NCBI GenBank assembly: GCA_964291215.2
Contig: OZ219790.1
Coordinates: forward strand, 896,001 to 960,000
DNA: 64,000 nucleotides
Reading direction: 5' to 3'
Source of the DNA: Alphaproteobacteria bacterium
Lineage (GTDB): Bacteria; Pseudomonadota; Alphaproteobacteria; MPNO01; UBA830
Below, in pieces: positions 1 through 64,000 of the stretch. Both the position numbers and the translations under genes were made by a program. Positions within the stretch are counted from its first letter, which is position 1; each line of letters opens with the position of its first letter. The notes under the pieces are model-generated. The model did no database searches, was not told where the DNA came from, and saw only the letters and a list, made by a program, of their open reading frames with translations.

Positions 1-367
1 CGCCCGTCGGCGTGCGCCCGTACTCCCGCTCCGCCCGGTCCGAGATCCTGCAGCAGGCAGGCGAGCCTGGTACGTCATCGGACGGGATGGCGGGCACGAC
101 GGTCGGGGACGCGCCGCGGCGGCGGAAGCTCGAGACCCACGCGCTCGGCGAGCGCCGGCAGCACCTTCGCCGCCGCCGACAGGCACGGACGACCAGGCGC
201 GTTGCGCCAGCCGGTGCGTTCGCAAAGCTCGCGAGCCAGACCGTGACGGGTGGCGTCGGCGGAGCGCAACGCGCCGGCGAACCAGTCAAGTGTCCGTGAA
301 TCGAAATGGCGGAGACCGACCTGCATGCCCGCAGCATGCACGAAACCAATCACCTATATAGGTCTGA
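1..367 (-). mobile_element. 5' part of a DUF4338 (DruA-like)-fused IS4-type transposase element, running off the window edge
   Basis: ORF 75..353 has RHGLARELCERTGWRNAPGRPCLSAAAKVLPALAERVGLELPPPR, typical of the N-terminus of DUF4338/IS4 transposases; it frameshifts afterwards; the boundary is approximate. Confidence 0.55.
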
Positions 368-369
368 TA

Positions 370-1316
370 CTTTGAAAGCCCCTGAGCAGGTCGGCGACGC
401 GGTTGCGCAGCGTGCCGAGCTTCTGGCGCCGCTGCCGGATGCGGTGGTCGCAGCGGCGCCAGTCCGGGACGCGCGCTGCGGGGTCCTGCTCGACAAGGCC
501 GTGCACGGGCGTCGAGGCCGAGCCCCTCGCGCATGTACTTGAAGAAGTTCTCCCGGGACCAGCGCCAGAACAGCGCGCCAGCGACCCGCTCCATGGGCGT
601 GTGCATGTCGGTGGTGACAAGCGGCACCTGCCGGCCGCTGTCCGGAAGACGCCGGATCTGGCGCACCTCCGGCCCGCCGGACAGCGTGATCCGTTTCTCC
701 GCGAGCCGCACCTCGGCGATCCGGAACCTGGACCGTGGAGCGGCCGTGCGGAACTCCCCCTCCGGCCAGGGATCGCCCCCGAACCCCTTGTGCCAGGCGA
801 TTACCGCCATCCCGCGCCGGGCGAGGCGGGCGAACAGCGCCGGGCTCCAGCGGTCGAACACCAGCGTCAGCGCGGCCGCCTCTCCCTTGGCGAGATCCGG
901 CGCGTCCGCGATCCAGCCCCTCGCCAGAGCGTCCTGCCAGTCCCGGACCCGCTGCGGGTCGCTCGCAAGCGCCCTGATCTTGCGCCGCAGCGTCCTGGCC
1001 TCCGGGCAGCGGTCGAGCCCCACGACCGCGCCCCGTTCTCCGGGCGCCTCGTGGCGCAGCGCCTCGGGGTTCCGGCCCATGAACAGGAACGCGAGCATGA
1101 GAAGCACGCTCGTCAGCCCGTAATACCCTTTCGGCAGCCACAGGAACCTGTCCGCGTGCTCCGGAAGACCCTCCTTCAGCAGCGCCGCCAGGACGCCGCC
1201 GCCGGCGACCGCCGAGAGCGGCTGGTCGAAGTACGGCGGCGCTTCGGTCATGGCCCCCGTCGAGGCCGCGACGCGCCCGCCGCTGTCACGCGCGCCACGC
1301 CCCATCGGCGCGACCC
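370..1316 (-). pseudogene. Central/C-terminal part of a large HTH-DDE 'putative transposase', frameshifted
   Basis: Motifs GYYGLTSVLL, PGERGAVVGLDRCPEARTLRRK, LVFDR and FWRWSRENFFKYM; many internal deletions; the N-terminal part lies at 4414-4920. Confidence 0.65.
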
Positions 1317-1544
1317 CACTGTGATCCCACGCTGCTAATCCGGCGACGACTGGCGAGATTTTTACAGTTTGCGTCGCGCTGCAATCGTGCCGCCAAGGCT
1401 CGATGAAGCCTTCTCGGCACGTAACTGCTCACCCCCTAGTTCCGGCTTGATGTCGGGATAGAGTAACGAACGGGTTTTCGTGGAGATTTGACACTGCAGG
1501 CCGATTCGTTTAGTGGTGGTCATCGAGAACGACGGGGACCGCCA

Positions 1545-1735
1545 GTGGGCTACTTTGGATCGAAGGCGACGAGCGGGCTGTGCCAGCTGCTTCCGGGGCT
1601 CCAGCCCCCGCATGATCTGTATGTGGAAACGCATCTCGGAGGCGGTGCGCTGATGAAGCGCAAGACGGAGTACCGGAAGATGCCGCCGGGTGAGCGCCAG
1701 GCGATGCTCGCGGCGAGGCCGGGTGATAGCGACGG
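1545..1735 (+). pseudogene. Internally deleted Dam-like DNA adenine methyltransferase
   Basis: GYFGSKATSGLCQ...ETHLGGGALMKRK is joined directly to C-terminal YRKMPPGERQAMLAA; homologous to the intact gene at 27774-28433. Confidence 0.85.
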
Positions 1736-2628
1736 GCGGCGCGCGAGGAGTTCGAAGCGGCCAGGATCGCGGCGCTGCCGGCAAGGTGGCGGAAGAGGCC
1801 GTGATCCTCGACATCCTCATCGTCGTCCTTCTGGAGAAGACCACGCACGAGCCGGAACTCCGGTCTACCGCCGTCACAGACGGACAAGAGCGTGCCGGGA
1901 GCAACGGCCCGAAGCCGAACCGGCAGATGGGCGACAACCTGCGCAAGACCATCGTCGAGGAAACGGTCGCGGCCTGCGGCGCCGACGGCCCCGTCGAGCG
2001 CCGCACGACATCGTGTTCGAGGTCGCGCCGCGTCGACGCCGAGGAATGCCCGAAGTGCAAGGCCCGGTTCCCCGACAACATCCCGTGCAGTACGGCATCC
2101 AGGCCCTCGTCATCAACCTGCTGGTCGCCCAGATGCTGTCCCTGCGCCGTCGCGCTCGTGCAGGCGATATCAAGCTCTCCGAGGCCTCGGCCATGCTTTC
2201 ACGATGCGTCATGGGAGGAGGCCGCCGTGGCGCACCTCCTGCAACGCCCGATGTCGACGATTTCGGATCAACGGCAAGTGGCTCCATGTCGTCGGGACGT
2301 GCAAGTTCCCGTACCGCAAGCAAGAGATCGGCCCGTGCTGCAAGGGCGTCCTGGGCCTCGTACATGGCAGTGTAGCCACCAGCGGCAGCCACCTGCTGCG
2401 CGAACTGACCTTCGTCGTCGAGACTACCGCGCGACTGATGAAGAGCCTGCTCCCTGCCACAAGGTCAACAAGAGCGCATCCAGGACCCTGAACGACGCCG
2501 TGCGCTACCGCACCATCAGGGCGCCAGGGAACTGCCCGACATCCCGACGAAAGGAAAACGCATCGCAAACGCGCACAACCTGTACAAACGTCTCGTGAAA
2601 CACGAAAACCTGCGCTTCATAGACGACC

Positions 2629-4074
2629 ATCGCGGTAGGGAACCGGGTTACCCCCCGCACAGAACCGGACGTGCGCTGTTCGCTCCTCCCCTGACGACAA
2701 GGCGCTGGTTTGGCCACAGATGCTGGCTCAGTGGGCAGCGGTGAGGGTGTCTGTGTCCCCGGTGAAGTCCTTTTGGGAGCGTCGCCGAAGGGCACGCAGC
2801 TGTTTGTATTGGTGTATGAACTTCTGCAGGCTGCTTCCCGGAACGGCGTAGTAGCAGCCGTTGATAACTCACCACTTGGCCGTTTCGTGCCGGTTATCGT
2901 GCCACCGCTTGCGCAAGGCCTCCTTGATCCGCCGCAGGGTACCCGTTTGCGACCGACCCTGAACCTGCCTTTCCTCGTCTGTTCGCAGAAGTGCGTCATG
3001 CCGAGGAAGTCGAACGTCTTGTCCACGCTTCCGGCGGTTCGCTCTGGCAAACCGACCGAACTCGATGATTTTCCGGGTGCAGTTCAAGTGGGCCAGTCTC
3101 TCCCCAAGGTCTCAGCGTCGCCCAGATGCTGAAAGCCGCACACGAAGTCGTCCGCATAATGATCGTGTCCCGCTTGCGCCAGTGGTTCTGGAACCAGTCG
3201 CACGTAGTGCAGGTTCGCAAGGCAGGGCGCCGCCCCTTGCGGTGTTCCCTTGCCAGTCGGTCCCTTCCATGACGCCGGCGTCACTTGATGATCAGACCCC
3301 CCGATCCGTGAGCATCGCAACCAGATGGTCGCGGTTGTCGAAGGGGCGTCAACGATCCAGTTGACCTTCCGCCGTTCCACCGTGACGGCGCATGATGCGC
3401 CCCGGCCGGAACCGAGGAACTCCGTTTCGCGGCACCAGAATCACACCGCCCGCTGAAGAATCTTGTCCGAGGCAAGTTGCCCCTCCTTGGGAATGTAGAC
3501 CCTGGAGGCGCCCGCCCCTGTGCACACGGGCGTGCAGAAGTTCCACCCCGTACGTTTGCCACACAACGCCCCGCCGCCGCATCCTTCCTCAAGGAATGGA
3601 ACGCAGAACATCACGTGGTGGAGTAGCGCCACAAGACGCTCTTCCGGGTTCCTCTTCGCTACCTGCCGCCTGTGACCCCCGCTTCTGCGCGCGGCGCGGG
3701 CCAACCGCATTGCCCTTCCCTCCAGCAACTCCGCAGAGCCCTTGTTCGCCGCCTTCAGCGGTACTATGGCCGAATCTGACTTCTCGTTCATCATCGGCTT
3801 ACGGATTTTCCTCTGCGGCCCCTCCACGACAGAGGGGCAAGACCTCCCAGGTCCCTGCTTCGGCCATGGTTCTCGGACCCCGCGGAGCCCCCCTCACCAA
3901 CGCGGCTCGTTGCCTTCGGCCACGACCTCGGCACTCCGGTTTCAAAGCATCTCGTGGCTCAATAGCCTGGCCTGCCGCTCCCCAACGCTTCGCCTCACGA
4001 CGCATGGTTCACGGAGAAATTAGCCTCTCTCGGGACTTGCACCCGGCCACATTCCACCAGTTTGCCTGGCACAC
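2629..4074 (-). mobile_element. Group II intron with decayed RT/maturase, inserted antisense in IS66 tnpC
   Basis: 5' end GTGTGCC at 4074; domain V/VI-like 3' end gcacgtccggttctgtgcgggggg...ccctaccgcgAT at 2629; removing it restores tnpC LRFIDDPDVSFTNN. Confidence 0.88.
2690..3790 (-). pseudogene. ltrA: Group II intron reverse transcriptase/maturase, frameshifted
   Basis: Fragments GTPQGA, YADDFVCGFQ, LELHPE, IEFGRFA and TFDFLGMTHFC lie in different frames. Confidence 0.85.
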
Positions 4075-4413
4075 CCGACGTCAGCTTCACCAACAATGCC
4101 GGAGAACAGAAAATCAGGATGGCAAAGCTCAAGGTGTCCGGATGCTTCCGCTCCACGCAAAAGCATGGTGCCAAGCTACCTCACCTCCATGGCCGCACTC
4201 GGCTACAATCATCACGTCGCAACCCAGATCGCCCTCGACGGAAAAGCCGCAGACATCATCAACGAGCACTACGACCAATCAGAACCCAACTAGGGGTGAG
4301 TAGATACCTCGGCACAAAAATTGCGATCGAGGAGGCGATCTGTGATGACGCGAGCCCCAACGCATTCGGATTTCGCGTCTCCGAATTAGCACAGGATCAC
4401 CGTGGCGCGACCC

Positions 4414-5064
4414 TGTCGCGACGGTCCCGCTCGCCGCGGCCGAGAAGATCGTCCGGGCATCTCGTGGCCTTGTCGACTTTCGTCGCCTCCGGCTACGGCC
4501 GCTCTCCGGCGCCGACAAACCCGTTGCTGAGGTTGTAGTACACCGTCGATCTCGCGATCCCCAGTTCCCGGGCCAGTGCCGCGGCGCTCATGCCCTCGGC
4601 CAGGAGACGGTTCGCCGCGTCCGCCGTCTCGCCGGTGAACACGCTGATACCGCGGCCCCTGCGCGGCTCGTGGAAGCTCGCTTCGCCCTGTCCCGGAGCT
4701 TCTTCACCGCCCGCTGCACGGTCGCGCGGCTCACGCCGTCTGCAGGTCTCTTTGAGGAACGCGGTGCCTGGCGATCCGCAGCAGCATCGCCGGCCGGTCG
4801 CCCTCGTCGTGGCAGGGCTCCATGTTCGAGAAGTAGACGGTCTGTCCGTCGACATCGGCAAGGGAGAAGCACGAGGTTCCGATGGCTTCAGGAAGGTGCA
4901 TCGCGAGCGTGTTTATGGCCGGGAGTATCCAATTACAGGCATCATGGTATATCGGGCCATCAGGCGGCTATGTTGCCAAGCAAGAACCGGGAAAATCGTT
5001 CATTGTGTTGGAAAAGGGGGGGGCCGGACTGATCAAGTCAACATCACGAGGTCAGGATGTCTGA
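4414..5064 (-). pseudogene. N-terminal HTH part and probable left end of the large transposase element split by the MITE/IS66/intron nest
   Basis: VSRATVQRAVKKLR and AAALARELGIARSTVY HTH-like segments; candidate terminus tcagacatcctgacc at 5064. Confidence 0.55.
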
Positions 5065-5260
5065 GATTCCGGATCGTGGGCGTCGGCCACAGGAACTACC
5101 GGGAATGGTGGACGAGCTTGGGGTCGTGCGGCTCGACAAGAACCTCGTGCCCCATCGTCATGTTTGCCGGGACCTGCGCCAGCTCAACCGGTGTGTCGAT
5201 CAGGAAACGCCGATCCGGCCGGTCGGGGAGCGACTCGATGTCCATGCCCGATTCCCGTTC

Positions 5261-6499
5261 TCAGCCGATATTGATTCCGTCCGAGGTCACCGACCCGCCC
5301 AGCGCCCAGAAACCCCAGGTCTGTAAATGGGTCTTGCGGGCCTGCATCTGCAGCCCGATTGCGCGGATGTCCCGAAACCGCCGCTCGAACGGACTCGAGG
5401 CCATGACCGCGCTGGTCCCGGCGGTATCAAAAAGCGGATCGACGGCGGTCTTCGCCTCATGGATCGCATGCGTACCAGCAAGCCGGATCGTCATCAGCGC
5501 GTCCAATGACATGCGACCCTCCGCGGCGAGATCGGCGGCTCCCGCCTCCGCCGCCTCGACAAGAAAGGCACGGGCGCCGCGAATTCTCGCGCCGGCACGG
5601 GCGACCTCTTCGTGGACCGCCGGATTCTCGTTGAGCGTCAACCGGGCGCCACGCGGACGCTTGTCCTGCGCCAGCGCAACGAACGCATCGAACAATGCGC
5701 GGGCGATGCCAAGCGCGGCAGCGGCGAAGCCAATTGCATAGGCAGACATCAGCGGCATGCCGTGCAGCGAAGAGAGGACAGGCCTGTCATCGAGCATCGT
5801 GGCGCGGACGATAGTCCGCTCATCGGGTACGAACAGGTCGTCGCAGGCAAACCCATCGCTACCGGTGCCGCGGAGACCAACAGCGTCCCACTTGTCCGAC
5901 AGCTCGATCGACTCCGCCGGAATCAGAACCGTGCGATTCTCCGGCTCCCCGCTGACACCGAGCCTGGGCGTACCGTCGCGCTCGAACACGTTGCAATGGG
6001 CCGCAAGCCAGGTCGCGTGGTGGCTACCGCTCGCGAATCCAGTGCGAGCTGTGACGCTGTAGCCGCCCACGACCTCGCGCGCTTCCGCCTTGCCAGGCCC
6101 CCAGGCGAGCACGCCGGCCGGATCTCGTCCCCAAATCTCCTGCGCCAAAACAGGCTCCAAGAAACCGGCAAGCGAGGCGCATCCGTTCCCTTGGGCGACG
6201 CACCAGGCGGCGCTGCCGTCATGCCTGGCAATCGCCTCGATTACAGAAAGAAAGACCGGCAGAGTTATCTCTGCGCCACCATAGACCGCAGGTAGAAGAA
6301 GCCGAAACAGCGCCTGCTTGTGAAGCGCTGCCATCGCCTCGACGGTCAACCGGCGCCGCCGGTCGGCCTGCGGTGCGAGGGACTCGACGATCGGTCCGGC
6401 TTCCGCCACTCGAGCGAGCCAAGCGTCGACATCGAGCGTGGTCAGATCATGGCCGGGAGCGTCCATCAGAGCGCCTCTCGCTGCTTCGTTGTCGTCCAA
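5261..6499 (-). CDS. Acyl-CoA-dehydrogenase-fold flavin-dependent monooxygenase (group D, HsaA-like)
   Basis: Intact 412-aa ORF; GFASGSHHATW, WDAVGLRGTGS, FERRFRD motifs. Confidence 0.85.
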   Translation of the reverse strand: MDDNEAARGALMDAPGHDLTTLDVDAWLARVAEAGPIVESLAPQADRRRRLTVEAMAALHKQALFRLLLPAVYGGAEITLPVFLSVIEAIARHDGSAAWCVAQGNGCASLAGFLEPVLAQEIWGRDPAGVLAWGPGKAEAREVVGGYSVTARTGFASGSHHATWLAAHCNVFERDGTPRLGVSGEPENRTVLIPAESIELSDKWDAVGLRGTGSDGFACDDLFVPDERTIVRATMLDDRPVLSSLHGMPLMSAYAIGFAAAALGIARALFDAFVALAQDKRPRGARLTLNENPAVHEEVARAGARIRGARAFLVEAAEAGAADLAAEGRMSLDALMTIRLAGTHAIHEAKTAVDPLFDTAGTSAVMASSPFERRFRDIRAIGLQMQARKTHLQTWGFWALGGSVTSDGINIG

Positions 6500-6918
6500 T
6501 TATGCGGACATCGTCTCAAGCTGTCACCAAATAATCGAATCCATGTTGTTTGCGTTGGCGTTTTGTCTGTCCGGTGATTTTGGTTGAGCGCTTGCCGACG
6601 GGTCAGTCTGCCGGCTTCAGTTGGTTGGTGTTGGGGTCTTTCGGGGATGATTTGTCGGTCAGTTTGGTTGCCGGCTGATTCTCCGGCGCTGGTTGGGGCG
6701 TTTATATTCGGTGCATGGAACAGGCAAAGAGCATAAGGCACCGGTTTGCAGTCCTTTCTCCTCATCTTGACGAGAAGGGTCGCCAGTTGCTCGCGGCGGT
6801 TGAGGCGCAATGTCTTGGGCGCGGCGGAATAACGCAGGTCTCGGATCTCACGGAGTTGCGCGGTCGACGATTGGACGGGGTCTGAAGGAGATTGACGGAA
6901 CGTATCTACTCACCCCTA

Positions 6919-8140
6919 GTAGTCTAACATTATTGTATTGATGGATATAGTGACTTCAGTTTCGTCCGGGCATCCTTCGTCGTGAAACGCCAGTCGACAG
7001 TGACATCGGCCGCATTGCGGCGCTCGACCCACGCCACGGTCTCCCGCAGCATGGTGTCGCGGTCGGGAATGCGTCGCCGAAGGCATTGCCGCGACAGCGC
7101 ACCGATCTCGGCCATGTTGAGCCAGCTTCCGTGCTTCGGCGTATAGCGAAACTCGAACCGCTTTCGTACCCGCCTCCTCGGGCTCGAAGGCTTCATACAG
7201 TGACTGTGCGTGTTCAGATTGTCCAGCACGATCTTTCTGTCGGGGAAATGGTCGTCGGCAAGCTCTTGGATGAAGTGCGCCCAGTCCCGCGGCGGTCGGT
7301 GACTTTCACCGTGCGCCAGTTCTCGTTGGGCGCAAAGGCCATGAAGAGGTTGGCCGTGCCGTTGCGCTCATATTCATAGTCGACCACCTCCGGCTGACCG
7401 GGGGATACGGGTTTCCTGCTGCCGGCTGGTCTCCAGCACCTCGTCCTTGGCAAAGTCCCGCTGATAAATGTCAAGCACATCCTCCATCGCCGCCACGAAC
7501 TGTGCGCTCCGGTGCGGTGGAATGCACCAGTTCAGCCACGGCTTGATCTCCTTTTTTTTAGCGTCTTCCTGACCGTCTCTTCTGAAATGCGCTCGACAAT
7601 CTCCATCTCCACCAGACGGCCGGCGAGCAGCTTCAGCGTCCACAGCCCTCGGGCGGGGACGAACAGGGCGATCAGCTTCGCCTCCATCGCCCCCGTTTTG
7701 GCCGGCGGTTCACCTGCCCCTTGCGGCTGAGGGCGGCGTCCAGCCCCTTCAGGACGCAGCACTTGCGCAAGCGCTCAATCGTCGCCGTGCCGATGCCCAG
7801 CCCTATGTCGGCATCGACAAGCGCCCCCTCAGCATCAGGACCTGTGCCCGGCGCCAGGCGGCCCCGGTGCCGTCGACGATCGCCTTCAAATCCTGGCGCT
7901 CCTGCGTTGAAAGGGTCACGCGGTAGAGCTTCCTGCCCCGAGAGTTGGCCATATGCGCCGCTCCTGTCATTGCGCCGAAGACCTGCGGGCATGCCCGTTG
8001 TCCGGACCTGCACATGGGGCTGCGGCTGCCTGCCTGTTCGGCATCTGCCCGTGTGGATATCGGTACTGTCCGGATTCCAACGAACGCCGACACGAAAATA
8101 CTACCCACAAAAAACCATCAATACAATGCCGGTGGATTAC
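6919..8140 (-). mobile_element. IS630-family element copy 1, degraded
   Basis: TA duplication in CTAG; ends gtagtc...gattac; DYEYERNGTANLF, LDNLNTH, YTPKHGSWLNMAEI. Confidence 0.9.
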
Positions 8141-8301
8141 TAGTTGGGTTCTGATTGGTCGTAGTGCTCGTTGATGATGTCTGCGGCTTTTCCGTCGAGG
8201 GCGATCTGGGTTGCGACGTGATGATTGTAGCCAAGTGCGGCCATGGAGGTGAGGTAGCTTGAGCCCCGGCACCATGCTTTTGCGTGGAGCATGGTGCGGA
8301 A

Positions 8302-9553
8302 GGATTACGCAACCTGATGTCTGGAAATTGTCGTGAAGCTCTCAGTCATCGAGCTGTTCCCATTTGATCTTGGTTTCGGTTTCCCATTTTTCGTCGATGA
8401 GGACCGCGGTTGAGAGGCGCTCCAACGAGGCGAGGTTCGGAAAGACCCTGACTTTGGAGGTGCGCCGCTTGAGCTCTTGCTGGATCGGTCGCTCGATGCC
8501 GTTCGAGGTTCGCATGCGCTTGTGGTGAGCATCGGGCAAGGTGAAGACAGCGAGCCCCGCATTGTTTTCCAGCCAGGAAGCCTGGATGCTTGTCGCGATA
8601 GCTGGCCACGAGGGTGCCCGGTTCAGCCTCGGCGGTTTGGAGTGAGGACGCATGGCTCCGAGCTGTTTTCCGATACGTTTCCTGATGCCGTTGTTCGGTG
8701 CACGGCGTTTTGTGCCAGGTGGAACTGGCAGCGCTGCCATGTCGCCGCGCCCAGCACCGCGCGTCGTGCCGCTTTCAGCCCGGCATGGTCATCCGAGACG
8801 ATGAAGGTCGTACCATGCAGGGCTAGCAAGCTTTCCAGGAAGGCTCTCCAATGGACCTCGGCCTCGGAGAGCGCCACAGAGAGCCCCAGAACGTGCCTGC
8901 AGCCCCTATTCCGATGGCCGAGAGTACCGCGACATCGCGCACAACGCCGTCATGGCGGGCTTTTTCATAGCGCGCATCCAGGTATTTCATCAGGGGCCGG
9001 TTGCGCGGCGAGTTCTTCATCGAGCAACCTGGTGGCCCGGCTGACCTGAGAAGAGGACAGGCTCCCGAACTCGCGCATTACATCCTGCCGCGTGGAAACA
9101 CCCTTGATGTACATCTCGGCTACAACCAGCATGACGGCGCGAGAAGATCGCTGGCCGCGTTCAAGCGACTGGGGGGTCGTCCCCGTGACCGGCCGTCTTT
9201 GGTACCTGAACGGTAACAGTGGGGGTGTCGATCCGCTTGTAGCCGTTGGCATAGCCCTGTCGTTCCGGTGTCCGGTGGCCCGCTTTCAAGTGCTGCTCGC
9301 GCTCGATTTGCATCGCAAGCTCGAAGAGCTGGCCAAAGACCCGCCCCAGATCCGTTGCTCCGTTTGCGATCAGATGTTCCAAAACGGCCTCAATCGTCGT
9401 AGTGTGTCGCAGGTCCAGTCGCTTCCTCCATGAAGGTTTACAGCTCCATGGGATAGCACGATGGCGCCGCGTTTCACTGGGGGGCTAGCCCCCCAGTGAA
9501 ACGCCTCAAAGCGCAAACCTCAGACAAATTTCCAGACATCAAGTTACAGTACC
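8302..9553 (-). mobile_element. IS256-family element, degraded
   Basis: ~24-bp IRs containing tgatgtctggaaatt; motifs ANGYK, EMYIKGVSTR, YLDARYEK, VSDDHAGL, WQRCQFH, RTSNGIER. Confidence 0.88.
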
Positions 9554-10950
9554 TTCAGGGTCTTGGATGCGCTCTTGTTGATCTTGTGGCAGACCTCACG
9601 GAGCAGGCTCTTCATCAGTCGCGCGGTAGCCTCGACGACAAAGGTCAGTTCGCGCAGCAGGTGGCTGCCGCACAGCTGGTGGCTACACTGGCCCATGTAC
9701 GAGGCCCAGGACGCCCTTGTAGCACGGGCCGATCTCTTGCCCGCGCTTGCGGTGCGGGAACTTGCACGTCAGGGTCCCACGACATGGAGCCACTTACTGT
9801 TGATCCGAAATCGTCGACATCGGGCGTTGCAGGAGGTGCGCCACGGCGGCCTCCTCCCATGACGCATCGTGAAAGCATAGCCGAGGCCTCGGAGAGCTTG
9901 ATGCCGGAGATCGCCTGCACGAACGCGACGGCACGGCGCAGGGACAGCATCTGGGCGACCAGCAGGTTGATGACGAGGGCTTGGATGCCGTACTGCACGG
10001 GATGTTGTCGGGGAACCGGCCCCGGGCCTTGCACTTCGGGCATTCCTCGGCGTCGACGCAGCGCTCGACGACCTCGAACACGATGTCGTGCGGCGCTTCC
10101 GATCGATGGGGCCGTCGATGTCAGCGCCGCAGGCGTCGCAGGCCGCGACCGTCTCCTCGACGATGGTCTTGCGCAGGTTGTCGCCCATCTGCCGGTTCGG
10201 CTTCGGGCCGTTGCTCCCGGCACGCTCTTGTCCGTCTGTGACGGCGGCAGACCGGAGTTCCGGCTCGTGCGTGGTCTTCTCCAGAAGAACGACGATGAGG
10301 ATGTCGAGCAGGATGACGAGGACGCGGATCACGGGCTCTTTCGCCACCTTGCCGGCCGCACGTAGCGTCGCGGTCTTGGCCGCTTCGAACTCCTCGCGCG
10401 CCGCCCGTCGCCATCACCCGGCCTTGCGCTTCATCAGCGCGCCGCCTCCGAGATGCGTTTCCACATACAGATCATGCGGGGGCTGGAGCCCCGGAAGCAG
10501 CTGGCACAGCCCGCTCGTCGCCTTCGATCCAAAGTAGCCCACTGGCGGTCCCCGTCGTTCTCGATTACCACCACTAAACGAATCGGCCTGCAGTGTCAAA
10601 TCTCCACGAAAACCCGTTCATTACTCTACCCCGACATCAAGCCGGAACCAGGGGGTGAGCAGTTACGACGGAACAACATCGCCGCCGGGTCCGGCGCGTG
10701 GGCGGCAGTTGCGCCGGCGACGCGGAACGGTCTTTGCTGTGGGTTTCGAAGAGCACCCGGCATCTTGCGAAGTGTCTTGAGGAGCAGAGCTATTCGGCGT
10801 CGCACTCGCTTGTCGGGCGGCTTCTGGGCGAGCTTGGCTATACGCTGCAGGCCAACGCGAAGACCCGCGAAGGCGGCGTACACCCTGCCCGGGACGGGCA
10901 GTTCGGCCATATAAACGGGCAGGTTGCGGAGTTTCTTGCGGCCGGGGAGC

Positions 10951-10985
10951 GTAAGCGTTCGTTCGCACGGTGAGGTGTTGTTGCT
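10951..10985 (+). repeat. Isolated IS66-type terminus (GTAAGCG...), paralog at 62275
   Basis: gtaagcgttcgttcgcacggtgaggtgttgt versus gtaagcgttcgttcgtacggtgatgtgttgt. Confidence 0.6.
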
Positions 10986-11078
10986 CATACCACCGAACCA
11001 ACCCATATAGTGCTTCGAGGATCAGGATAGGCGATATGTTGTGCGATGTATACTCTTTACGCGTTGATCTTCTATTAA

Positions 11079-11227
11079 ATGGAGCGGTTCTTCGACAAGA
11101 TCAAGTAGTTCCGACGGGTCGCCACCCGTGATAACAAGACCGCACGGAACTTCCTCTCCGCCGTGCAGCTGGCCGCCAGCCGATTCTTGCTCCGCAGAAT
11201 CGCGAACCAATTATTTGAGCCCACAGC
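11079..11227 (+). pseudogene. 3' fragment and right end of an IS5-family element
   Basis: Near-duplicate of 13300-13448 (the RRVATRYDK region and tttgagcccacagc end). Confidence 0.8.
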
Positions 11228-11229
11228 TA

Positions 11230-11449
11230 GTCATCTGGAACTGAAGTAAGTATGATTGTATGATGGCGGTTGGAGTGTGAACACGGAGATCATGGCGATG
11301 CCACGCGGTATGGGACGGCCCTTGGCGGTGCTGGTCTTGAGTGGTCAAGGCCGCCAGCGGCCGTCCCGTACCGCGCCCCATCGAGATAACCTCCATTGTC
11401 TGACTCGGGACACAACCATACAATGAACCTTACTTCAGTGTCACGTGAC
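11230..11449. mobile_element. ~220-bp IS630-derived MITE with internal long hairpin, copy 1
   Basis: IRs gtca.ctg..actgaagtaag and cttacttcagt..cacgtgac flanked by TA; internal inverted repeat cgcggtatgggacggcc...ggccgtcccgtaccgcg. Confidence 0.7.
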
Positions 11450-11451
11450 TA

Positions 11452-12628
11452 GTAGTCTACCGACATTGTATTGATGGTTTTCGGCGGGTAGTATTTCCGT
11501 GTCGACGTTCGTTGGAATCCGGACAGTGCCGATATCCACACGGGCAGATGCCGAACAGGCAGGCAGCCCCATGCGCAGGTCCGGACAACGGGCATGCTCG
11601 CAGGTCTTCGGCGCAATGACAGGAGCGTGGCCAACTCTCAGGGCAGGAAGCTCTACCGGATAACCCTTTCGGCGCAGGAGCGCCGGGATCTGAAGGCGAT
11701 CGTCGACGGCACCGGGGCCGCCTGGCACAGGTCCTGATGCTGAAGGGCGCTTGTCGATGCCGACATTGCGCTGGGCACGGCGACGGTCGAACGCTTGCGC
11801 AAGCGCTGCGTCCTGAAGGGTCCGGAGGCCGCCCTCAGCCGCAAGGAGCAGGTGAACCGTCGGCCGAAACGGGGGCGATGGAGGCGAATCTGGTCTCGTC
11901 CCCGCCCGAGGGCTGTGGACGCTGCTCGCCGGCCGTCTGGTGGAGATCGTCGAGCGCATTTCGGAAGAGACGGTCAGGAAGACGCTAAAAAAAAGAGATC
12001 AAGCCGTGGCTGAACTGGTGCATTCCACCGCACCGGAGCGCACAGTTCGTGGCGGCGGACGTGCTTGACATTTGTCAGCGGGACTTTGCCGGGGATGAGG
12101 TGCTGGTGTGCGAGGCCAGCCGGCAGCAGACGAAGGCCCCCCCCCCCCGTCCCCCGGTCAGCCGGAGGTGGTCGACTATGAATATGAGCGCAACGGCACG
12201 GCCAACCTCTTCATGGCCTTTGCGCCCAACGAGAACTGGCGCACGGTGAAAGTCACCGACCGCCGCGGGACTGGGCGCACTTCATCCAGGAGCTTGCCGA
12301 CGACCATTTCCCCGACAGGAAGATCGTGCTGGACAATCTGAACACGCACAGTCGCTGTATGAAGCCTTCGAGCCCGAGGAGGCGGGTGCGAAAGCGGTTC
12401 GAGTTTCGCTACACGCCGAAGCTGGCTCGACATGGCCGAGATCGGTGCGCTGTCGCGGCAGTGCCTTCGGCGACGCATTCCCGACCGTGACACCATGCGG
12501 CGGGAAACGGCAGCATGGGTGGAACGGCGCAATGCGGCCGATGTCACTGTCGACTGGCGTTTCACGACAAAGGATGCTCGGACGAAACTGAAGTCACTAT
12601 ATCCTTCAATCCAATAATGCCAGACTAC
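11452..12628 (+). mobile_element. IS630-family element copy 2, degraded
   Basis: TA-flanked gtagtc...gactac; paralog of 6919-8140. Confidence 0.9.
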
Positions 12629-12630
12629 TA

Positions 12631-13448
12631 GGCTGTGTACCCAAATGTTGACATTTTGCATGATCTGCCTCATTCTTGTCGAAAGCGATTCACAAGGAGA
12701 GTGAAGGATGAGCGGCGACCGACACGACATGAGCGACGCGGAATGGGAAGTTCTCCGCTCGGTGCTTCCTGACAAGCACTAGGGCCCGGAGCGGGTGCAT
12801 GACCGGAGGAACGGGATATTCTTCGTGCTTCGCACCGGTACGCCGTGGCGCGACCTGCGCTACGGTCCGTTTGCTTCAACCGCTTCAACCGGTGGAGCAA
12901 GAACGGCACCTGGGCATGGAGAAGCTTCAAAGGCTTACGAGCGGTGATGACGGGAGCGACGATGGCCCGCCGGTTCATCTGCGCATGGTGAACTCCTCGT
13001 CGGTGCGCGTTCACAAGCTGGGATGTCCCGGGACGACGAGCCTTCGCAAATCGGGCCGTGGCGGACGAACGACGAAGGTCCATCTTGGCGAGAGGGTGAA
13101 GACCGTGTTCCTGACCCCGGGCCAAGCGGCCGACTGCGCGCAGGCGCTTCTCGCCGGGCATGGCGAGACGGTGGTCGGCGACAAGGCCTACGACACCGAC
13201 GCCATCTGATCGAGACGGCAGGAGCAACCGCGGTCATGAAATCCAACCGGACATCGCCACGGCCGCTTGACCGCGAGATCTACAGGATGCGCAACCTGGT
13301 CGAGCGGCTCTTCGGCAAGATCAAGGAGTTCCGACGAGTCGCCACCCGTTATGATAAGACCGCACGGAACTTCCTCTCCGCCGTGCAACTGGCTACCAGC
13401 CGATTCTTGCTCCGCAGAATCGCAGACCAATTATTTGAGTCCACAGCC
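12631..13448 (+). mobile_element. IS5-family (IS427-like) element, degraded
   Basis: IRs ggctgtgtacccaaat and atttgagtccacagcc, TA-flanked; MSDAEWE, LRTGTPWRDL, GDKAYDTD, YRMRNLVERLFGKIKEFRRVATRYDK. Confidence 0.88.
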
Positions 13449-13450
13449 TA

Positions 13451-13670
13451 GTCATCTGGAACTGAAGTAAGCATGATTATATGATGGCGGTTGGAGTGTG
13501 AACACGAAGGTCATGGCGATGCCACGCGGTATGGGACGGCCTTTGGCGGGTGCTGGTCTTGAGTGGTCAAGGCCGCCAGCGACCGTCCCGTACCGCGCCC
13601 CATCGAGATAACCTCCATTGTCCGACTCGGGACACAACCTTACAATGAACCTTACTTCAGTGTCACCTGA
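13451..13670. mobile_element. ~220-bp IS630-derived hairpin MITE, copy 2
   Basis: Near-identical to 11230-11449 with the same IRs and internal palindrome. Confidence 0.7.
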
Positions 13671-13804
13671 CTAGCACAGGTTCGCAGTTCCGTTGCACCT
13701 GCGGGCGATGAAATCTTCCCACCCGCTTTCCGCCGTTCGCGGATCGACAAGTGAAATCATGACGCTCATCCGGGCCTCCCCGGGCTGTGGTTTTCTGTGT
13801 CTGG

Positions 13805-14836
13805 CTACGCGGCGACGACCGCTTCGGCAGCAATGCTCTCACGCAAAAGGGTGCGCATGGCAAGCCCCGGCGCATCGACGTTGATGTCGATCCAACGGGT
13901 GTCAGGATCCCTGTCGAGCGCGGCCTGCTGCGCCTCGACGATCGCCACGTCTTCCATGAATATCCTGTAGAAATCGCGGCGATAGACCTCGTCCATCGCG
14001 GCGCTGTCGGTCTTGAAGAAGTGGGCATGCGCGTAGAAGAAGTGAGTGCTGATCGCGGTCTCAGGCGTCGGCGCGTTGAGCGCGTGATAGGCGATGCCTT
14101 GTGGTCGTTCACCTTCCAGCACGCCACTGCCGACTTCGGCGCTGCCGACGTTGACGTCGATCAGGGCCGGCAGTGCCGCCTCGACAATCATCCAGCGATC
14201 CACGTTTCCCTCGAACTCCCCGGCCGCGCGGTGGAACGGCGGTGGCACCACGTCGGCCATCAGCCGCGTCATGACAACCCGGTCGGTTTTCCGCTCAGTG
14301 CGCACCGGGAACCTCACCACGGCATCGCTGCCGATGGTGTCGGGATGGACGTAGCCGACATGACTCAGATCGAGCAAGTTGTCGGTGAGCAGCTCGTAAT
14401 TGCTGCGCGTGTGGATCGGTCTGCCCTCGTTGCCGGGGACGACCTTCCATTCGGGGTGGTCCATGAACCACCAGTCGGGAATCGCGGATTCGTCGGCGTG
14501 GGCGGAATCTCCCATCCAGATCCAGACCCAGCGCTCGGCAAGGGGATAGGTACGCACCGCGGCCCCTGGCGGGACGGCGCTCTGGCTCGGGACATGGCGA
14601 CAGCGCCCTCCGGCATCGAACTGCAGGCCGTGATAGCCACACCGGATTCCGTCTCCGACGACCTCGCCCATCGAGAGCGGCAGCTGCCGGTGACAGCACC
14701 GGTCCTCGAGCGCGACCGGCGTTCCATCATCGATCCGGAACAGTACCACCGGCTCATCCAGCAACGTACGGGCGAGCGGTACATTCGTAACCTCGCTGCC
14801 CCAGGCCGCGACATACCACGCGTTGCGCAGAAACAT
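13805..14836 (-). CDS. Rieske non-heme iron oxygenase alpha subunit (VanA/TsaM-like O-demethylase or monooxygenase)
   Basis: MFLRNAWYVAAW start; Rieske CCHR...CGYHG; mononuclear iron motif DNLLDLSHVGYVH; C-terminal EDVAIVEAQQ. Confidence 0.9.
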   Translation of the reverse strand: MFLRNAWYVAAWGSEVTNVPLARTLLDEPVVLFRIDDGTPVALEDRCCHRQLPLSMGEVVGDGIRCGYHGLQFDAGGRCRHVPSQSAVPPGAAVRTYPLAERWVWIWMGDSAHADESAIPDWWFMDHPEWKVVPGNEGRPIHTRSNYELLTDNLLDLSHVGYVHPDTIGSDAVVRFPVRTERKTDRVVMTRLMADVVPPPFHRAAGEFEGNVDRWMIVEAALPALIDVNVGSAEVGSGVLEGERPQGIAYHALNAPTPETAISTHFFYAHAHFFKTDSAAMDEVYRRDFYRIFMEDVAIVEAQQAALDRDPDTRWIDINVDAPGLAMRTLLRESIAAEAVVAA

Positions 14837-15001
14837 TGGCACCTCGTTCGGTTATCTCTTGCGGCGCCAGTCTAGGCATCAGACCGGAGCTTGTCTCCCG
14901 CTTCCGGCGGCTACGCCCCGGCGGTCTGACACGGGTGCCTCCGGAAAGGAGTGACGCCTATCGCCACACCGCGACAAGGAACGGTGTGAGTGGAGGAATA
15001 T

Positions 15002-15154
15002 CATGAAGACCGGCGTGACCATCGGCTATTCGGGCTCCAGCTTCTCGGTACCACCCGAGGAGATCCACGAGATCGAGAGGCTCGGCTACGCTTCCGCCCG
15101 GATCTCAAAGGCCTACGGCTCCAGCATCGTCATACCGGCGACCCTGCAGCCCAG
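15002..15154 (+). pseudogene. N-terminal remnant of an LLM-class (luciferase-like) oxidoreductase
   Basis: MKTGVTIGYSG, then frameshifted EIERLGYAS..SKAYGS; truncated at MITE copy 2. Confidence 0.5.
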
Positions 15155-17194
15155 CATGATGATCCCGCGCTGCTAAACCGAAGTTCCAGTCACAATCAGA
15201 CGCATCATTTTGCATGTATTGACGTTCGAGAGAATCGGGTGTGTCGCTACCGGGAACGCTACAGGCGCACGCCGAGGTGGTCCAGGGCCTTTCTCTGAAG
15301 TGAGGTGGGGCGTGTGGTGACCTGGAAGGGATCGGTGCTTGCAAGGCGGGGAGCCACGGTGTTGCGGGTGAGGGTGGCGAGGTCGCCGAGGAGCGTGCGG
15401 AAACTGTGCACCGGATCTCCGTCAGCGTTCCGCTTGCTGCCGGCCTTGGCCCGGGCGCTCTCCGATACCCTTGCCGGTGCCACGATGGGCGGCCACCGGG
15501 CGCCTTCGCCATCCTCGTCCTCGAACAGCAGGGGCTTCAATCTCTGACGCATGTGCCATTCGACGTAGTAGGCGAGCATACACAGGAAGATGTGGGCCCG
15601 GGGTTTGGTGCGGTGGTAGACGGGACGGACCTTCAGGTCCTTGAGGCTGCGGAAGGCCCGTTCCACGGAGCTCAGCCGCTTGCAGGCGCGTACCGTGCCG
15701 GGACCGTCGAGCTCGCTCTGCGGCAGACTGGTGCGGACCACGTAGAGGAGCCTGGCCTCGGCAGCGATGGCAGCCTCATCGCGCCCATAGGTGAAGACAC
15801 CGTCATCGTCGATGGACCACGTGAAGTGCTTCGCCATCTTGTACCGACCTTGCCGATCCGCTCCCCGATCTTCCCGGCGCTTGTCGCGCCGTGTCGCTGC
15901 GGCAATCGGTGCGAGCCTCGGTGGCCTCGAGCAGCTCCTGACGCTTGCGAGCCCGGTCCTCGGCCAGCAAGGGGTTGCGGCAGAGGCGCTCGCCGGGATA
16001 CGCATCGCTGGTGATCTCCACCAGGGCTCTCTCGTCGAAGAGCGACATCTCGATGTCGCCGGCCTCCACCAGTGAACGGATGCCCCTCAAGGCGCTGATC
16101 TAGGCCCGCAGGCTTCACCTCCTCGCGCGCCTCGGTCCCCCGATCCCCCACCAGCACCACCTTCGCAAGGGAGAACCGCTCCTGCAGCGTGGCGATCTGC
16201 GAGGACAGCGTCGCCGGGTTCGCCGTGTTGCCGGGAAACACCTGCACCGACACCCGTCCCGATCACACAGAAGGCCGACTGCAGCTTGCCCTTCTTGCCA
16301 TCCCGGGAATGACCTCGCCTGGCCAAGGGGCACGCTCTCCCCTCCATCCACACGGAAGTCAGGAGCACCAGGCAGCCCTCTTCGAGGTGCCGCTTCGCCA
16401 GGGATCGCTCGATCCTCTCCTGACGCTCCAGGAGCCGGCGCCGTAGAGGACATCCTCGTCCCCTTCCGCCTCGAGGATCTCGCCCAAGGTACTCGCCGCA
16501 GTGGCCTCGGCCAGCCCTCGGGCCAGCTTCGAAGCGGGTGCCAGGATCCTCGCCACGATCAGGGCCAGCACCTGATCGCGCCTGGGAGAGGGCTTCGGGT
16601 CGATCCGCCTGTCCAGCTTCTTCAGGGTTCCCAGCACTGCGGCGACATGACCATGGGGAAGGGAACGGACGATGTCGAAGGCATCGTCACCGAGGGGTTC
16701 GTTCTTCAAGAGGCGCCGCAGGATCTCGACCTTCCCCATAGGCCAAGAGGAGAGATTGGCGATGGTGCGTTTCCTGACCTTTCCGTTTTCGCGCCATCCT
16801 TCGCGCAGGAGGATGGCGGGGGGGGGGGGGGGGGGGGGGCGAATTGCGGTTGAGGATGATGTCTATATACATGGCAACGTATATAGAAGATCAAAATTTT
16901 ATATCAATAGGTTATTATACCTATACATAGTAATATTTTAGTACCGTCTCCGCGCCAGTTTACCAACAAGATCAACCGCTTGGAGAGATTCTGCCGCCGA
17001 AATCAGGGAGAACTTCGGGCTAATCGAGCGACGATCGGCGAGATTTTTCAGTCTGCGTCGCGCTGCAATCGTGCCGCCAAGGCTCGATGAGGCCTTCTTG
17101 ACGCGGAAAATTGCGATCAAGGAGGCGATTTATGATGACGCGAGCCCCGATGTACTCGGATTTCTCGTCTCCGAATCAGCATGGGATCGTCATG
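15155..17194. mobile_element. ~195-bp MITE (copy 2), interrupted by IS1634
   Basis: IRs catgatgatccc and gggatcgtcatg; near-perfect 9-bp TSD gcagcccag/gcagctcag; 17019-17194 aligns with ~1333-1420 plus 4316-4404. Confidence 0.75.
15178..17018 (-). mobile_element. IS1634-family element copy 1, degraded
   Basis: IRs ccgaagtt and aacttcgg; flanks gctaaa/gctaat; MYIDIILNRN, SLPHGHVAAV, GHSRDGKKGKLQ, VGDRG, VERAFRSLK. Confidence 0.88.
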
Positions 17195-17460
17195 GCAGCT
17201 CAGCAGGAATTCTTGACTTCAGGGCAGGGAATCTCGAAAGTCGCTGAATGGAATTGACCACATTGTCGGCAAAGTCTACTCATGGTGCGCTGGGCCAAGC
17301 CGTCGCGGACCTTCATCGAGTTGACCTAAAGAGTACGCCTGATCCAACAAACTGCAGGTTACGTAACGGTCGCCGCCTCGACGGGACAGCGGCCAGCCTG
17401 CCCGCACCAGATCCGCATCAGCAGCCGTCAGACTGCTCCTGACGGGAATGGAGAACATAC

Positions 17461-18216
17461 ATGACCTCCTTGAGAGTGGCTATCGTCACGGGAGGTGGCA
17501 CCGGCATTGGACGGGCCGCCGCGCTAGCGCTGCAGAAGACGGGACACTCCGTCGTCTTGGCCGGGCGCCGGCCCGAACCGCTGCAGGAAACCATCGCTAT
17601 GGGGTCCGATGACGGCCCTGACATGCTGGCCGTGCCCACGGACATCACCAATCCGGCACAGATCAAGGCACTTTTTGCCACGACCTGCGAGACATGCGGG
17701 CGTCTCGACTTGCTGTTCAACAACGCCGGGATCGGTACACCAAGGATCCCGATGGAGGACCTTGACCTCGTCGATTGGAAGCGCGTAGTCGACGTGAACC
17801 TCACCGGATCGTTCATCTGCGCGCAGGAAGCGATCAGGATCATGAAGCACCAAACACCGCGCGGGGGCCGGATCATCAACAACGGTTCGGTGTCTGCGCA
17901 CGTGCCGCGCCCCGACACAGTCGCCTACACGGCCACCAAGCACGCGATGACAGGCCTGACCAAGAGCATCGCCCTCGACGGTCGGCGTCACAATATCTCG
18001 TGCAGCCAGATCGACATCGGAAACGCCGACACGCCGCTCGCAAGCCACATGAAGCACGGCGTACCGCAGGCCAACGGGGGGATCATGGCGGAACCGGTGA
18101 TGGACGCCAAGCATTGCGGCGATGCCATCGCTTATATCGCCGACTTGCCGCCCGACGCTAACGTCCTGTTCATGACGATCATGGCAACCAAGATGCCCTT
18201 TGTCGGCCGCGGCTAG
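17461..18216 (+). CDS. SDR-family oxidoreductase
   Basis: [17 protein letters not shown]; intact 251 aa; ggaga RBS upstream. Confidence 0.92.
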
Positions 18217-18254
18217 TGTTATGTCAGCAATGATATGTCGTACATTTGGTGCTA

Positions 18255-19445
18255 GTAGTCTGGCATTATTGGATTGAGGGATATAGTGACTTCAGTTTCG
18301 TCCGGGCATCCTTCGTCGTGAAACGCCAGTCGACAGTGACATCGGCCGCATTGCGGCGCTCGACCCACGCCACGGTCTCCCGCAGCATGGTGTCGCGGTC
18401 GGGAATGCGTCGTCAAAGGCACTGTCGCGACAGCGCACCGATCCTCGATCTCGGCCATGTTGAGCCAGCTTCCGTGCTTTGGCGTGTAGCGAAACTCGAA
18501 CCGCTTTCGCACCCGCCTCCTCGGGCTCGAAGGCTTCATACAGTGATGCGGGATTGTGCGTGTTCAGATTGTCCAGCACGATCTTCCTGTCGGGGAAATG
18601 GTCGTCGGCAAGCTCCCGGATGAAGTGCGCCCGGTCCCGCGGCGGTCGGTGACTTTCACCGTGCGCCAGTTCTCGTTGGGCGCAAAGGCCATGAAGAGGT
18701 TGGCCGTACCGTTGTGCTCATATTCATGGTCGACCACCTCCGGCTGACCGGGGGACGGGGGGTTTCCTTCGTCTGCTGCCGGCTGGTCTCGCACACCAGC
18801 ACCTCGTCCCCGGCAAAGTCCCGCTGATAAATGTCAAGCACATCCGCCGCCACGAACTGTGCGCTCCGGTGAGGTGGAATGCACCAGTTCAGCCACGGCT
18901 TGATCTCTTTTTTTTGAGCGTCTTCCTGACCGTCTCTTCCGAAATGCGCTCGACGATCTCCACCAGACGGCCGGCGAGCAGCGTCCACAGCCCTCGGGCG
19001 GGGACGAGACCAGCTTCGCCTCCATCGCCCCCGTTTCGGCCGACGGTTCACCTGCTCCTTGCGGCTGAGGGCGGCCTCCGGACCCTCCAGAACGCGGCGC
19101 AAGCGCTCGACCGTCGCCGTGCCCAGCGCAATGTCGGCATCGACAAGCCTCGCGCTCCTCAGCATCAGGACCTGTGCCAGGCGGCCCCGGTGCCCGATCG
19201 CCTTCAGATCCCGGCGCTCCTGCGCCGAAAAGCTCACCCGGTAGAGCTTCCTGCCCCGAGAGTTGGCCACGCTCCTGTCATTGCGCCGAAGACATGCGGG
19301 CATGCCCGTTGTCTGGACCTGCGCATGGGGCTGCCTGCCTGTTCGGCATCTTGCCCGTGTGGATATCGACACTGTCCGGATTCCAACGGATGCAGACACA
19401 GGAATACTACCCACCAAAATCATCAATACAATGTCGGTGAACTAC
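18255..19445 (-). mobile_element. IS630-family element copy 3, degraded
   Basis: TA-flanked gtagtc...actac; paralog of copies 1 and 2. Confidence 0.9.
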
Positions 19446-19447
19446 TA

Positions 19448-20366
19448 GAGCAGATCGACGCGTGGAAGAACAGGGACACCGGCAAGCCGATCTCCACCGT
19501 GCACCGGGTGCTGCAGAACACCGACCCGGGATGGATCGAGGATGCGGCGCAGCCGCAGGTCGGCAACTTGGCACGGGACCGGTATTCGATCCTCAACTGT
19601 CACGACGGGGAGATCGCTGCCGTCCACGGCGCCGGCCGTCTGCTCACCTTCGACGCGCTCCACACCACCCGCGAGGCTGATCGTCGAGACCCATCGCGCG
19701 GACTGGTGATCAAGGGCAACGCGCCCGAGACCTTCGAGAGCATCAACCGGAAGACCGCGAGCACGGGACGCTACAAAGCCCGCGCATGGCCGCCAGCGCA
19801 CCATCTTCACCCCGCTGGCGAAGATGACCAACTATGTCAAGCAGATCTTCCGCGTCACCCGGCACGTCGAATTCAGGAAATCCGGAAAACGCCATGACCT
19901 CAGCCGAACGCGCCTTGCCGCAACAGTTGCTCGCATGGAATCGCGGACACTGGGTAGTCGAGAGCCATCATCATGTCCGCGATGCCACCTTCCGCGAAGA
20001 CGACTCCATGCTCCGAACGCGCCCGCAAACAACGCGATCACCCTCGCAATCGCCGTCATCATCCGCAACAAGCGCAAGCTGCCCAAACCCTTCAACAGCT
20101 TCGTCGACACCACTATGCCGACAAGCGCAGACAGGTCCTGCACGCAATCACAAGACCAGGCTGACCGCGCCTCTCTCCCCGACAGAAACTGCAAGCTTCC
20201 GAGCCCGGCAACCAAGGCCTCTTGCTCGCCCCGGATACGCCGACCAATCGCGCCCCGCGCCGCAACAGCGCGTCAGCAAATCTCAAAATCGCAGCTTCGA
20301 ACGCGTCGACCCGCGCCGCGATCAGGACTCAGATCACATCACATCAACAAGCATGAGATCACCTTG
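19448..20366 (+). pseudogene. ISAs1-family transposase remnant
   Basis: LLTFDALHT, VIKGNAP and NRGHWVVESHHHVRDATFREDDS lie in broken frames; boundaries approximate. Confidence 0.75.
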
Positions 20367-20482
20367 CCACCGATGACGGACGAGCGCCCAGAGGACCCAT
20401 TGGGCCCCGAGCAGCAGACCACCCCGAAAGTCGATCCGGAGGACCTGGTGCTGCGCACTAAGCTTAGGCCGGTGACCCGAAA

Positions 20483-22116
20483 TAGTGCCTGCGAAAAAAT
20501 ATAAAATGACTTGATTTTTTTGGTGGAATCCTGATATGGAGGGGACGAATAATCCCGCTTTGGGGCGGGAATTGGCCGATCAGACCGGAAATCCGCCGGA
20601 TTTTCGGAAAACTTCGCGAGAATTGCCATGCGAAACGTCATCAGCCCGCAGCTGGAATTGGGCCAGGTTGCGATCGAGAAGATCGATCTCAGCGAAGACT
20701 CGCGAGATGACATGCGCGGGATTCAGCACGTGTATGCCGACCCGGCTGTTCAAGATCCTGGAGGAGGGAATTCTTCCGAGAATGTCCCGCAGGAAAGCGC
20801 GTCCCGGCACTGTGGAAGATCCTGGTGTCCTGAAGCAGGGCCCGGGGTATGACCTCGATCATCTGCACGAGTTGGTGAACGAGCCGGTTCGGAAGTTCCC
20901 GGACCACGGCGATATCCGGGACAACACGAGGTACAGCTATCGGACGGTGCTGGAGAACGTGAGCCATCTGACGCCGGAAGTGCTGGGGAAGGTATCGCAG
21001 CTGGTGGCGGAGAGCGGCCATGCGATGGTCCGCAAGAGCGGCGAGTACAAGAGCGGCAAGCGCAAGTCGGACGGTCCCTTGCGGGGCCGCTGCGATTCGT
21101 TCGTGGTGGAGTGCACTACCCGACGGACGTCAACCTGCTGTGGGATGCGATGCGTTGTCTGGTGCGCGGCCGCGCAGCCGTGCTCGCGGGGGTGGCGGCA
21201 GTGGCAGCATCGGAGCCGCGGGAAGCGCTTTCAGAAAAGACCCGGCGGCGGCGGATGGTACCTCGACGACAGCCGGGAGTTGGAGCGCAGGAGACGGTTC
21301 CGGTGCTTCGGGAGAAGGGCATCGGAGCCTTGAGGATTCTCAAGATCCAGTCGTACCTCAACCATGCCCGCCGACAGATCGACCAGGTGGACCGTCGCCT
21401 AAGGCGAGAAGATCCCGCAGGAAGAGAAGGTGTTTTCGATCTTCGAGGAGCGCTGGTGCGTGAAAGGCAAGTGCCGGTGGAACTCGGCGTGCCGGTGGCC
21501 GTTCTGGAGGATCAGCATGGCTTCCTCCTACACCACCGGATCCTGTGGGAAGGCAGTGACGTGGACCATGCCGTACCCATGATCCGGGAAGCACAGGCCC
21601 GCTTCCCGGATCTGCGCCTGTGCACGGGTTCCACAGCCCTCGGGTCGCACTGGACGAACTGCTGGACGCGCTTCCGAAGAAGGGAAAGCTTGGTCGGGCG
21701 GAACGGGAAGCTGAGACGACGTTCCGGGAGATGCGCCGACAGCATCCGGCCGTGGAGTCGGCGATCAACAATCTTGAGCAACGCGGCATGGACCGGATCC
21801 TGTGGGGCGGACGGCTTTGCGCGGATGGTGGCGCTGTCCATGGTCGCCTTCAATGTCCACCGCCTGCTGTTGCACAGACAGGCCCGACGACGACGAAAAC
21901 GCGCCGCCTGACGGCGGCGCCCCTCCACCCCACCCACCCGCCGAGAGCGGGAACGGAGCCGCTTGTCCGGCTTCTCGGCTGGAAGAGCCCTGATACCACT
22001 GCGAATCAGCAGGACCCCCCCCCCCCCCCCGAAAACGGGGCGGGACCCGGAAGGGCGATCAAACCAGAAATTTCGCCGGAATCTCAGCCAAAACAGCCAT
22101 TTTCGCGCGGGCACTA
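20483..22116 (+). mobile_element. ISNCY/IS5-like element, degraded
   Basis: IRs tagtgcctgcgaaaaaat and attttcgcgcgggcacta; MRNVISPQLELGQVAIEKIDL..DSRDD, RCDSFVVE, HYPTD, EKVFSIFE, HPAVESAINNLE. Confidence 0.8.
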
Positions 22117-22155
22117 ATTAACCAACGCACCCTTCCTGCACATGTGAGCAACGGA

Positions 22156-23442
22156 TCAGGGTGTCGCTGTTTCCAGGATGCGGGCGCAGTGTTTAGAACG
22201 TGCGTTCAATAACTCGATCATGCGCTGCAGAATCGGGTGATCGAGCCCGTTGGCGCGGGTGTCGTCAACGGTCTGGGCAAACGCGGCGGGCAACATTTCA
22301 GCCATGGTTCTTCCGATGTCAAGGATGTCGGCGGGCGGCAGGCGCGCTTCCGTTGCAAATCTCGCCCAATGGCGCGAGTGAACCTCCTCTAGCAGGTATT
22401 TCCCACCGATCTTGATGGCCATCTTCAGCTTCCTGAGATCTGCGTCGTAGGGCAACATGCTTGCCACATCGTAGAGAGGCGCGAGGCGCCCGCGACCTTG
22501 GGGGCCGATCAGCATGGAGAAGTTCTTTGCGTGCGCGTCGGTGCCGCCGATGATCCAGTTCAGCATGATGGCACGCGCGAAGGTCCGTGTATCGTCGCCG
22601 GGCTCTCCCGAGTGCGTCCGGATCGCTTCGCTCAGCTCGGCGCACCCGGGGCCGCCCTCATTCTGATATTTCTTCGTCGGGGGAAGCCCCAGGACCTGGC
22701 ACATGTCTTCCTGGTGAAGGCGACGGATCGATCCGGAGAACCTGATTCGGTCGTAGCGTTCCACGATGATTGCCGTTTCGCCCGCGAATCTGCGTACTTC
22801 CGAGCGTGCTGCGGGCAATCCGAGTGCCCGGGCCAGCGTCAGGCAAAGGTGTTCGTTTTCGGCGTGACCGTCGAGCCCGTCGATGGGCGGTTTCAGGATG
22901 TGGGTGGTTGGCGTTGGGCCGCTGGGCACCCCCCAGCGCTGACCGTCGAATAGAAGCGCCGTCTTTGGCTGCGCGCCGGCCAAGCTGAACTGGCCGGTAT
23001 CGTGCGCCATGCGCCACGCCGCTTGATCTTGTCTCAGAACACGCAGGCGTTCGGCGATATCGGTTTCGGTCAACCATTCGATCTGCTGGTCATTGTCCTG
23101 GAGAATATCATCGACCCTGTCCGGCCGTACCAGTTGGATGGCGCCGGGGCAGTCCTCGCCAACCGCACCGAGCAATGCAAATGCGTTGCGGGGCGATACA
23201 TGAAATCGCTGTCCCCAGCGGGCCAGGATGGCTTCATTGTCAGGAAGGAGGCCCCAGAGCCAAGGCTCGATCCTGACATGCTCATGTTGGGCAACTACGA
23301 GCGGCATCGAGAGGGAAAGCGGATAAGCTGCATCCATGAACCGCCAGCGGTCGTCGTAGACGAACAGGAGCCGGCCACGCCGGTCACACCGGATCTCTCC
23401 CATGGTCCGGCGGTCGGCAATCACGACCAAGATATCGGTCAT
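22156..23442 (-). CDS. hipA: HipA-family Ser/Thr kinase toxin
   Basis: LSLSMP, GLLPDN, FSLAGAQPKT, GGTDAHAKNFS, LAPLYD; start at 23442 overlaps the hipB stop (ATGA). Confidence 0.95.
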   Translation of the reverse strand: MTDILVVIADRRTMGEIRCDRRGRLLFVYDDRWRFMDAAYPLSLSMPLVVAQHEHVRIEPWLWGLLPDNEAILARWGQRFHVSPRNAFALLGAVGEDCPGAIQLVRPDRVDDILQDNDQQIEWLTETDIAERLRVLRQDQAAWRMAHDTGQFSLAGAQPKTALLFDGQRWGVPSGPTPTTHILKPPIDGLDGHAENEHLCLTLARALGLPAARSEVRRFAGETAIIVERYDRIRFSGSIRRLHQEDMCQVLGLPPTKKYQNEGGPGCAELSEAIRTHSGEPGDDTRTFARAIMLNWIIGGTDAHAKNFSMLIGPQGRGRLAPLYDVASMLPYDADLRKLKMAIKIGGKYLLEEVHSRHWARFATEARLPPADILDIGRTMAEMLPAAFAQTVDDTRANGLDHPILQRMIELLNARSKHCARILETATP

Positions 23443-23729
23443 TTTCGATCCGACCGGGCGGCTTTCACGATGGCATCGATATCGAGAGGCAATATGTCGT
23501 CGCTTGAGGGAAGCAGGTGATCGCCAGAATCGATCGTCAAGGGAAGGTTCAGGGCGGAAAGGGTGCGGAGAACCAGACCAAGCTCGGCACGGGGCTTGCC
23601 GTGCTCCATGGCCACGACCCATTGCCGTCCGACTCCCACCTTGCGGGCGAGTTCGGTTTGGCTCAACTTGAGCTTGCGGCGTCGGTCGCGAATTGTCAGA
23701 CCGAGGTCCAGCGGGGTTCGAATTTGCAT
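23439..23729 (-). CDS. hipB: HipB-like XRE HTH antitoxin
   Basis: MQIRTPLDLG..IRDRRRKLKLSQTELARKVGVGRQWVVAMEHGK; directly upstream of hipA. Confidence 0.9.
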   Translation of the reverse strand: MQIRTPLDLGLTIRDRRRKLKLSQTELARKVGVGRQWVVAMEHGKPRAELGLVLRTLSALNLPLTIDSGDHLLPSSDDILPLDIDAIVKAARSDRK

Positions 23730-23737
23730 GATGGCCC

Positions 23738-23816
23738 CAATGTCGTCGAACGCCAACTATATATGAATGTCGTCGAACAAAGACAAGGCAAAAATATCTG
23801 CGTTCAACGACACATT
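23738..23816 (-). promoter_or_regulatory. Putative HipB operator repeats in the hipBA promoter
   Basis: aatgtcgtcgaac occurs twice (near 23739 and 23767), plus an inverted variant gttcaacgacacatt. Confidence 0.5.
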
Positions 23817-23819
23817 AGG

Positions 23820-25609
23820 CCGAAGTTCCAGAGCCGATCAGACGTAAGTGCCTGATAGAAATCACATTCAATAAATTTCAGCGGTCTGGGTACACCAGGG
23901 CTTCACGCCCAAGGTACACTAGGCCGAATTTCCAGAGCCGATCAGTCCTAAGTATCTGATAGAAATGACATTCGATACATTTCAGCGGTCTCGGTACACT
24001 ATGGCTTCACGCCCAGGAGCTTGAATGCCCTTCTCTGGAGCGGCGTGGGCCATGTGGTGACCTGGAAGGGTTCGGCGCCCGCAAGGCGGGGCGCCACGGT
24101 GTTGCGGGTGGCAAGATCGCCGATGAGGGTGCGGAAGCTGTGCCCCCTCCGGGCGTCCTCTTCGTTGTCGCCTTGGCCCGGGCGCTCGCCGAGACTTCTG
24201 CCGGCGCCACAACGGACGGCCGCCTTCGGCATCCTCGTCGTCGAACAGCATGGGCTTCAGTCGCATGTGCCATTCGACGTAGTAGGCGAGCATGCACAGG
24301 AAGACGCGGACTCGGGGTTCGGGTAGACGGGACGGACCTTCAGGTCCTTGAGGCTGCGGAAGGCCCGTTCCACGGAGCTCAGCCGCTTGTAGGCGCGCGG
24401 GACCGTCGAGCTCGCTCTGCGGCAGGCGGACCACATAGAGGAGCCTGGCCTCGGCAGCGATCGCAGCCTCATCGCGCCCATAGGTGAAGACATCGTCATC
24501 GTCGATGGACCACGTGAAGTGCTTCGTCATCCTGCCGATGACCTTCCGCTCCCCGATCTTCCCGGCGCTTGTCGCGTCGCTGCGGCAATCGGTGCGAGCC
24601 TCGGTGGCCTCGAGCAGTTCCTGGCGCTTGCGAGCCCGATCCAGCAGGGGGTTGCGGCAGAGGCGTTCGCCGGGATACGCATTGCTGGTGATCTCCACCA
24701 GGTCCCTCTCGTCGAAGAGCGACATCGTCGCCGGCCTCCACCAGTGAACGGATGCCCCTCAAGGCGCTGGCCCGCAGGCTTGACCTCCTCGCGGGCCTCG
24801 GTCCCCCGGTCCCCCACCACCTTCGCAAAGGAGAACCGCTCCCGCAGCGTGGCGATCTGTGAGGACACCGTGGCCGGGTGTTGCCGGGGAACACCTGCAC
24901 CGACACCCGTCCCGGTCGCACAGAAGGCCAAACTCGATCTGCAGCTTGCCCTTCTTGCCATCCCGGGAATGACCCCGTTGGGCCAAGGGGCATGCTCTCC
25001 CCTCCATCCACACGGAAGTCAGGAGCACCAGGCAGCCCTCTTCGAGGTGCCGCCAGGGGATCCTCTCCTGACGTTCCAGGAGCCGTAGAGGGCATTCTCG
25101 TCCAACTCCGCATCTCACCCAAGGCGCTGACCGCTGTCGCCAGCCCCCTGGCCAGCTTCGAGGCGGGCTCAAGGATGCGTGCCACGATCATGGCGAGAAC
25201 CTGATCGCGCTCGGGAGAAGGCTTCGGGTCGATCCGCCGGTCCAGTTTCTTCAGGGTTCCCAGCACCGCGGCGACATGGGGAAGAGAGCGGACGAGGCGT
25301 CGTTGAGACCTGCGGTTCCTCCCTTGAGCAGAATGCGCAATCCCTCGATGAGAGCGGGCTTGGAAAGGTTGGCGAGGGTGCGCTTCTTGACCGTTCCGGC
25401 TTCGCGGCAGGACTCGCGGAGCAGGATGGCGGGCGGGGACGAGCGGTTGGGGATGGATTCGATATACATGGCTATAGGCGGCAAATCCATGGATGTCACG
25501 CATCTAACACAATATTACATGGGTACAATCTGACGCACGAAAAATCAGATAAACCACGCTACATCAATGATTTGACGTGCATTTTAAACGGAATTTTCTG
25601 GAACTTCGG
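23820..25609 (-). mobile_element. IS1634-family element copy 2 with duplicated right end, degraded
   Basis: Outer IRs ccgaagttcc and ggaacttcgg; 6-bp TSD attagg at 23814-23819 and 25610-25615; second end copy starts at 23924. Confidence 0.88.
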
Positions 25610-25699
25610 ATTAGGGAGGGTTACGAAACCTCTCCTCACGGCGATCGTGATCGAGGGCAGCTGCGGTCAGCGCCCGATGGCTGTACCGCAGTACCGGCC

Positions 25700-26185
25700 A
25701 TCTCCGGCATGGACGATGGTGTCTCGGAAGGATGCATCAGAGCCTTGATCCGATCGACGATCTTCTGCGCGGGCCCGCACAGCTGGGCGATGGTCCGGTC
25801 GGCGGCGTACCCTTGGGTCACGTCGTTGGGGCGGGCGTGGTTGCCCAGCCGCTTGGTGAGCAAGGGGGGGCAGCATCAATTCGCGCTCGGCGACGGTGAT
25901 GAAGCTGTTGCGCAAGCCGTGGAACCAGAACTTAGCCTCGCCAACCTTGTCGATGCGGGCGTAGAGGTGGTGCGGGTCCTAGACATGGCGGGTGGCGCTG
26001 GTCGGGGATGGAAACATCCACTCGCGGACGCCCTCGGGCAAATCCACGGCGGCGGCCTGGCGGCGTTCGAGAATGGCTGTGAGCTGATTGGTGATGGGAA
26101 GTTCCACCCCCGTCTTGGTTTCCTCGACGCGGAAGGTGAGCGCGTCCATGTTGACCCGCTCCCAGCGGAGCAAGATGATCTTACG
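25700..26185 (-). pseudogene. C-terminal fragment of a tyrosine recombinase/integrase
   Basis: LRWERV, ETKTG, WMFPS, FHGLRNSF (HxxR), LGNH...VTQGY; frameshifted, no N-terminus. Confidence 0.8.
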
Positions 26186-26302
26186 CTAAATTCTGTTTGA
26201 TTTTTCGTAACTGCCCAGGTCTGCTTCCGGCGATCAGCCACGGGTTATGGACTGAAGCTTCCGGTCTGCTGCCGCGGACGCGGAGGCGAGCGGCGGGGGA
26301 TT

Positions 26303-27700
26303 TCAGAGGCGCAGTCTCGGGATCAGCTGCATGGGATCGGGATGCGCCAGGGTTTCGAGGACATTCCAGCGTTGCTTTCGGGCTGTTGCGATGACGGAAC
26401 GCAGGCTGGCGAAGTCGCGGGCGCCTTGCATTGATCGGAAGCCGCCCGAGATTTTCTGGCGCAGCTTGCCCATGCGGAGGTCGCGCTCGGCCTGGTTGTT
26501 CGAGAAGGGGGTTCTCGGGTCGGTGAGGAAGCGCAGGCAGCCCTCCTTGTATTTCTGGAGCCGGAGGGCGAGGTTGTGACCGATGCGGCGCTTTTGTCGT
26601 CCGTGCTTTCCGCTCTGGAGGGGCGCCCTCTCTTCGTGAGAGGCGATGGCCTGCTCAAGGATGCGGTCCCAGGCTCGGGAGATGCGGGCCACCAGTGAAG
26701 CGGGCAGGTCGCGGTCATTCTTGCGGGCGAAGCGGGCGGCTCTGTTGGCACGGCTGAGGAGCCGGTGCGTGGTGGCTGCCCAGTTCTCGATCTCGATCAG
26801 GGCTTGGAGTTCGCGCAGGTGATGGGCATTGCAGGCCCCGTGGCGCACGCCTTGGAGAGCGAAGTAGGTGGCGTAGTCGTCATGGATGACGATGCCGTTG
26901 AGCTTCTCGTCGATGTGGCTGCGCCCGGCGGCGATGCGCAGGATGGTCAGCAACGGGGTGCACAGTACGTGGAGCCATTGGGTCCGGGCGGCGATGCGGA
27001 TGCCGGTCTCGTCGAGGTGTTTGACCGGGGCCGCGGTGCGGATGATCTCGCCGACACGGTCGAGGAAGCCCTCGAAGCGCCGGGCGGTGCGTCTGCCCAT
27101 GGCGGCGATGGTGGCGGTTGAGAGCCTGACCGCGAAGAGGTCGCTCATGACTTCGGCGACGCGCTTCTCCGGAATGAACTGCGCGTGCAGCAGGTAGGTC
27201 ACCCACGCGGTGATACGCGGCCCGTACTGGACCGGGGCGCCGTTCGGGAAGACGGCTGTCGTCACGGTGCCGCAGGCGGCACAGAGGCAGCGGTGCTCGG
27301 TGACCTGCGGTTCGGGCACATCGAAGACCTGCCGGCAGACGGGGGCTCCGTGACGCTCAGCGGCCGACAGCGGCGCGCCGCAGCCCGCACAGGCGCAGGG
27401 ATCATGATCGACGACGTGGTCGGGCGTCGCGGTCCGCTCCAGAGTGGTTCCCTTGTGGCTGGCCGCCGCCTGTCGGACGTGCCGCGCCGGGTGCGCTGGG
27501 GTCCGCTCTTCTTCTTCAGACCGTCGCTGGCCGGCGACCGGGAGCTGGTGGTGCTGTCGAGCGCGGCACTGCGCTCGAGTTCGGCAATCCGCTCGCGCAA
27601 GTGGGCGTTCTCCCGCTCCAGCGCGTCGTTCTCCCTGACCAGCGCCGCGCTCAGGCGCAGCAGCCCCTGGCCCGGATGGCTTTGATGACCGTCATCGCCA
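26303..27700 (-). pseudogene. tnpC: IS66 transposase TnpC, frameshifted in its N-terminal third
   Basis: Coiled coil and DSTTSSRSPASD in one frame; QYGPRI, HLDETG, IHDDY, CNAHHLREL, PFSNNQAERDLR, KISGGFRS in another. Confidence 0.88.
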
Positions 27701-27773
27701 GGCATTGTGGGGTGAAAAGGTCCTGCAGGCACGCAAAAGCCTCGTCGTGGCCGGCGAGGTCCTCGCGCCACCG

Positions 27774-28433
27774 TCACGGGACCTCGACGGCCATGATCGC
27801 GGCCAGCACCGCCAGGCGTTCGCCCGCCGGCATGGCCTCGTAGAGCCGGCCCCAGTTGGCCGCCTTGCGCTTGATGCGCTGGCGGTCGGTGAAGTTCCGG
27901 CCGGCGAAGCGCGCCCAGTGCACCCGGTCGGGCGCGAAGTTGAACCACACCACCTCGGTCCGCACCCGGGCCTGGGTCGTCACCTGCAGCGCCAGCCGGC
28001 GCCAGCCCGACAGCAGGTCGTCATAGAGCGCAGACGGGTGGCCCGAGACCATCACCTGGCAGGGCAGACCCTTGAGCAGCTCAAGCAGCGCGACGTGGTC
28101 GGCCTCCGCATACTCGAAGCGGTAGCGCTGCGACGAACGCCGGGTCGCGTGCAGATAGGGCGGATCGCTGTAGACCAGCTCCGGGCCCAGAAACGCAAAC
28201 GACGCCAGAAAGGAGTGGGCGCAGCCATGCACCAACTCCACCGGGTAGTCGCAGCCAAAGGCCTCAAGCGCCCGCTCATCGAGGTCGATCCCGATCGAGC
28301 GCACGGCAGCAGGCTTGCGCTTCATCAGCGCACCGCCCCCCAGGTGACTCTCGATATAGACAGAGTGCGGCGGCATCAGCGCAATCAGCGCCTGGCTCAG
28401 ACCCGTCGTCGCCTTCGATCCGAAATACCCCAC
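27774..28433 (-). CDS. Compact Dam-like (D12-class) DNA N6-adenine methyltransferase, 219 aa
   Basis: GTG start with ggaggag RBS; YFGSK, ESHLGGGA (motif I), GIDLD, VYSDPPY (motif IV), VMVSG, TEVVWFNF; no frameshift. Confidence 0.88.
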   Translation of the reverse strand: MGYFGSKATTGLSQALIALMPPHSVYIESHLGGGALMKRKPAAVRSIGIDLDERALEAFGCDYPVELVHGCAHSFLASFAFLGPELVYSDPPYLHATRRSSQRYRFEYAEADHVALLELLKGLPCQVMVSGHPSALYDDLLSGWRRLALQVTTQARVRTEVVWFNFAPDRVHWARFAGRNFTDRQRIKRKAANWGRLYEAMPAGERLAVLAAIMAVEVP

Positions 28434-28879
28434 CAGCCGCTCCTCCCATGCGAGAGGGCAACCCATAGGCGCGCGCGCCTATGCAGTCAAGGCCGAGAGC
28501 AGCGACACGGCGAACAAAATCAGCAAGCTCTCTCACTTGGCAGGGTACCTGGGTAGTTACGATTTTTCAAGGCAGCACTTGGGTTTTGCGGGGGCGCGGG
28601 TCGGTGCGGGAGATTTTTTACAGTTTTCGCTGACTTTTCTGCACTAGAGTTGTCATGGTGCGGGGATGTCGGTTCACAAGCACAGCGCGTCCTGCCCGAT
28701 TCACGTCGCAGCTCCGGAAGGGTCTGTCCGAGCATCCATGTTTCCTGGCAAGGTTTTGGCGGGTGTCTGCGGTGATGTTTTCTGTGGCTGTCCACAAGCG
28801 GTGTGGGATTTGCTCTGCGAGCGAGGCGACATGAAGCTTGTGGTCCCGGCGGCGGGTTGCCGTCCATTGGTCACGTGAA

Positions 28880-29850
28880 CGCGGCTACCTTGCCGTCCCC
28901 GGGCATGGTAACGTGACCATCCGGGTTCCAGGTGTCCCAAGGCGGTTCGATCTCCTCGATGTCGGCCTCGACGATGATCTGCAGATGTTCTCCCCAAGCC
29001 GTGTCGTAGAGGGAGACTGTCGAGACAGTCCCGATCGCGCTCTCGGCAGAGCCGTGTCTCCTTCGCTCACTCACCGGTGCTTCAGGCAACGCTGCTGTCG
29101 CAGCAAGGTGTTCGCCAGAGCTTGCGCATCACGGCGACAATCGCGACCTTGCTTGCCGGCAGTCTTGAGGCGCACCAGGTCCGCGTTGAAGCGTGCCGGT
29201 TGCGGCCAGGAGATCGCTTGGCCTTCGGCGCCCGCCACGGATGTGCCGAGCACCGTGGTCGTTGGCGCCACCCCGATCAAGGCTGCCGACGCTGCCGAGT
29301 TCGGGCATCCAGAAGGGCCGCGGCGGTCACCGGATCGAGGTCAGAATGGTGTACCTCTGCTCGGGATCACCGGCGATCACCGCTTTGATCGCCGCACCGG
29401 CGATCATCGAGATCGGCCGCCGAGGCCCTTGTGACGGTCTCGCCATCCACCTCATCTGCCACGCGTCGACAAGCGCGCCACCAGGAGATCCTCCAGGCTC
29501 TTGAAGAAGGCGGAGCCACAGGCTCAAGATCGCCCAGCCGATCTTGGCGTCGACGCGGTTGGCCCATCGCCTCGGCGAAGCGCCCGCAACGGGTTGACGA
29601 GAACAACCTCGAAGCCCCGGTCATGAAGACACTGGTGAACCTTGCGGTGATAGCGGCCTGTCGCCCACCACCCGGCTCACCCCGAGGCCGCGAAGCCACC
29701 TGCCCGTGGCGTCGTTCGCAAAACAATGCGCCAGATGTCCAGACTGGCTGACCCCTGCTACTACCTTGACCATCGTCCCTTGCTCCTCGCCTTGTGATGA
29801 TACGGGTTCAAACCCAGGCATCCAGCGAGGGACGTCAAGGGAGGTTGCCA
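28880..29850 (-). pseudogene. Heavily degraded gene, possibly a P4/D5-type primase-helicase
   Basis: Weak fragments (FAND..WLRGLG..VGD, VFMTG, VADE, IKAVIAGDP) in the order expected for an SF3 helicase; no intact Walker A. Confidence 0.25.
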
Positions 29851-30132
29851 AACTCGGTTGCGGCTCTGTCAAGGTCGAAACGGCAACCTTCGCGGAGATC
29901 GTTTGATCCCCTGTGCGTGTTCGCTCAGGGGAGCGGAATCTCTCTGCAACCATAGCTCTCCCACAGATCCACATTTTCCCGCCCCCAACCGCTGTGGATG
30001 ATTTCATCATCAAGGGGACAAAACCTAGTCATATAAGGTCGAGGTTCGCGAAGCCCGAGGAGCATCCGCTGCGTTGATGGACGACTATCTCGGGTTTCGC
30101 CGTCTGGCGGGGCTGCGCTATATTGCGTCCTT

Positions 30133-31630
30133 CAGGGGGCAGTGGCTGGCGGCGTGACGGGGCCTTCAAGTGCCGCGACCGGTGGCTGGAAGCCGAAGCA
30201 GCAGTGGCTTGATCTGACAACACGCGACTGCTTGCGGCGCCGGGAACGTTTCCGAACCTTGCCTCCTTCTTTCTTGCGACGCGGCGGCTGGCCGACGATT
30301 GGGCCTACGGCCACCAGGTGGCGGAGACGTTCTGCGATCCGGCGCGTTTTGCGGGCACAAGGCGGCGGGCTGGTGTGCCAAGGGGTTTGCCCGCGGGCGC
30401 TACACCGACCCCCATGGTAAGGAGATTTTCGTTGTGCGGCGCGACGGCTGCTGTCGCAGGCGCTGCGGTAGCGCCGCCTGCCTCCTCGCTCCCCGGGGTT
30501 CCGAGGTGATGCGTTCGCTGCACGAAGAGTTGGCGGCGATCGAGGACTTCCGCCGCGCAGGAAGCACACGGTGTGCTCACGTTCTCGCCGAGCTTGCGAA
30601 CATGAAAGGCTGCCTCGCAGCTGCGCAGTTTGCGCGGTCGCTGTCTCAGGACGAGGCCATCGGCGGAACCCGAGGACGGAGCTGCGCGAGCCGCCCTCCA
30701 AGGCGACCCTCCACCGGGCAGTCGATCGACCCCGAGGCGCTTGAGGATGTACTCGGCCGCGGCCGCGGGCTCGCCCGAGCGCTTGCCGCCGACGGCAAGC
30801 GCATCCGCGGCGCCAACGGCCACCACGAGACCGTGGCTCTCACGCCTCCGGCGCACTCTTCGCGCTGTTGAATTTCGACGACGGTGAGCTGGCGGCCACC
30901 TCCTCGAGCGCACCGATGTCCGCGGCAAGGTGATCACCCGCACGACGCCGGCGGCGCTGATCACCCGGCGCTGCGGCGCAGACTATGTCTTCTCGGTCAA
31001 AGGCAATGCGCCCGAAACCTTCGACATCCTCGACGGCATCGACTGGGAGCCAGCGGCCGCTTCAAGGAAGAGTAAGGCCCGCCTCGAGCAGCGCGTGCCG
31101 CTCAAGGGCTTGATCAACTACCCGGCCAGATCGCCCGCATCAAGCGCTACCGTGAGCCGCTGGGAAAGAGCGCCAGCGGCGCAGCGAGCGGCAACGACTG
31201 TACATCATCACCTCGCTCGATGCGCAACACGCGTCGCCAGAGGAACTGCTGCGGCCGCGGGCCGTGGAAAACATGAACCACCGATACTGCGTCTTCGGCG
31301 AGGACGCCTGCCTGACCCGCAAACCGCGCCAGCCTCGATAACATCGCGCTCGCGGTGATCTTCCCGACGCGAGAACCTCGCCGAAACACGGCTGCAGCTC
31401 GACCGCCGGGAAGCCGTCGCAGCTCTGATTCGGCCCTGAGCGCCAATGGCGTCCGGCCGATTCCCAGACGCCGCCCACAACCCGCCTACATCCCGAAAAC
31501 AACCCGCCCACGCGCCGGCAACGCCGACGACGACGACCGCGGACGGCCCCGAAGCCAGAAAACCCGGCACGCCGTGAAACCTCCGGACAGCAGAAGACAG
31601 CAAAATTGAATGCAGCATGGGAAACACCTG
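30133..31630 (+). pseudogene. ISAs1-family transposase remnant with DUF4338-like N-terminal part
   Basis: KAAGW..KGFARG.YTDPHGKEIFV, then IEDFRRA, AADGKRIRGA, DYVFSVKGNAP, RDCVFGED-like fragments; boundaries approximate. Confidence 0.7.
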
Positions 31631-31694
31631 GGTAGCCGCCGGTCCGCGCACGAATCCCCTTGCGACAGCCTGACCTCGCGCAACTCCGGTCCGC

Positions 31695-32525
31695 TCAAAC
31701 CAGCTTGGCGCTTATGCCGCCATCCACCACCAGTTCAGCACCGGTGATGTAGCGGGCATCGTCACTGGCAAGGAACAGCGCTGCATGCGCGACATCCCAA
31801 CCATCGCCCATGTAACCGGTAGGACACTGGGCATCGCGCGCATCGATCATCCTGTCGACATCGCCGCCGCCATAGGCGTCCTTGAGCGGTTCGACAATCA
31901 TCGGGGTGTTCATCAGCCCCGGCAAAATGGCATTGGCACGTATGCCCCGGTCTGCGTATTCGAGCGCAATCGAACGGGTCAGCGGGAGTACGGCACCCTT
32001 CGTCACCGAATAGGTGACATAGGGCACGCCGGTCCAGCGAATGCCGGAGATGGAAGAGATGTTGATGACGGCGCCCCGGCCGATCCGGCGGCCGTCGGCG
32101 TCGATCCGGAATTCGTTGCGCTCCATCGCGGGAAGGGCGGCACGGCAGGTCAGGAACATGCTTTTCAGATTGACGGCGCAAATCCGGTCCCAGTCCGCCT
32201 CGCTGACCTCAACGGTCGGCTTCGGCACGACGATTCCGACATTGTTGTGGAGCACATCGACACGGCCGAACCGTTCGAGGCAGGCATCAACCATGGCCCG
32301 AACCTGACCGGCGTCGCTGACATCGGTGGCAAATGTTTCGACCGTTCCGCCATCCCGGGCGATGATCCCGGCGGTCTCTGCAGCGGCTTCCAGGTCGATA
32401 TCGACCGCCAGGACCCTTGCTCCTTCACGGGCGAAGAGTACCGCCGCCGCCTTGCCGTTGCCCCAACCCGGCCCAACCGATCCGGCGCCGACAACGATTG
32501 CAACGCGGTCCCGAAGCTTGCCCAT
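31695..32525 (-). CDS. SDR-family oxidoreductase
   Basis: VGAGSVGPGWGNG, NNVG, YSVTK. Confidence 0.92.
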   Translation of the reverse strand: MGKLRDRVAIVVGAGSVGPGWGNGKAAAVLFAREGARVLAVDIDLEAAAETAGIIARDGGTVETFATDVSDAGQVRAMVDACLERFGRVDVLHNNVGIVVPKPTVEVSEADWDRICAVNLKSMFLTCRAALPAMERNEFRIDADGRRIGRGAVINISSISGIRWTGVPYVTYSVTKGAVLPLTRSIALEYADRGIRANAILPGLMNTPMIVEPLKDAYGGGDVDRMIDARDAQCPTGYMGDGWDVAHAALFLASDDARYITGAELVVDGGISAKLV

Positions 32526-32651
32526 GGCGCATCCCTCCTGCCGATATCGCGGTGCCGAGAACCAATACGCCCACACCACCACAGATCTTGCAGTACAACG
32601 AAACGTGACGGTCTGGCCGGTACTCCGGGCAGCCTGCCGGCCAGGCCCGTT

Positions 32652-33569
32652 TCACGCCAGGTACGCGAACAGCTCTTCGCCGAAGCGTTCGCGCTGCGTC
32701 TCGACGACGGGGCGCACCGCATCGACGAAGGCCTGTCGTTCCCTGGTCGACGGGTCGACGATTTCCACCCCGATGTCGCGCAACCCCGCTAGAGCTGCCA
32801 TGTCTTCCGCCGCAGCGAATTCGCGCTGGGCCGCGGTTGCTTCCGTGAGGCTGTCGAAAAGCGCGGCGCGGATGTCTTCGGGCCAACCGTCATGGCTCGG
32901 ACCGTGGCACAGGACCACCGCCGCTCCGAAGAAATGCCCGGTCAGCGTGACGTAGCGATGCTGTTCATAAAGTCTGAAATTCCAGATGTTGGTCAGGGCG
33001 TTGTCCTGGGCGTCTATGGTGCCAGCCCGGACCCCCTCGATGAGGTCCTTCACGTCGAGCCTGACGGTCTCGAATCCGAGAAGGCGGAATGTCTCCTCAT
33101 GGAGGTCGCTGAACAACGTCCGGATCAGCAGCCCCGCACAATCTGACGGCCCGCGGAGCGGATGCACGCGGTTCGAGAGATGGCGGATGCCGTTGTCCCA
33201 GAAACCCAGAAGCCGGTAGGACGAGACCTCGGCAAGCCTCTCCGCCAGAAGCGCGCCGAGCGGCCCGTCGAGCGCCGCATAGGCATTGCTCCGGTCCTCA
33301 AGTACGAACGGAAGATCGAGAAGCCCGAGCTCCGGAACCCGATTGGCCAGATAGCTTGAGGAAAAATAGCACATCGCCAGCTCTCCCCGTTCGACCATGC
33401 CGAGGAGATCGGACGCCTTGCGCCCGGCGTCAATGACATTCCCGACGATCTCGAAGGAGACCGCGTCGCCAAGCCTCCGGCGCAGCCCGTCGCGGAGCAC
33501 TTCCGCAGCACGGCTGTGAACCGACTCCGGTCCCTGGTAACCGCCGAAGCCGATGACGATTCCCGTCAC
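32652..33569 (-). CDS. TRAP transporter substrate-binding protein (DctP family)
   Basis: DLPF, WDNGIRHL, GLLIRT, GTIDAQDN; no obvious signal peptide. Confidence 0.85.
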   Translation of the reverse strand: MTGIVIGFGGYQGPESVHSRAAEVLRDGLRRRLGDAVSFEIVGNVIDAGRKASDLLGMVERGELAMCYFSSSYLANRVPELGLLDLPFVLEDRSNAYAALDGPLGALLAERLAEVSSYRLLGFWDNGIRHLSNRVHPLRGPSDCAGLLIRTLFSDLHEETFRLLGFETVRLDVKDLIEGVRAGTIDAQDNALTNIWNFRLYEQHRYVTLTGHFFGAAVVLCHGPSHDGWPEDIRAALFDSLTEATAAQREFAAAEDMAALAGLRDIGVEIVDPSTRERQAFVDAVRPVVETQRERFGEELFAYLA

Positions 33570-33579
33570 GAGTCCGCCT

Positions 33580-34614
33580 CTACCGATTCTGTGGCAGGGT
33601 AATCGGTTTGCCGCGATCGGCGGAGAGGTCGGCAGCGTTGTACACCTCCATGACCCGGCGCGCCTCGTCGGGCTTGACCATTACGGGCCGGTCGAAGGCG
33701 ACCGCCTCGAGGAAATGAACCGTCTCGCTCGCCATGGCACCGACGAAGAGATGCCCGACCGTCTCGCCTGGCATCGACGACAGCGGGTTGATGCTGCCAT
33801 GTCCCATCCGCGACAGCGTCACGTCGCGATGGGTATCGTCGACGACCAGCGCACCATCGGTTCCGAGGATCTCGATCCAGGTTTGCGAATGATTTGGCGC
33901 CGCGGGTGGCAGGCTCCAGCCCCCGCCAACGGTGACGATCACGCCGCTGTCCATCGTCACCATGATCCACTGGATGTCCGGCGCGCCGTTGATCTCCTTC
34001 ATCGCGCCGAAGGCCTGCTGCGAGTACACCCTGACAGGGCGCGCCGGTTCCAGGCACCAGAGAACAAAATCGAGATCGTGCGTCGATTCCATCGCCGCCG
34101 GAGAAAGGCGGGTGCGGCCGGTGATCCTGGAGCCGAGGTTGCGGGTGACGTTGCGGCTGACAAGCGCACTGACCGGCTTGCCGATCGATCCGTTGGTCAG
34201 GCACTGGCGAACATAGGCGAACTTGGGATTGAAACGCTGCGAATAGCCTATGGTGAACTTGAGACTGTTGCGCGCGGCAAGCGCGATCAACTCGTTGGCC
34301 TCCTCGAGCGTGAGCGCAATCGGCTTTTCGAGAAGCACGTGCCGTCCCGCCTCGAGACAGGCCTTGGCCATCGGATAGTGCGTGCTCTCGGGGGTCGCGG
34401 AAATCATGAAGGTGTCAATCTCCGCGTTGTCGATAAGCTCCCTGTAATCCTCGACCGCGCTGCTGGCGCCCGTCTTCGCAGCAATCTCATGCAGACGGTC
34501 TCCACGAATCTCCGCGACATGCAGCTGGCCGACGAGCGGGCTCGCCGCGCACGTCTCGGCGCGGATTCCGCCGCACCACCCGGTGCCGATCACCCCGACA
34601 TTGACGGCTTTCAT
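33580..34614 (-). CDS. Gfo/Idh/MocA-family oxidoreductase
   Basis: GVIGTGWCG, HVLLEKP, STHDLD. Confidence 0.9.
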   Translation of the reverse strand: MKAVNVGVIGTGWCGGIRAETCAASPLVGQLHVAEIRGDRLHEIAAKTGASSAVEDYRELIDNAEIDTFMISATPESTHYPMAKACLEAGRHVLLEKPIALTLEEANELIALAARNSLKFTIGYSQRFNPKFAYVRQCLTNGSIGKPVSALVSRNVTRNLGSRITGRTRLSPAAMESTHDLDFVLWCLEPARPVRVYSQQAFGAMKEINGAPDIQWIMVTMDSGVIVTVGGGWSLPPAAPNHSQTWIEILGTDGALVVDDTHRDVTLSRMGHGSINPLSSMPGETVGHLFVGAMASETVHFLEAVAFDRPVMVKPDEARRVMEVYNAADLSADRGKPITLPQNR

Positions 34615-34708
34615 CAGTCTCTCTCCCGTTCCGGAAAACGCATGGGCGGCACGTCTCCGCTCGCAGCCGCGCCGATTTATTCCCGGGCGCCTGCGGCCCG
34701 GCGGGCGG

Positions 34709-35770
34709 CTACCCTATGCCGTACTGCTCGCTGGCCAGCCATTCGCGGGGGATGACCCGGTTGGTTCCGGCCGCCCGCATCTTCTCGTAGATTATCGCAC
34801 CAGCTGCGGCGAACTGCATCGCGAGGCCGGTGTTGCTCTTGTAATAGACGATGTTGTCGGGGCGCGATTTCACCGCGACGCGGCCTGCGGCGAGATCGGC
34901 AAGCAGGTGAACCCGACTGCGATCGACCTCGCCGGCATCGAGGAGTTCCAGGAGTTCGATCTGCCTGTTGGCATACAGGCTGTCCCAGTCGTTTATCACG
35001 ATGTTCGAGGCATGCAGGAAGGTTTCCTTGTCAACCTCGCGGCGGGTGATGGTGGGATCCGAGTTCGCGATCGACATGACCATCTGGCCTTCCTGCAGCC
35101 ATTCGCCGCGGATGGCGGGCTCGGTGGAGTTGGTGGCGCTGCAAACGATGTCGGCGCCGTCAATGGCGGACTGTGCGTCCGCAGCCGCGACGATCTCGAT
35201 GTCCGGCCGCGCCGCATCCTTCACGAAGGCTGCGAGATGGTGCGCATTGGGACTAAAGACACGCACGCGCCGGATCGGCCTGACGTGACAAATCGCCTCG
35301 CAATGGGCACGCGCCTGCCGTCCGCTCCCGAGGAGCGCAAGCTCGGCAGCATCCGCGCGCGCGATCTCGTCGATTGCCACTGCGGATGTGGCGCCGACGC
35401 GCACGCCGCTGACGTGGGATTCGTGGAGAAATGCGACCGGCTCCGATGTCCTGATATCGTAGAGGATGACCACGGACCAGTTGACCGGCTCGGGATTGCG
35501 CATCGACCTGCGGCCGCCGCCATAGGCGGAATCGTCGATGATGTGGTTACCGGCACGGACGCAGGCGAGCCCGAAACTCGGCGCCGCACCGACATGGACA
35601 TTGGCATAGTAGCTCCGGTCCGGTTCGCCGGATTCGACCGTGTAGCGAACCCGCGGCAGGCTGACCGCCCTGCCGTCCGCAAGATCGCTAAAACAGGTCC
35701 GCATCGCCTCGATGCATTCGGGCATGGACAGGTGCGTCCTCGCATCCTGGTCGGTGATCACTATGGGCAT
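34709..35770 (-). CDS. Ornithine cyclodeaminase/mu-crystallin family protein (imine reductase-like)
   Basis: RVGATSA, LGSGRQARAH, ADIVCSATNS, YKSNTGLAMQF. Confidence 0.9.
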   Translation of the reverse strand: MPIVITDQDARTHLSMPECIEAMRTCFSDLADGRAVSLPRVRYTVESGEPDRSYYANVHVGAAPSFGLACVRAGNHIIDDSAYGGGRRSMRNPEPVNWSVVILYDIRTSEPVAFLHESHVSGVRVGATSAVAIDEIARADAAELALLGSGRQARAHCEAICHVRPIRRVRVFSPNAHHLAAFVKDAARPDIEIVAAADAQSAIDGADIVCSATNSTEPAIRGEWLQEGQMVMSIANSDPTITRREVDKETFLHASNIVINDWDSLYANRQIELLELLDAGEVDRSRVHLLADLAAGRVAVKSRPDNIVYYKSNTGLAMQFAAAGAIIYEKMRAAGTNRVIPREWLASEQYGIG

Positions 35771-35787
35771 GGTCTCGCGCCTCCGTC

Positions 35788-36279
35788 TCAGAACTGTCCG
35801 CCGAACACGACACCCTCGAAGACCTGGTAGCGAAGCAGCTGTTCGAACACGATCCACACGACTACCGCCACGACGACGGCCGTCAATGCGCTGCGCCGCC
35901 AGGACATCCGGCCCTGGAGGCGCATGAAGGCGAGCGTATAGGCCGGGACGGCGGCGATGAACCCAATCACGGCTACAAGCGCAACGAAACCGGCGACCCA
36001 CGCGCAAGCCGCTGACGGCGCGACGGCGCGCGGCGCGTCATCGGTCGGCATGCTCGAACTGTCGAGCGGCTGGCCCGAGAGAATGCCGTGCAGAACCCGC
36101 CCCGTCCGGCTGTCGGTCTGCGCCGCCAGGTCGAGAAGGCAGAGTGCGAGCGCGCACCACCCGATGAGCATCGGCACGGTATGACCCCTGCCGTCATAGG
36201 CATAGCTCCAGGCGAGGAACAGCGCGGCGATCGCGAGCGCCAGCAGCGAGGGCACGAACCGTCCGCCAAGTGTTTTCAC
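35788..36279 (-). CDS. tctB: Tripartite tricarboxylate transporter small subunit TctB
   Basis: Four hydrophobic segments; overlaps the tctA stop. Confidence 0.8.
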   Translation of the reverse strand: MKTLGGRFVPSLLALAIAALFLAWSYAYDGRGHTVPMLIGWCALALCLLDLAAQTDSRTGRVLHGILSGQPLDSSSMPTDDAPRAVAPSAACAWVAGFVALVAVIGFIAAVPAYTLAFMRLQGRMSWRRSALTAVVVAVVVWIVFEQLLRYQVFEGVVFGGQF

Positions 36280-37781
36280 TGCGGCGCATCCCGATCGCCG
36301 CGCCGTCGCGCCAGCGCGTAGCGCAACGCCGGCAGGAGCAAGCAGAGCATGGTGACAAGGAAGAGCCCGAGCGAGATCTCGCGCACGAAGAAGACCGTCC
36401 AGTCCCCGTCGGCCATGGCGATTGACTGGTGGTAGCTCCGCTCGGCGAGTTCGCCGAGCACAAGCGCGATGACCAGCGTAATGCGGGGAAATTCGAAACG
36501 GATCATGAGATAGCCGACGATGCCAAACACAGCCGCCAGCACGACGTCGCCGAATTCGCCCTTGAGGGCGTAGGTACCGACGAGGGCGACAGACACCACC
36601 GTGGGCACGAGCACGTTCACGTCGACGAGCGTGATCATCGAAAGCTGGCGGGTCACCATCAGCCCGAACAGGGAGGCGAGTACGGTGGAAGCGGTCAGCG
36701 CCAGTATGATGCTGACCACGACCTCCTGCTCCTCGAGGAGCAGCATCGGCCCGGGTTCGATTCCGTGCAGGATGAGGACGCCGAGAAAGATTGCGGATTC
36801 AGCGCTCCCGGGAATGCCGAACGAAAGCGTCGGTATGAGCGATCCGCCGTCCTTGGCGTTGTTGGCCGATTCCGGCGCGATTACCCCCTTGATGTTGCCG
36901 CTGCCGAAGGTGTCCCTGTCCTTCGCGGTTTGCACCGTGGCGGTATAGGCGAGGAACGACGCCACCGTGCCTCCGACCCCGGGAAGTGCGCCGATGAAGG
37001 TGCCGATCGCCGAGCCGCGAAGCAGGATCCCCCAGTTGCGATAGACCGCAAGGACCCCGGGCAGCACGCCGGAAAGCCTGGAGGACGACTTCTCGGACGC
37101 CACGGTTCCGCCCTTGATGCTGAGATTGATCATCTCGGAAAGAGCGAACAGTCCCACCAGGGCGGGCACCAGCGGGATTCCGTCATAGAGATACTCCACG
37201 CCCCCGGCAAAGCGGTAGCCGCCGCTCACCGCGTCGTACCCGACGACCGCCAGCATCAGTCCGAACAGCGCGCTGATCAGCCCGCGCAGGAACGCGCCGC
37301 CGGTGGACACCGCGATCGCGGACAGGCCGAGCATGGCCAGCATGAAGAACTCCGGAGGACCGAACGACAGCACGATCTGCTTGGCGAGCGGAATGATCGC
37401 CACCAGCGTGAAGATCCCGATCAGACCGCCCGTCGACGAGGCAGCGGCAGCGGCGCCGATCGCCATGCCCCCCTTGCCCTGCCTGGCAAGCGGATAGCCG
37501 TCAAAGCAGGTCGCCGCGTTGGGCGCGATCCCGGGTGTGTTGAGGAGGATTGCGGAGACCGACCCGCCGAAGGAGGTCGCGCCCATGACGCCGCCGATCA
37601 TGGTGATCGCGAGCCAAGGCTCCATGCCGAAGGTAAGCGGCATCAGGAGCGCTATCGCCGTGGTCCCGCCAAGCCCCGGCACGGCGCCGAAGACGAGCCC
37701 GACCAGGACCCCCAGGCAGAGATAGAGCGTACCCTGCCATGTGAACAGCAGGGTGAGACCGGCACCCAGGGCTTCAAACAC
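36276..37781 (-). CDS. tctA: Tripartite tricarboxylate transporter permease TctA
   Basis: GAVPGLG, ILLNTPG, DGYPLA, PESANNA, GIPGS. Confidence 0.93.
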   Translation of the reverse strand: MFEALGAGLTLLFTWQGTLYLCLGVLVGLVFGAVPGLGGTTAIALLMPLTFGMEPWLAITMIGGVMGATSFGGSVSAILLNTPGIAPNAATCFDGYPLARQGKGGMAIGAAAAASSTGGLIGIFTLVAIIPLAKQIVLSFGPPEFFMLAMLGLSAIAVSTGGAFLRGLISALFGLMLAVVGYDAVSGGYRFAGGVEYLYDGIPLVPALVGLFALSEMINLSIKGGTVASEKSSSRLSGVLPGVLAVYRNWGILLRGSAIGTFIGALPGVGGTVASFLAYTATVQTAKDRDTFGSGNIKGVIAPESANNAKDGGSLIPTLSFGIPGSAESAIFLGVLILHGIEPGPMLLLEEQEVVVSIILALTASTVLASLFGLMVTRQLSMITLVDVNVLVPTVVSVALVGTYALKGEFGDVVLAAVFGIVGYLMIRFEFPRITLVIALVLGELAERSYHQSIAMADGDWTVFFVREISLGLFLVTMLCLLLPALRYALARRRGDRDAPQ

Positions 37782-37837
37782 GACCGGGTTATCCTTCGCT
37801 CGCTAACCAGATCTGCGCTCGGTGAGGTGCTGCCGGT

Positions 37838-38788
37838 TCAGCTCTTGCCGGCAAGCGCGGACTTGTACTTGAGATAGAACTTCAACACCTTGTCCACGCG
37901 CCCGCCGGTATCGGCCGCGCTTGCCGGCAGGAATGGCCGCTTCTTCGTCTTGGCCTTGAATTCCGGATCGGCCATCGACTTCAGCATGGCCTGTTCCAGG
38001 ATCTTCACGCGGTCGGCCGATACGCCTGGAGGGCCGCCGACCAAACGCTCGAGGCCCATGCCTTCGAGTTCGGCGTAGCCCAGCTCGCGCACGGTCGGAA
38101 CCCCGGGAAAGCTGCTCTTGGCCTCGAAGCTGGCGAGAAGCCGCATGTCGCCAGCCTGGTGATACTTGCGGATGGTGGTCACCAGCGTGTAGACGGCGTC
38201 GCCGTCGCCTCGGACCGCGGCGAGGATGAACTGCTTGGAGCCCTTGTAGCCGGTCAACATCTTGTGGGAGATCTCCATCACGGTCGATGCGACGACGCTC
38301 GCCGTGAAGCCGGTGGAGCCCCGCCCCGTGGTCGTGATCTTGAGCGGACGACCGAGCTTCTTGACGTCGTCGAAGGACTTGATGCTGCTCTTCGCGCCGA
38401 CGGCAAGCACGTAAGTGCCACGGGCCAGCCGCGCCATCCAGCTGACCTTGGACAGGTCGTAGTTCACCTTTTCGCCCATGATTGGCGGAATGGCCATTCC
38501 GGGAATGTTGAAGACCGCGATCGTGTGCCCGTCGGGCTTGGCCCGGAAGAGCTGCGAGATGCCCTTGCGCCCGCCGGCGCCGGAGACGTTCTTGGGAACG
38601 ACATTGACCTTCTCGGGCAGATACTTCTCCATGTAGGGCGTAATCGCCCGCACCGTACGGTCGAAGCCTCCGCCGGGGCTGTAGGGAATGATGAAGGTGA
38701 TGTCCTTTTCCGGAAACGCGTGGGACGCGCCCGGAGCGCCGAGGCTGATCGCAAGTCCAGCGACTGCAGCAAACGCAAAGCGATACAT
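37838..38788 (-). CDS. tctC: Tripartite tricarboxylate transporter substrate-binding protein (TctC/Bug)
   Basis: Signal peptide; PYSPGGGFD, NVSGAGG, KPDGHT, YKG. Confidence 0.9.
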   Translation of the reverse strand: MYRFAFAAVAGLAISLGAPGASHAFPEKDITFIIPYSPGGGFDRTVRAITPYMEKYLPEKVNVVPKNVSGAGGRKGISQLFRAKPDGHTIAVFNIPGMAIPPIMGEKVNYDLSKVSWMARLARGTYVLAVGAKSSIKSFDDVKKLGRPLKITTTGRGSTGFTASVVASTVMEISHKMLTGYKGSKQFILAAVRGDGDAVYTLVTTIRKYHQAGDMRLLASFEAKSSFPGVPTVRELGYAELEGMGLERLVGGPPGVSADRVKILEQAMLKSMADPEFKAKTKKRPFLPASAADTGGRVDKVLKFYLKYKSALAGKS

Positions 38789-38959
38789 GGCGAAGTCTCC
38801 TCTGTGTCAGTCAATCGGATTGATTTCGGCGGTGTCTTCAGATCGCAACCATACTAGACTTGCCCTGGACGGGTAAACTCTGGCGGATGCCGGGCTGAAG
38901 CGCGGCGGCCGCGGAATGGCGGGCCAAGACGGCCGCGGATTCTGGCGTATATCTTGGTG

Positions 38960-38992
38960 TTGACCCATTTCGATATTTCAGCTATTTTCGAA
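38960..38992 (+). promoter_or_regulatory. Putative ars promoter and ArsR operator
   Basis: ttgacc-17 bp-tatttt overlapping the imperfect palindrome ttcgatatttcagctattttcgaa, just before the arsR GTG. Confidence 0.55.
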
Positions 38993-38994
38993 TT

Positions 38995-39396
38995 GTGGAA
39001 GCTATGGAGGCCGTCACCGCGCTCTCGGCGCTGGCCCAGACCCACCGTCTGGCCGTGTTCCGCCTTCTCGTGCAGGAGGGGCCAAACGGCCTTGCCGCCG
39101 GAGAAGTCGCGAAGCGGATCGGCGTGCCGCCGTCGACGCTTTCCCATCATCTCGCGCAGCTCGAGCATGCCGGGCTGCTCCGCTCGTGGCGAGTGCAGCG
39201 CAACATCTTCTACGCTCTCGACATCGAGGGAGCACGCCGCCTGGTCGCGTTCCTCACCGAGGACTGCTGCGCCGGCCAGCCCGAGATCTGCGGCTACGGT
39301 GCGGATGTTCTCGACTGTCTTCCGGCGGCCGAGGATGAAGGCCGGCAGGCACCGCCTGCGGGACACGACGCAACGATCGAACCAGCCGGCTGCTGA
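38995..39396 (+). CDS. arsR: ArsR-family As(III)-responsive repressor
   Basis: ALAQTHRLAVFRLL, STLSHHL, C-terminal DCC...EIC cysteines. Confidence 0.9.
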   Translation: MEAMEAVTALSALAQTHRLAVFRLLVQEGPNGLAAGEVAKRIGVPPSTLSHHLAQLEHAGLLRSWRVQRNIFYALDIEGARRLVAFLTEDCCAGQPEICGYGADVLDCLPAAEDEGRQAPPAGHDATIEPAGC

Positions 39397-39481
39397 CCCG
39401 GGGCTGCGCTGTCAGGCCACGCGACCTCCGCCCGACGCCGAACTCCGTCCTCCTCCACGAAGAAAGCCCGGAAACCATGCC

Positions 39482-40018
39482 ATGACCACCCCACCTTCCG
39501 CCGAACCGTACTTCAACGTACTGTTCCTCTGCACCGGCAACTCGGCGCGGAGTGTCATCGGAGAGAGCATTCTCAACCGCCTGGGCCGTAGCCGTTTCAC
39601 GGGCTACAGCGCCGGCAGCCGACCCGCCGGAGAGATCAATCCGCATGCCGAGGCGCTTCTGCGAAGACTCAAATATCCGACCGCCGGGCTGCGCTCCAAG
39701 TCGTGGGACGAGTTCGCCGCCAGCGACGGGCCTGAGCTCCATTTCGTGTTCACCGTCTGCGACAATGCCGCCCAGGAGGTGTGCCCGGTGTGGCCGGGAC
39801 AGCCCATGACCGCACACTGGGGCGTGCCGGATCCGGCAACGGTCGTAGGCTCGCAGGCCGAAATCGCCGCGGCGTTCCGGGACACCTACCGGATGCTCGA
39901 ACGGCGCATCGACACCTTCGTCAACCTTCCGCTCGCATCGCTGGACCGGCTTGCGCTCCAGCGACACCTCAACGACATCGGCAGCACCGCCGGCACCGGC
40001 GCGAACGCCGCCAGTTGA
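39482..40018 (+). CDS. arsC: Arsenate reductase (LMW-PTP fold)
   Basis: FLCTGNSARS, TVCDNAA.EVCP, HWGVPDP. Confidence 0.92.
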   Translation: MTTPPSAEPYFNVLFLCTGNSARSVIGESILNRLGRSRFTGYSAGSRPAGEINPHAEALLRRLKYPTAGLRSKSWDEFAASDGPELHFVFTVCDNAAQEVCPVWPGQPMTAHWGVPDPATVVGSQAEIAAAFRDTYRMLERRIDTFVNLPLASLDRLALQRHLNDIGSTAGTGANAAS

Positions 40019-40038
40019 CAGCCTCCGGAGCCCGATCC

Positions 40039-40725
40039 GTGGAGAACTTCGATCTTGTCCGGAGGCTGACAGCCGAAGCGATCGGCACCGCCATGCTGCT
40101 GGCGACCGTGGTCGGGTCCGGCATCATGGGCGAGCGGCTCGCCGGCGGTAACGACGCAATCGCCCTGCTCGGCAATACGGCCGCGACGGGAGCCATCCTG
40201 ATGGTGCTCATCCTGGTCTTCGGGCCGGTTTCAGGCGCCCATTTCAATCCCGCGGTGACGCTGTCCTTCGCGTTCCGCCGCGACATCAGACCCTGGGACG
40301 CTACGCTCTATGTGGCCGTGCAGATCCCGGCCGCGATAGCAGGCGTCATCCTGGCCCACCTGATGTTCGCCGAGCAAGTCGTCATGGTCTCGACCAACGC
40401 CCGCACCCTGCCCGGCCACTGGCTCGGCGAGTGCATCGCCACATTCGGCCTCGTCGCCACCATTCTCGGATGCCTCCGCGCGCGGCCCGCTGCGGTTCCC
40501 TATGCCGTCGGCCTGTTCATCACCGCGGGGTACTGGTTCACCTCCTCGACGTCGTTTGCCAATCCCGCGGTCACCATCGCCCGCGCACTCACCGACACGT
40601 TCTCGGGCATCGCGCCGGGCGGAGTGCCGGCCTTCGTGTTCGCCCAGATCGCGGGCGCCTGCCTCGCGACGACCCTCCTGTCCTGGCTCTGGCGAAGCGT
40701 TCCCGAACCTGATTCCGGATCATGA
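40039..40725 (+). CDS. MIP/aquaporin-family channel (AqpS-like arsenite efflux)
   Basis: SGAHFNPAVT and SFANPAVT; located in the ars operon. Confidence 0.9.
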   Translation: MENFDLVRRLTAEAIGTAMLLATVVGSGIMGERLAGGNDAIALLGNTAATGAILMVLILVFGPVSGAHFNPAVTLSFAFRRDIRPWDATLYVAVQIPAAIAGVILAHLMFAEQVVMVSTNARTLPGHWLGECIATFGLVATILGCLRARPAAVPYAVGLFITAGYWFTSSTSFANPAVTIARALTDTFSGIAPGGVPAFVFAQIAGACLATTLLSWLWRSVPEPDSGS

Positions 40726-40806
40726 GAAAGTACCCCACCCGCGTCCTGATCCCGGCGGCCCTGCGCCGCGGTGGCGGACCGCACGCGCTTGACCTATAAG
40801 GTGGCC

Positions 40807-42219
40807 ATGAAGCGCAATCGTCGGGCAAAGATCATCGCGACCCTTGGTCCGGCAACGTCCAATCGGACCGCGATCGAGGATCTGTTCACGGCCGGCGCTG
40901 ACGTGTTCCGGCTCAATTTCAGCCACGGCAGCCATGCCGATCACGAGAATCGCCTCGAAATCGTCCGCGCGATCGAGCGCAAGTACGAGCGCTCGATCGC
41001 CGTGATGGCGGACCTCCAGGGCCCCAAGCTCCGCATCTCGACCTTGCAGGGCGGCGCAGCGGACCTTGCGAAAAACCGGACGGTCCGGCTCCAGCTCGGA
41101 AGCAATGCAGGCAACGCGGAACGGATCTTTCTTCCCCATCCCGAGATCTTCGAGGCGCTTGAGCCCGGCATCAACATCCTGCTCGACGACGGCAAGGTCC
41201 GCCTCCGCGTCACCCGATGCGGTCCGAACCATGCGGACGCGGACATCATCACCGGCGGCAGACTGACCGATCGCAAGGGCGTAAACGTCCCGAACGCACT
41301 GCTGCCGCTGGCGGCGATCACCGACAAGGACCGGGCGGACCTGGATTTCGCACTCGACATCGGCGTCGACTGGATCGCGCTGTCGTTCGTGCAGCGATCC
41401 GAAGACCTCACCGAGGCGCGCGAGCTGGTCGGAGACCGCGCGGCGCTGCTCGCCAAGCTGGAGAAGCCGGCCGCGATCAAGAAACTCGCCGAGATCGTCG
41501 CGCTCTCGGACGCGCTCATGGTCGCCCGCGGTGATCTCGGCGTCGAACTGCCGCCGGAGGATGTGCCGGGAATCCAGAAGCTGATCGTCCGCCAGGCCCG
41601 ACGCGCAGGCAAGCCTGTCGTCGTCGCCACCCAGATGCTGGAATCCATGATCCATGCCCCGACGCCGACCCGCGCCGAGGCTTCCGACATCGCAACCGCG
41701 GTCTTCGACGGCGTCGACGCGGTGATGCTGTCGGCGGAAACCGCCGCCGGCGGCCACGCGCGCGAGGCGGTAGCAACGATGGATCGCATCATCGCCCGCG
41801 TCGAACGGGATGAACACTACCGCGCGATCATGGATACCGTGCGATCCAATCCGGAACGCACGACCGCGGACGCGATCACCGCCGCTGCACGCCAGGTCAC
41901 CGAGACCATCGAGGCAGCCGCAATCGTTACCTTCACGACGTCCGGATCGACGGCGCTCCGGGCGGCCCGAGAACGCCCGACGGTTCCCATACTGTGCCTC
42001 ACCCCAAACCCGGCGGCGGCCCGCCGCCTCACCATCGCCTGGGGCGTGCACACGGTCGTGTCCCGCGACGTTCAGGACTTTGCCGACATGGTCGACAAGG
42101 CCTGCCGGTTCGCCCTGCATGAGGGTCTGGCGAGCACCGGAGAACGTCTGGTCGTGACTGCGGGGGTGCCGTTCGGCACGCCGGGCAGCACCAACGTGCT
42201 CAGGATCGTCCGCACATAG
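40807..42219 (+). CDS. pyk: Pyruvate kinase
   Basis: KIIATLGPA, RLNFSHG, DLQGPK, MVARGDLGVE, ATQMLESM, MLSAETA. Confidence 0.97.
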   Translation: MKRNRRAKIIATLGPATSNRTAIEDLFTAGADVFRLNFSHGSHADHENRLEIVRAIERKYERSIAVMADLQGPKLRISTLQGGAADLAKNRTVRLQLGSNAGNAERIFLPHPEIFEALEPGINILLDDGKVRLRVTRCGPNHADADIITGGRLTDRKGVNVPNALLPLAAITDKDRADLDFALDIGVDWIALSFVQRSEDLTEARELVGDRAALLAKLEKPAAIKKLAEIVALSDALMVARGDLGVELPPEDVPGIQKLIVRQARRAGKPVVVATQMLESMIHAPTPTRAEASDIATAVFDGVDAVMLSAETAAGGHAREAVATMDRIIARVERDEHYRAIMDTVRSNPERTTADAITAAARQVTETIEAAAIVTFTTSGSTALRAARERPTVPILCLTPNPAAARRLTIAWGVHTVVSRDVQDFADMVDKACRFALHEGLASTGERLVVTAGVPFGTPGSTNVLRIVRT

Positions 42220-42313
42220 CGGCTCGCGGTCTGCGAATGCCGGCTGCAGACTCCGCCGTCCGGCAAGTTTTGACCGAAAGAGAACGCCGGGCTCTGGAAT
42301 GGAAGCCGCGCCG

Positions 42314-42766
42314 TCAGCCGGGATCGCGGCAGTGGATGAAGAACACCCCTTCGGCATGCCATACCGGCTCGTTCACCTCGTCGAGCCCCTGGAACTCGAA
42401 ACGCACGAGGCCGCGATCTGGCTTTGAGCGCGAGCGCCGCGAATCAAGCACGCGTGCATGCGGCCTGATCCGGGCCCCGGGAAGGACCGGCTTGAGCCAC
42501 CTGAATGATTCGAAACCCGGCGAAGCCAGTCCCGCAGTCTCGCGCATGACATCGTCGAGGAACGGCGTGATGCAGCTGAGCGCGGTCTGCCAGCCGCTCG
42601 CAATCAACCCGCCATAGGGTGCCGTGGCCGGCGAATCGGGTTCGGTATGCATCGGCTGCGGATCGTGACGCCTGGCGAACTCGAGGATGCTGTCAACATC
42701 GGGCACCCACGGCTCGTAATTCCATTCGTCCCCGACGGCAAAATCCTCATAGAAATATCGTGGCAT
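42314..42766 (-). CDS. MaoC-family (hotdog) dehydratase
   Basis: YEDF, DPQPMH, GLIASGWQT, RWLKPV. Confidence 0.88.
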   Translation of the reverse strand: MPRYFYEDFAVGDEWNYEPWVPDVDSILEFARRHDPQPMHTEPDSPATAPYGGLIASGWQTALSCITPFLDDVMRETAGLASPGFESFRWLKPVLPGARIRPHARVLDSRRSRSKPDRGLVRFEFQGLDEVNEPVWHAEGVFFIHCRDPG

Positions 42767-42930
42767 GGCCGTATCCAAACTGCTGTCTCCCGGCAGTGCC
42801 GGCCGGGCGGAACCTATCACCGCCGCGTTGCGGTTGCCATTTGCGACGAACAGCCAAATCCGGCCCGCCGGCCGCCACGTCCGAAGGCGCGATTCCTTGA
42901 CGGGCGGAACTCAGGGAATAGACTGCAGGC

Positions 42931-43992
42931 ATGCAAACTTCTCCCGATGTTCAATTCGCCGCCGCCGGCTCGGCAGGCCGAATCCACATCAACAAACCCC
43001 GATCACTGAACTCGCTGACCGAAGCCATGTGCAGCGACATCCATACCCGGCTCCGGCAATGGCAGGACGACGACGCGATACGCGTGGTGATCGTGACCGC
43101 CGAGGGCGACCGCGCCTTCTGTGCCGGCGGCGATGTACGCAAGGTCTACGAGATCGGCCGCACAGACCCGGTCGACGCGCGCCGCTTCTTTGCCGCCGAA
43201 TACCGGATGGACGCACTCATCGCCGGATTCCCCAAGCCCTATGTCTGCCTTATCGACGGCATCGTGATGGGCGGCGGCCTCGGCATCTCGGTCAACGGCC
43301 GTTATCGGGTCGCGGGCGAGCGCACGACGGCGGCCATGCCCGAAACCGGAATCGGCCTGCTGCCCGATGTCGGCGCCACCGCATTTTTGAACGCAGCCCC
43401 GGGCCGGATCGGGCTGTATCTCGGCCTCTCGGGCGCACGCATGAACGTCGCCGACACCCTTCATGCTGGCTTCATGACCCATTTCGTCCCCGCCGCCCGC
43501 CATCCGGCGCTTGCCGACGCGCTCGCCGGCCTCGGCAGCAGCGATGACGACTTCGCAACCGTCGAGGGGGTGCTCGGCGACTTTACCGAGGACCCGGGCC
43601 CGTCGGAGCTCGCTAGCCACCAGGACGACATCGACCGCCTGTTCGCAGCCAACACCGTCGAGGAGATCGTCGCGGCGCTGACCGCCGATGGCTCGGAGTT
43701 CGCGGCCGAGACTCTGGCGACGCTGCGCCGCATGTCGCCGACAAGCATGAAGATCACCGCACGGCAGCTGACCGGCCATCCCGGCCTCTCGGTGCCCGAG
43801 GCGCTTACGCTCGAATACCGGATGATCTGCCATGTGCTCGAGCGTCACGACTTCTACGAGGGCATCCGCGCCGTGCTGATCGACAAGGACGGTAACCCAT
43901 GTTGGAATCCCGGCACCTTGGAAGAGGTCGCTCGCGAAGAGGTCGAGGCCCATTTCACCCCGCTCGGGGATGCCGAGCTGGTCCTCTGGTGA
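42931..43992 (+). CDS. 3-hydroxyisobutyryl-CoA hydrolase-like crotonase
   Basis: [43 protein letters not shown]. Confidence 0.9.
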
Positions 43993-44024
43993 ACTGTCCG
44001 ACAACCACAACAGAAAGGCCATCC

Positions 44025-44801
44025 ATGACCCACGAATACATCATCGTCGAGCGGCGGGACCGCGTCGGCGTCATCACGCTCAACCGCCCGGAGGCGCTCA
44101 ACGCTTTGTGCTCACCGCTGATCGCCGAGCTCAACGGCGTGCTCGACGAGTTCGAGGCCGACAACGGCATCGGCGCCATGGTGCTCACCGGATCCGAGAG
44201 GGCCTTCGCCGCCGGCGCCGATATCAAGGAGATGCAGGACAAGACCTGGCCCGATGTCTATATGGAGGACTTCATTACCGCCGGATGGGAACGGCTCGCC
44301 GCCTGCCGCAAGCCAACGATCGCCGCGGTCGCGGGCTACGCGCTCGGCGGCGGCTGCGAGATCGCGATGATGTGCGACTTCATAATCGCTGGCGACAACG
44401 CCAGGTTCGGACAGCCGGAGGTCAATCTTGCCGTCCCGCCCGGCGCCGGCGGCACCCAGCGCCTGACGCGTTTCGTGGGCAAATCCAAGGCTATGGACAT
44501 GTGCCTGACCGGGCGCTTCATGGATGCTGAGGAAGCGGAGCGTTCGGGACTGGTGTCGCGCGTGGTGCCGGCGGCGAATCTCGTCGAGGAGGCCGTCAAG
44601 GTGGCGGAGGTCATAGCGGAAAAGGCGCTTCCCAACACGGTACTGATCAAGGAATCGGTTAACCGCGCCTACGAGACGACATTGTCCGAAGGCATCCGGT
44701 TCGAGCGCCGGATGTTCCATGCCTCCTTCGGAACCGCCGACCAGCGGGAAGGAATGGCCGCCTTCGTCGAGAAGCGGAAGGCGGAGTTCCGACGCGAATA
44801 G
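44025..44801 (+). CDS. Enoyl-CoA hydratase
   Basis: [35 protein letters not shown]. Confidence 0.93.
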
Positions 44802-44872
44802 GGAACTGCAGCCGGCGTCTCGGGGAAATTCAGACCGGATTCCACACGGGACCGGCGGACGGAGACGGGTTG

Positions 44873-45868
44873 ATGGATATCGTTGCCTATGCCGCGTCGG
44901 TCGGCCATTCGGTGTGGTTCTCCCGTGATGTGGGCGAGACCTGGAACCGGGCCAACACGACGACCGGCGGCATCTACAACGAGTCGCGCTGTTGGTGCGT
45001 GTCCACCCATCCGGCAGCACCCGGACGCGTGCTGTCCGGCACAGATCTCGGCATCCACCGCTGGGATCCGGACGCGACGCGCTGGACCCATGTCGCCTCA
45101 CCGATGGACGGCCTTCACATACTCCAGATGGCGCAACACCCCGAAGATCCCGGATTCATCGTCGCCGGCACCCGGCCGGCGGCCATCTATGTCTCGGAGG
45201 ACGGAGGCACATCCTGGTTCCAAGCGCCGCTTGACAACGCCGACCACTGCGAGGTCATCAATATACCACGCGTCACCTCGATTCAGTTCGATCCAGCCGA
45301 CTACGACACGATCTGGATAACCATAGAGATCGATGCCATATGGCGATCGACCGACCGCGGCCGCAACTGGGAGCGCCTCGGCAGGGGACTCCGTACCGAC
45401 GACACCCACAACCTGGTGATCATCGACGATCTCGGCGAACGCCGGATCCTGTGCTCAACCGAGCTCGGGCTCCACCGCTCCGACGACAACGGCAAGAGCT
45501 GGCATCATGTCGACGTTCCGGCCGCTCCGTGGCCGTATTTCCGGTGCATGACGCGACGGCCCGACGACAGCGGGATCCTGTTTCTCTCGGTTGGAGACCG
45601 ACCGTCAGGGGAAACCGGCCTGCTGCTCCGAAGCCGCGACTGGGGCGAGACCTGGGAAGATGCCGGTCTGCCCGAACCCGTCAATTCTACGATATGGTGG
45701 ATCGGCACCAACGCCGCCGACCCGTCGCTACTGTTCTGTTGTACAATCATGGGCCAGATCTTCCGCTCCCACGACGGTGGCGAGAGCTGGCAGAAGATAC
45801 GCCGAGAGCTCGGCGAACTACGCATGATCGCATGGGAGCCGGTCGCCGGAACCACCGGCGCGTCCTGA
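44873..45868 (+). CDS. BNR/Asp-box beta-propeller protein (YCF48-like), no signal peptide
   Basis: Six SxDxGxxW Asp-box repeats. Confidence 0.8.
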   Translation: MDIVAYAASVGHSVWFSRDVGETWNRANTTTGGIYNESRCWCVSTHPAAPGRVLSGTDLGIHRWDPDATRWTHVASPMDGLHILQMAQHPEDPGFIVAGTRPAAIYVSEDGGTSWFQAPLDNADHCEVINIPRVTSIQFDPADYDTIWITIEIDAIWRSTDRGRNWERLGRGLRTDDTHNLVIIDDLGERRILCSTELGLHRSDDNGKSWHHVDVPAAPWPYFRCMTRRPDDSGILFLSVGDRPSGETGLLLRSRDWGETWEDAGLPEPVNSTIWWIGTNAADPSLLFCCTIMGQIFRSHDGGESWQKIRRELGELRMIAWEPVAGTTGAS

Positions 45869-45884
45869 GCGGTAGGAGACATTG

Positions 45885-46574
45885 ATGAACGAATTCGCAA
45901 TGCCCCAGCAGGTCATCGACCGCGTGCTGGAAAAGCGCGGACGGCACCATGTGTTCGAATCCCTCGATCCTGAAAGGACCGCTTTCGTGGTCATCGACAT
46001 GCAGAACTTCTTCGTCACCGGGGTGCAACCCTGCCTCGACATCATTCCCAACATCAACCGCCTTGCCGGCAGGCTGCGCGATGCTGGTGGCCTCGTCGCC
46101 TGGGTGCTGCTCACGGTCGCCGAATCCCCGGACGGCCCGAGCCTGTGGCCCCTCTACCACGAATATTTCTTCACCGAGGAGAAAAGGAAGGCGCACAAGA
46201 ACGGGCTCACTCGCGGCACCGCGGGCCACGCGCTCCATGCCGACCTCGATGCGCGCGACGGCGACCTGTACAGCGAGAAGACCCGTTTCAGCGCCTTCAT
46301 CCAAGGCGCCTCGGATCTCCACGAACGCCTGCAAGAACGTGGCATCGAGAACATTCTCGTCGGCGGTACGCTTACCAACATGTGCTGCGAATCCTCGGCC
46401 CGCGACGCGATGATGATCGGCTACCGCACGGTCATGGTCGAGGATTGCAACGCGTCGCGGCTGCCCGAAGAGCATCTCGTCGGCCTGACCTCGGTCTATC
46501 AGAGCTTCGCCGACGTGCGCTCGACGGACGAGGTGATCGGCGATGTCCTTGGCACCAGGATCGCCGCCGAGTAG
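45885..46574 (+). CDS. Isochorismatase-family cysteine hydrolase (RutB-like)
   Basis: VIDMQNFF, KTRFSAF, GTLTNMCCESSARDA. Confidence 0.9.
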   Translation: MNEFAMPQQVIDRVLEKRGRHHVFESLDPERTAFVVIDMQNFFVTGVQPCLDIIPNINRLAGRLRDAGGLVAWVLLTVAESPDGPSLWPLYHEYFFTEEKRKAHKNGLTRGTAGHALHADLDARDGDLYSEKTRFSAFIQGASDLHERLQERGIENILVGGTLTNMCCESSARDAMMIGYRTVMVEDCNASRLPEEHLVGLTSVYQSFADVRSTDEVIGDVLGTRIAAE

Positions 46575-46580
46575 CGCGCC

Positions 46581-47714
46581 GTGCCGTCTCAGACCAGGAT
46601 CCCGTGCGTCATCCAGCGTGGCGGCACCTCCAAGGGGCCGTATTTCCTGACATCGGACCTGCCATCGGATCCCGGCCTCCGCGACCGCGTGCTGCTGGCA
46701 GTCATGGGGTCGCCGGACCGGCGCCAGATCGACGGGCTCGGGGGTGCGGATCCGCTGACCAGCAAGGTTGCCGTCGTCGGCCCGGCGGCAACCGCCGGCG
46801 CGGACATCGACTACCTCTTCTGCCAGGTCAAGATCGACGAACCCGCGGTAGACGTGACGCCAAATTGCGGAAACATGCTTGCCGGCGTCGCGCCGTTCGC
46901 GATCGAACACGGGCTGGTCAAGGCCGAAAACGGGGTAACCACTGTCCGCGTCCGCATGGTCAATTCGGGCAATCTCTGCGATGTCCGGGTTCTTACCCCG
47001 GGCGGCACCGTCACCTATGAGGGAGATGCGCAAATCGACGGCGCGCCCGGCACGTCGGCGCCGGTGATGATCGATTTTCTCGATACTGCCGGCTCGGCCT
47101 GCGGGAGCCTGCTTCCCACCGGGAACTCGGTGGACACCGTCGACGGTATCGCGGTCACGTGCATCGATAACGGCATGCCGCTGGTCATCCTGAAGGCAAC
47201 CGATGTCGGCGTGACCGGTTACGAGACGCGCGACGAGCTAAACGCCGCCACGGACGTCAGGAAGCGCGTCGAAGCAATTCGGCTTGCGGTCGGCGAAGCG
47301 ATGAATCTCGAGGACGTGACCGACAAGGTCGTACCCAAGATGTGCCTCGTCTCCCCCCCCGTTCACGGCGGCGCGGTCTCCGTCCGCTGCTTCATTCCAC
47401 ATGTCTGCCACGCCTCGATCGGCGTGCTCGCAGCGGTGTCGCTTGCAACCGCCTGCGTGCTTCCCGGATCGGTCGCGGCCGAGGTCGCCGCGACGCCCGA
47501 CGACAACCCCGCCCTGTTCTCAGTCGAGCATCCGTCCGGAGAGTTCTCCGTGGAACTCGAGATCGGCGACCAGAAAGATGGAATTCCCCGCATCGAACGC
47601 GCCTCCCTTCTCAGGACCACGCGCCGCATCATGGAAGGTTCAGTCCTGATTCCGGCGAGCATGTGGAACGGAGCGAACGCGCGCGACGAATCGGCCGCGC
47701 TTGCGGCCGAATAG
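46581..47714 (+). CDS. PrpF-family isomerase, 4-oxalomesaconate tautomerase-like (GalD/LigU)
   Basis: RGGTSKG, QIDGLGGADPLTSK, NCGNML, EHPSG, LRTTRRIMEG. Confidence 0.9.
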   Translation: MPSQTRIPCVIQRGGTSKGPYFLTSDLPSDPGLRDRVLLAVMGSPDRRQIDGLGGADPLTSKVAVVGPAATAGADIDYLFCQVKIDEPAVDVTPNCGNMLAGVAPFAIEHGLVKAENGVTTVRVRMVNSGNLCDVRVLTPGGTVTYEGDAQIDGAPGTSAPVMIDFLDTAGSACGSLLPTGNSVDTVDGIAVTCIDNGMPLVILKATDVGVTGYETRDELNAATDVRKRVEAIRLAVGEAMNLEDVTDKVVPKMCLVSPPVHGGAVSVRCFIPHVCHASIGVLAAVSLATACVLPGSVAAEVAATPDDNPALFSVEHPSGEFSVELEIGDQKDGIPRIERASLLRTTRRIMEGSVLIPASMWNGANARDESAALAAE

Positions 47715-47729
47715 CAGGGAGGCGCTTCC

Positions 47730-48392
47730 ATGGCCGCGGATCCGATCGTCGAACGCCTTCTCGCTCTCGACACGCCGGCGGTGTCCGACGCGCTCGACAG
47801 GCTCGAACTGGCCGGACGGGTCACCGGACTGCAGCCGCTGACGGTGACAAGGCGGATCGCCGGCGCAGTCATCACGGTCAAGCTTGGAACCGATGCGGCC
47901 ATCGGTGGCCCGAAACGCCATCTGTGCACGGCGGCCGTCGAGGCGGCGCGGCCGGGCGACGTCATCGTCATCGAGCAGAGGTCAGGGCTCGATGCCGCAG
48001 GCTGGGGCGGAATCCTGTCGAACGGCGCCAGCGTGCGCGGCGTCGCCGGGGTGGTCTGCGACGGCCCGGTACGTGATGTGGACGAAAGCCGCGCCCTCGA
48101 TTTCCCCGTGTTTGCCCGGAGCGCCACATCGGCCACCGCGCGCGGCCGAATCGTCGAGGAAGCATTCAACGGGCCGGTGACGGTCACCGACGTCACGGTC
48201 AGTCCCGGAGACTATCTGATTGCCGACAGTTCCGGGATCTGCTTCATCACCAAGGATCAGGCAGGAAAGGTCCTCGAGGCCGCCGAACTGATAGCGAAGC
48301 GCGAGGCGCTGATGACAGCCGCGGTTCGCGACGGTCAGCCTATCAGCCAGGTCATGGGAGCGGATTACGAGGACATGCTCGCAAAGAACTGA
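47730..48392 (+). CDS. RraA/HMG-aldolase family protein
   Basis: VSDALD, GWGGIL, DGPVRD, PGDYLIAD. Confidence 0.88.
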   Translation: MAADPIVERLLALDTPAVSDALDRLELAGRVTGLQPLTVTRRIAGAVITVKLGTDAAIGGPKRHLCTAAVEAARPGDVIVIEQRSGLDAAGWGGILSNGASVRGVAGVVCDGPVRDVDESRALDFPVFARSATSATARGRIVEEAFNGPVTVTDVTVSPGDYLIADSSGICFITKDQAGKVLEAAELIAKREALMTAAVRDGQPISQVMGADYEDMLAKN

Positions 48393-48551
48393 TCGGCCGT
48401 TTCGGAGTCGAACCATCCGGTGGAGGGAACGGCCGAAGCGTCATCTCCCAACCCTTCAACGACGTTCCGCGATCTCGGCGGGCCGATCCCTGACCGGTCC
48501 GCACGAAGCGCCACCGGTCACCGATACGAACCGGGCATTGTCCCGACAGGT

Positions 48552-49298
48552 TCAGCCGCCGGCCAACAGTTCCCAAACCAGCCTGACCTCCATTATCCCG
48601 ATTACCCCGACGATGATGAGTCTGAATGCGCGTGGACTGACTTTCGTCGCCATCCGCATGCCCAGCGGGACGAACAGCATCGCGGGAATGATGGCCAGAA
48701 GCCCCTGAACAATTCGCTCCTGATCATAGAGGCCGGCAACGCCCACTGTCACCATATGCATGACCGAAATCGACGTGAACAGTAGCGATATGGCGAAGAC
48801 GTACGTCTCCTTCACGAAACCGAGCGCGTACCCCCAGGTGCCGATGAACGGGCCGGATATACCCGTCGCCCCCTGGCAGATCCCCGCGGCGCCTGCGATC
48901 ACTGGCGACAGGAGTCGAACCGTTCTTCCGGTGGCCTCGATCCTGATGTTGAATGCGGCGGTAATCAGGAACACGCCGATCCAGCAGGCGAGGATGATGG
49001 TGAGCAAACGCTCGTCAATATTGGCCAGTATCCAGGTTCCAACGGACACGCAAGCCGCAGCCGAGACCAGAGACCAGAAGACCGGCGGCATCTCCCGCAT
49101 CCGGTGCCGCCATGTCCATACGACCTGCAGATTAGCGAAAGCGACGGGGATGGTCGCCACCACGATGGCATGCTGAACCCCAAAGAACACCGAGAGGATT
49201 GCGATGACGACAGCGGGCAGCCCGAGTCCGGTCAAGCCTTTGGCGAACGATCCGAAAGCCAGAGCGGCAAAGATAATGACCAGCGAACCGGCGGTCAT
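48552..49298 (-). CDS. TauE/SafE-family membrane protein
   Basis: AKGLTGLGLP, GICQGATGISGP; multiple TM segments. Confidence 0.85.
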   Translation of the reverse strand: MTAGSLVIIFAALAFGSFAKGLTGLGLPAVVIAILSVFFGVQHAIVVATIPVAFANLQVVWTWRHRMREMPPVFWSLVSAAACVSVGTWILANIDERLLTIILACWIGVFLITAAFNIRIEATGRTVRLLSPVIAGAAGICQGATGISGPFIGTWGYALGFVKETYVFAISLLFTSISVMHMVTVGVAGLYDQERIVQGLLAIIPAMLFVPLGMRMATKVSPRAFRLIIVGVIGIMEVRLVWELLAGG

Positions 49299-50050
49299 CC
49301 ACCGAGTCCTTCCCACAGCAACTTCACCTCCATAAGAGCAATCATTCCGATGACGACGCCGTTGAAGAACTTCAGGCTGACCGCGCCTCTCACCCGCATG
49401 CCGAGATACTGGAATATCAGCATCGGGATCAGGACGATCAGGCTTTCGAAGACGCGCAGCCAGTTCATCAGGCCGAAGGCTGTCAGGATACCAAGCTGAA
49501 AGAGGTTGAAAACCCCGAACAGCAGCGCGTTATAGAACACGAACGCATCCTTGCTCAGGCGGAACGACAGGATCAGGGTCGAAAACAGCGGTCCGGACAC
49601 GCCCGTCGCCCCCTGAGCAAAACCGCCGCACAGGCTCGCGCCCGCTGTCAGCAGCCGTCCCCTGACGCCGACCAGCCTGAACGAGAGGTTGAAAACGAGA
49701 AGGAAGAGAAAACCGGCCACGATCCCGGCCAGAAACAGGATGATCGTCCGGTTGTCGGACGAATCGAGGAACCACACCCCGAAGAAGAGCATCACGAGCG
49801 CGGGCACGAGCATCTCGTAGCGGAGCGTCATCTCCGACGCCGCCTGCCGGGTGTTCCACAGCAACCAGACGTTGGAAACCAGCCCGGGTATCTGCATGAC
49901 CGCGACCGAGTGCTCGGCACCGAGAAATCCAGCCATGAAGGGTATTGCGACAAGCGGCAGGCCAAGGCCGGTCAGACCCTTGACGAAGGCGCCGGCCGCG
50001 ATCCCGCAGAAAATGACCGCAAGCGCATAGGGGTCGAGCCCCGCTTCCAC
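49295..50050 (-). CDS. TauE/SafE-family membrane protein (tandem paralog)
   Basis: VKGLTGLGLP, GFAQGATGVSGP; GTG start inferred. Confidence 0.85.
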   Translation of the reverse strand: MEAGLDPYALAVIFCGIAAGAFVKGLTGLGLPLVAIPFMAGFLGAEHSVAVMQIPGLVSNVWLLWNTRQAASEMTLRYEMLVPALVMLFFGVWFLDSSDNRTIILFLAGIVAGFLFLLVFNLSFRLVGVRGRLLTAGASLCGGFAQGATGVSGPLFSTLILSFRLSKDAFVFYNALLFGVFNLFQLGILTAFGLMNWLRVFESLIVLIPMLIFQYLGMRVRGAVSLKFFNGVVIGMIALMEVKLLWEGLGG

Positions 50051-50072
50051 CGCCCGGATCTCCGGACCGCAA

Positions 50073-51011
50073 TCAGCCCGAGAGGCCGTCGGAGACGTCA
50101 GCGTTCTCGGATTCGAGCTCGAGACCGGAGGCCGCAGCCTGCAACGACAGGAGCGCGGCAAAGTCGCCGCTTCCGTGGCCATGGCCGATGAGGGACTGCA
50201 CGACCTCCCTCGCCGCCGACGCAACCGGCATCGGAACGCCTTGGTCGCGCGCAGCTGCAAGGCCGAGATCAAGATCCTTGAGAAGGAGTTCCGGAGTGAA
50301 CGTCACCGAATAATCGAGATTGACGAGCGCCGGGGTCTTGTATCTGGAAAACATCGATCCCATGACGCTGTTGTTCAGGAATCCGAGGAATGCCTCGCGA
50401 GACACACCCGCCTTCTCGGCAAGAACGGTTATTTCGGCAAGATTCTGAATGACCACGCCGAGCAACACATTGTGGCAGATCTTAACGAACCGGGCGATGT
50501 CGCCCTCACCAACATAGGAAGATCCGCGGCCCATGACGTCGAGCCAGGGCTGAACCTCGTCATAGGCCGGGCGCGGACCGGATACCGCGAAGGACAGAAG
50601 TCCCGCCTTTACGACCTTGGCGTTGCCGGATACCGGCGCCGCGAGCATCACCGTTCCCATCTCGGCGCCGATCGCACGTACCCGCGCCGAGGTCCCGGCA
50701 TCGATCGACGTGCAATCCACGAGGATGCGCGGTGCAGAATCGGACCTCAACACGCCGCAATCGCCGGCCGTCACCTCGACAAAATCATCGGGTCCGGCAA
50801 CGATAGTGAAAACGACATCCCGGTCGGCCAGCGCGGACGGGCTGTCGACGATGGTCGCACCGTCATCGGCGAGCGGTTCCGCCTTGGACCGCGTACGGTT
50901 CCATATCGCGACATCAGCACCCGCCAGCAGCAGGCGCCGCGCCATCGCGAAACCCATCCGCCCCGCGCCTATCCAGCCGATTCGATGTCGTGTCGGATCC
51001 AGTGCGCTCAT
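50073..51011 (-). CDS. Beta-hydroxyacid dehydrogenase family (3-hydroxyisobutyrate/6PGD-like)
   Basis: GWIGAGRMG, APVSGN, KICHN, KDLDLG. Confidence 0.9.
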   Translation of the reverse strand: MSALDPTRHRIGWIGAGRMGFAMARRLLLAGADVAIWNRTRSKAEPLADDGATIVDSPSALADRDVVFTIVAGPDDFVEVTAGDCGVLRSDSAPRILVDCTSIDAGTSARVRAIGAEMGTVMLAAPVSGNAKVVKAGLLSFAVSGPRPAYDEVQPWLDVMGRGSSYVGEGDIARFVKICHNVLLGVVIQNLAEITVLAEKAGVSREAFLGFLNNSVMGSMFSRYKTPALVNLDYSVTFTPELLLKDLDLGLAAARDQGVPMPVASAAREVVQSLIGHGHGSGDFAALLSLQAAASGLELESENADVSDGLSG

Positions 51012-52628
51012 CCTCGTAATCTCCCTTGTCCAGTTGCCGCCGCATGTTGCCGAGTCCGGCCCGTGAGAACGTCCGCTCATCCGCACCGGGGATGGCGCGC
51101 CGCAACTGCGAACTCGCCGCCACGCGAGTACGCTTGTCGCCGGACGGATTGTCACGGATTAAGCAGGCACGATGTCCGCGAACGCGGTGCACTCTACCAC
51201 TTGGGGCCAGCGCGTTCTCCATCCGATCCGCTGCCGTTCGGCAAACAGCAACGGGAACCGCAGCTTCGCTGCCGAAAAAGCCGGTTCGGACACCTGACCG
51301 GCAGACATGCCTCCCGCGCAACGCGCCCGTCATTCGATCGATGTTGCGATCGCACATACCGCACTGCAGCCACGTTCGGCCGCCCTCTTCGCGCAATCGA
51401 CGATCTCGCGACCGTACCGTTCCCGAACATAGTCCTTCCAGCCTCCGGTGCCGTCCTACACGGACAACCGCCCCCGGCGCTGCACGACCGATACGCCGAG
51501 GAAGAATAGCGTCGGGATCGCGGCGACGGCCAGCGCCGCCCAGAGCCGTCCTGGAACGCGGCGCGCGGTTTCCTGCCACCGGTGAAAGTCGGCGGCACAG
51601 ATGCCGATCTGTTACTCAATCCGCTCGACGACCTCGCCTAGCTGGTCCTCCGGGACCGCACTCGAAGTCGCCTCATCCAAGCCGATGCGAATATAGCCGG
51701 ATCCTGGCCGATCGTGCCTGTAGCACCTACCAGCAAGTCAAGCAAAGTACGGATCTCTGCGAGAGCTTCGCCTTGCTTCGTCGGCAAGCGGTCGGAGTGC
51801 AGATGCGGTTTCTCCAGCGTCAGTCCCGGAACCGCCGGGATCGGACACCGGAGCTTCAAACTTCAGCGATTTCGTCATCAGCGCATGACCTGCGTTCGCA
51901 TCACGCCTCTGGTCGACGCCGAGGCCAGTTCGGAGCCTATCCGCGGGTCCAGCGCCCGCGCCGGACCCGCGGATTCGGATCGCGGGGGAATTTCGCGGCG
52001 CGATGATCCCGCCCGAACACGATAGAAATAAGACGACTCGCGAGGAGCATGCCTTGATGCGTCACAATCGAATATTGTCGGTTCGGGAGGCAACGGCGTC
52101 AAACCGCCCGGCGCAAGAAAACGCCCGCGCGCCACTGCGATAACTCACCGCCATATCTCAGAGTATGTTCCTAAAGTTGCAGGTAGCCCCAAGCCATAGT
52201 ATTTCATCAGGCTACAACCCACAGATATAGGGTATCATGGCTCCGAGGCGGCGCGACCTCCATCCAAACCTGCCTGGTGACGGCGCTTCAGCCGTCACAA
52301 ACCAGATTCTTGGGATTATCCGCGACTTTAGAAACGAATTCTCAGGGATCAGCAAACGAAACGAAACCATCGGAGCGACAGCGGTCTCGACGCCGACGAC
52401 ATGGCATGGAAACATAAAGAGCATGTATGGCCGCCAAGCATTGCCGGACGCGAATTTCCTGCACGAACTGCAATCGGAGACAGGAACGCACCAGAGTCGC
52501 GCAAAATTCGGATTCCTCCCGAAGCAGAGCACGGTGGCGGCACGACAGGACTCTCCGACAGCAACGGCAGACGACAACCGGATTCGACGTTTTCATGCCA
52601 CCCGAATATCAGCGGTTTGGCTGCACGG

Positions 52629-53627
52629 TCAGTCGTCGAAACGTCCGTGCAGAGGAACGAAGAGCTTCTCAACCGGCATCTCTTCGGGAATGAAGCCCTG
52701 CTGATGCAAATAGCGGACCAGCGCCTCCAAAGTTCTCCGGTTCTTCTCGATACCATATGACCACGGATCGCCGCCGAACAACTCGTCAATTTCACGCAAG
52801 TCGTCCATCAGCCACGGCAGCATGTAACGCTGTGCGCCGGAAAAATACATGCGCTCCAGCGCCCATTTCCTGGCCGCGCAGAATGCCTTGTAGAGGCTCT
52901 CGGCTATCCAGCGGTGCTGCTCGTGGAGATCCTTGCGAATGACCACCAGATGCATGATCGGGTGAATCCCCGTTTCGGCATAGTAGCGCTGTTCCTCGGC
53001 CCGAAAATCCGGCCAGAGATAGGCAACCCGGTCGGGGTGGGTGCGAACCGAATCGGGAAGTCTCGAGCCAAGCACTGCATCAATCTCGCCGTCGGCGAGA
53101 AGGTCCGAGAGCGACCTGTCCGACGTGTTCTGCCTCAACGTTATCGGGCGCGAGAACTTCGGCGGGGCCGGCGGCGACCCGTGCGTTCCGGGCTTCTCCA
53201 TCGCACCCTGAACCCACTCCACGGCGGAAAGATCGACGCCATAGACGTTTTCCAGGTCCCCGCGGATGAACACCGCCGCGGTTTGGGTGTAGAGCGGCGT
53301 GCCGATGCACTTGCCGGCCAGATCCACAGGCCCCTCGATTCCCGCTTCGCGATTGACGCAGACGAAGCCATGGCGAAAGGCCTTCGACGGGAAGACCGGT
53401 AGCCCGACGAACGCACAGTCTCCCCTTGCGGTCATGGTCGCGAACTCGGTGATGGACATCTCCGACAGATCGAATTCCAGTCCCCCCACCATGCGATCGA
53501 AGATTTCACGCGGCGCCTGAATCTCAAGGAAATTGAGATCGATTCCCTCGACATCGATGATTCCGTACCGCAGCGCCTCCATCCGGTCGTACGGGCCGCA
53601 TGCGAAGGTAAGGGGCAGTCTGGACAT
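52629..53627 (-). CDS. 4,5-dihydroxyphthalate decarboxylase-like protein (periplasmic-binding-protein fold)
   Basis: ACGPYDR, FDLSEMS, PVFPSKAFRH, YTQTAAV, GIHPIMH, DPWSYG, LHQQG. Confidence 0.82.
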   Translation of the reverse strand: MSRLPLTFACGPYDRMEALRYGIIDVEGIDLNFLEIQAPREIFDRMVGGLEFDLSEMSITEFATMTARGDCAFVGLPVFPSKAFRHGFVCVNREAGIEGPVDLAGKCIGTPLYTQTAAVFIRGDLENVYGVDLSAVEWVQGAMEKPGTHGSPPAPPKFSRPITLRQNTSDRSLSDLLADGEIDAVLGSRLPDSVRTHPDRVAYLWPDFRAEEQRYYAETGIHPIMHLVVIRKDLHEQHRWIAESLYKAFCAARKWALERMYFSGAQRYMLPWLMDDLREIDELFGGDPWSYGIEKNRRTLEALVRYLHQQGFIPEEMPVEKLFVPLHGRFDD

Positions 53628-53689
53628 GTCTTTCTCCCATCTGCTGCAGCGTGCGCGAACCGGACCGGTGCGCCGCTTGCAGCGCTCGT

Positions 53690-55225
53690 TCAACTTGTAG
53701 CGGCGGCTTCGGTCATGGCCCGAAGTTGGCGGCGCAGAACCTTGTTGGCGGCATTGCGCGGAAGCTCATCCAGGAACACGTATCCGCGCGGGCGCTTGTA
53801 GTCGGCGAGCGGAGACGCTAGGCACCATGCATCAAGCGCTTCCCGGTCGGCGCCGTCGACCACCACGCACGCGACGACGCGTTCCGTCAGGCGTTCATCG
53901 GATACGCCGATCACGGCCACGTCGCGGACGCCGCCACACTGACGCAACACTGTCTCGATCTCCTCGGGGTGGATATTCTCGCCACCGGACACGATCATGT
54001 CATCGACACGTCCGCGCAACTCTAGATCTCCGTCCCCGAGCCGGACGGCGATGTCGCCAGTACGGTACCAGCCATCGACCACCTTCTCCGCGGTTGCGTC
54101 CGGCTGTCCCAGATAACCGGAGAACGTCGCGTCTGCCGCAGCGTCGACGAGGACCTCACCCTCCTCGCCGACATCGCACAGGTCGCCTGGTCCCGAGCCA
54201 ATGCGTCCGACGCGGACATCGGAGTAGAAACCCGGCCTGTATTTCGTCGGGCGTCCGGCAGGATCCGACATGTAAAGCGCATTCATTACCTCGGTCGTAC
54301 CGTAGATGTTGGTCATGCGCGCCCCGGGAAAGGCAGAACAGACGCGATCCAGAAGCGGGCCCGGCATCACCGCCCCGGCGTAGACCAGCGTCTCCACCGA
54401 TTGCACCTTGTCCTCCGAAAACCCGGCTGCGGCCAGCAGGGCATGGAAATGCGCTGGTGCGCCGTAAAGGAACGTGATCCGGTCGCGTTCAATACAATCG
54501 ACGGCAGCGGCCGGGTCGAACATCGAATGCACGTAATATGTGCCGTTCATGGTCAATGTGCAGAGGAATGCCGAGTAGAGCCCAACCGCATGGAAAAGCG
54601 GCATGAGCCCGATGGAACGGTTATGGTTGCCATGGCGCAGGCCGCACTGGGTGGAAACATAGAGGATCCGCGCGTCGGTCACGCGATGCGGCAGCATCAC
54701 GCCCTTCGGAAGGCCGGTGGTTCCCGACGTGTAGAGCACGAGCGACAGCGCGTCGGGATCAGGCTGCGACCATGGTGCAAGATCGGCGGGGTTGCCGCGC
54801 CTGGAGGCAAGATCGGCAACCCCCGACACCGTGCCGCCGACGCAAAGCACCCGACCGTTACCGACCGCCTCGCCTGCAGCAGCGGCCATGGCCTCATCGG
54901 CCATGCATATAGCCAGGCGCGCTTTGCCGACTTGCATCAGCGCCCGCGCTTCGTCGGGCTTCAGGCGCGGATTGATCAGGCAGGGTACGGCTCCGAGTCG
55001 GTGCAGGGCAAGGATCACAATGACGTGTTCCCAAATGTTCGGGAGCATGACAGCGGCACGTTCTCCCGGCGAGAGTCCGCCAGCAGCAAGGCCGGCTGCC
55101 ACGACCTCGGCCTCCGCGACGAGTTCGGAAAAGGACGCCGTGCGCGGACCGCGATCGTCGACCATTGCCGTTCGGTCCGGCGTGCGCGCCGCGGCCAGTC
55201 GAACATGATCCCAGACTGCCTGCAT
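53690..55225 (-). CDS. Aryl-CoA ligase closely resembling 4-chlorobenzoate:CoA ligase (FcbA-like)
   Basis: YTSGTTGLPK, STQCGLRHGNHN, GLMPLFH, NIYGTTEVMNALY, SGGENIHP. Confidence 0.82.
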   Translation of the reverse strand: MQAVWDHVRLAAARTPDRTAMVDDRGPRTASFSELVAEAEVVAAGLAAGGLSPGERAAVMLPNIWEHVIVILALHRLGAVPCLINPRLKPDEARALMQVGKARLAICMADEAMAAAAGEAVGNGRVLCVGGTVSGVADLASRRGNPADLAPWSQPDPDALSLVLYTSGTTGLPKGVMLPHRVTDARILYVSTQCGLRHGNHNRSIGLMPLFHAVGLYSAFLCTLTMNGTYYVHSMFDPAAAVDCIERDRITFLYGAPAHFHALLAAAGFSEDKVQSVETLVYAGAVMPGPLLDRVCSAFPGARMTNIYGTTEVMNALYMSDPAGRPTKYRPGFYSDVRVGRIGSGPGDLCDVGEEGEVLVDAAADATFSGYLGQPDATAEKVVDGWYRTGDIAVRLGDGDLELRGRVDDMIVSGGENIHPEEIETVLRQCGGVRDVAVIGVSDERLTERVVACVVVDGADREALDAWCLASPLADYKRPRGYVFLDELPRNAANKVLRRQLRAMTEAAATS

Positions 55226-55635
55226 TGCGGTACTTCCCGTTTCCTTCGCGCAAACCTTATCGACGACAGTATAGCGGGGTGGCACGATGCAGGAATATAG
55301 CTGCCGCGGGCGGCGCGCCCCGGGACCTCCAGACCAACAGCGTCGGCCTGCCCGGAAATCATGCCGAATTTGCCGGACAGCAGCGGGGATGACGGCCAAG
55401 TGACCGAACCCCGTTGCGACCGGGAACCCGCCGGAAACTCTGTCCCGGAACAGGCGAATACGTGAGACGCCCTGCTCCTCGCATCACCCCCCGGCGACAT
55501 ACCGCGATAGCGGCCGGCGTCGGACCCTGATGACAGGGTGGGATTGATCCCATCCGGAAGATTTTCTCTTGTTGTTAAAATATTTCTAGTCTAGAAATTT
55601 TGGTTTCAAAATGCCTTGCTGAAGGGTCGGACGCA

Positions 55636-57036
55636 ATGTCTGAAAACCTGGAACTGCTCGACCGCATCGAGGAACACTGTCGACGCAACCGGATTTCGGA
55701 AACGACATTCGGACGCCACGCAGTCAATGACGGCAAGTTTGTTGGCCGCCTCCGTGCAGGAGGGCGCGTGACCACCGCGGTCGTCGCGCAAGTGGAGGAG
55801 TTCATGGAAAAGACAGCGGACGACCGGAATTCGATGCAGACCTACGATCCCCGGATCGGCTCCCCGTCCCCGACGGCGGAGGCAGCAACTTCGGATCCCG
55901 GGAACAGCGAACAGAAGCGACATTTCCGGTTCTATGACAATCGCCAGAAATACCTCCTCTTCGTCAATACCTGCTCGGAAAAGTGGGCAGTGGCGGACCG
56001 CGTCGGCCAGGAGCTGAAACGCCTCCGGGTCCGGCCACCGGCGCTCAGGGTCTTCGACGCCGGCATGGGCGACGGCACCGTGCTCACCCGGGTAATGCGG
56101 AACATGCACCACCTTCATCCGACCGTGCCGTTCTATATCGTCGGCAAGGAAATCAGCCTTGAGGACGTGCGGCTCACGCTTGAGAAATTGCCCGACCGGT
56201 TCAACGAGCATCCGGCAACTGTCGTCGTGATCACCAACATGTTCTACAGCGAGGCAACCGCACTGACGCCGCACGCGCCGGAGGATGCGGCGCGGCTCAA
56301 CTGGCGGGAGGTGGCGCTCGTCGGAGATTCTTCGCATGACTTTGCCGACCAGATTGCCGATCTCGAATCGGAAATTGCTGAGGGCTGGCAGGTACGGACG
56401 AGCGCGAAGTCCGGCAATCCGCTCTATATCCGGCCGTCGGTGCTCATCCTGTATCGCAACGACCACAAGATCCTGCTCGACAGCATCATCCCGCGCCCCG
56501 GCCTGGCGAGCCGCGACTACAACCTGATCATCGCCTCGCAGCCATACCGGGCGCGCGCGTCCCTGGACCTCAAGGTCAGGCGCGTGCTGGCACCGCTGGC
56601 CCGGGCGTTGGCTCCGGGCGGGCGGATGCTGACCATCCATTCCCACGGCAACGATCCAGGGCTTGAGATCATCCGCCACGTCTGGCCGGACGAGGATCCC
56701 TTCCACCACAGCCGCCACACCCTCCTCTCGGCGCTGAAGAAGGGGCTCGGACGTGGCGGCCAAGGGCTGAACTTCGGGCCGGGCGCGGACCGGAGCGCGC
56801 TATTTCGCTACGTCATGCACACGCTGCCAACCGAGATCGGATCCTCGATCGGAACGTCGACGCTGCTGGCAGCCTGGAACGCCGCCGTCTATGTCGCCCA
56901 GATCGAGGATGTGCGCCTTGAACCGGTGATGGCCGACGGAAGGTATCTTGACGCTACCCGCAAGGTCCTCCAAAAACACGGTGGCCTATGGTTTCTCGAC
57001 GAATCCTTCGTCGTCTCAAGGAGAGGCAACGCATGA
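55636..57036 (+). CDS. N-terminal HTH-like domain fused to a class I SAM-methyltransferase-like domain
   Basis: ISETTFGRHAVNDGKFVGRLRAG N-domain, low-complexity linker, then VFDAGMGDG and IIASQPY. Confidence 0.7.
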   Translation: MSENLELLDRIEEHCRRNRISETTFGRHAVNDGKFVGRLRAGGRVTTAVVAQVEEFMEKTADDRNSMQTYDPRIGSPSPTAEAATSDPGNSEQKRHFRFYDNRQKYLLFVNTCSEKWAVADRVGQELKRLRVRPPALRVFDAGMGDGTVLTRVMRNMHHLHPTVPFYIVGKEISLEDVRLTLEKLPDRFNEHPATVVVITNMFYSEATALTPHAPEDAARLNWREVALVGDSSHDFADQIADLESEIAEGWQVRTSAKSGNPLYIRPSVLILYRNDHKILLDSIIPRPGLASRDYNLIIASQPYRARASLDLKVRRVLAPLARALAPGGRMLTIHSHGNDPGLEIIRHVWPDEDPFHHSRHTLLSALKKGLGRGGQGLNFGPGADRSALFRYVMHTLPTEIGSSIGTSTLLAAWNAAVYVAQIEDVRLEPVMADGRYLDATRKVLQKHGGLWFLDESFVVSRRGNA

Positions 57037-57935
57037 GCCAACTCATGGAAGCGTTCTCCGCGGGACGCTTCATCATCACTGCGGAGCTATCGCCCCCCGT
57101 CTCGGCGTCCGCCGACGACCTCCGGTCCAGAGCCACCGTGCTGGAAGGCCGTGTCGACGCCGTCAACATCACCGATGGCGCCAGCGCACGCGCCCACATG
57201 TCCAGCGTCGCCGCCGCCGCCCTCCTTCTCCGGCAGGGAACCGAACCCGTGCTGCAAATGACATGCCGCGACCGCAACCGGATCGCGCTCCAGAGCGATC
57301 TTCTCGGTGCCGCCGCGCTCGGCATCGAGAACGTCCTGATCCTGCGTGGCGACGACCCGTCGGCAGGCGACCAGCCGAATGCCAAGCCGGTCTTCGACCT
57401 CGAAAGCCGCGACCTGATGGAAACCGCGCGCTGCATGCGCGACGAGGGCATGCTGCCGTCCGGCCGCCGCATCGCGTCGCCCCCGGCCCTAGTCATCGGC
57501 GGCGCCGACACTCCGATGGACCCGGACGCCGGACATTGGAAACCAGACAGCCTCCTCGCCAAGCTCGAAGCTGGTGCGCATTTCATCCAGACGCAGTTCT
57601 GCTTCGACGAAGGCATTGTGCGCCGATACGCCGCGGCACTCGTGGACCACGGCATAACCGAGCGCTGTGCGGTCGTGATCGGAATCGGCCCCATTGCGTC
57701 GGCAAGATCGGCCCGCTGGATGCGCGAGAACCTCTGGGGCACGACCATTCCAGACCCGCTGATCGAACGCCTCGAAGCGGCGGACGACGAAAAGGCGGAG
57801 GGAACGCGGATCTGCGCGGAGCTCATCGCCGCCTATTCCCGGATAGAGGGCGTCGCAGGCGTTCACCTGATGGCGCCTCTGGGTATTGACGCCATCCCCG
57901 CCGCAATAGAAGAGTCGGGAGTGAGGAACGGCTGA
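57033..57935 (+). CDS. metF: Methylenetetrahydrofolate reductase
   Basis: ITAELSPP, NITDG, TCRDRNRIALQ, LRGDD, FIQTQF. Confidence 0.9.
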   Translation: MSQLMEAFSAGRFIITAELSPPVSASADDLRSRATVLEGRVDAVNITDGASARAHMSSVAAAALLLRQGTEPVLQMTCRDRNRIALQSDLLGAAALGIENVLILRGDDPSAGDQPNAKPVFDLESRDLMETARCMRDEGMLPSGRRIASPPALVIGGADTPMDPDAGHWKPDSLLAKLEAGAHFIQTQFCFDEGIVRRYAAALVDHGITERCAVVIGIGPIASARSARWMRENLWGTTIPDPLIERLEAADDEKAEGTRICAELIAAYSRIEGVAGVHLMAPLGIDAIPAAIEESGVRNG

Positions 57936-57955
57936 TCCGGGCCGGGGAGAATGTG

Positions 57956-59083
57956 ATGAGCAACGCGAGACCCTTCTTTCGCGCCGACCAGGTCGGCAGC
58001 CTGCTTCGCCCGCAGCGCCTCCTCGATGCCCGCCAGAAATGGCAGGCAGGCGAGATGGGCCGCGACGAGCTGCGCGAAATCGAGGACGACGCGATCGCAG
58101 AATGCGTACGGCTTCAGGAGAAAATCGGTCTCGAGGCAATTACTGATGGCGAGTTCCGGCGCGAAAACTGGTGGATCGACTTCATCTCGGCGATCGACGG
58201 AATCGAGATTAGCGCCCCGGACACCGAGGCGGGTTTCTTCAGCGACAAGGACAACCAGGGCGGCTATGTTCCCAAGAATGTCCTCACGACCTGCAAGCTC
58301 GGCGGCGGCGGCGCGATCTCGGTCGCCGATTTTGAATTCCTCAAGGCGCAGACGTCGAGAACACCGAAGGTGATGATCCCGTCGCCAAGCCGCATCCATT
58401 TCCATGGCGGCCGCGCTGCCGTCGACGCCGATGTCTATCCATCCATGGATGATTTCTGGAACGACATCGCGGCCGTCTACCAGGCTGAGATCGCTGCCCT
58501 CGAGGCCTGCGGCTGCACCTACATACAGATTGACGACCCGGTACTTACCTATTTTCTCGACGACCGTCTGCGCGGGAACGTCGGCGATATCGGCGAGGAT
58601 CCCGACTTGCTCCTCGGACTCTACGGCGATGTCCTCGGTGCCTGCATTTCCCGGCGTTCCGCCAACACCACGATCGCGATTCATCTCTGCCGCGGCAACG
58701 CGCAGAGCCAGTGGATCGCCGCCGGCAGCTACGACCGCATGGCTGCGGAGCTGTTTCCGCGGCTCGCGGTCGATTCCTGGTTCCTCGAGTATGACGACGA
58801 GCGGTCGGGCGGTTTCGAGCCGCTCCGCCACATTCCGGACGGCACGAAGGTCGTTCTCGGCCTCGTCACCACCAAGACCGGACGCATGGAGGACCGCGAC
58901 GAAATTCGGGCGCGAATTGCCGAAGCCGCAAAAGTGGTTCCGCTCGAGAATCTGGGCCTCAGTCCGCAGTGCGGTTTCGCATCGATCGATATCGGCAACA
59001 AGATTGCCTTCGACGATCAGAACGCCAAGCTCGGGATGATCGTCAAGATTGCCGCCGAGGTGTGGGACGATGCGGCTTCGTGA
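57956..59083 (+). CDS. Single-barrel cobalamin-independent methionine-synthase family protein (YxjH-like)
   Basis: RADQVGSLLRP, TDGEFRR; Zn ligands in HLCRGN, LEYDDER and SPQCGF. Confidence 0.88.
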   Translation: MSNARPFFRADQVGSLLRPQRLLDARQKWQAGEMGRDELREIEDDAIAECVRLQEKIGLEAITDGEFRRENWWIDFISAIDGIEISAPDTEAGFFSDKDNQGGYVPKNVLTTCKLGGGGAISVADFEFLKAQTSRTPKVMIPSPSRIHFHGGRAAVDADVYPSMDDFWNDIAAVYQAEIAALEACGCTYIQIDDPVLTYFLDDRLRGNVGDIGEDPDLLLGLYGDVLGACISRRSANTTIAIHLCRGNAQSQWIAAGSYDRMAAELFPRLAVDSWFLEYDDERSGGFEPLRHIPDGTKVVLGLVTTKTGRMEDRDEIRARIAEAAKVVPLENLGLSPQCGFASIDIGNKIAFDDQNAKLGMIVKIAAEVWDDAAS

Positions 59084-59096
59084 CGGAATCCAGAAA

Positions 59097-60683
59097 ATGA
59101 CCACATCAATCACCGCCGCGGCACTCAAGGGCATGCTGCATGACGGCACCGAACTTGCCCTACTCGACGTGCGCGAGGACGGCCAGTTCGGCATCGATCA
59201 CATGCTGCACGCCGTGCCCTGCCCTTACAGCACGCTCGAGGCCCGGGTCCGCGAACTGGTTCCGCGCAAGAACGTTCGCACCGTTCTGGTTGACGAGGGC
59301 GACGGCGTGGCTTGGAAGGCAGCGGCAAGACTCGCCGGTCTGGGATACACCGACATCGCCGTCCTTGCCGGTGGTAACCGGTCATGGTGCGAGGCCGGAT
59401 ACGAGAGCTTCGAAGGCGTCAACGTGCCGTCAAAGGCGTTCGGCGAGATCGTCGAGCAGGTCGAGGGAACCCCGCACATCAACGCGGACGAACTGCACGG
59501 GATGATCGATCGCGGCGAAAACCTGGTCATTCTCGACGGACGGACGCCGGCGGAACACAACCGGATGTCGATTCCGGGCGGAATCTCGGTGCCAAATGCC
59601 GAGATGGTCCTCCGGGTCCACGATCTCGCTCCGGACCCCGACACCACGATTGTGGTCAACTGCGCCGGGCGGACGCGATCGATCATCGGCGCCCAGGGTC
59701 TGATCAACGCCGGAATCCCCAACCGGGTGGTCGCGCTCAGGGCCGGCACGATGGGCTGGACTCTGGCCGGCCACGCGCTGGAACATGACAGCAGCCGGCG
59801 CTATCCCGGTTCGGTGAGCAGTGCGGCGCGCGTGGCGGCGTCAGGCTACGGCGGAAAACTGCTCCGCGAATGCGGCATATCGGCGATCGACACCGATACT
59901 CTCGAACGATGGCGGGCCGACGAAGACCGCACCCTGTTCTTTTTTGACGTGCGTGCGGAGGACGAGTTCCTTGCCGGGCACCCTCCGGGGGCCACTCATG
60001 CCCCGGGCGGACAGCTCGTCCAGGCAACCGACCGGTGGTGCGGCGTATGGGGCGCACGAATCGTGCTGTTCGACACGCCGCCAGGCGCGCGCGGAGCCAT
60101 CACCGCGTACTGGCTCAGGCAGATGGGTTGGGACGTCTACGTGCTCATCGGGGAACCGGACAGCGCGCCCGGACAAACCCTTGACGGACCGGTTCCGGAG
60201 CCGCCCGTGATCGACACGATCACGACCGGCGAACTCGCGGACGCCATCGCGGCGAACAACGCCGTCGTCATTGATGTCGGCCATTCGATGGATCACCGCG
60301 CCGGTCACCTGCCGACCGCGGCATGGGCGATCAGGCCCCGCTTCGAGCGTGTCGCGATCCCACCGGACTGGCCGGTCGTCGTCTATTCGGAGCACGAGAC
60401 CCGCGCCAGGCTGGTGGCGCACGATCTGGTCGAGTCCGGAATCGGCAGCGTCGCGGTCCTCTCGGGTGGCCGGAGCGCATGGGTGGCGGAAGACCGGCCG
60501 CTCAAGGCATCGCCGGACGTGCCAACTGACGAGGAGGCGATCGATTTCCTGTTCTGGGTGTCGAGCCGCCACCAGGGCGACGATGCGGCAGCGCTGGCCT
60601 ACCTCGCCTGGGAAGAAAATCTTCCCGCTCAGATTGCCGCCGACGGCGACGCGCGATTTGTCATAGCGCCGCCATCGCCCTGA
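59097..60683 (+). CDS. Four-domain rhodanese/sulfurtransferase
   Basis: Repeated DVR/DGR rhodanese starts; catalytic NCAGRTRS; C-terminal YLAWE. Confidence 0.88.
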   Translation: MTTSITAAALKGMLHDGTELALLDVREDGQFGIDHMLHAVPCPYSTLEARVRELVPRKNVRTVLVDEGDGVAWKAAARLAGLGYTDIAVLAGGNRSWCEAGYESFEGVNVPSKAFGEIVEQVEGTPHINADELHGMIDRGENLVILDGRTPAEHNRMSIPGGISVPNAEMVLRVHDLAPDPDTTIVVNCAGRTRSIIGAQGLINAGIPNRVVALRAGTMGWTLAGHALEHDSSRRYPGSVSSAARVAASGYGGKLLRECGISAIDTDTLERWRADEDRTLFFFDVRAEDEFLAGHPPGATHAPGGQLVQATDRWCGVWGARIVLFDTPPGARGAITAYWLRQMGWDVYVLIGEPDSAPGQTLDGPVPEPPVIDTITTGELADAIAANNAVVIDVGHSMDHRAGHLPTAAWAIRPRFERVAIPPDWPVVVYSEHETRARLVAHDLVESGIGSVAVLSGGRSAWVAEDRPLKASPDVPTDEEAIDFLFWVSSRHQGDDAAALAYLAWEENLPAQIAADGDARFVIAPPSP

Positions 60684-60860
60684 TCCCGAATCTCGGGCGC
60701 GGCCGACCGCAACAAACCCACCTGCCCTTTCTCGCGCCGGTCTCCCGAATACAGAAGATGCGCAGCCGGACCGGCCGGGGCAGATTCTGGTCAGGGTGTT
60801 TTCCTGTCCGGACAACTCGGGCACTATGGCGACCTGCCGTGACTTCGGGGGAAGTGGCCG

Positions 60861-62069
60861 ATGGCGATACCGCTCAGCCTTCACGAAACGACATCCGAGG
60901 ATTTCGTCGTAAGCGCAGCAGCCCTGCGGCCGCTGATCGCGGACAAGTCCGCCGCCGCGGAAGATGCGCGGCAGGTTCCCGAGGAGGTAATCGACGAAGT
61001 CAGGAAGGGCGGCTTCTTCCGACTGCTGCAGCCGAAGCGCTTCGGCGGGCTCGAACGCGATTCCGCCACCGTGATGCGCTGCGTGATCGAATGGGCATCC
61101 GCCGACGCATCAATCGGGTGGGTCTGTGCCCTTGGCGTCGTGCACCAGTGGCTGGTTGCCCAGTTCCCGATACGTTGCCAGGAGGATGTCTGGGGCGGTG
61201 ACCCTGACGCCATCGTCTGCGGATCCTATGCGCCGGCGGGCGAATGCCGCTCTGCCGACGGCGGCTATCGGGTGTCGGGGAAGTTCCGATTCGCCAGCGG
61301 CGTCGACGTCATGGACTGGGCGGTCATCGCCCTTTTCTTTCCGCCCGACGAAAAGGACGGGAGCCCGATGCCGGGTTTCGCGATGGTTCCGAAGGCTGAT
61401 TTCTCGATCGAGGACGACTGGCACGTGATGGGTCTGGCCGGCACCGGATCGAAGACCATAGTCTGCGACGACATGTTGGTTCCGCGGCATCGCCGGGTCA
61501 CGTTCGCCGAGCTCGCCTCCGGCAATTCGCCGGGCTATCAGGCCCTCGGGAGCAACCTATACCGCTATCCGTTGCTGTCGATCATCGCCTACGGTATCGC
61601 CACTCCGGCGCTGGGCTGCCTCAACGGTGCGCTAGACACCTTCCTCGACGAGATAGGCACTCGCGTCACGCGGGGGGCCGTGGTTCTGGGAGGCAAGAAT
61701 GTCCGCGATTTCCAGGCCGTGCAGATGCGGGTCGGAAGAGCAGCCGCCAACCTCAAGGCGGCCCGGGCAATGCTCTTCGAGCAGCTCGAACTGTCGCGCG
61801 CAAAGATCATCGACCAGGGCGAGACCCTTTCGGTCCGCGACCGCCTGGAGAACCGGATCACGCAGGCAAAGCTCGTCGAACTTTCGGTTGAAGGGCTCGA
61901 TGAGCTGTTCGGCGCCGTTGGCGGACAGGGAATTCACCTGTCCCGGCACATCCAGCGCGCCTGGCGCGACGCCCACGCTGTCGCCCATCATGTGAGCTTC
62001 AACTGGGATGCACTCAGCGCCATGTACGGGCAAAGCCTGCTCGGCCTAGAACCCGAAGGCCAGTACTAA
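60861..62069 (+). CDS. Acyl-CoA-dehydrogenase-fold flavin-dependent monooxygenase (HsaA-like)
   Basis: LLQPKRFGG, FASGVD, DDWHVMGLAGTGS, IQRAWRDAHA. Confidence 0.9.
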   Translation: MAIPLSLHETTSEDFVVSAAALRPLIADKSAAAEDARQVPEEVIDEVRKGGFFRLLQPKRFGGLERDSATVMRCVIEWASADASIGWVCALGVVHQWLVAQFPIRCQEDVWGGDPDAIVCGSYAPAGECRSADGGYRVSGKFRFASGVDVMDWAVIALFFPPDEKDGSPMPGFAMVPKADFSIEDDWHVMGLAGTGSKTIVCDDMLVPRHRRVTFAELASGNSPGYQALGSNLYRYPLLSIIAYGIATPALGCLNGALDTFLDEIGTRVTRGAVVLGGKNVRDFQAVQMRVGRAAANLKAARAMLFEQLELSRAKIIDQGETLSVRDRLENRITQAKLVELSVEGLDELFGAVGGQGIHLSRHIQRAWRDAHAVAHHVSFNWDALSAMYGQSLLGLEPEGQY

Positions 62070-62209
62070 ACCGTATGCCAAGGACAGCCAGCGAGCTCCG
62101 CGTCTGGAGACCCTGTCCCGGCGTTCGGCGATTGGCATCATGAATTCTGCCGAACTCGCCCCTGAAGCAGGCGTGCCCGGCGGTAGCCATTGGCTTCGAC
62201 GGCGAAAGT

Positions 62210-62274
62210 CAGTTCCCTGAGCAGGTGGGACCCGGGCGCGGGCAAGACCATCATGGCAGGGCTGCTGATCAAGG
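62210..62274 (+). pseudogene. Tiny SNF2-helicase motif-I remnant
   Basis: Translates DPGAGKTIMAGLLIK and is cut by an IS66-type end at 62275. Confidence 0.55.
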
Positions 62275-62678
62275 GTAAGCGTTCGTTCGTACGGTGATGT
62301 GTTGTTTTTTCCGTCCGTTTGACGGGCTTTTGTCAGGGAGTTCCAGCGTCACCCGAAGCGGTTTCGTGCACCGGGATGCGCGGTGAGGTGGGCGGGCACT
62401 GGCGGCGAAATCGGGCTATGCGCACAGGACCGTGTAGACAGGATCACGCGAGTATGCGCAGAAAACCGCAAATGCCGCAAACGCGCGCCTCGATTGCATG
62501 ACCTTCTCAGGCGGATATGTCCTTCGGGGACGGGCTGAGTTGCCATCGGACACCGCCGACCAATCTCTTGCCGGCGGCATCCTCCTATCGCAAGGCAATT
62601 TCCGAAATGGTGCCGCCCGTTACTCCCCTTTTCCACGGCATCGATCGACATGCAGGTCCAAGTCGCAAACCGCGACAG

Positions 62679-63656
62679 CTAACCGCCAACCTTGAGTCCA
62701 AGTTCCCGAATCGCCTTCAGGGCTCCCGGATGATACGGCGCCACCTCCGGCAGTGCAAAGGCTGCTGGCTTGAGGCGGTTGAAGGCGCCCATGGATTTGG
62801 CGAGGTGGGCCTTGTTGATGGCAAGAGCCTTGGTAATCTTGTAGACGGTCTCGGGATCCGCATCCTTGTGCGTGAACAGCACATAGTCGATCTCGACAAT
62901 GTTGGTCGGCTTCTTGATACCCGGCATCTTGGTGTTCGATTCGCGGACGATTCTGGCGGCCGGCATGTACTTGCGGAACCGTTCAAAGGCCTCGGGTGAC
63001 GCATCCATATCGAGATAAACGAAGCCGCCGCGGCCGCGCAGCTGGGTATTGACCTTGCGGCCAGCGCCAGAGCCAAGACTGATCCAGCTGATATCGGTCT
63101 TGCCCTCGCCGAGCGCAAGCATGCCCTTTGCAAAGCCGGACACAGGAACCTTCTTGAAGTCGGCATAGGACAGCTTCCCGTTGGCGAGCGCGCCCTTGAT
63201 GAATATCTCGATGATGCTCAGCGAGGTATATTCCGAGGTAATGCGCTTGCCGCGAAGCTTGCTGAGATCGTAAATGGACTCGGCGTCAAAATCGGCCACC
63301 GTTACGATACCGGTGCGCAACGGAAACATCAGTCCGATCATGCGCAGATTGGGTTGCGGACGTCCGTCGAAGGTCGCGATCCCGTTATAGGCATAATAGG
63401 TCTCCAAGCCGTTGGAGAACCCGAAATCGACCTCGCCGCGATTGATGATCGGGATATAGGTGGTCGACCCGCCCATCGGTTGCGGCCGGCCGGTTATCCC
63501 CGGAGCCTTCGCCGAAACTGTCTTGGCTACCGCAATCCCGGTACGGTAGCCGAGACTGCCCTGAGGGTTGGTAGCGAATACCGCAACTTGCGCTACGGCT
63601 GCACCGGCACAGGCAACGGTTGCAGCGAGCGCAACTGCGAACAACGAAACTCTCAT
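62679..63656 (-). CDS. TAXI-family TRAP solute receptor
   Basis: Signal peptide; ATNPQGS, GEVDFG, LRGKRI, PYHPGALK. Confidence 0.88.
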   Translation of the reverse strand: MRVSLFAVALAATVACAGAAVAQVAVFATNPQGSLGYRTGIAVAKTVSAKAPGITGRPQPMGGSTTYIPIINRGEVDFGFSNGLETYYAYNGIATFDGRPQPNLRMIGLMFPLRTGIVTVADFDAESIYDLSKLRGKRITSEYTSLSIIEIFIKGALANGKLSYADFKKVPVSGFAKGMLALGEGKTDISWISLGSGAGRKVNTQLRGRGGFVYLDMDASPEAFERFRKYMPAARIVRESNTKMPGIKKPTNIVEIDYVLFTHKDADPETVYKITKALAINKAHLAKSMGAFNRLKPAAFALPEVAPYHPGALKAIRELGLKVGG

Positions 63657-63712
63657 GACACCCTCCTCGATCGCGGGATCTTCCCTGAGCCTACGCATGG
63701 CTGGATTGGTGG

Positions 63713-64000
63713 TCAAGACCTCCGGGCCGCCGCCGAACGAAGACGGACGGAAAGCAGTTCGTAGGCCATGATCGCGAGGCCGCATGCCACGCCAGCCGCA
63801 TTGACCAGCGCAGCCGCATCGAAAATCTCCCAAGGCAACATGGCACCAAGACCCGCCGCGGCGAGAACCAGGCGAAGAGCAACATGAAGCGGGCGCACCA
63901 AATACCCGACCACGGCAAGCGATGCCAGATAGGTCCCTATCACCGCGGTGACGACATTGATCAGGATGTCGGCCGGCTCGCCAATCAGGATCAGGGTCGG
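63713..64000 (-). CDS. C-terminus of a fused TRAP (4TM/12TM) permease, partial
   Basis: Hydrophobic C-terminal segments (PTLILIG...LAVVGYL..L...LRL) directly upstream of the TAXI gene. Confidence 0.7.
   Translation of the reverse strand, partial: PTLILIGEPADILINVVTAVIGTYLASLAVVGYLVRPLHVALRLVLAAAGLGAMLPWEIFDAAALVNAAGVACGLAIMAYELLSVRLRSAAARRS

Follow-up and report, generated by a model that had tools for sequence, protein, structure and literature searches.

TnpR of Tn3 and InsA of IS1 are element-encoded DNA-binding proteins which lower the expression of the transposase and which belong to the machinery of their own element. The cassette described here is different, as it is a foreign module of the plasmid/phage type with an enzyme fold which has moved between IS families. 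Two traits seen or predicted in it are already known from other systems, namely that an insertion sequence carries an additional gene annotated as methyltransferase, as does the transporter IS (tIS) IS220 of the IS1380 family (PMC11891212), and that a methyltransferase sits on an operator and blocks its own promoter, as described for M.Ecl18kI and M.SsoII (PMC2760811). According to these reports, the passengers of tIS are by definition not involved in transposition, and M.Ecl18kI and M.SsoII are active methylases of the C5 type which possess a separate domain for DNA binding (at the N-terminus of M.SsoII) and have a nuclease as partner. In contrast, the gene of our cassette is located in the predicted operon of the transposase, is equipped with an operator of its own and is found again in front of different transposase lineages, and the encoded protein has an N6-adenine methyltransferase fold, probably reads DNA via a C-terminal helix and is not accompanied by a nuclease.

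[quoted passage not shown] 2025, PMC11997246). In this study Upf31 represses its own promoter ∼50-fold, the repression is abolished by Y180A, F185A or W198A, and the repeat CAGCATCG is proposed as operator; no methylation was detected by SMRT sequencing, and digests revealed neither methylation nor protection of GATC. Concerning the transposable element, the ISBst12 group of the IS66 family has to be compared, for which the report on ISDge4 gives a single open reading frame as the definition (PMC12898284).

We analysed a stretch of 64,000 nucleotides (the window) of an alphaproteobacterial genome of 6.15 Mb. A first-pass annotation had recognized three elements herein, and their ends as well as the perfect 8-bp target duplications are correct in all three cases (Table 1; GATTTTTC in element B). 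The same gene order had been ascribed to the three elements, that is IR, methyltransferase gene, tnpC and IR without tnpA and tnpB. Element B indeed contains IRL, a methyltransferase-fold open reading frame, an IS66 tnpC and IRR in this order, and its terminal repeats start with GTAA as is characteristic for the IS66 family. There is no space for tnpA or tnpB inside the element, and the order tnpA-tnpB-tnpC of the classical IS66 elements is absent. The tnpC gene codes for a DDE transposase of the IS66 type (PF03050, E 4e-39; NF033517, 234.5 bits with a cut-off of 180), and its start codon overlaps the stop codon of the methyltransferase-fold gene (GTGA). In many A-type relatives tnpC begins 3–30 bp past the stop codon without overlap.

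Table 1. Positions of the IS66 elements and their parts within the window
Feature	Position	Strand	Remark
Element A1, decayed copy of second IS66 lineage	1421..4307	+	TSD CTCGGCAC
A1 remnant of Upf31-family gene, codons 1-40, then short C-terminal piece	1545..1664	+	
Decayed group II intron within A1 tnpC	2635..4074	-	ends approximate
Element A2, decayed copy, same lineage as A1	6902..10666	-	TSD GACGGAAC
Decayed IS630-type element (HTH_32 + DDE_3) nested adjoining A2 IRR	6919..8140	-	ends approximate
Decayed IS256-type (Mutator) element nested in A2	8302..9553	-	ends approximate
A2 remnant of Upf31-family gene, codons 1-40	10423..10542	-	
Target duplication of element B, 8 bp, copy adjoining IRR	26199..26206	+	
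IS66-family element B, 2354 bp	26207..28560	-	12 copies in source genome G000
IRR of element B	26207..26220	-	
IS66 tnpC of B, GTG start	26303..27777	-	ten 5-9 bp deletions; net frameshift near 27459-27469
Upf31-family methyltransferase-fold gene of B, 219 aa, GTG start	27774..28433	-	
GGAGGA, ribosome-binding-site-like, element B	28441..28446	-	
Predicted sigma-70-type promoter of B: -35 TTGACT, 17 bp, -10 TATGGG	28462..28490	-	
Predicted operator of B, CATAG-N10-CTATG	28464..28483	.	between -35 and -10, overlaps -10 box
IRL of element B	28547..28560	-	13/14 bases = IRR
Target duplication of element B, 8 bp, copy adjoining IRL	28561..28568	+	

With imperfect inverted repeats of the GTAACT type, an 8-bp target duplication and an IS66 TnpC, element B resembles the ISBst12 group, and tnpA and tnpB are missing in type A as well as in type B. 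Element B and its intact relatives of 2.2–2.5 kb contain only two genes, and the B-type TnpC is 34–37% identical to ISGst1 and ISGka4. Unlike in the ISBst12 group, tnpC is preceded by a second conserved gene that has a promoter and an operator, and the same cassette is also found in an IS66 element bearing tnpB-tnpA (in genome G036) and in an IS701 element.

Eleven of the 12 copies of B in the source genome have inverted repeats and target duplication and ten copies have an intact open reading frame of 219 aa, and tnpC is frameshifted in all uninterrupted copies. When compared with three intact relatives, the tnpC of B lacks ten stretches of 5–9 bp; none of the ten small deletions falls inside codons 1–217 of the Upf31-family gene (p ∼0.03). 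As no intact TnpC of type A or B is present among the open reading frames of at least 300 aa in the source genome, A1, A2 and B are probably non-autonomous now. A programmed frameshift in tnpC was considered, and a canonical slippery site was not seen in the gene. We rejected an assembly artefact as origin of the small deletions, because 73 of 112 gaps are common to A copies (40 of the 117 bounded A copies were aligned) and because the deletions of B recur in short-read contigs of the public runs X1 and X2, either of which may stem from the source of the window; run X3 carries the undeleted allele. At the site of B exactly 2362 bases (2354 + 8) are absent from the contigs of X1 and X2; the target of B is itself a repeat, so that these contigs show the length of the insertion only. 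In the RNA runs only 5–6% of the words were present.

The transposases of A and B are different, as had been noted before, and represent distinct lineages with 31–36% identity between intact relatives. The right end of the A type is GTAT in the copies of the window. The homologous methyltransferases which had been assigned to A1 and A2 shrink to their first 40 codons: ∼470 bp (A1) and ∼530 bp (A2) including the DPPY motif are lost, and both tnpC genes are in pieces. In the source genome the A lineage is represented by 224 left ends, and the Upf31-family gene is broken in 166 of the 168 scored copies. The idea that loss of the repressor drove the expansion of the A family, in which the gene is broken, the operator decayed and 224 left ends are found as against 12 copies of B, was not adopted, because this is a single comparison, because the A copies lack tnpC as well and because G036 has 22 intact copies.

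A promoter with an embedded palindrome, TTGACA-n-CATAG-N10-CTATG-CT, is located upstream of the gene at 78 of the 80 metagenome loci (the best 80 of 553; the best palindrome served as anchor in the 5 of 80 loci with two candidates). In the consensus of the family the −35 hexamer TTGACA and the −10 hexamer TATGCT are 17 bp apart. Of the two half-sites, the right one overlaps with the −10 box and the left one plays no part in the promoter. Over 74 distinct promoters the half-sites carry 0.9–2.0 bits per base and the 10-bp spacer 0–0.5, and a G at position 9, which occurs in five promoters, is each time compensated by a C at position 26. The promoter of B is not called by a strict sigma-70 scan, since its −10 box lacks the final T, and its prediction is thus based on the conservation within the family. 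The exact operator occurs 13 times in the source genome, 12 times in B promoters, and other spacer lengths give only 0–1 matches. The upf31 promoter has the same layout (the −35 box is followed after 1 bp by a 5-bp half-site, N10 and a second half-site that lies over the −10 box) in the same spacing and register as the IS-borne operator, and the common 8-bp half-site CAGCATAG agrees with the IncP-1 beta repeat in 7 of 8 bases. The cores differ, being CATAG in the IS-borne operator and CATCG for Upf31. Also different from the plasmids, the downstream partner of the IS cassette is a transposase, and there is one site per element with neither a KorB partner nor clustered repeats.

The protein of B is 43% identical to Upf31 of pBP136 over 217 aa (residues 1–217, E 1e-63), that is over nearly the full length. 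It contains the motif I ESHLGGG, the motif DPPY and basic C-terminal helices. The positions of Y180, F185 and W198 of Upf31 are occupied by F, F and W in the protein of B, with F181 and W194 corresponding to F185 and W198. Among 98 aligned proteins W198 is kept in all and F185 in 87, and DPPY, which was not part of the search pattern, is present in all 80 IS-borne proteins and also in Upf31. In a tree of 51 sampled proteins, a sampling which favoured close relatives, the IS-borne proteins form a branch separate from Upf31 (support 99). The earlier designation as Dam-like is justified for fold and motifs: the predicted structure (pLDDT 90) has a compact Dam-like core and two C-terminal helices, the basic helix comprising residues 181–200, and in a Foldseek search E. 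coli Dam ranks first (TM 0.53–0.58), with DpnM and T4 Dam also among the best matches. At the level of profiles the match to Dam is weak, as the 219-aa protein has no match in Pfam at E 0.01 and reaches 24.8 bits with TIGR00571 (cut-off 114.85), far below the level of the Dam family. A sequence search of the PDB yielded no useful match, its hits being DpnM at E 0.25 and two repeat proteins, and the prediction of a homodimer scored 0.17 where the mark is 0.42. The dN/dS of the Upf31-family gene is 0.08–0.29 in 18 of 18 pairs tested, similar to that of the transposase. These ratios argue that the gene is under purifying selection and is a stable selected module, and together with an IS66 tnpC directly downstream in 70 of the 75 best genome loci they agree with the earlier view that it is not a one-off capture.

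Because of the published mutant we examined the column of the alignment equivalent to F185. In the 8 loci whose operator has C at position 26 this column always holds H or R, in the 70 other loci always F. Of 221 columns it shows the strongest association (p 4e-11; second column 4e-4), whereby these p-values overstate the significance as related loci are not independent. The eight H/R loci belong to one weakly supported group of 12 in which they are interleaved with four F proteins; the independent changes are thus few and their number is uncertain. An element of the source genome from outside this set (two copies) pairs R with CTACG. At the residue that follows, R goes along with CATCG operators (3/3, one clade), and the four plasmid proteins with CATAG operators have T. 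Both covarying residues begin the basic helix 181–200 of the model. The rule is not followed by three proteins whose operators look decayed, namely L105 (A with CTATG) and, in the source genome, two full-length proteins of the A lineage (H or R with TTAGT). For most cases we discarded the interpretation that changes of F185 amount to a loss of function, as H or R accompanies a changed but intact operator. The covariation points to a direct reading of the operator DNA by the protein, and the position at the start of the basic helix in the predicted structure fits such a reading.

We consider it probable that promoter, palindrome and Upf31-family gene form a portable cassette whose protein binds the palindrome, represses the shared transcript and throttles the transposase. 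The repression would be analogous to that by Upf31. From the anatomy we infer that one promoter drives the genes of the repressor and of the transposase in a single transcript and that the protein, probably as a dimer, might occupy the palindrome and block the −10 box. Repression would reach in trans every copy that has the same operator and would thereby buffer the output of transposase as copies build up, and an element entering a cell without repressor would go through a burst of expression. Variants of the first C-terminal helix and the matching operator variants might constitute separate specificity groups, and co-resident families would not need to cross-repress each other. Thus, the protein of B is likely a self-repressor which limits the transposase rather than a genome-wide DNA methylase, and control of transposition via operator binding is the function we favour. 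Against a pure repressor speaks the invariance of DPPY, which is not needed for repression alone, and against a throttle that intact cassettes are compatible with a high copy number (G036 has 22 identical copies of the gene). Kor-regulated plasmid genes are affected by Upf31 too, which may thus have further roles.

The invariant DPPY and a fold whose best matches are Dam enzymes would be explained if the protein were a methyltransferase whose marks are confined to the long bipartite operator, with the adenine at −11 of the −10 box and the mirror partner as most likely targets, resulting in a heritable repression that is relieved by replication. The regulatory output would be the same as that of a self-repressor and only the chemistry would differ. 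The adenine in question (A25, position −11) is present in 74 of 74 promoters and the mirror T10 in 73 of 74, and both are kept in the upf31 promoter; but A25 is fixed by the −10 box as well, and the spacer contains no invariant adenine in the 74 distinct promoters. Per 4.6 Mb the expectation is 0.001 occurrences for a 16-bp site and ∼4 for the 10-bp core. In addition, the upf31 gene used for SMRT sequencing was cloned from just upstream of the start codon and tested in a strain without pBP136 (PMC11997246), so that the operator seems to have been absent from this test. On the other hand, no member of the family has been seen to methylate, and the SAM pocket could also serve for ligand sensing or for base flipping without transfer. 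The control of the IS10, IS50 and IS903 promoters by Dam demonstrates the principle, but there it is exerted by a host enzyme (PMC9296519). On balance, we regard methylation restricted to the operator as unlikely, though as the strongest of the alternatives. A more far-reaching version, which we hold to be doubtful, is a portable epigenetic switch: a compact dimeric methyltransferase would read a 26-bp bipartite operator by its C-terminal helix with a simple residue-to-base code, would methylate or flip the adenine at −11 in the promoter of its own gene, and would have been installed repeatedly before the transposases of unrelated IS families, with specificity groups like the immunity groups of phages. 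If true, this would also account for the seeming inactivity of Upf31.

Protection from restriction and a change of the host methylome had been considered in the first-pass annotation. A broad or short-site adenine methylase with such a function, in which the palindrome merely autoregulates a costly enzyme, is in our opinion very improbable. Antirestriction methylases are common on conjugative plasmids and P2-like phages. Distant homologs of our protein are found in 196 plasmid records, 134 of which are conjugative plasmids, and in 95 phage records including P2-like phages, and the Dam-like fold and the catalytic motifs would suit such an enzyme. In Dam the target-recognition domain lies between the SAM-binding motifs and DPPY. 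In the protein of B motif I and DPPY are separated by 59 residues, all of which form strands and helices of the core in the model, and this is too short for a target-recognition domain of the Dam type. Moreover, an IS travels within the DNA of its carrier and would gain little from an antirestriction enzyme of its own. Autoregulating methylases do exist, for example M.Ecl18kI (PMC2760811), but the homolog Upf31 is an autorepressor without GATC protection or SMRT signal (PMC11997246), which makes protection from restriction and an altered methylome unlikely functions.

The cassette is rare in samples of cultured genomes and widespread in metagenomes. About half of the genome collection was scanned, and the best 80 of 496 matches gave 75 genome loci in 15 assemblies whose names place them in the Alphaproteobacteria, Dehalococcoidia, Binatia and Tectimicrobiota. 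Apart from the loci with IS66 tnpC mentioned above, an IS701 transposase lies downstream in 2 and neither of both in 3; inverted repeats with a target duplication at 7–8 of 8 positions are found at 48 of the 75 loci. The gene is present in 7 of 78 genomes of the order including the source genome and in 3 of 301 of the class (2 of 300 besides the source genome). At 65 of the 80 best metagenome loci a downstream open reading frame of at least 60 aa was compared with NCBIfam: 54 match IS66, and among the remaining 11 there are 7 truncated N-terminal parts of these TnpC types. Overall, an IS701-type frame lies downstream in 3 metagenome loci and a weak IS4-type frame in 1, and 2 loci have no transposase. 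Only 7 of 41 bounded metagenome elements have a target duplication, presumably because contigs from short reads often join at IS ends.

The downstream transposases form seven clusters which are unlinked at 40% identity, six of IS66 and one of IS701. The clade of the window protein (support 99) has B-type, A-type and IS701 partners. In genome G036 the cassette resides in a 3212-bp IS66 element which retains tnpB-tnpA, inverted and at the far end downstream of tnpC, and in G079 in a multi-copy IS701 element. The trees of the methyltransferase-fold protein and TnpC are incongruent: when the 17 A-type-associated proteins were constrained together, lnL dropped by 113 (p-AU 0.001, obtained on a quick tree with a test picked after the tree was seen). 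We thus rejected strict co-descent with one transposase, and co-inheritance of the cassette with a single IS66 group in which it merely replaced tnpA and tnpB is not supported; the incongruence, which the first-pass annotation had named as a refutation, refutes co-descent and not the function. Passive or selfish cargo, that is a cassette which regulates only itself and was captured repeatedly, with a transposase that borrows the promoter or ignores the cassette, would be compatible with the family being outside any IS in 10 of 10 inspected plasmid and phage records, with the missing annotation of an upstream Upf31-type gene in all three records of the nearest cultured B-type TnpC relatives (45–47%) and with the many A copies in spite of their broken gene, but the decayed A copies lack tnpC too and say little on the cassette in an autonomous copy, the dN/dS resembles that of the transposase, and in all seven lineages the gene occupies the same place, immediately upstream of the transposase and in its orientation, several times with overlapping stop and start codons, so that we give this explanation hardly any credence.

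In the literature searched, which comprised mostly non-subscription texts and did not include ISfinder, we found no description of an Upf31-type cassette borne by IS66 or IS701. What limits the activity of IS66 elements, especially of those with a single transposase gene, is poorly known. The self-repressor cassette would represent a swappable regulatory module from the plasmid and phage pool which has been fitted to at least six clusters of IS66 transposases and to IS701 elements. Its many natural pairs of protein and operator offer a ready specificity code for the Upf31 family, and with these pairs it becomes testable whether the proteins are pseudo-enzymes or operator-only methylases and whether the copy number of an IS is subject to feedback in trans. 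Many of the genes annotated as DNA adenine methylase on mobile elements may in fact code for repressors.

The cassette, which comprises a promoter, the palindromic site CATAG-N10-CTATG and a gene of the Upf31 family with a methyltransferase fold, is also found upstream of the transposase in other element architectures. In the genome G036, where the gene is present in 22 identical copies, it belongs to an IS66 element which has TSDs of 8 bp and whose gene order is unusual. The same cassette is carried by an IS701-family element in two further genomes, and at least five full or partial copies of this element are present in one of them (G079). At three additional loci (L155, L168, and L201) the cassette precedes another IS701-type ORF.

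Coordinates of the cassette-bearing elements and of the features in the window
Feature	Location	Remark
IS66 element with cassette, 3212 bp	L023:1665-4876 (G036)	gene order: cassette and tnpC, followed by tnpB-tnpA in the opposite orientation
IS701-family element with the same cassette, ~2.6 kb	L111:4515-7146 (G079)	
IS701-family element with the same cassette	L099 (G078)	
A1, decayed IS66 copy	window 1421-4307	A lineage
A2, decayed IS66 copy	window 6902-10666	A lineage
~370-bp repeat	window 11082-11452 and 13302-13674	2.2 kb apart, 91-97% identical
Run of ~24 G	window 16811-16850	within a repeated element
tnpC of the IS66 element B	window 26303-27777	

On plasmids of Xanthomonas, Shewanella, and Acinetobacter (L113, L116, and L117) two or three tandem sites of the CATAG-N10-CTATG type are located upstream of the stand-alone Upf31-family gene and are often adjoined by TGGCCA; these tandem sites resemble the repeats, as yet unexplained, that are clustered on IncP-1 beta plasmids. 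On a Synechocystis plasmid and a Pseudomonas plasmid (L120 and L121) the Upf31-like gene is coupled to a DNA glycosylase-like gene, and this pair is faced by a queC-like gene and a PfkB kinase gene. A defence-type operon may also be fronted by the cassette.

Positions 1-31636 of the window are an IS graveyard: 38% of the window, all in its first half, has at least three matches elsewhere in the genome, and the host site of the B insertion is another multi-copy element. The ~370-bp repeats contain a 102-bp inverted repeat and flank an inserted IS630-type copy. The G run is possibly a sequencing artefact. The A lineage, to which A1 and A2 belong, is a large decayed IS66 family with 224 left ends in the genome, the copies being mostly 1.3-1.7 kb long; 117 of them are flanked by exact TSDs. 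Among the ORFs of at least 300 aa in the assembly, none encodes an intact transposase of this lineage.

Short deletions pile up in unselected IS DNA genome-wide as well as in A1, A2, and the tnpC of B. Their sizes are sharply peaked, with 5-7 bp in 60 of the 112 gaps in the aligned A copies. Ten deletions are found in B, six of which keep the frame and two of which compensate each other. Compared with the undeleted allele carried by contigs of the public sequencing run X3, B lacks 40 bases between 27222 and 27669 and has no substitution in this interval, which indicates that deletions outpace point mutation.
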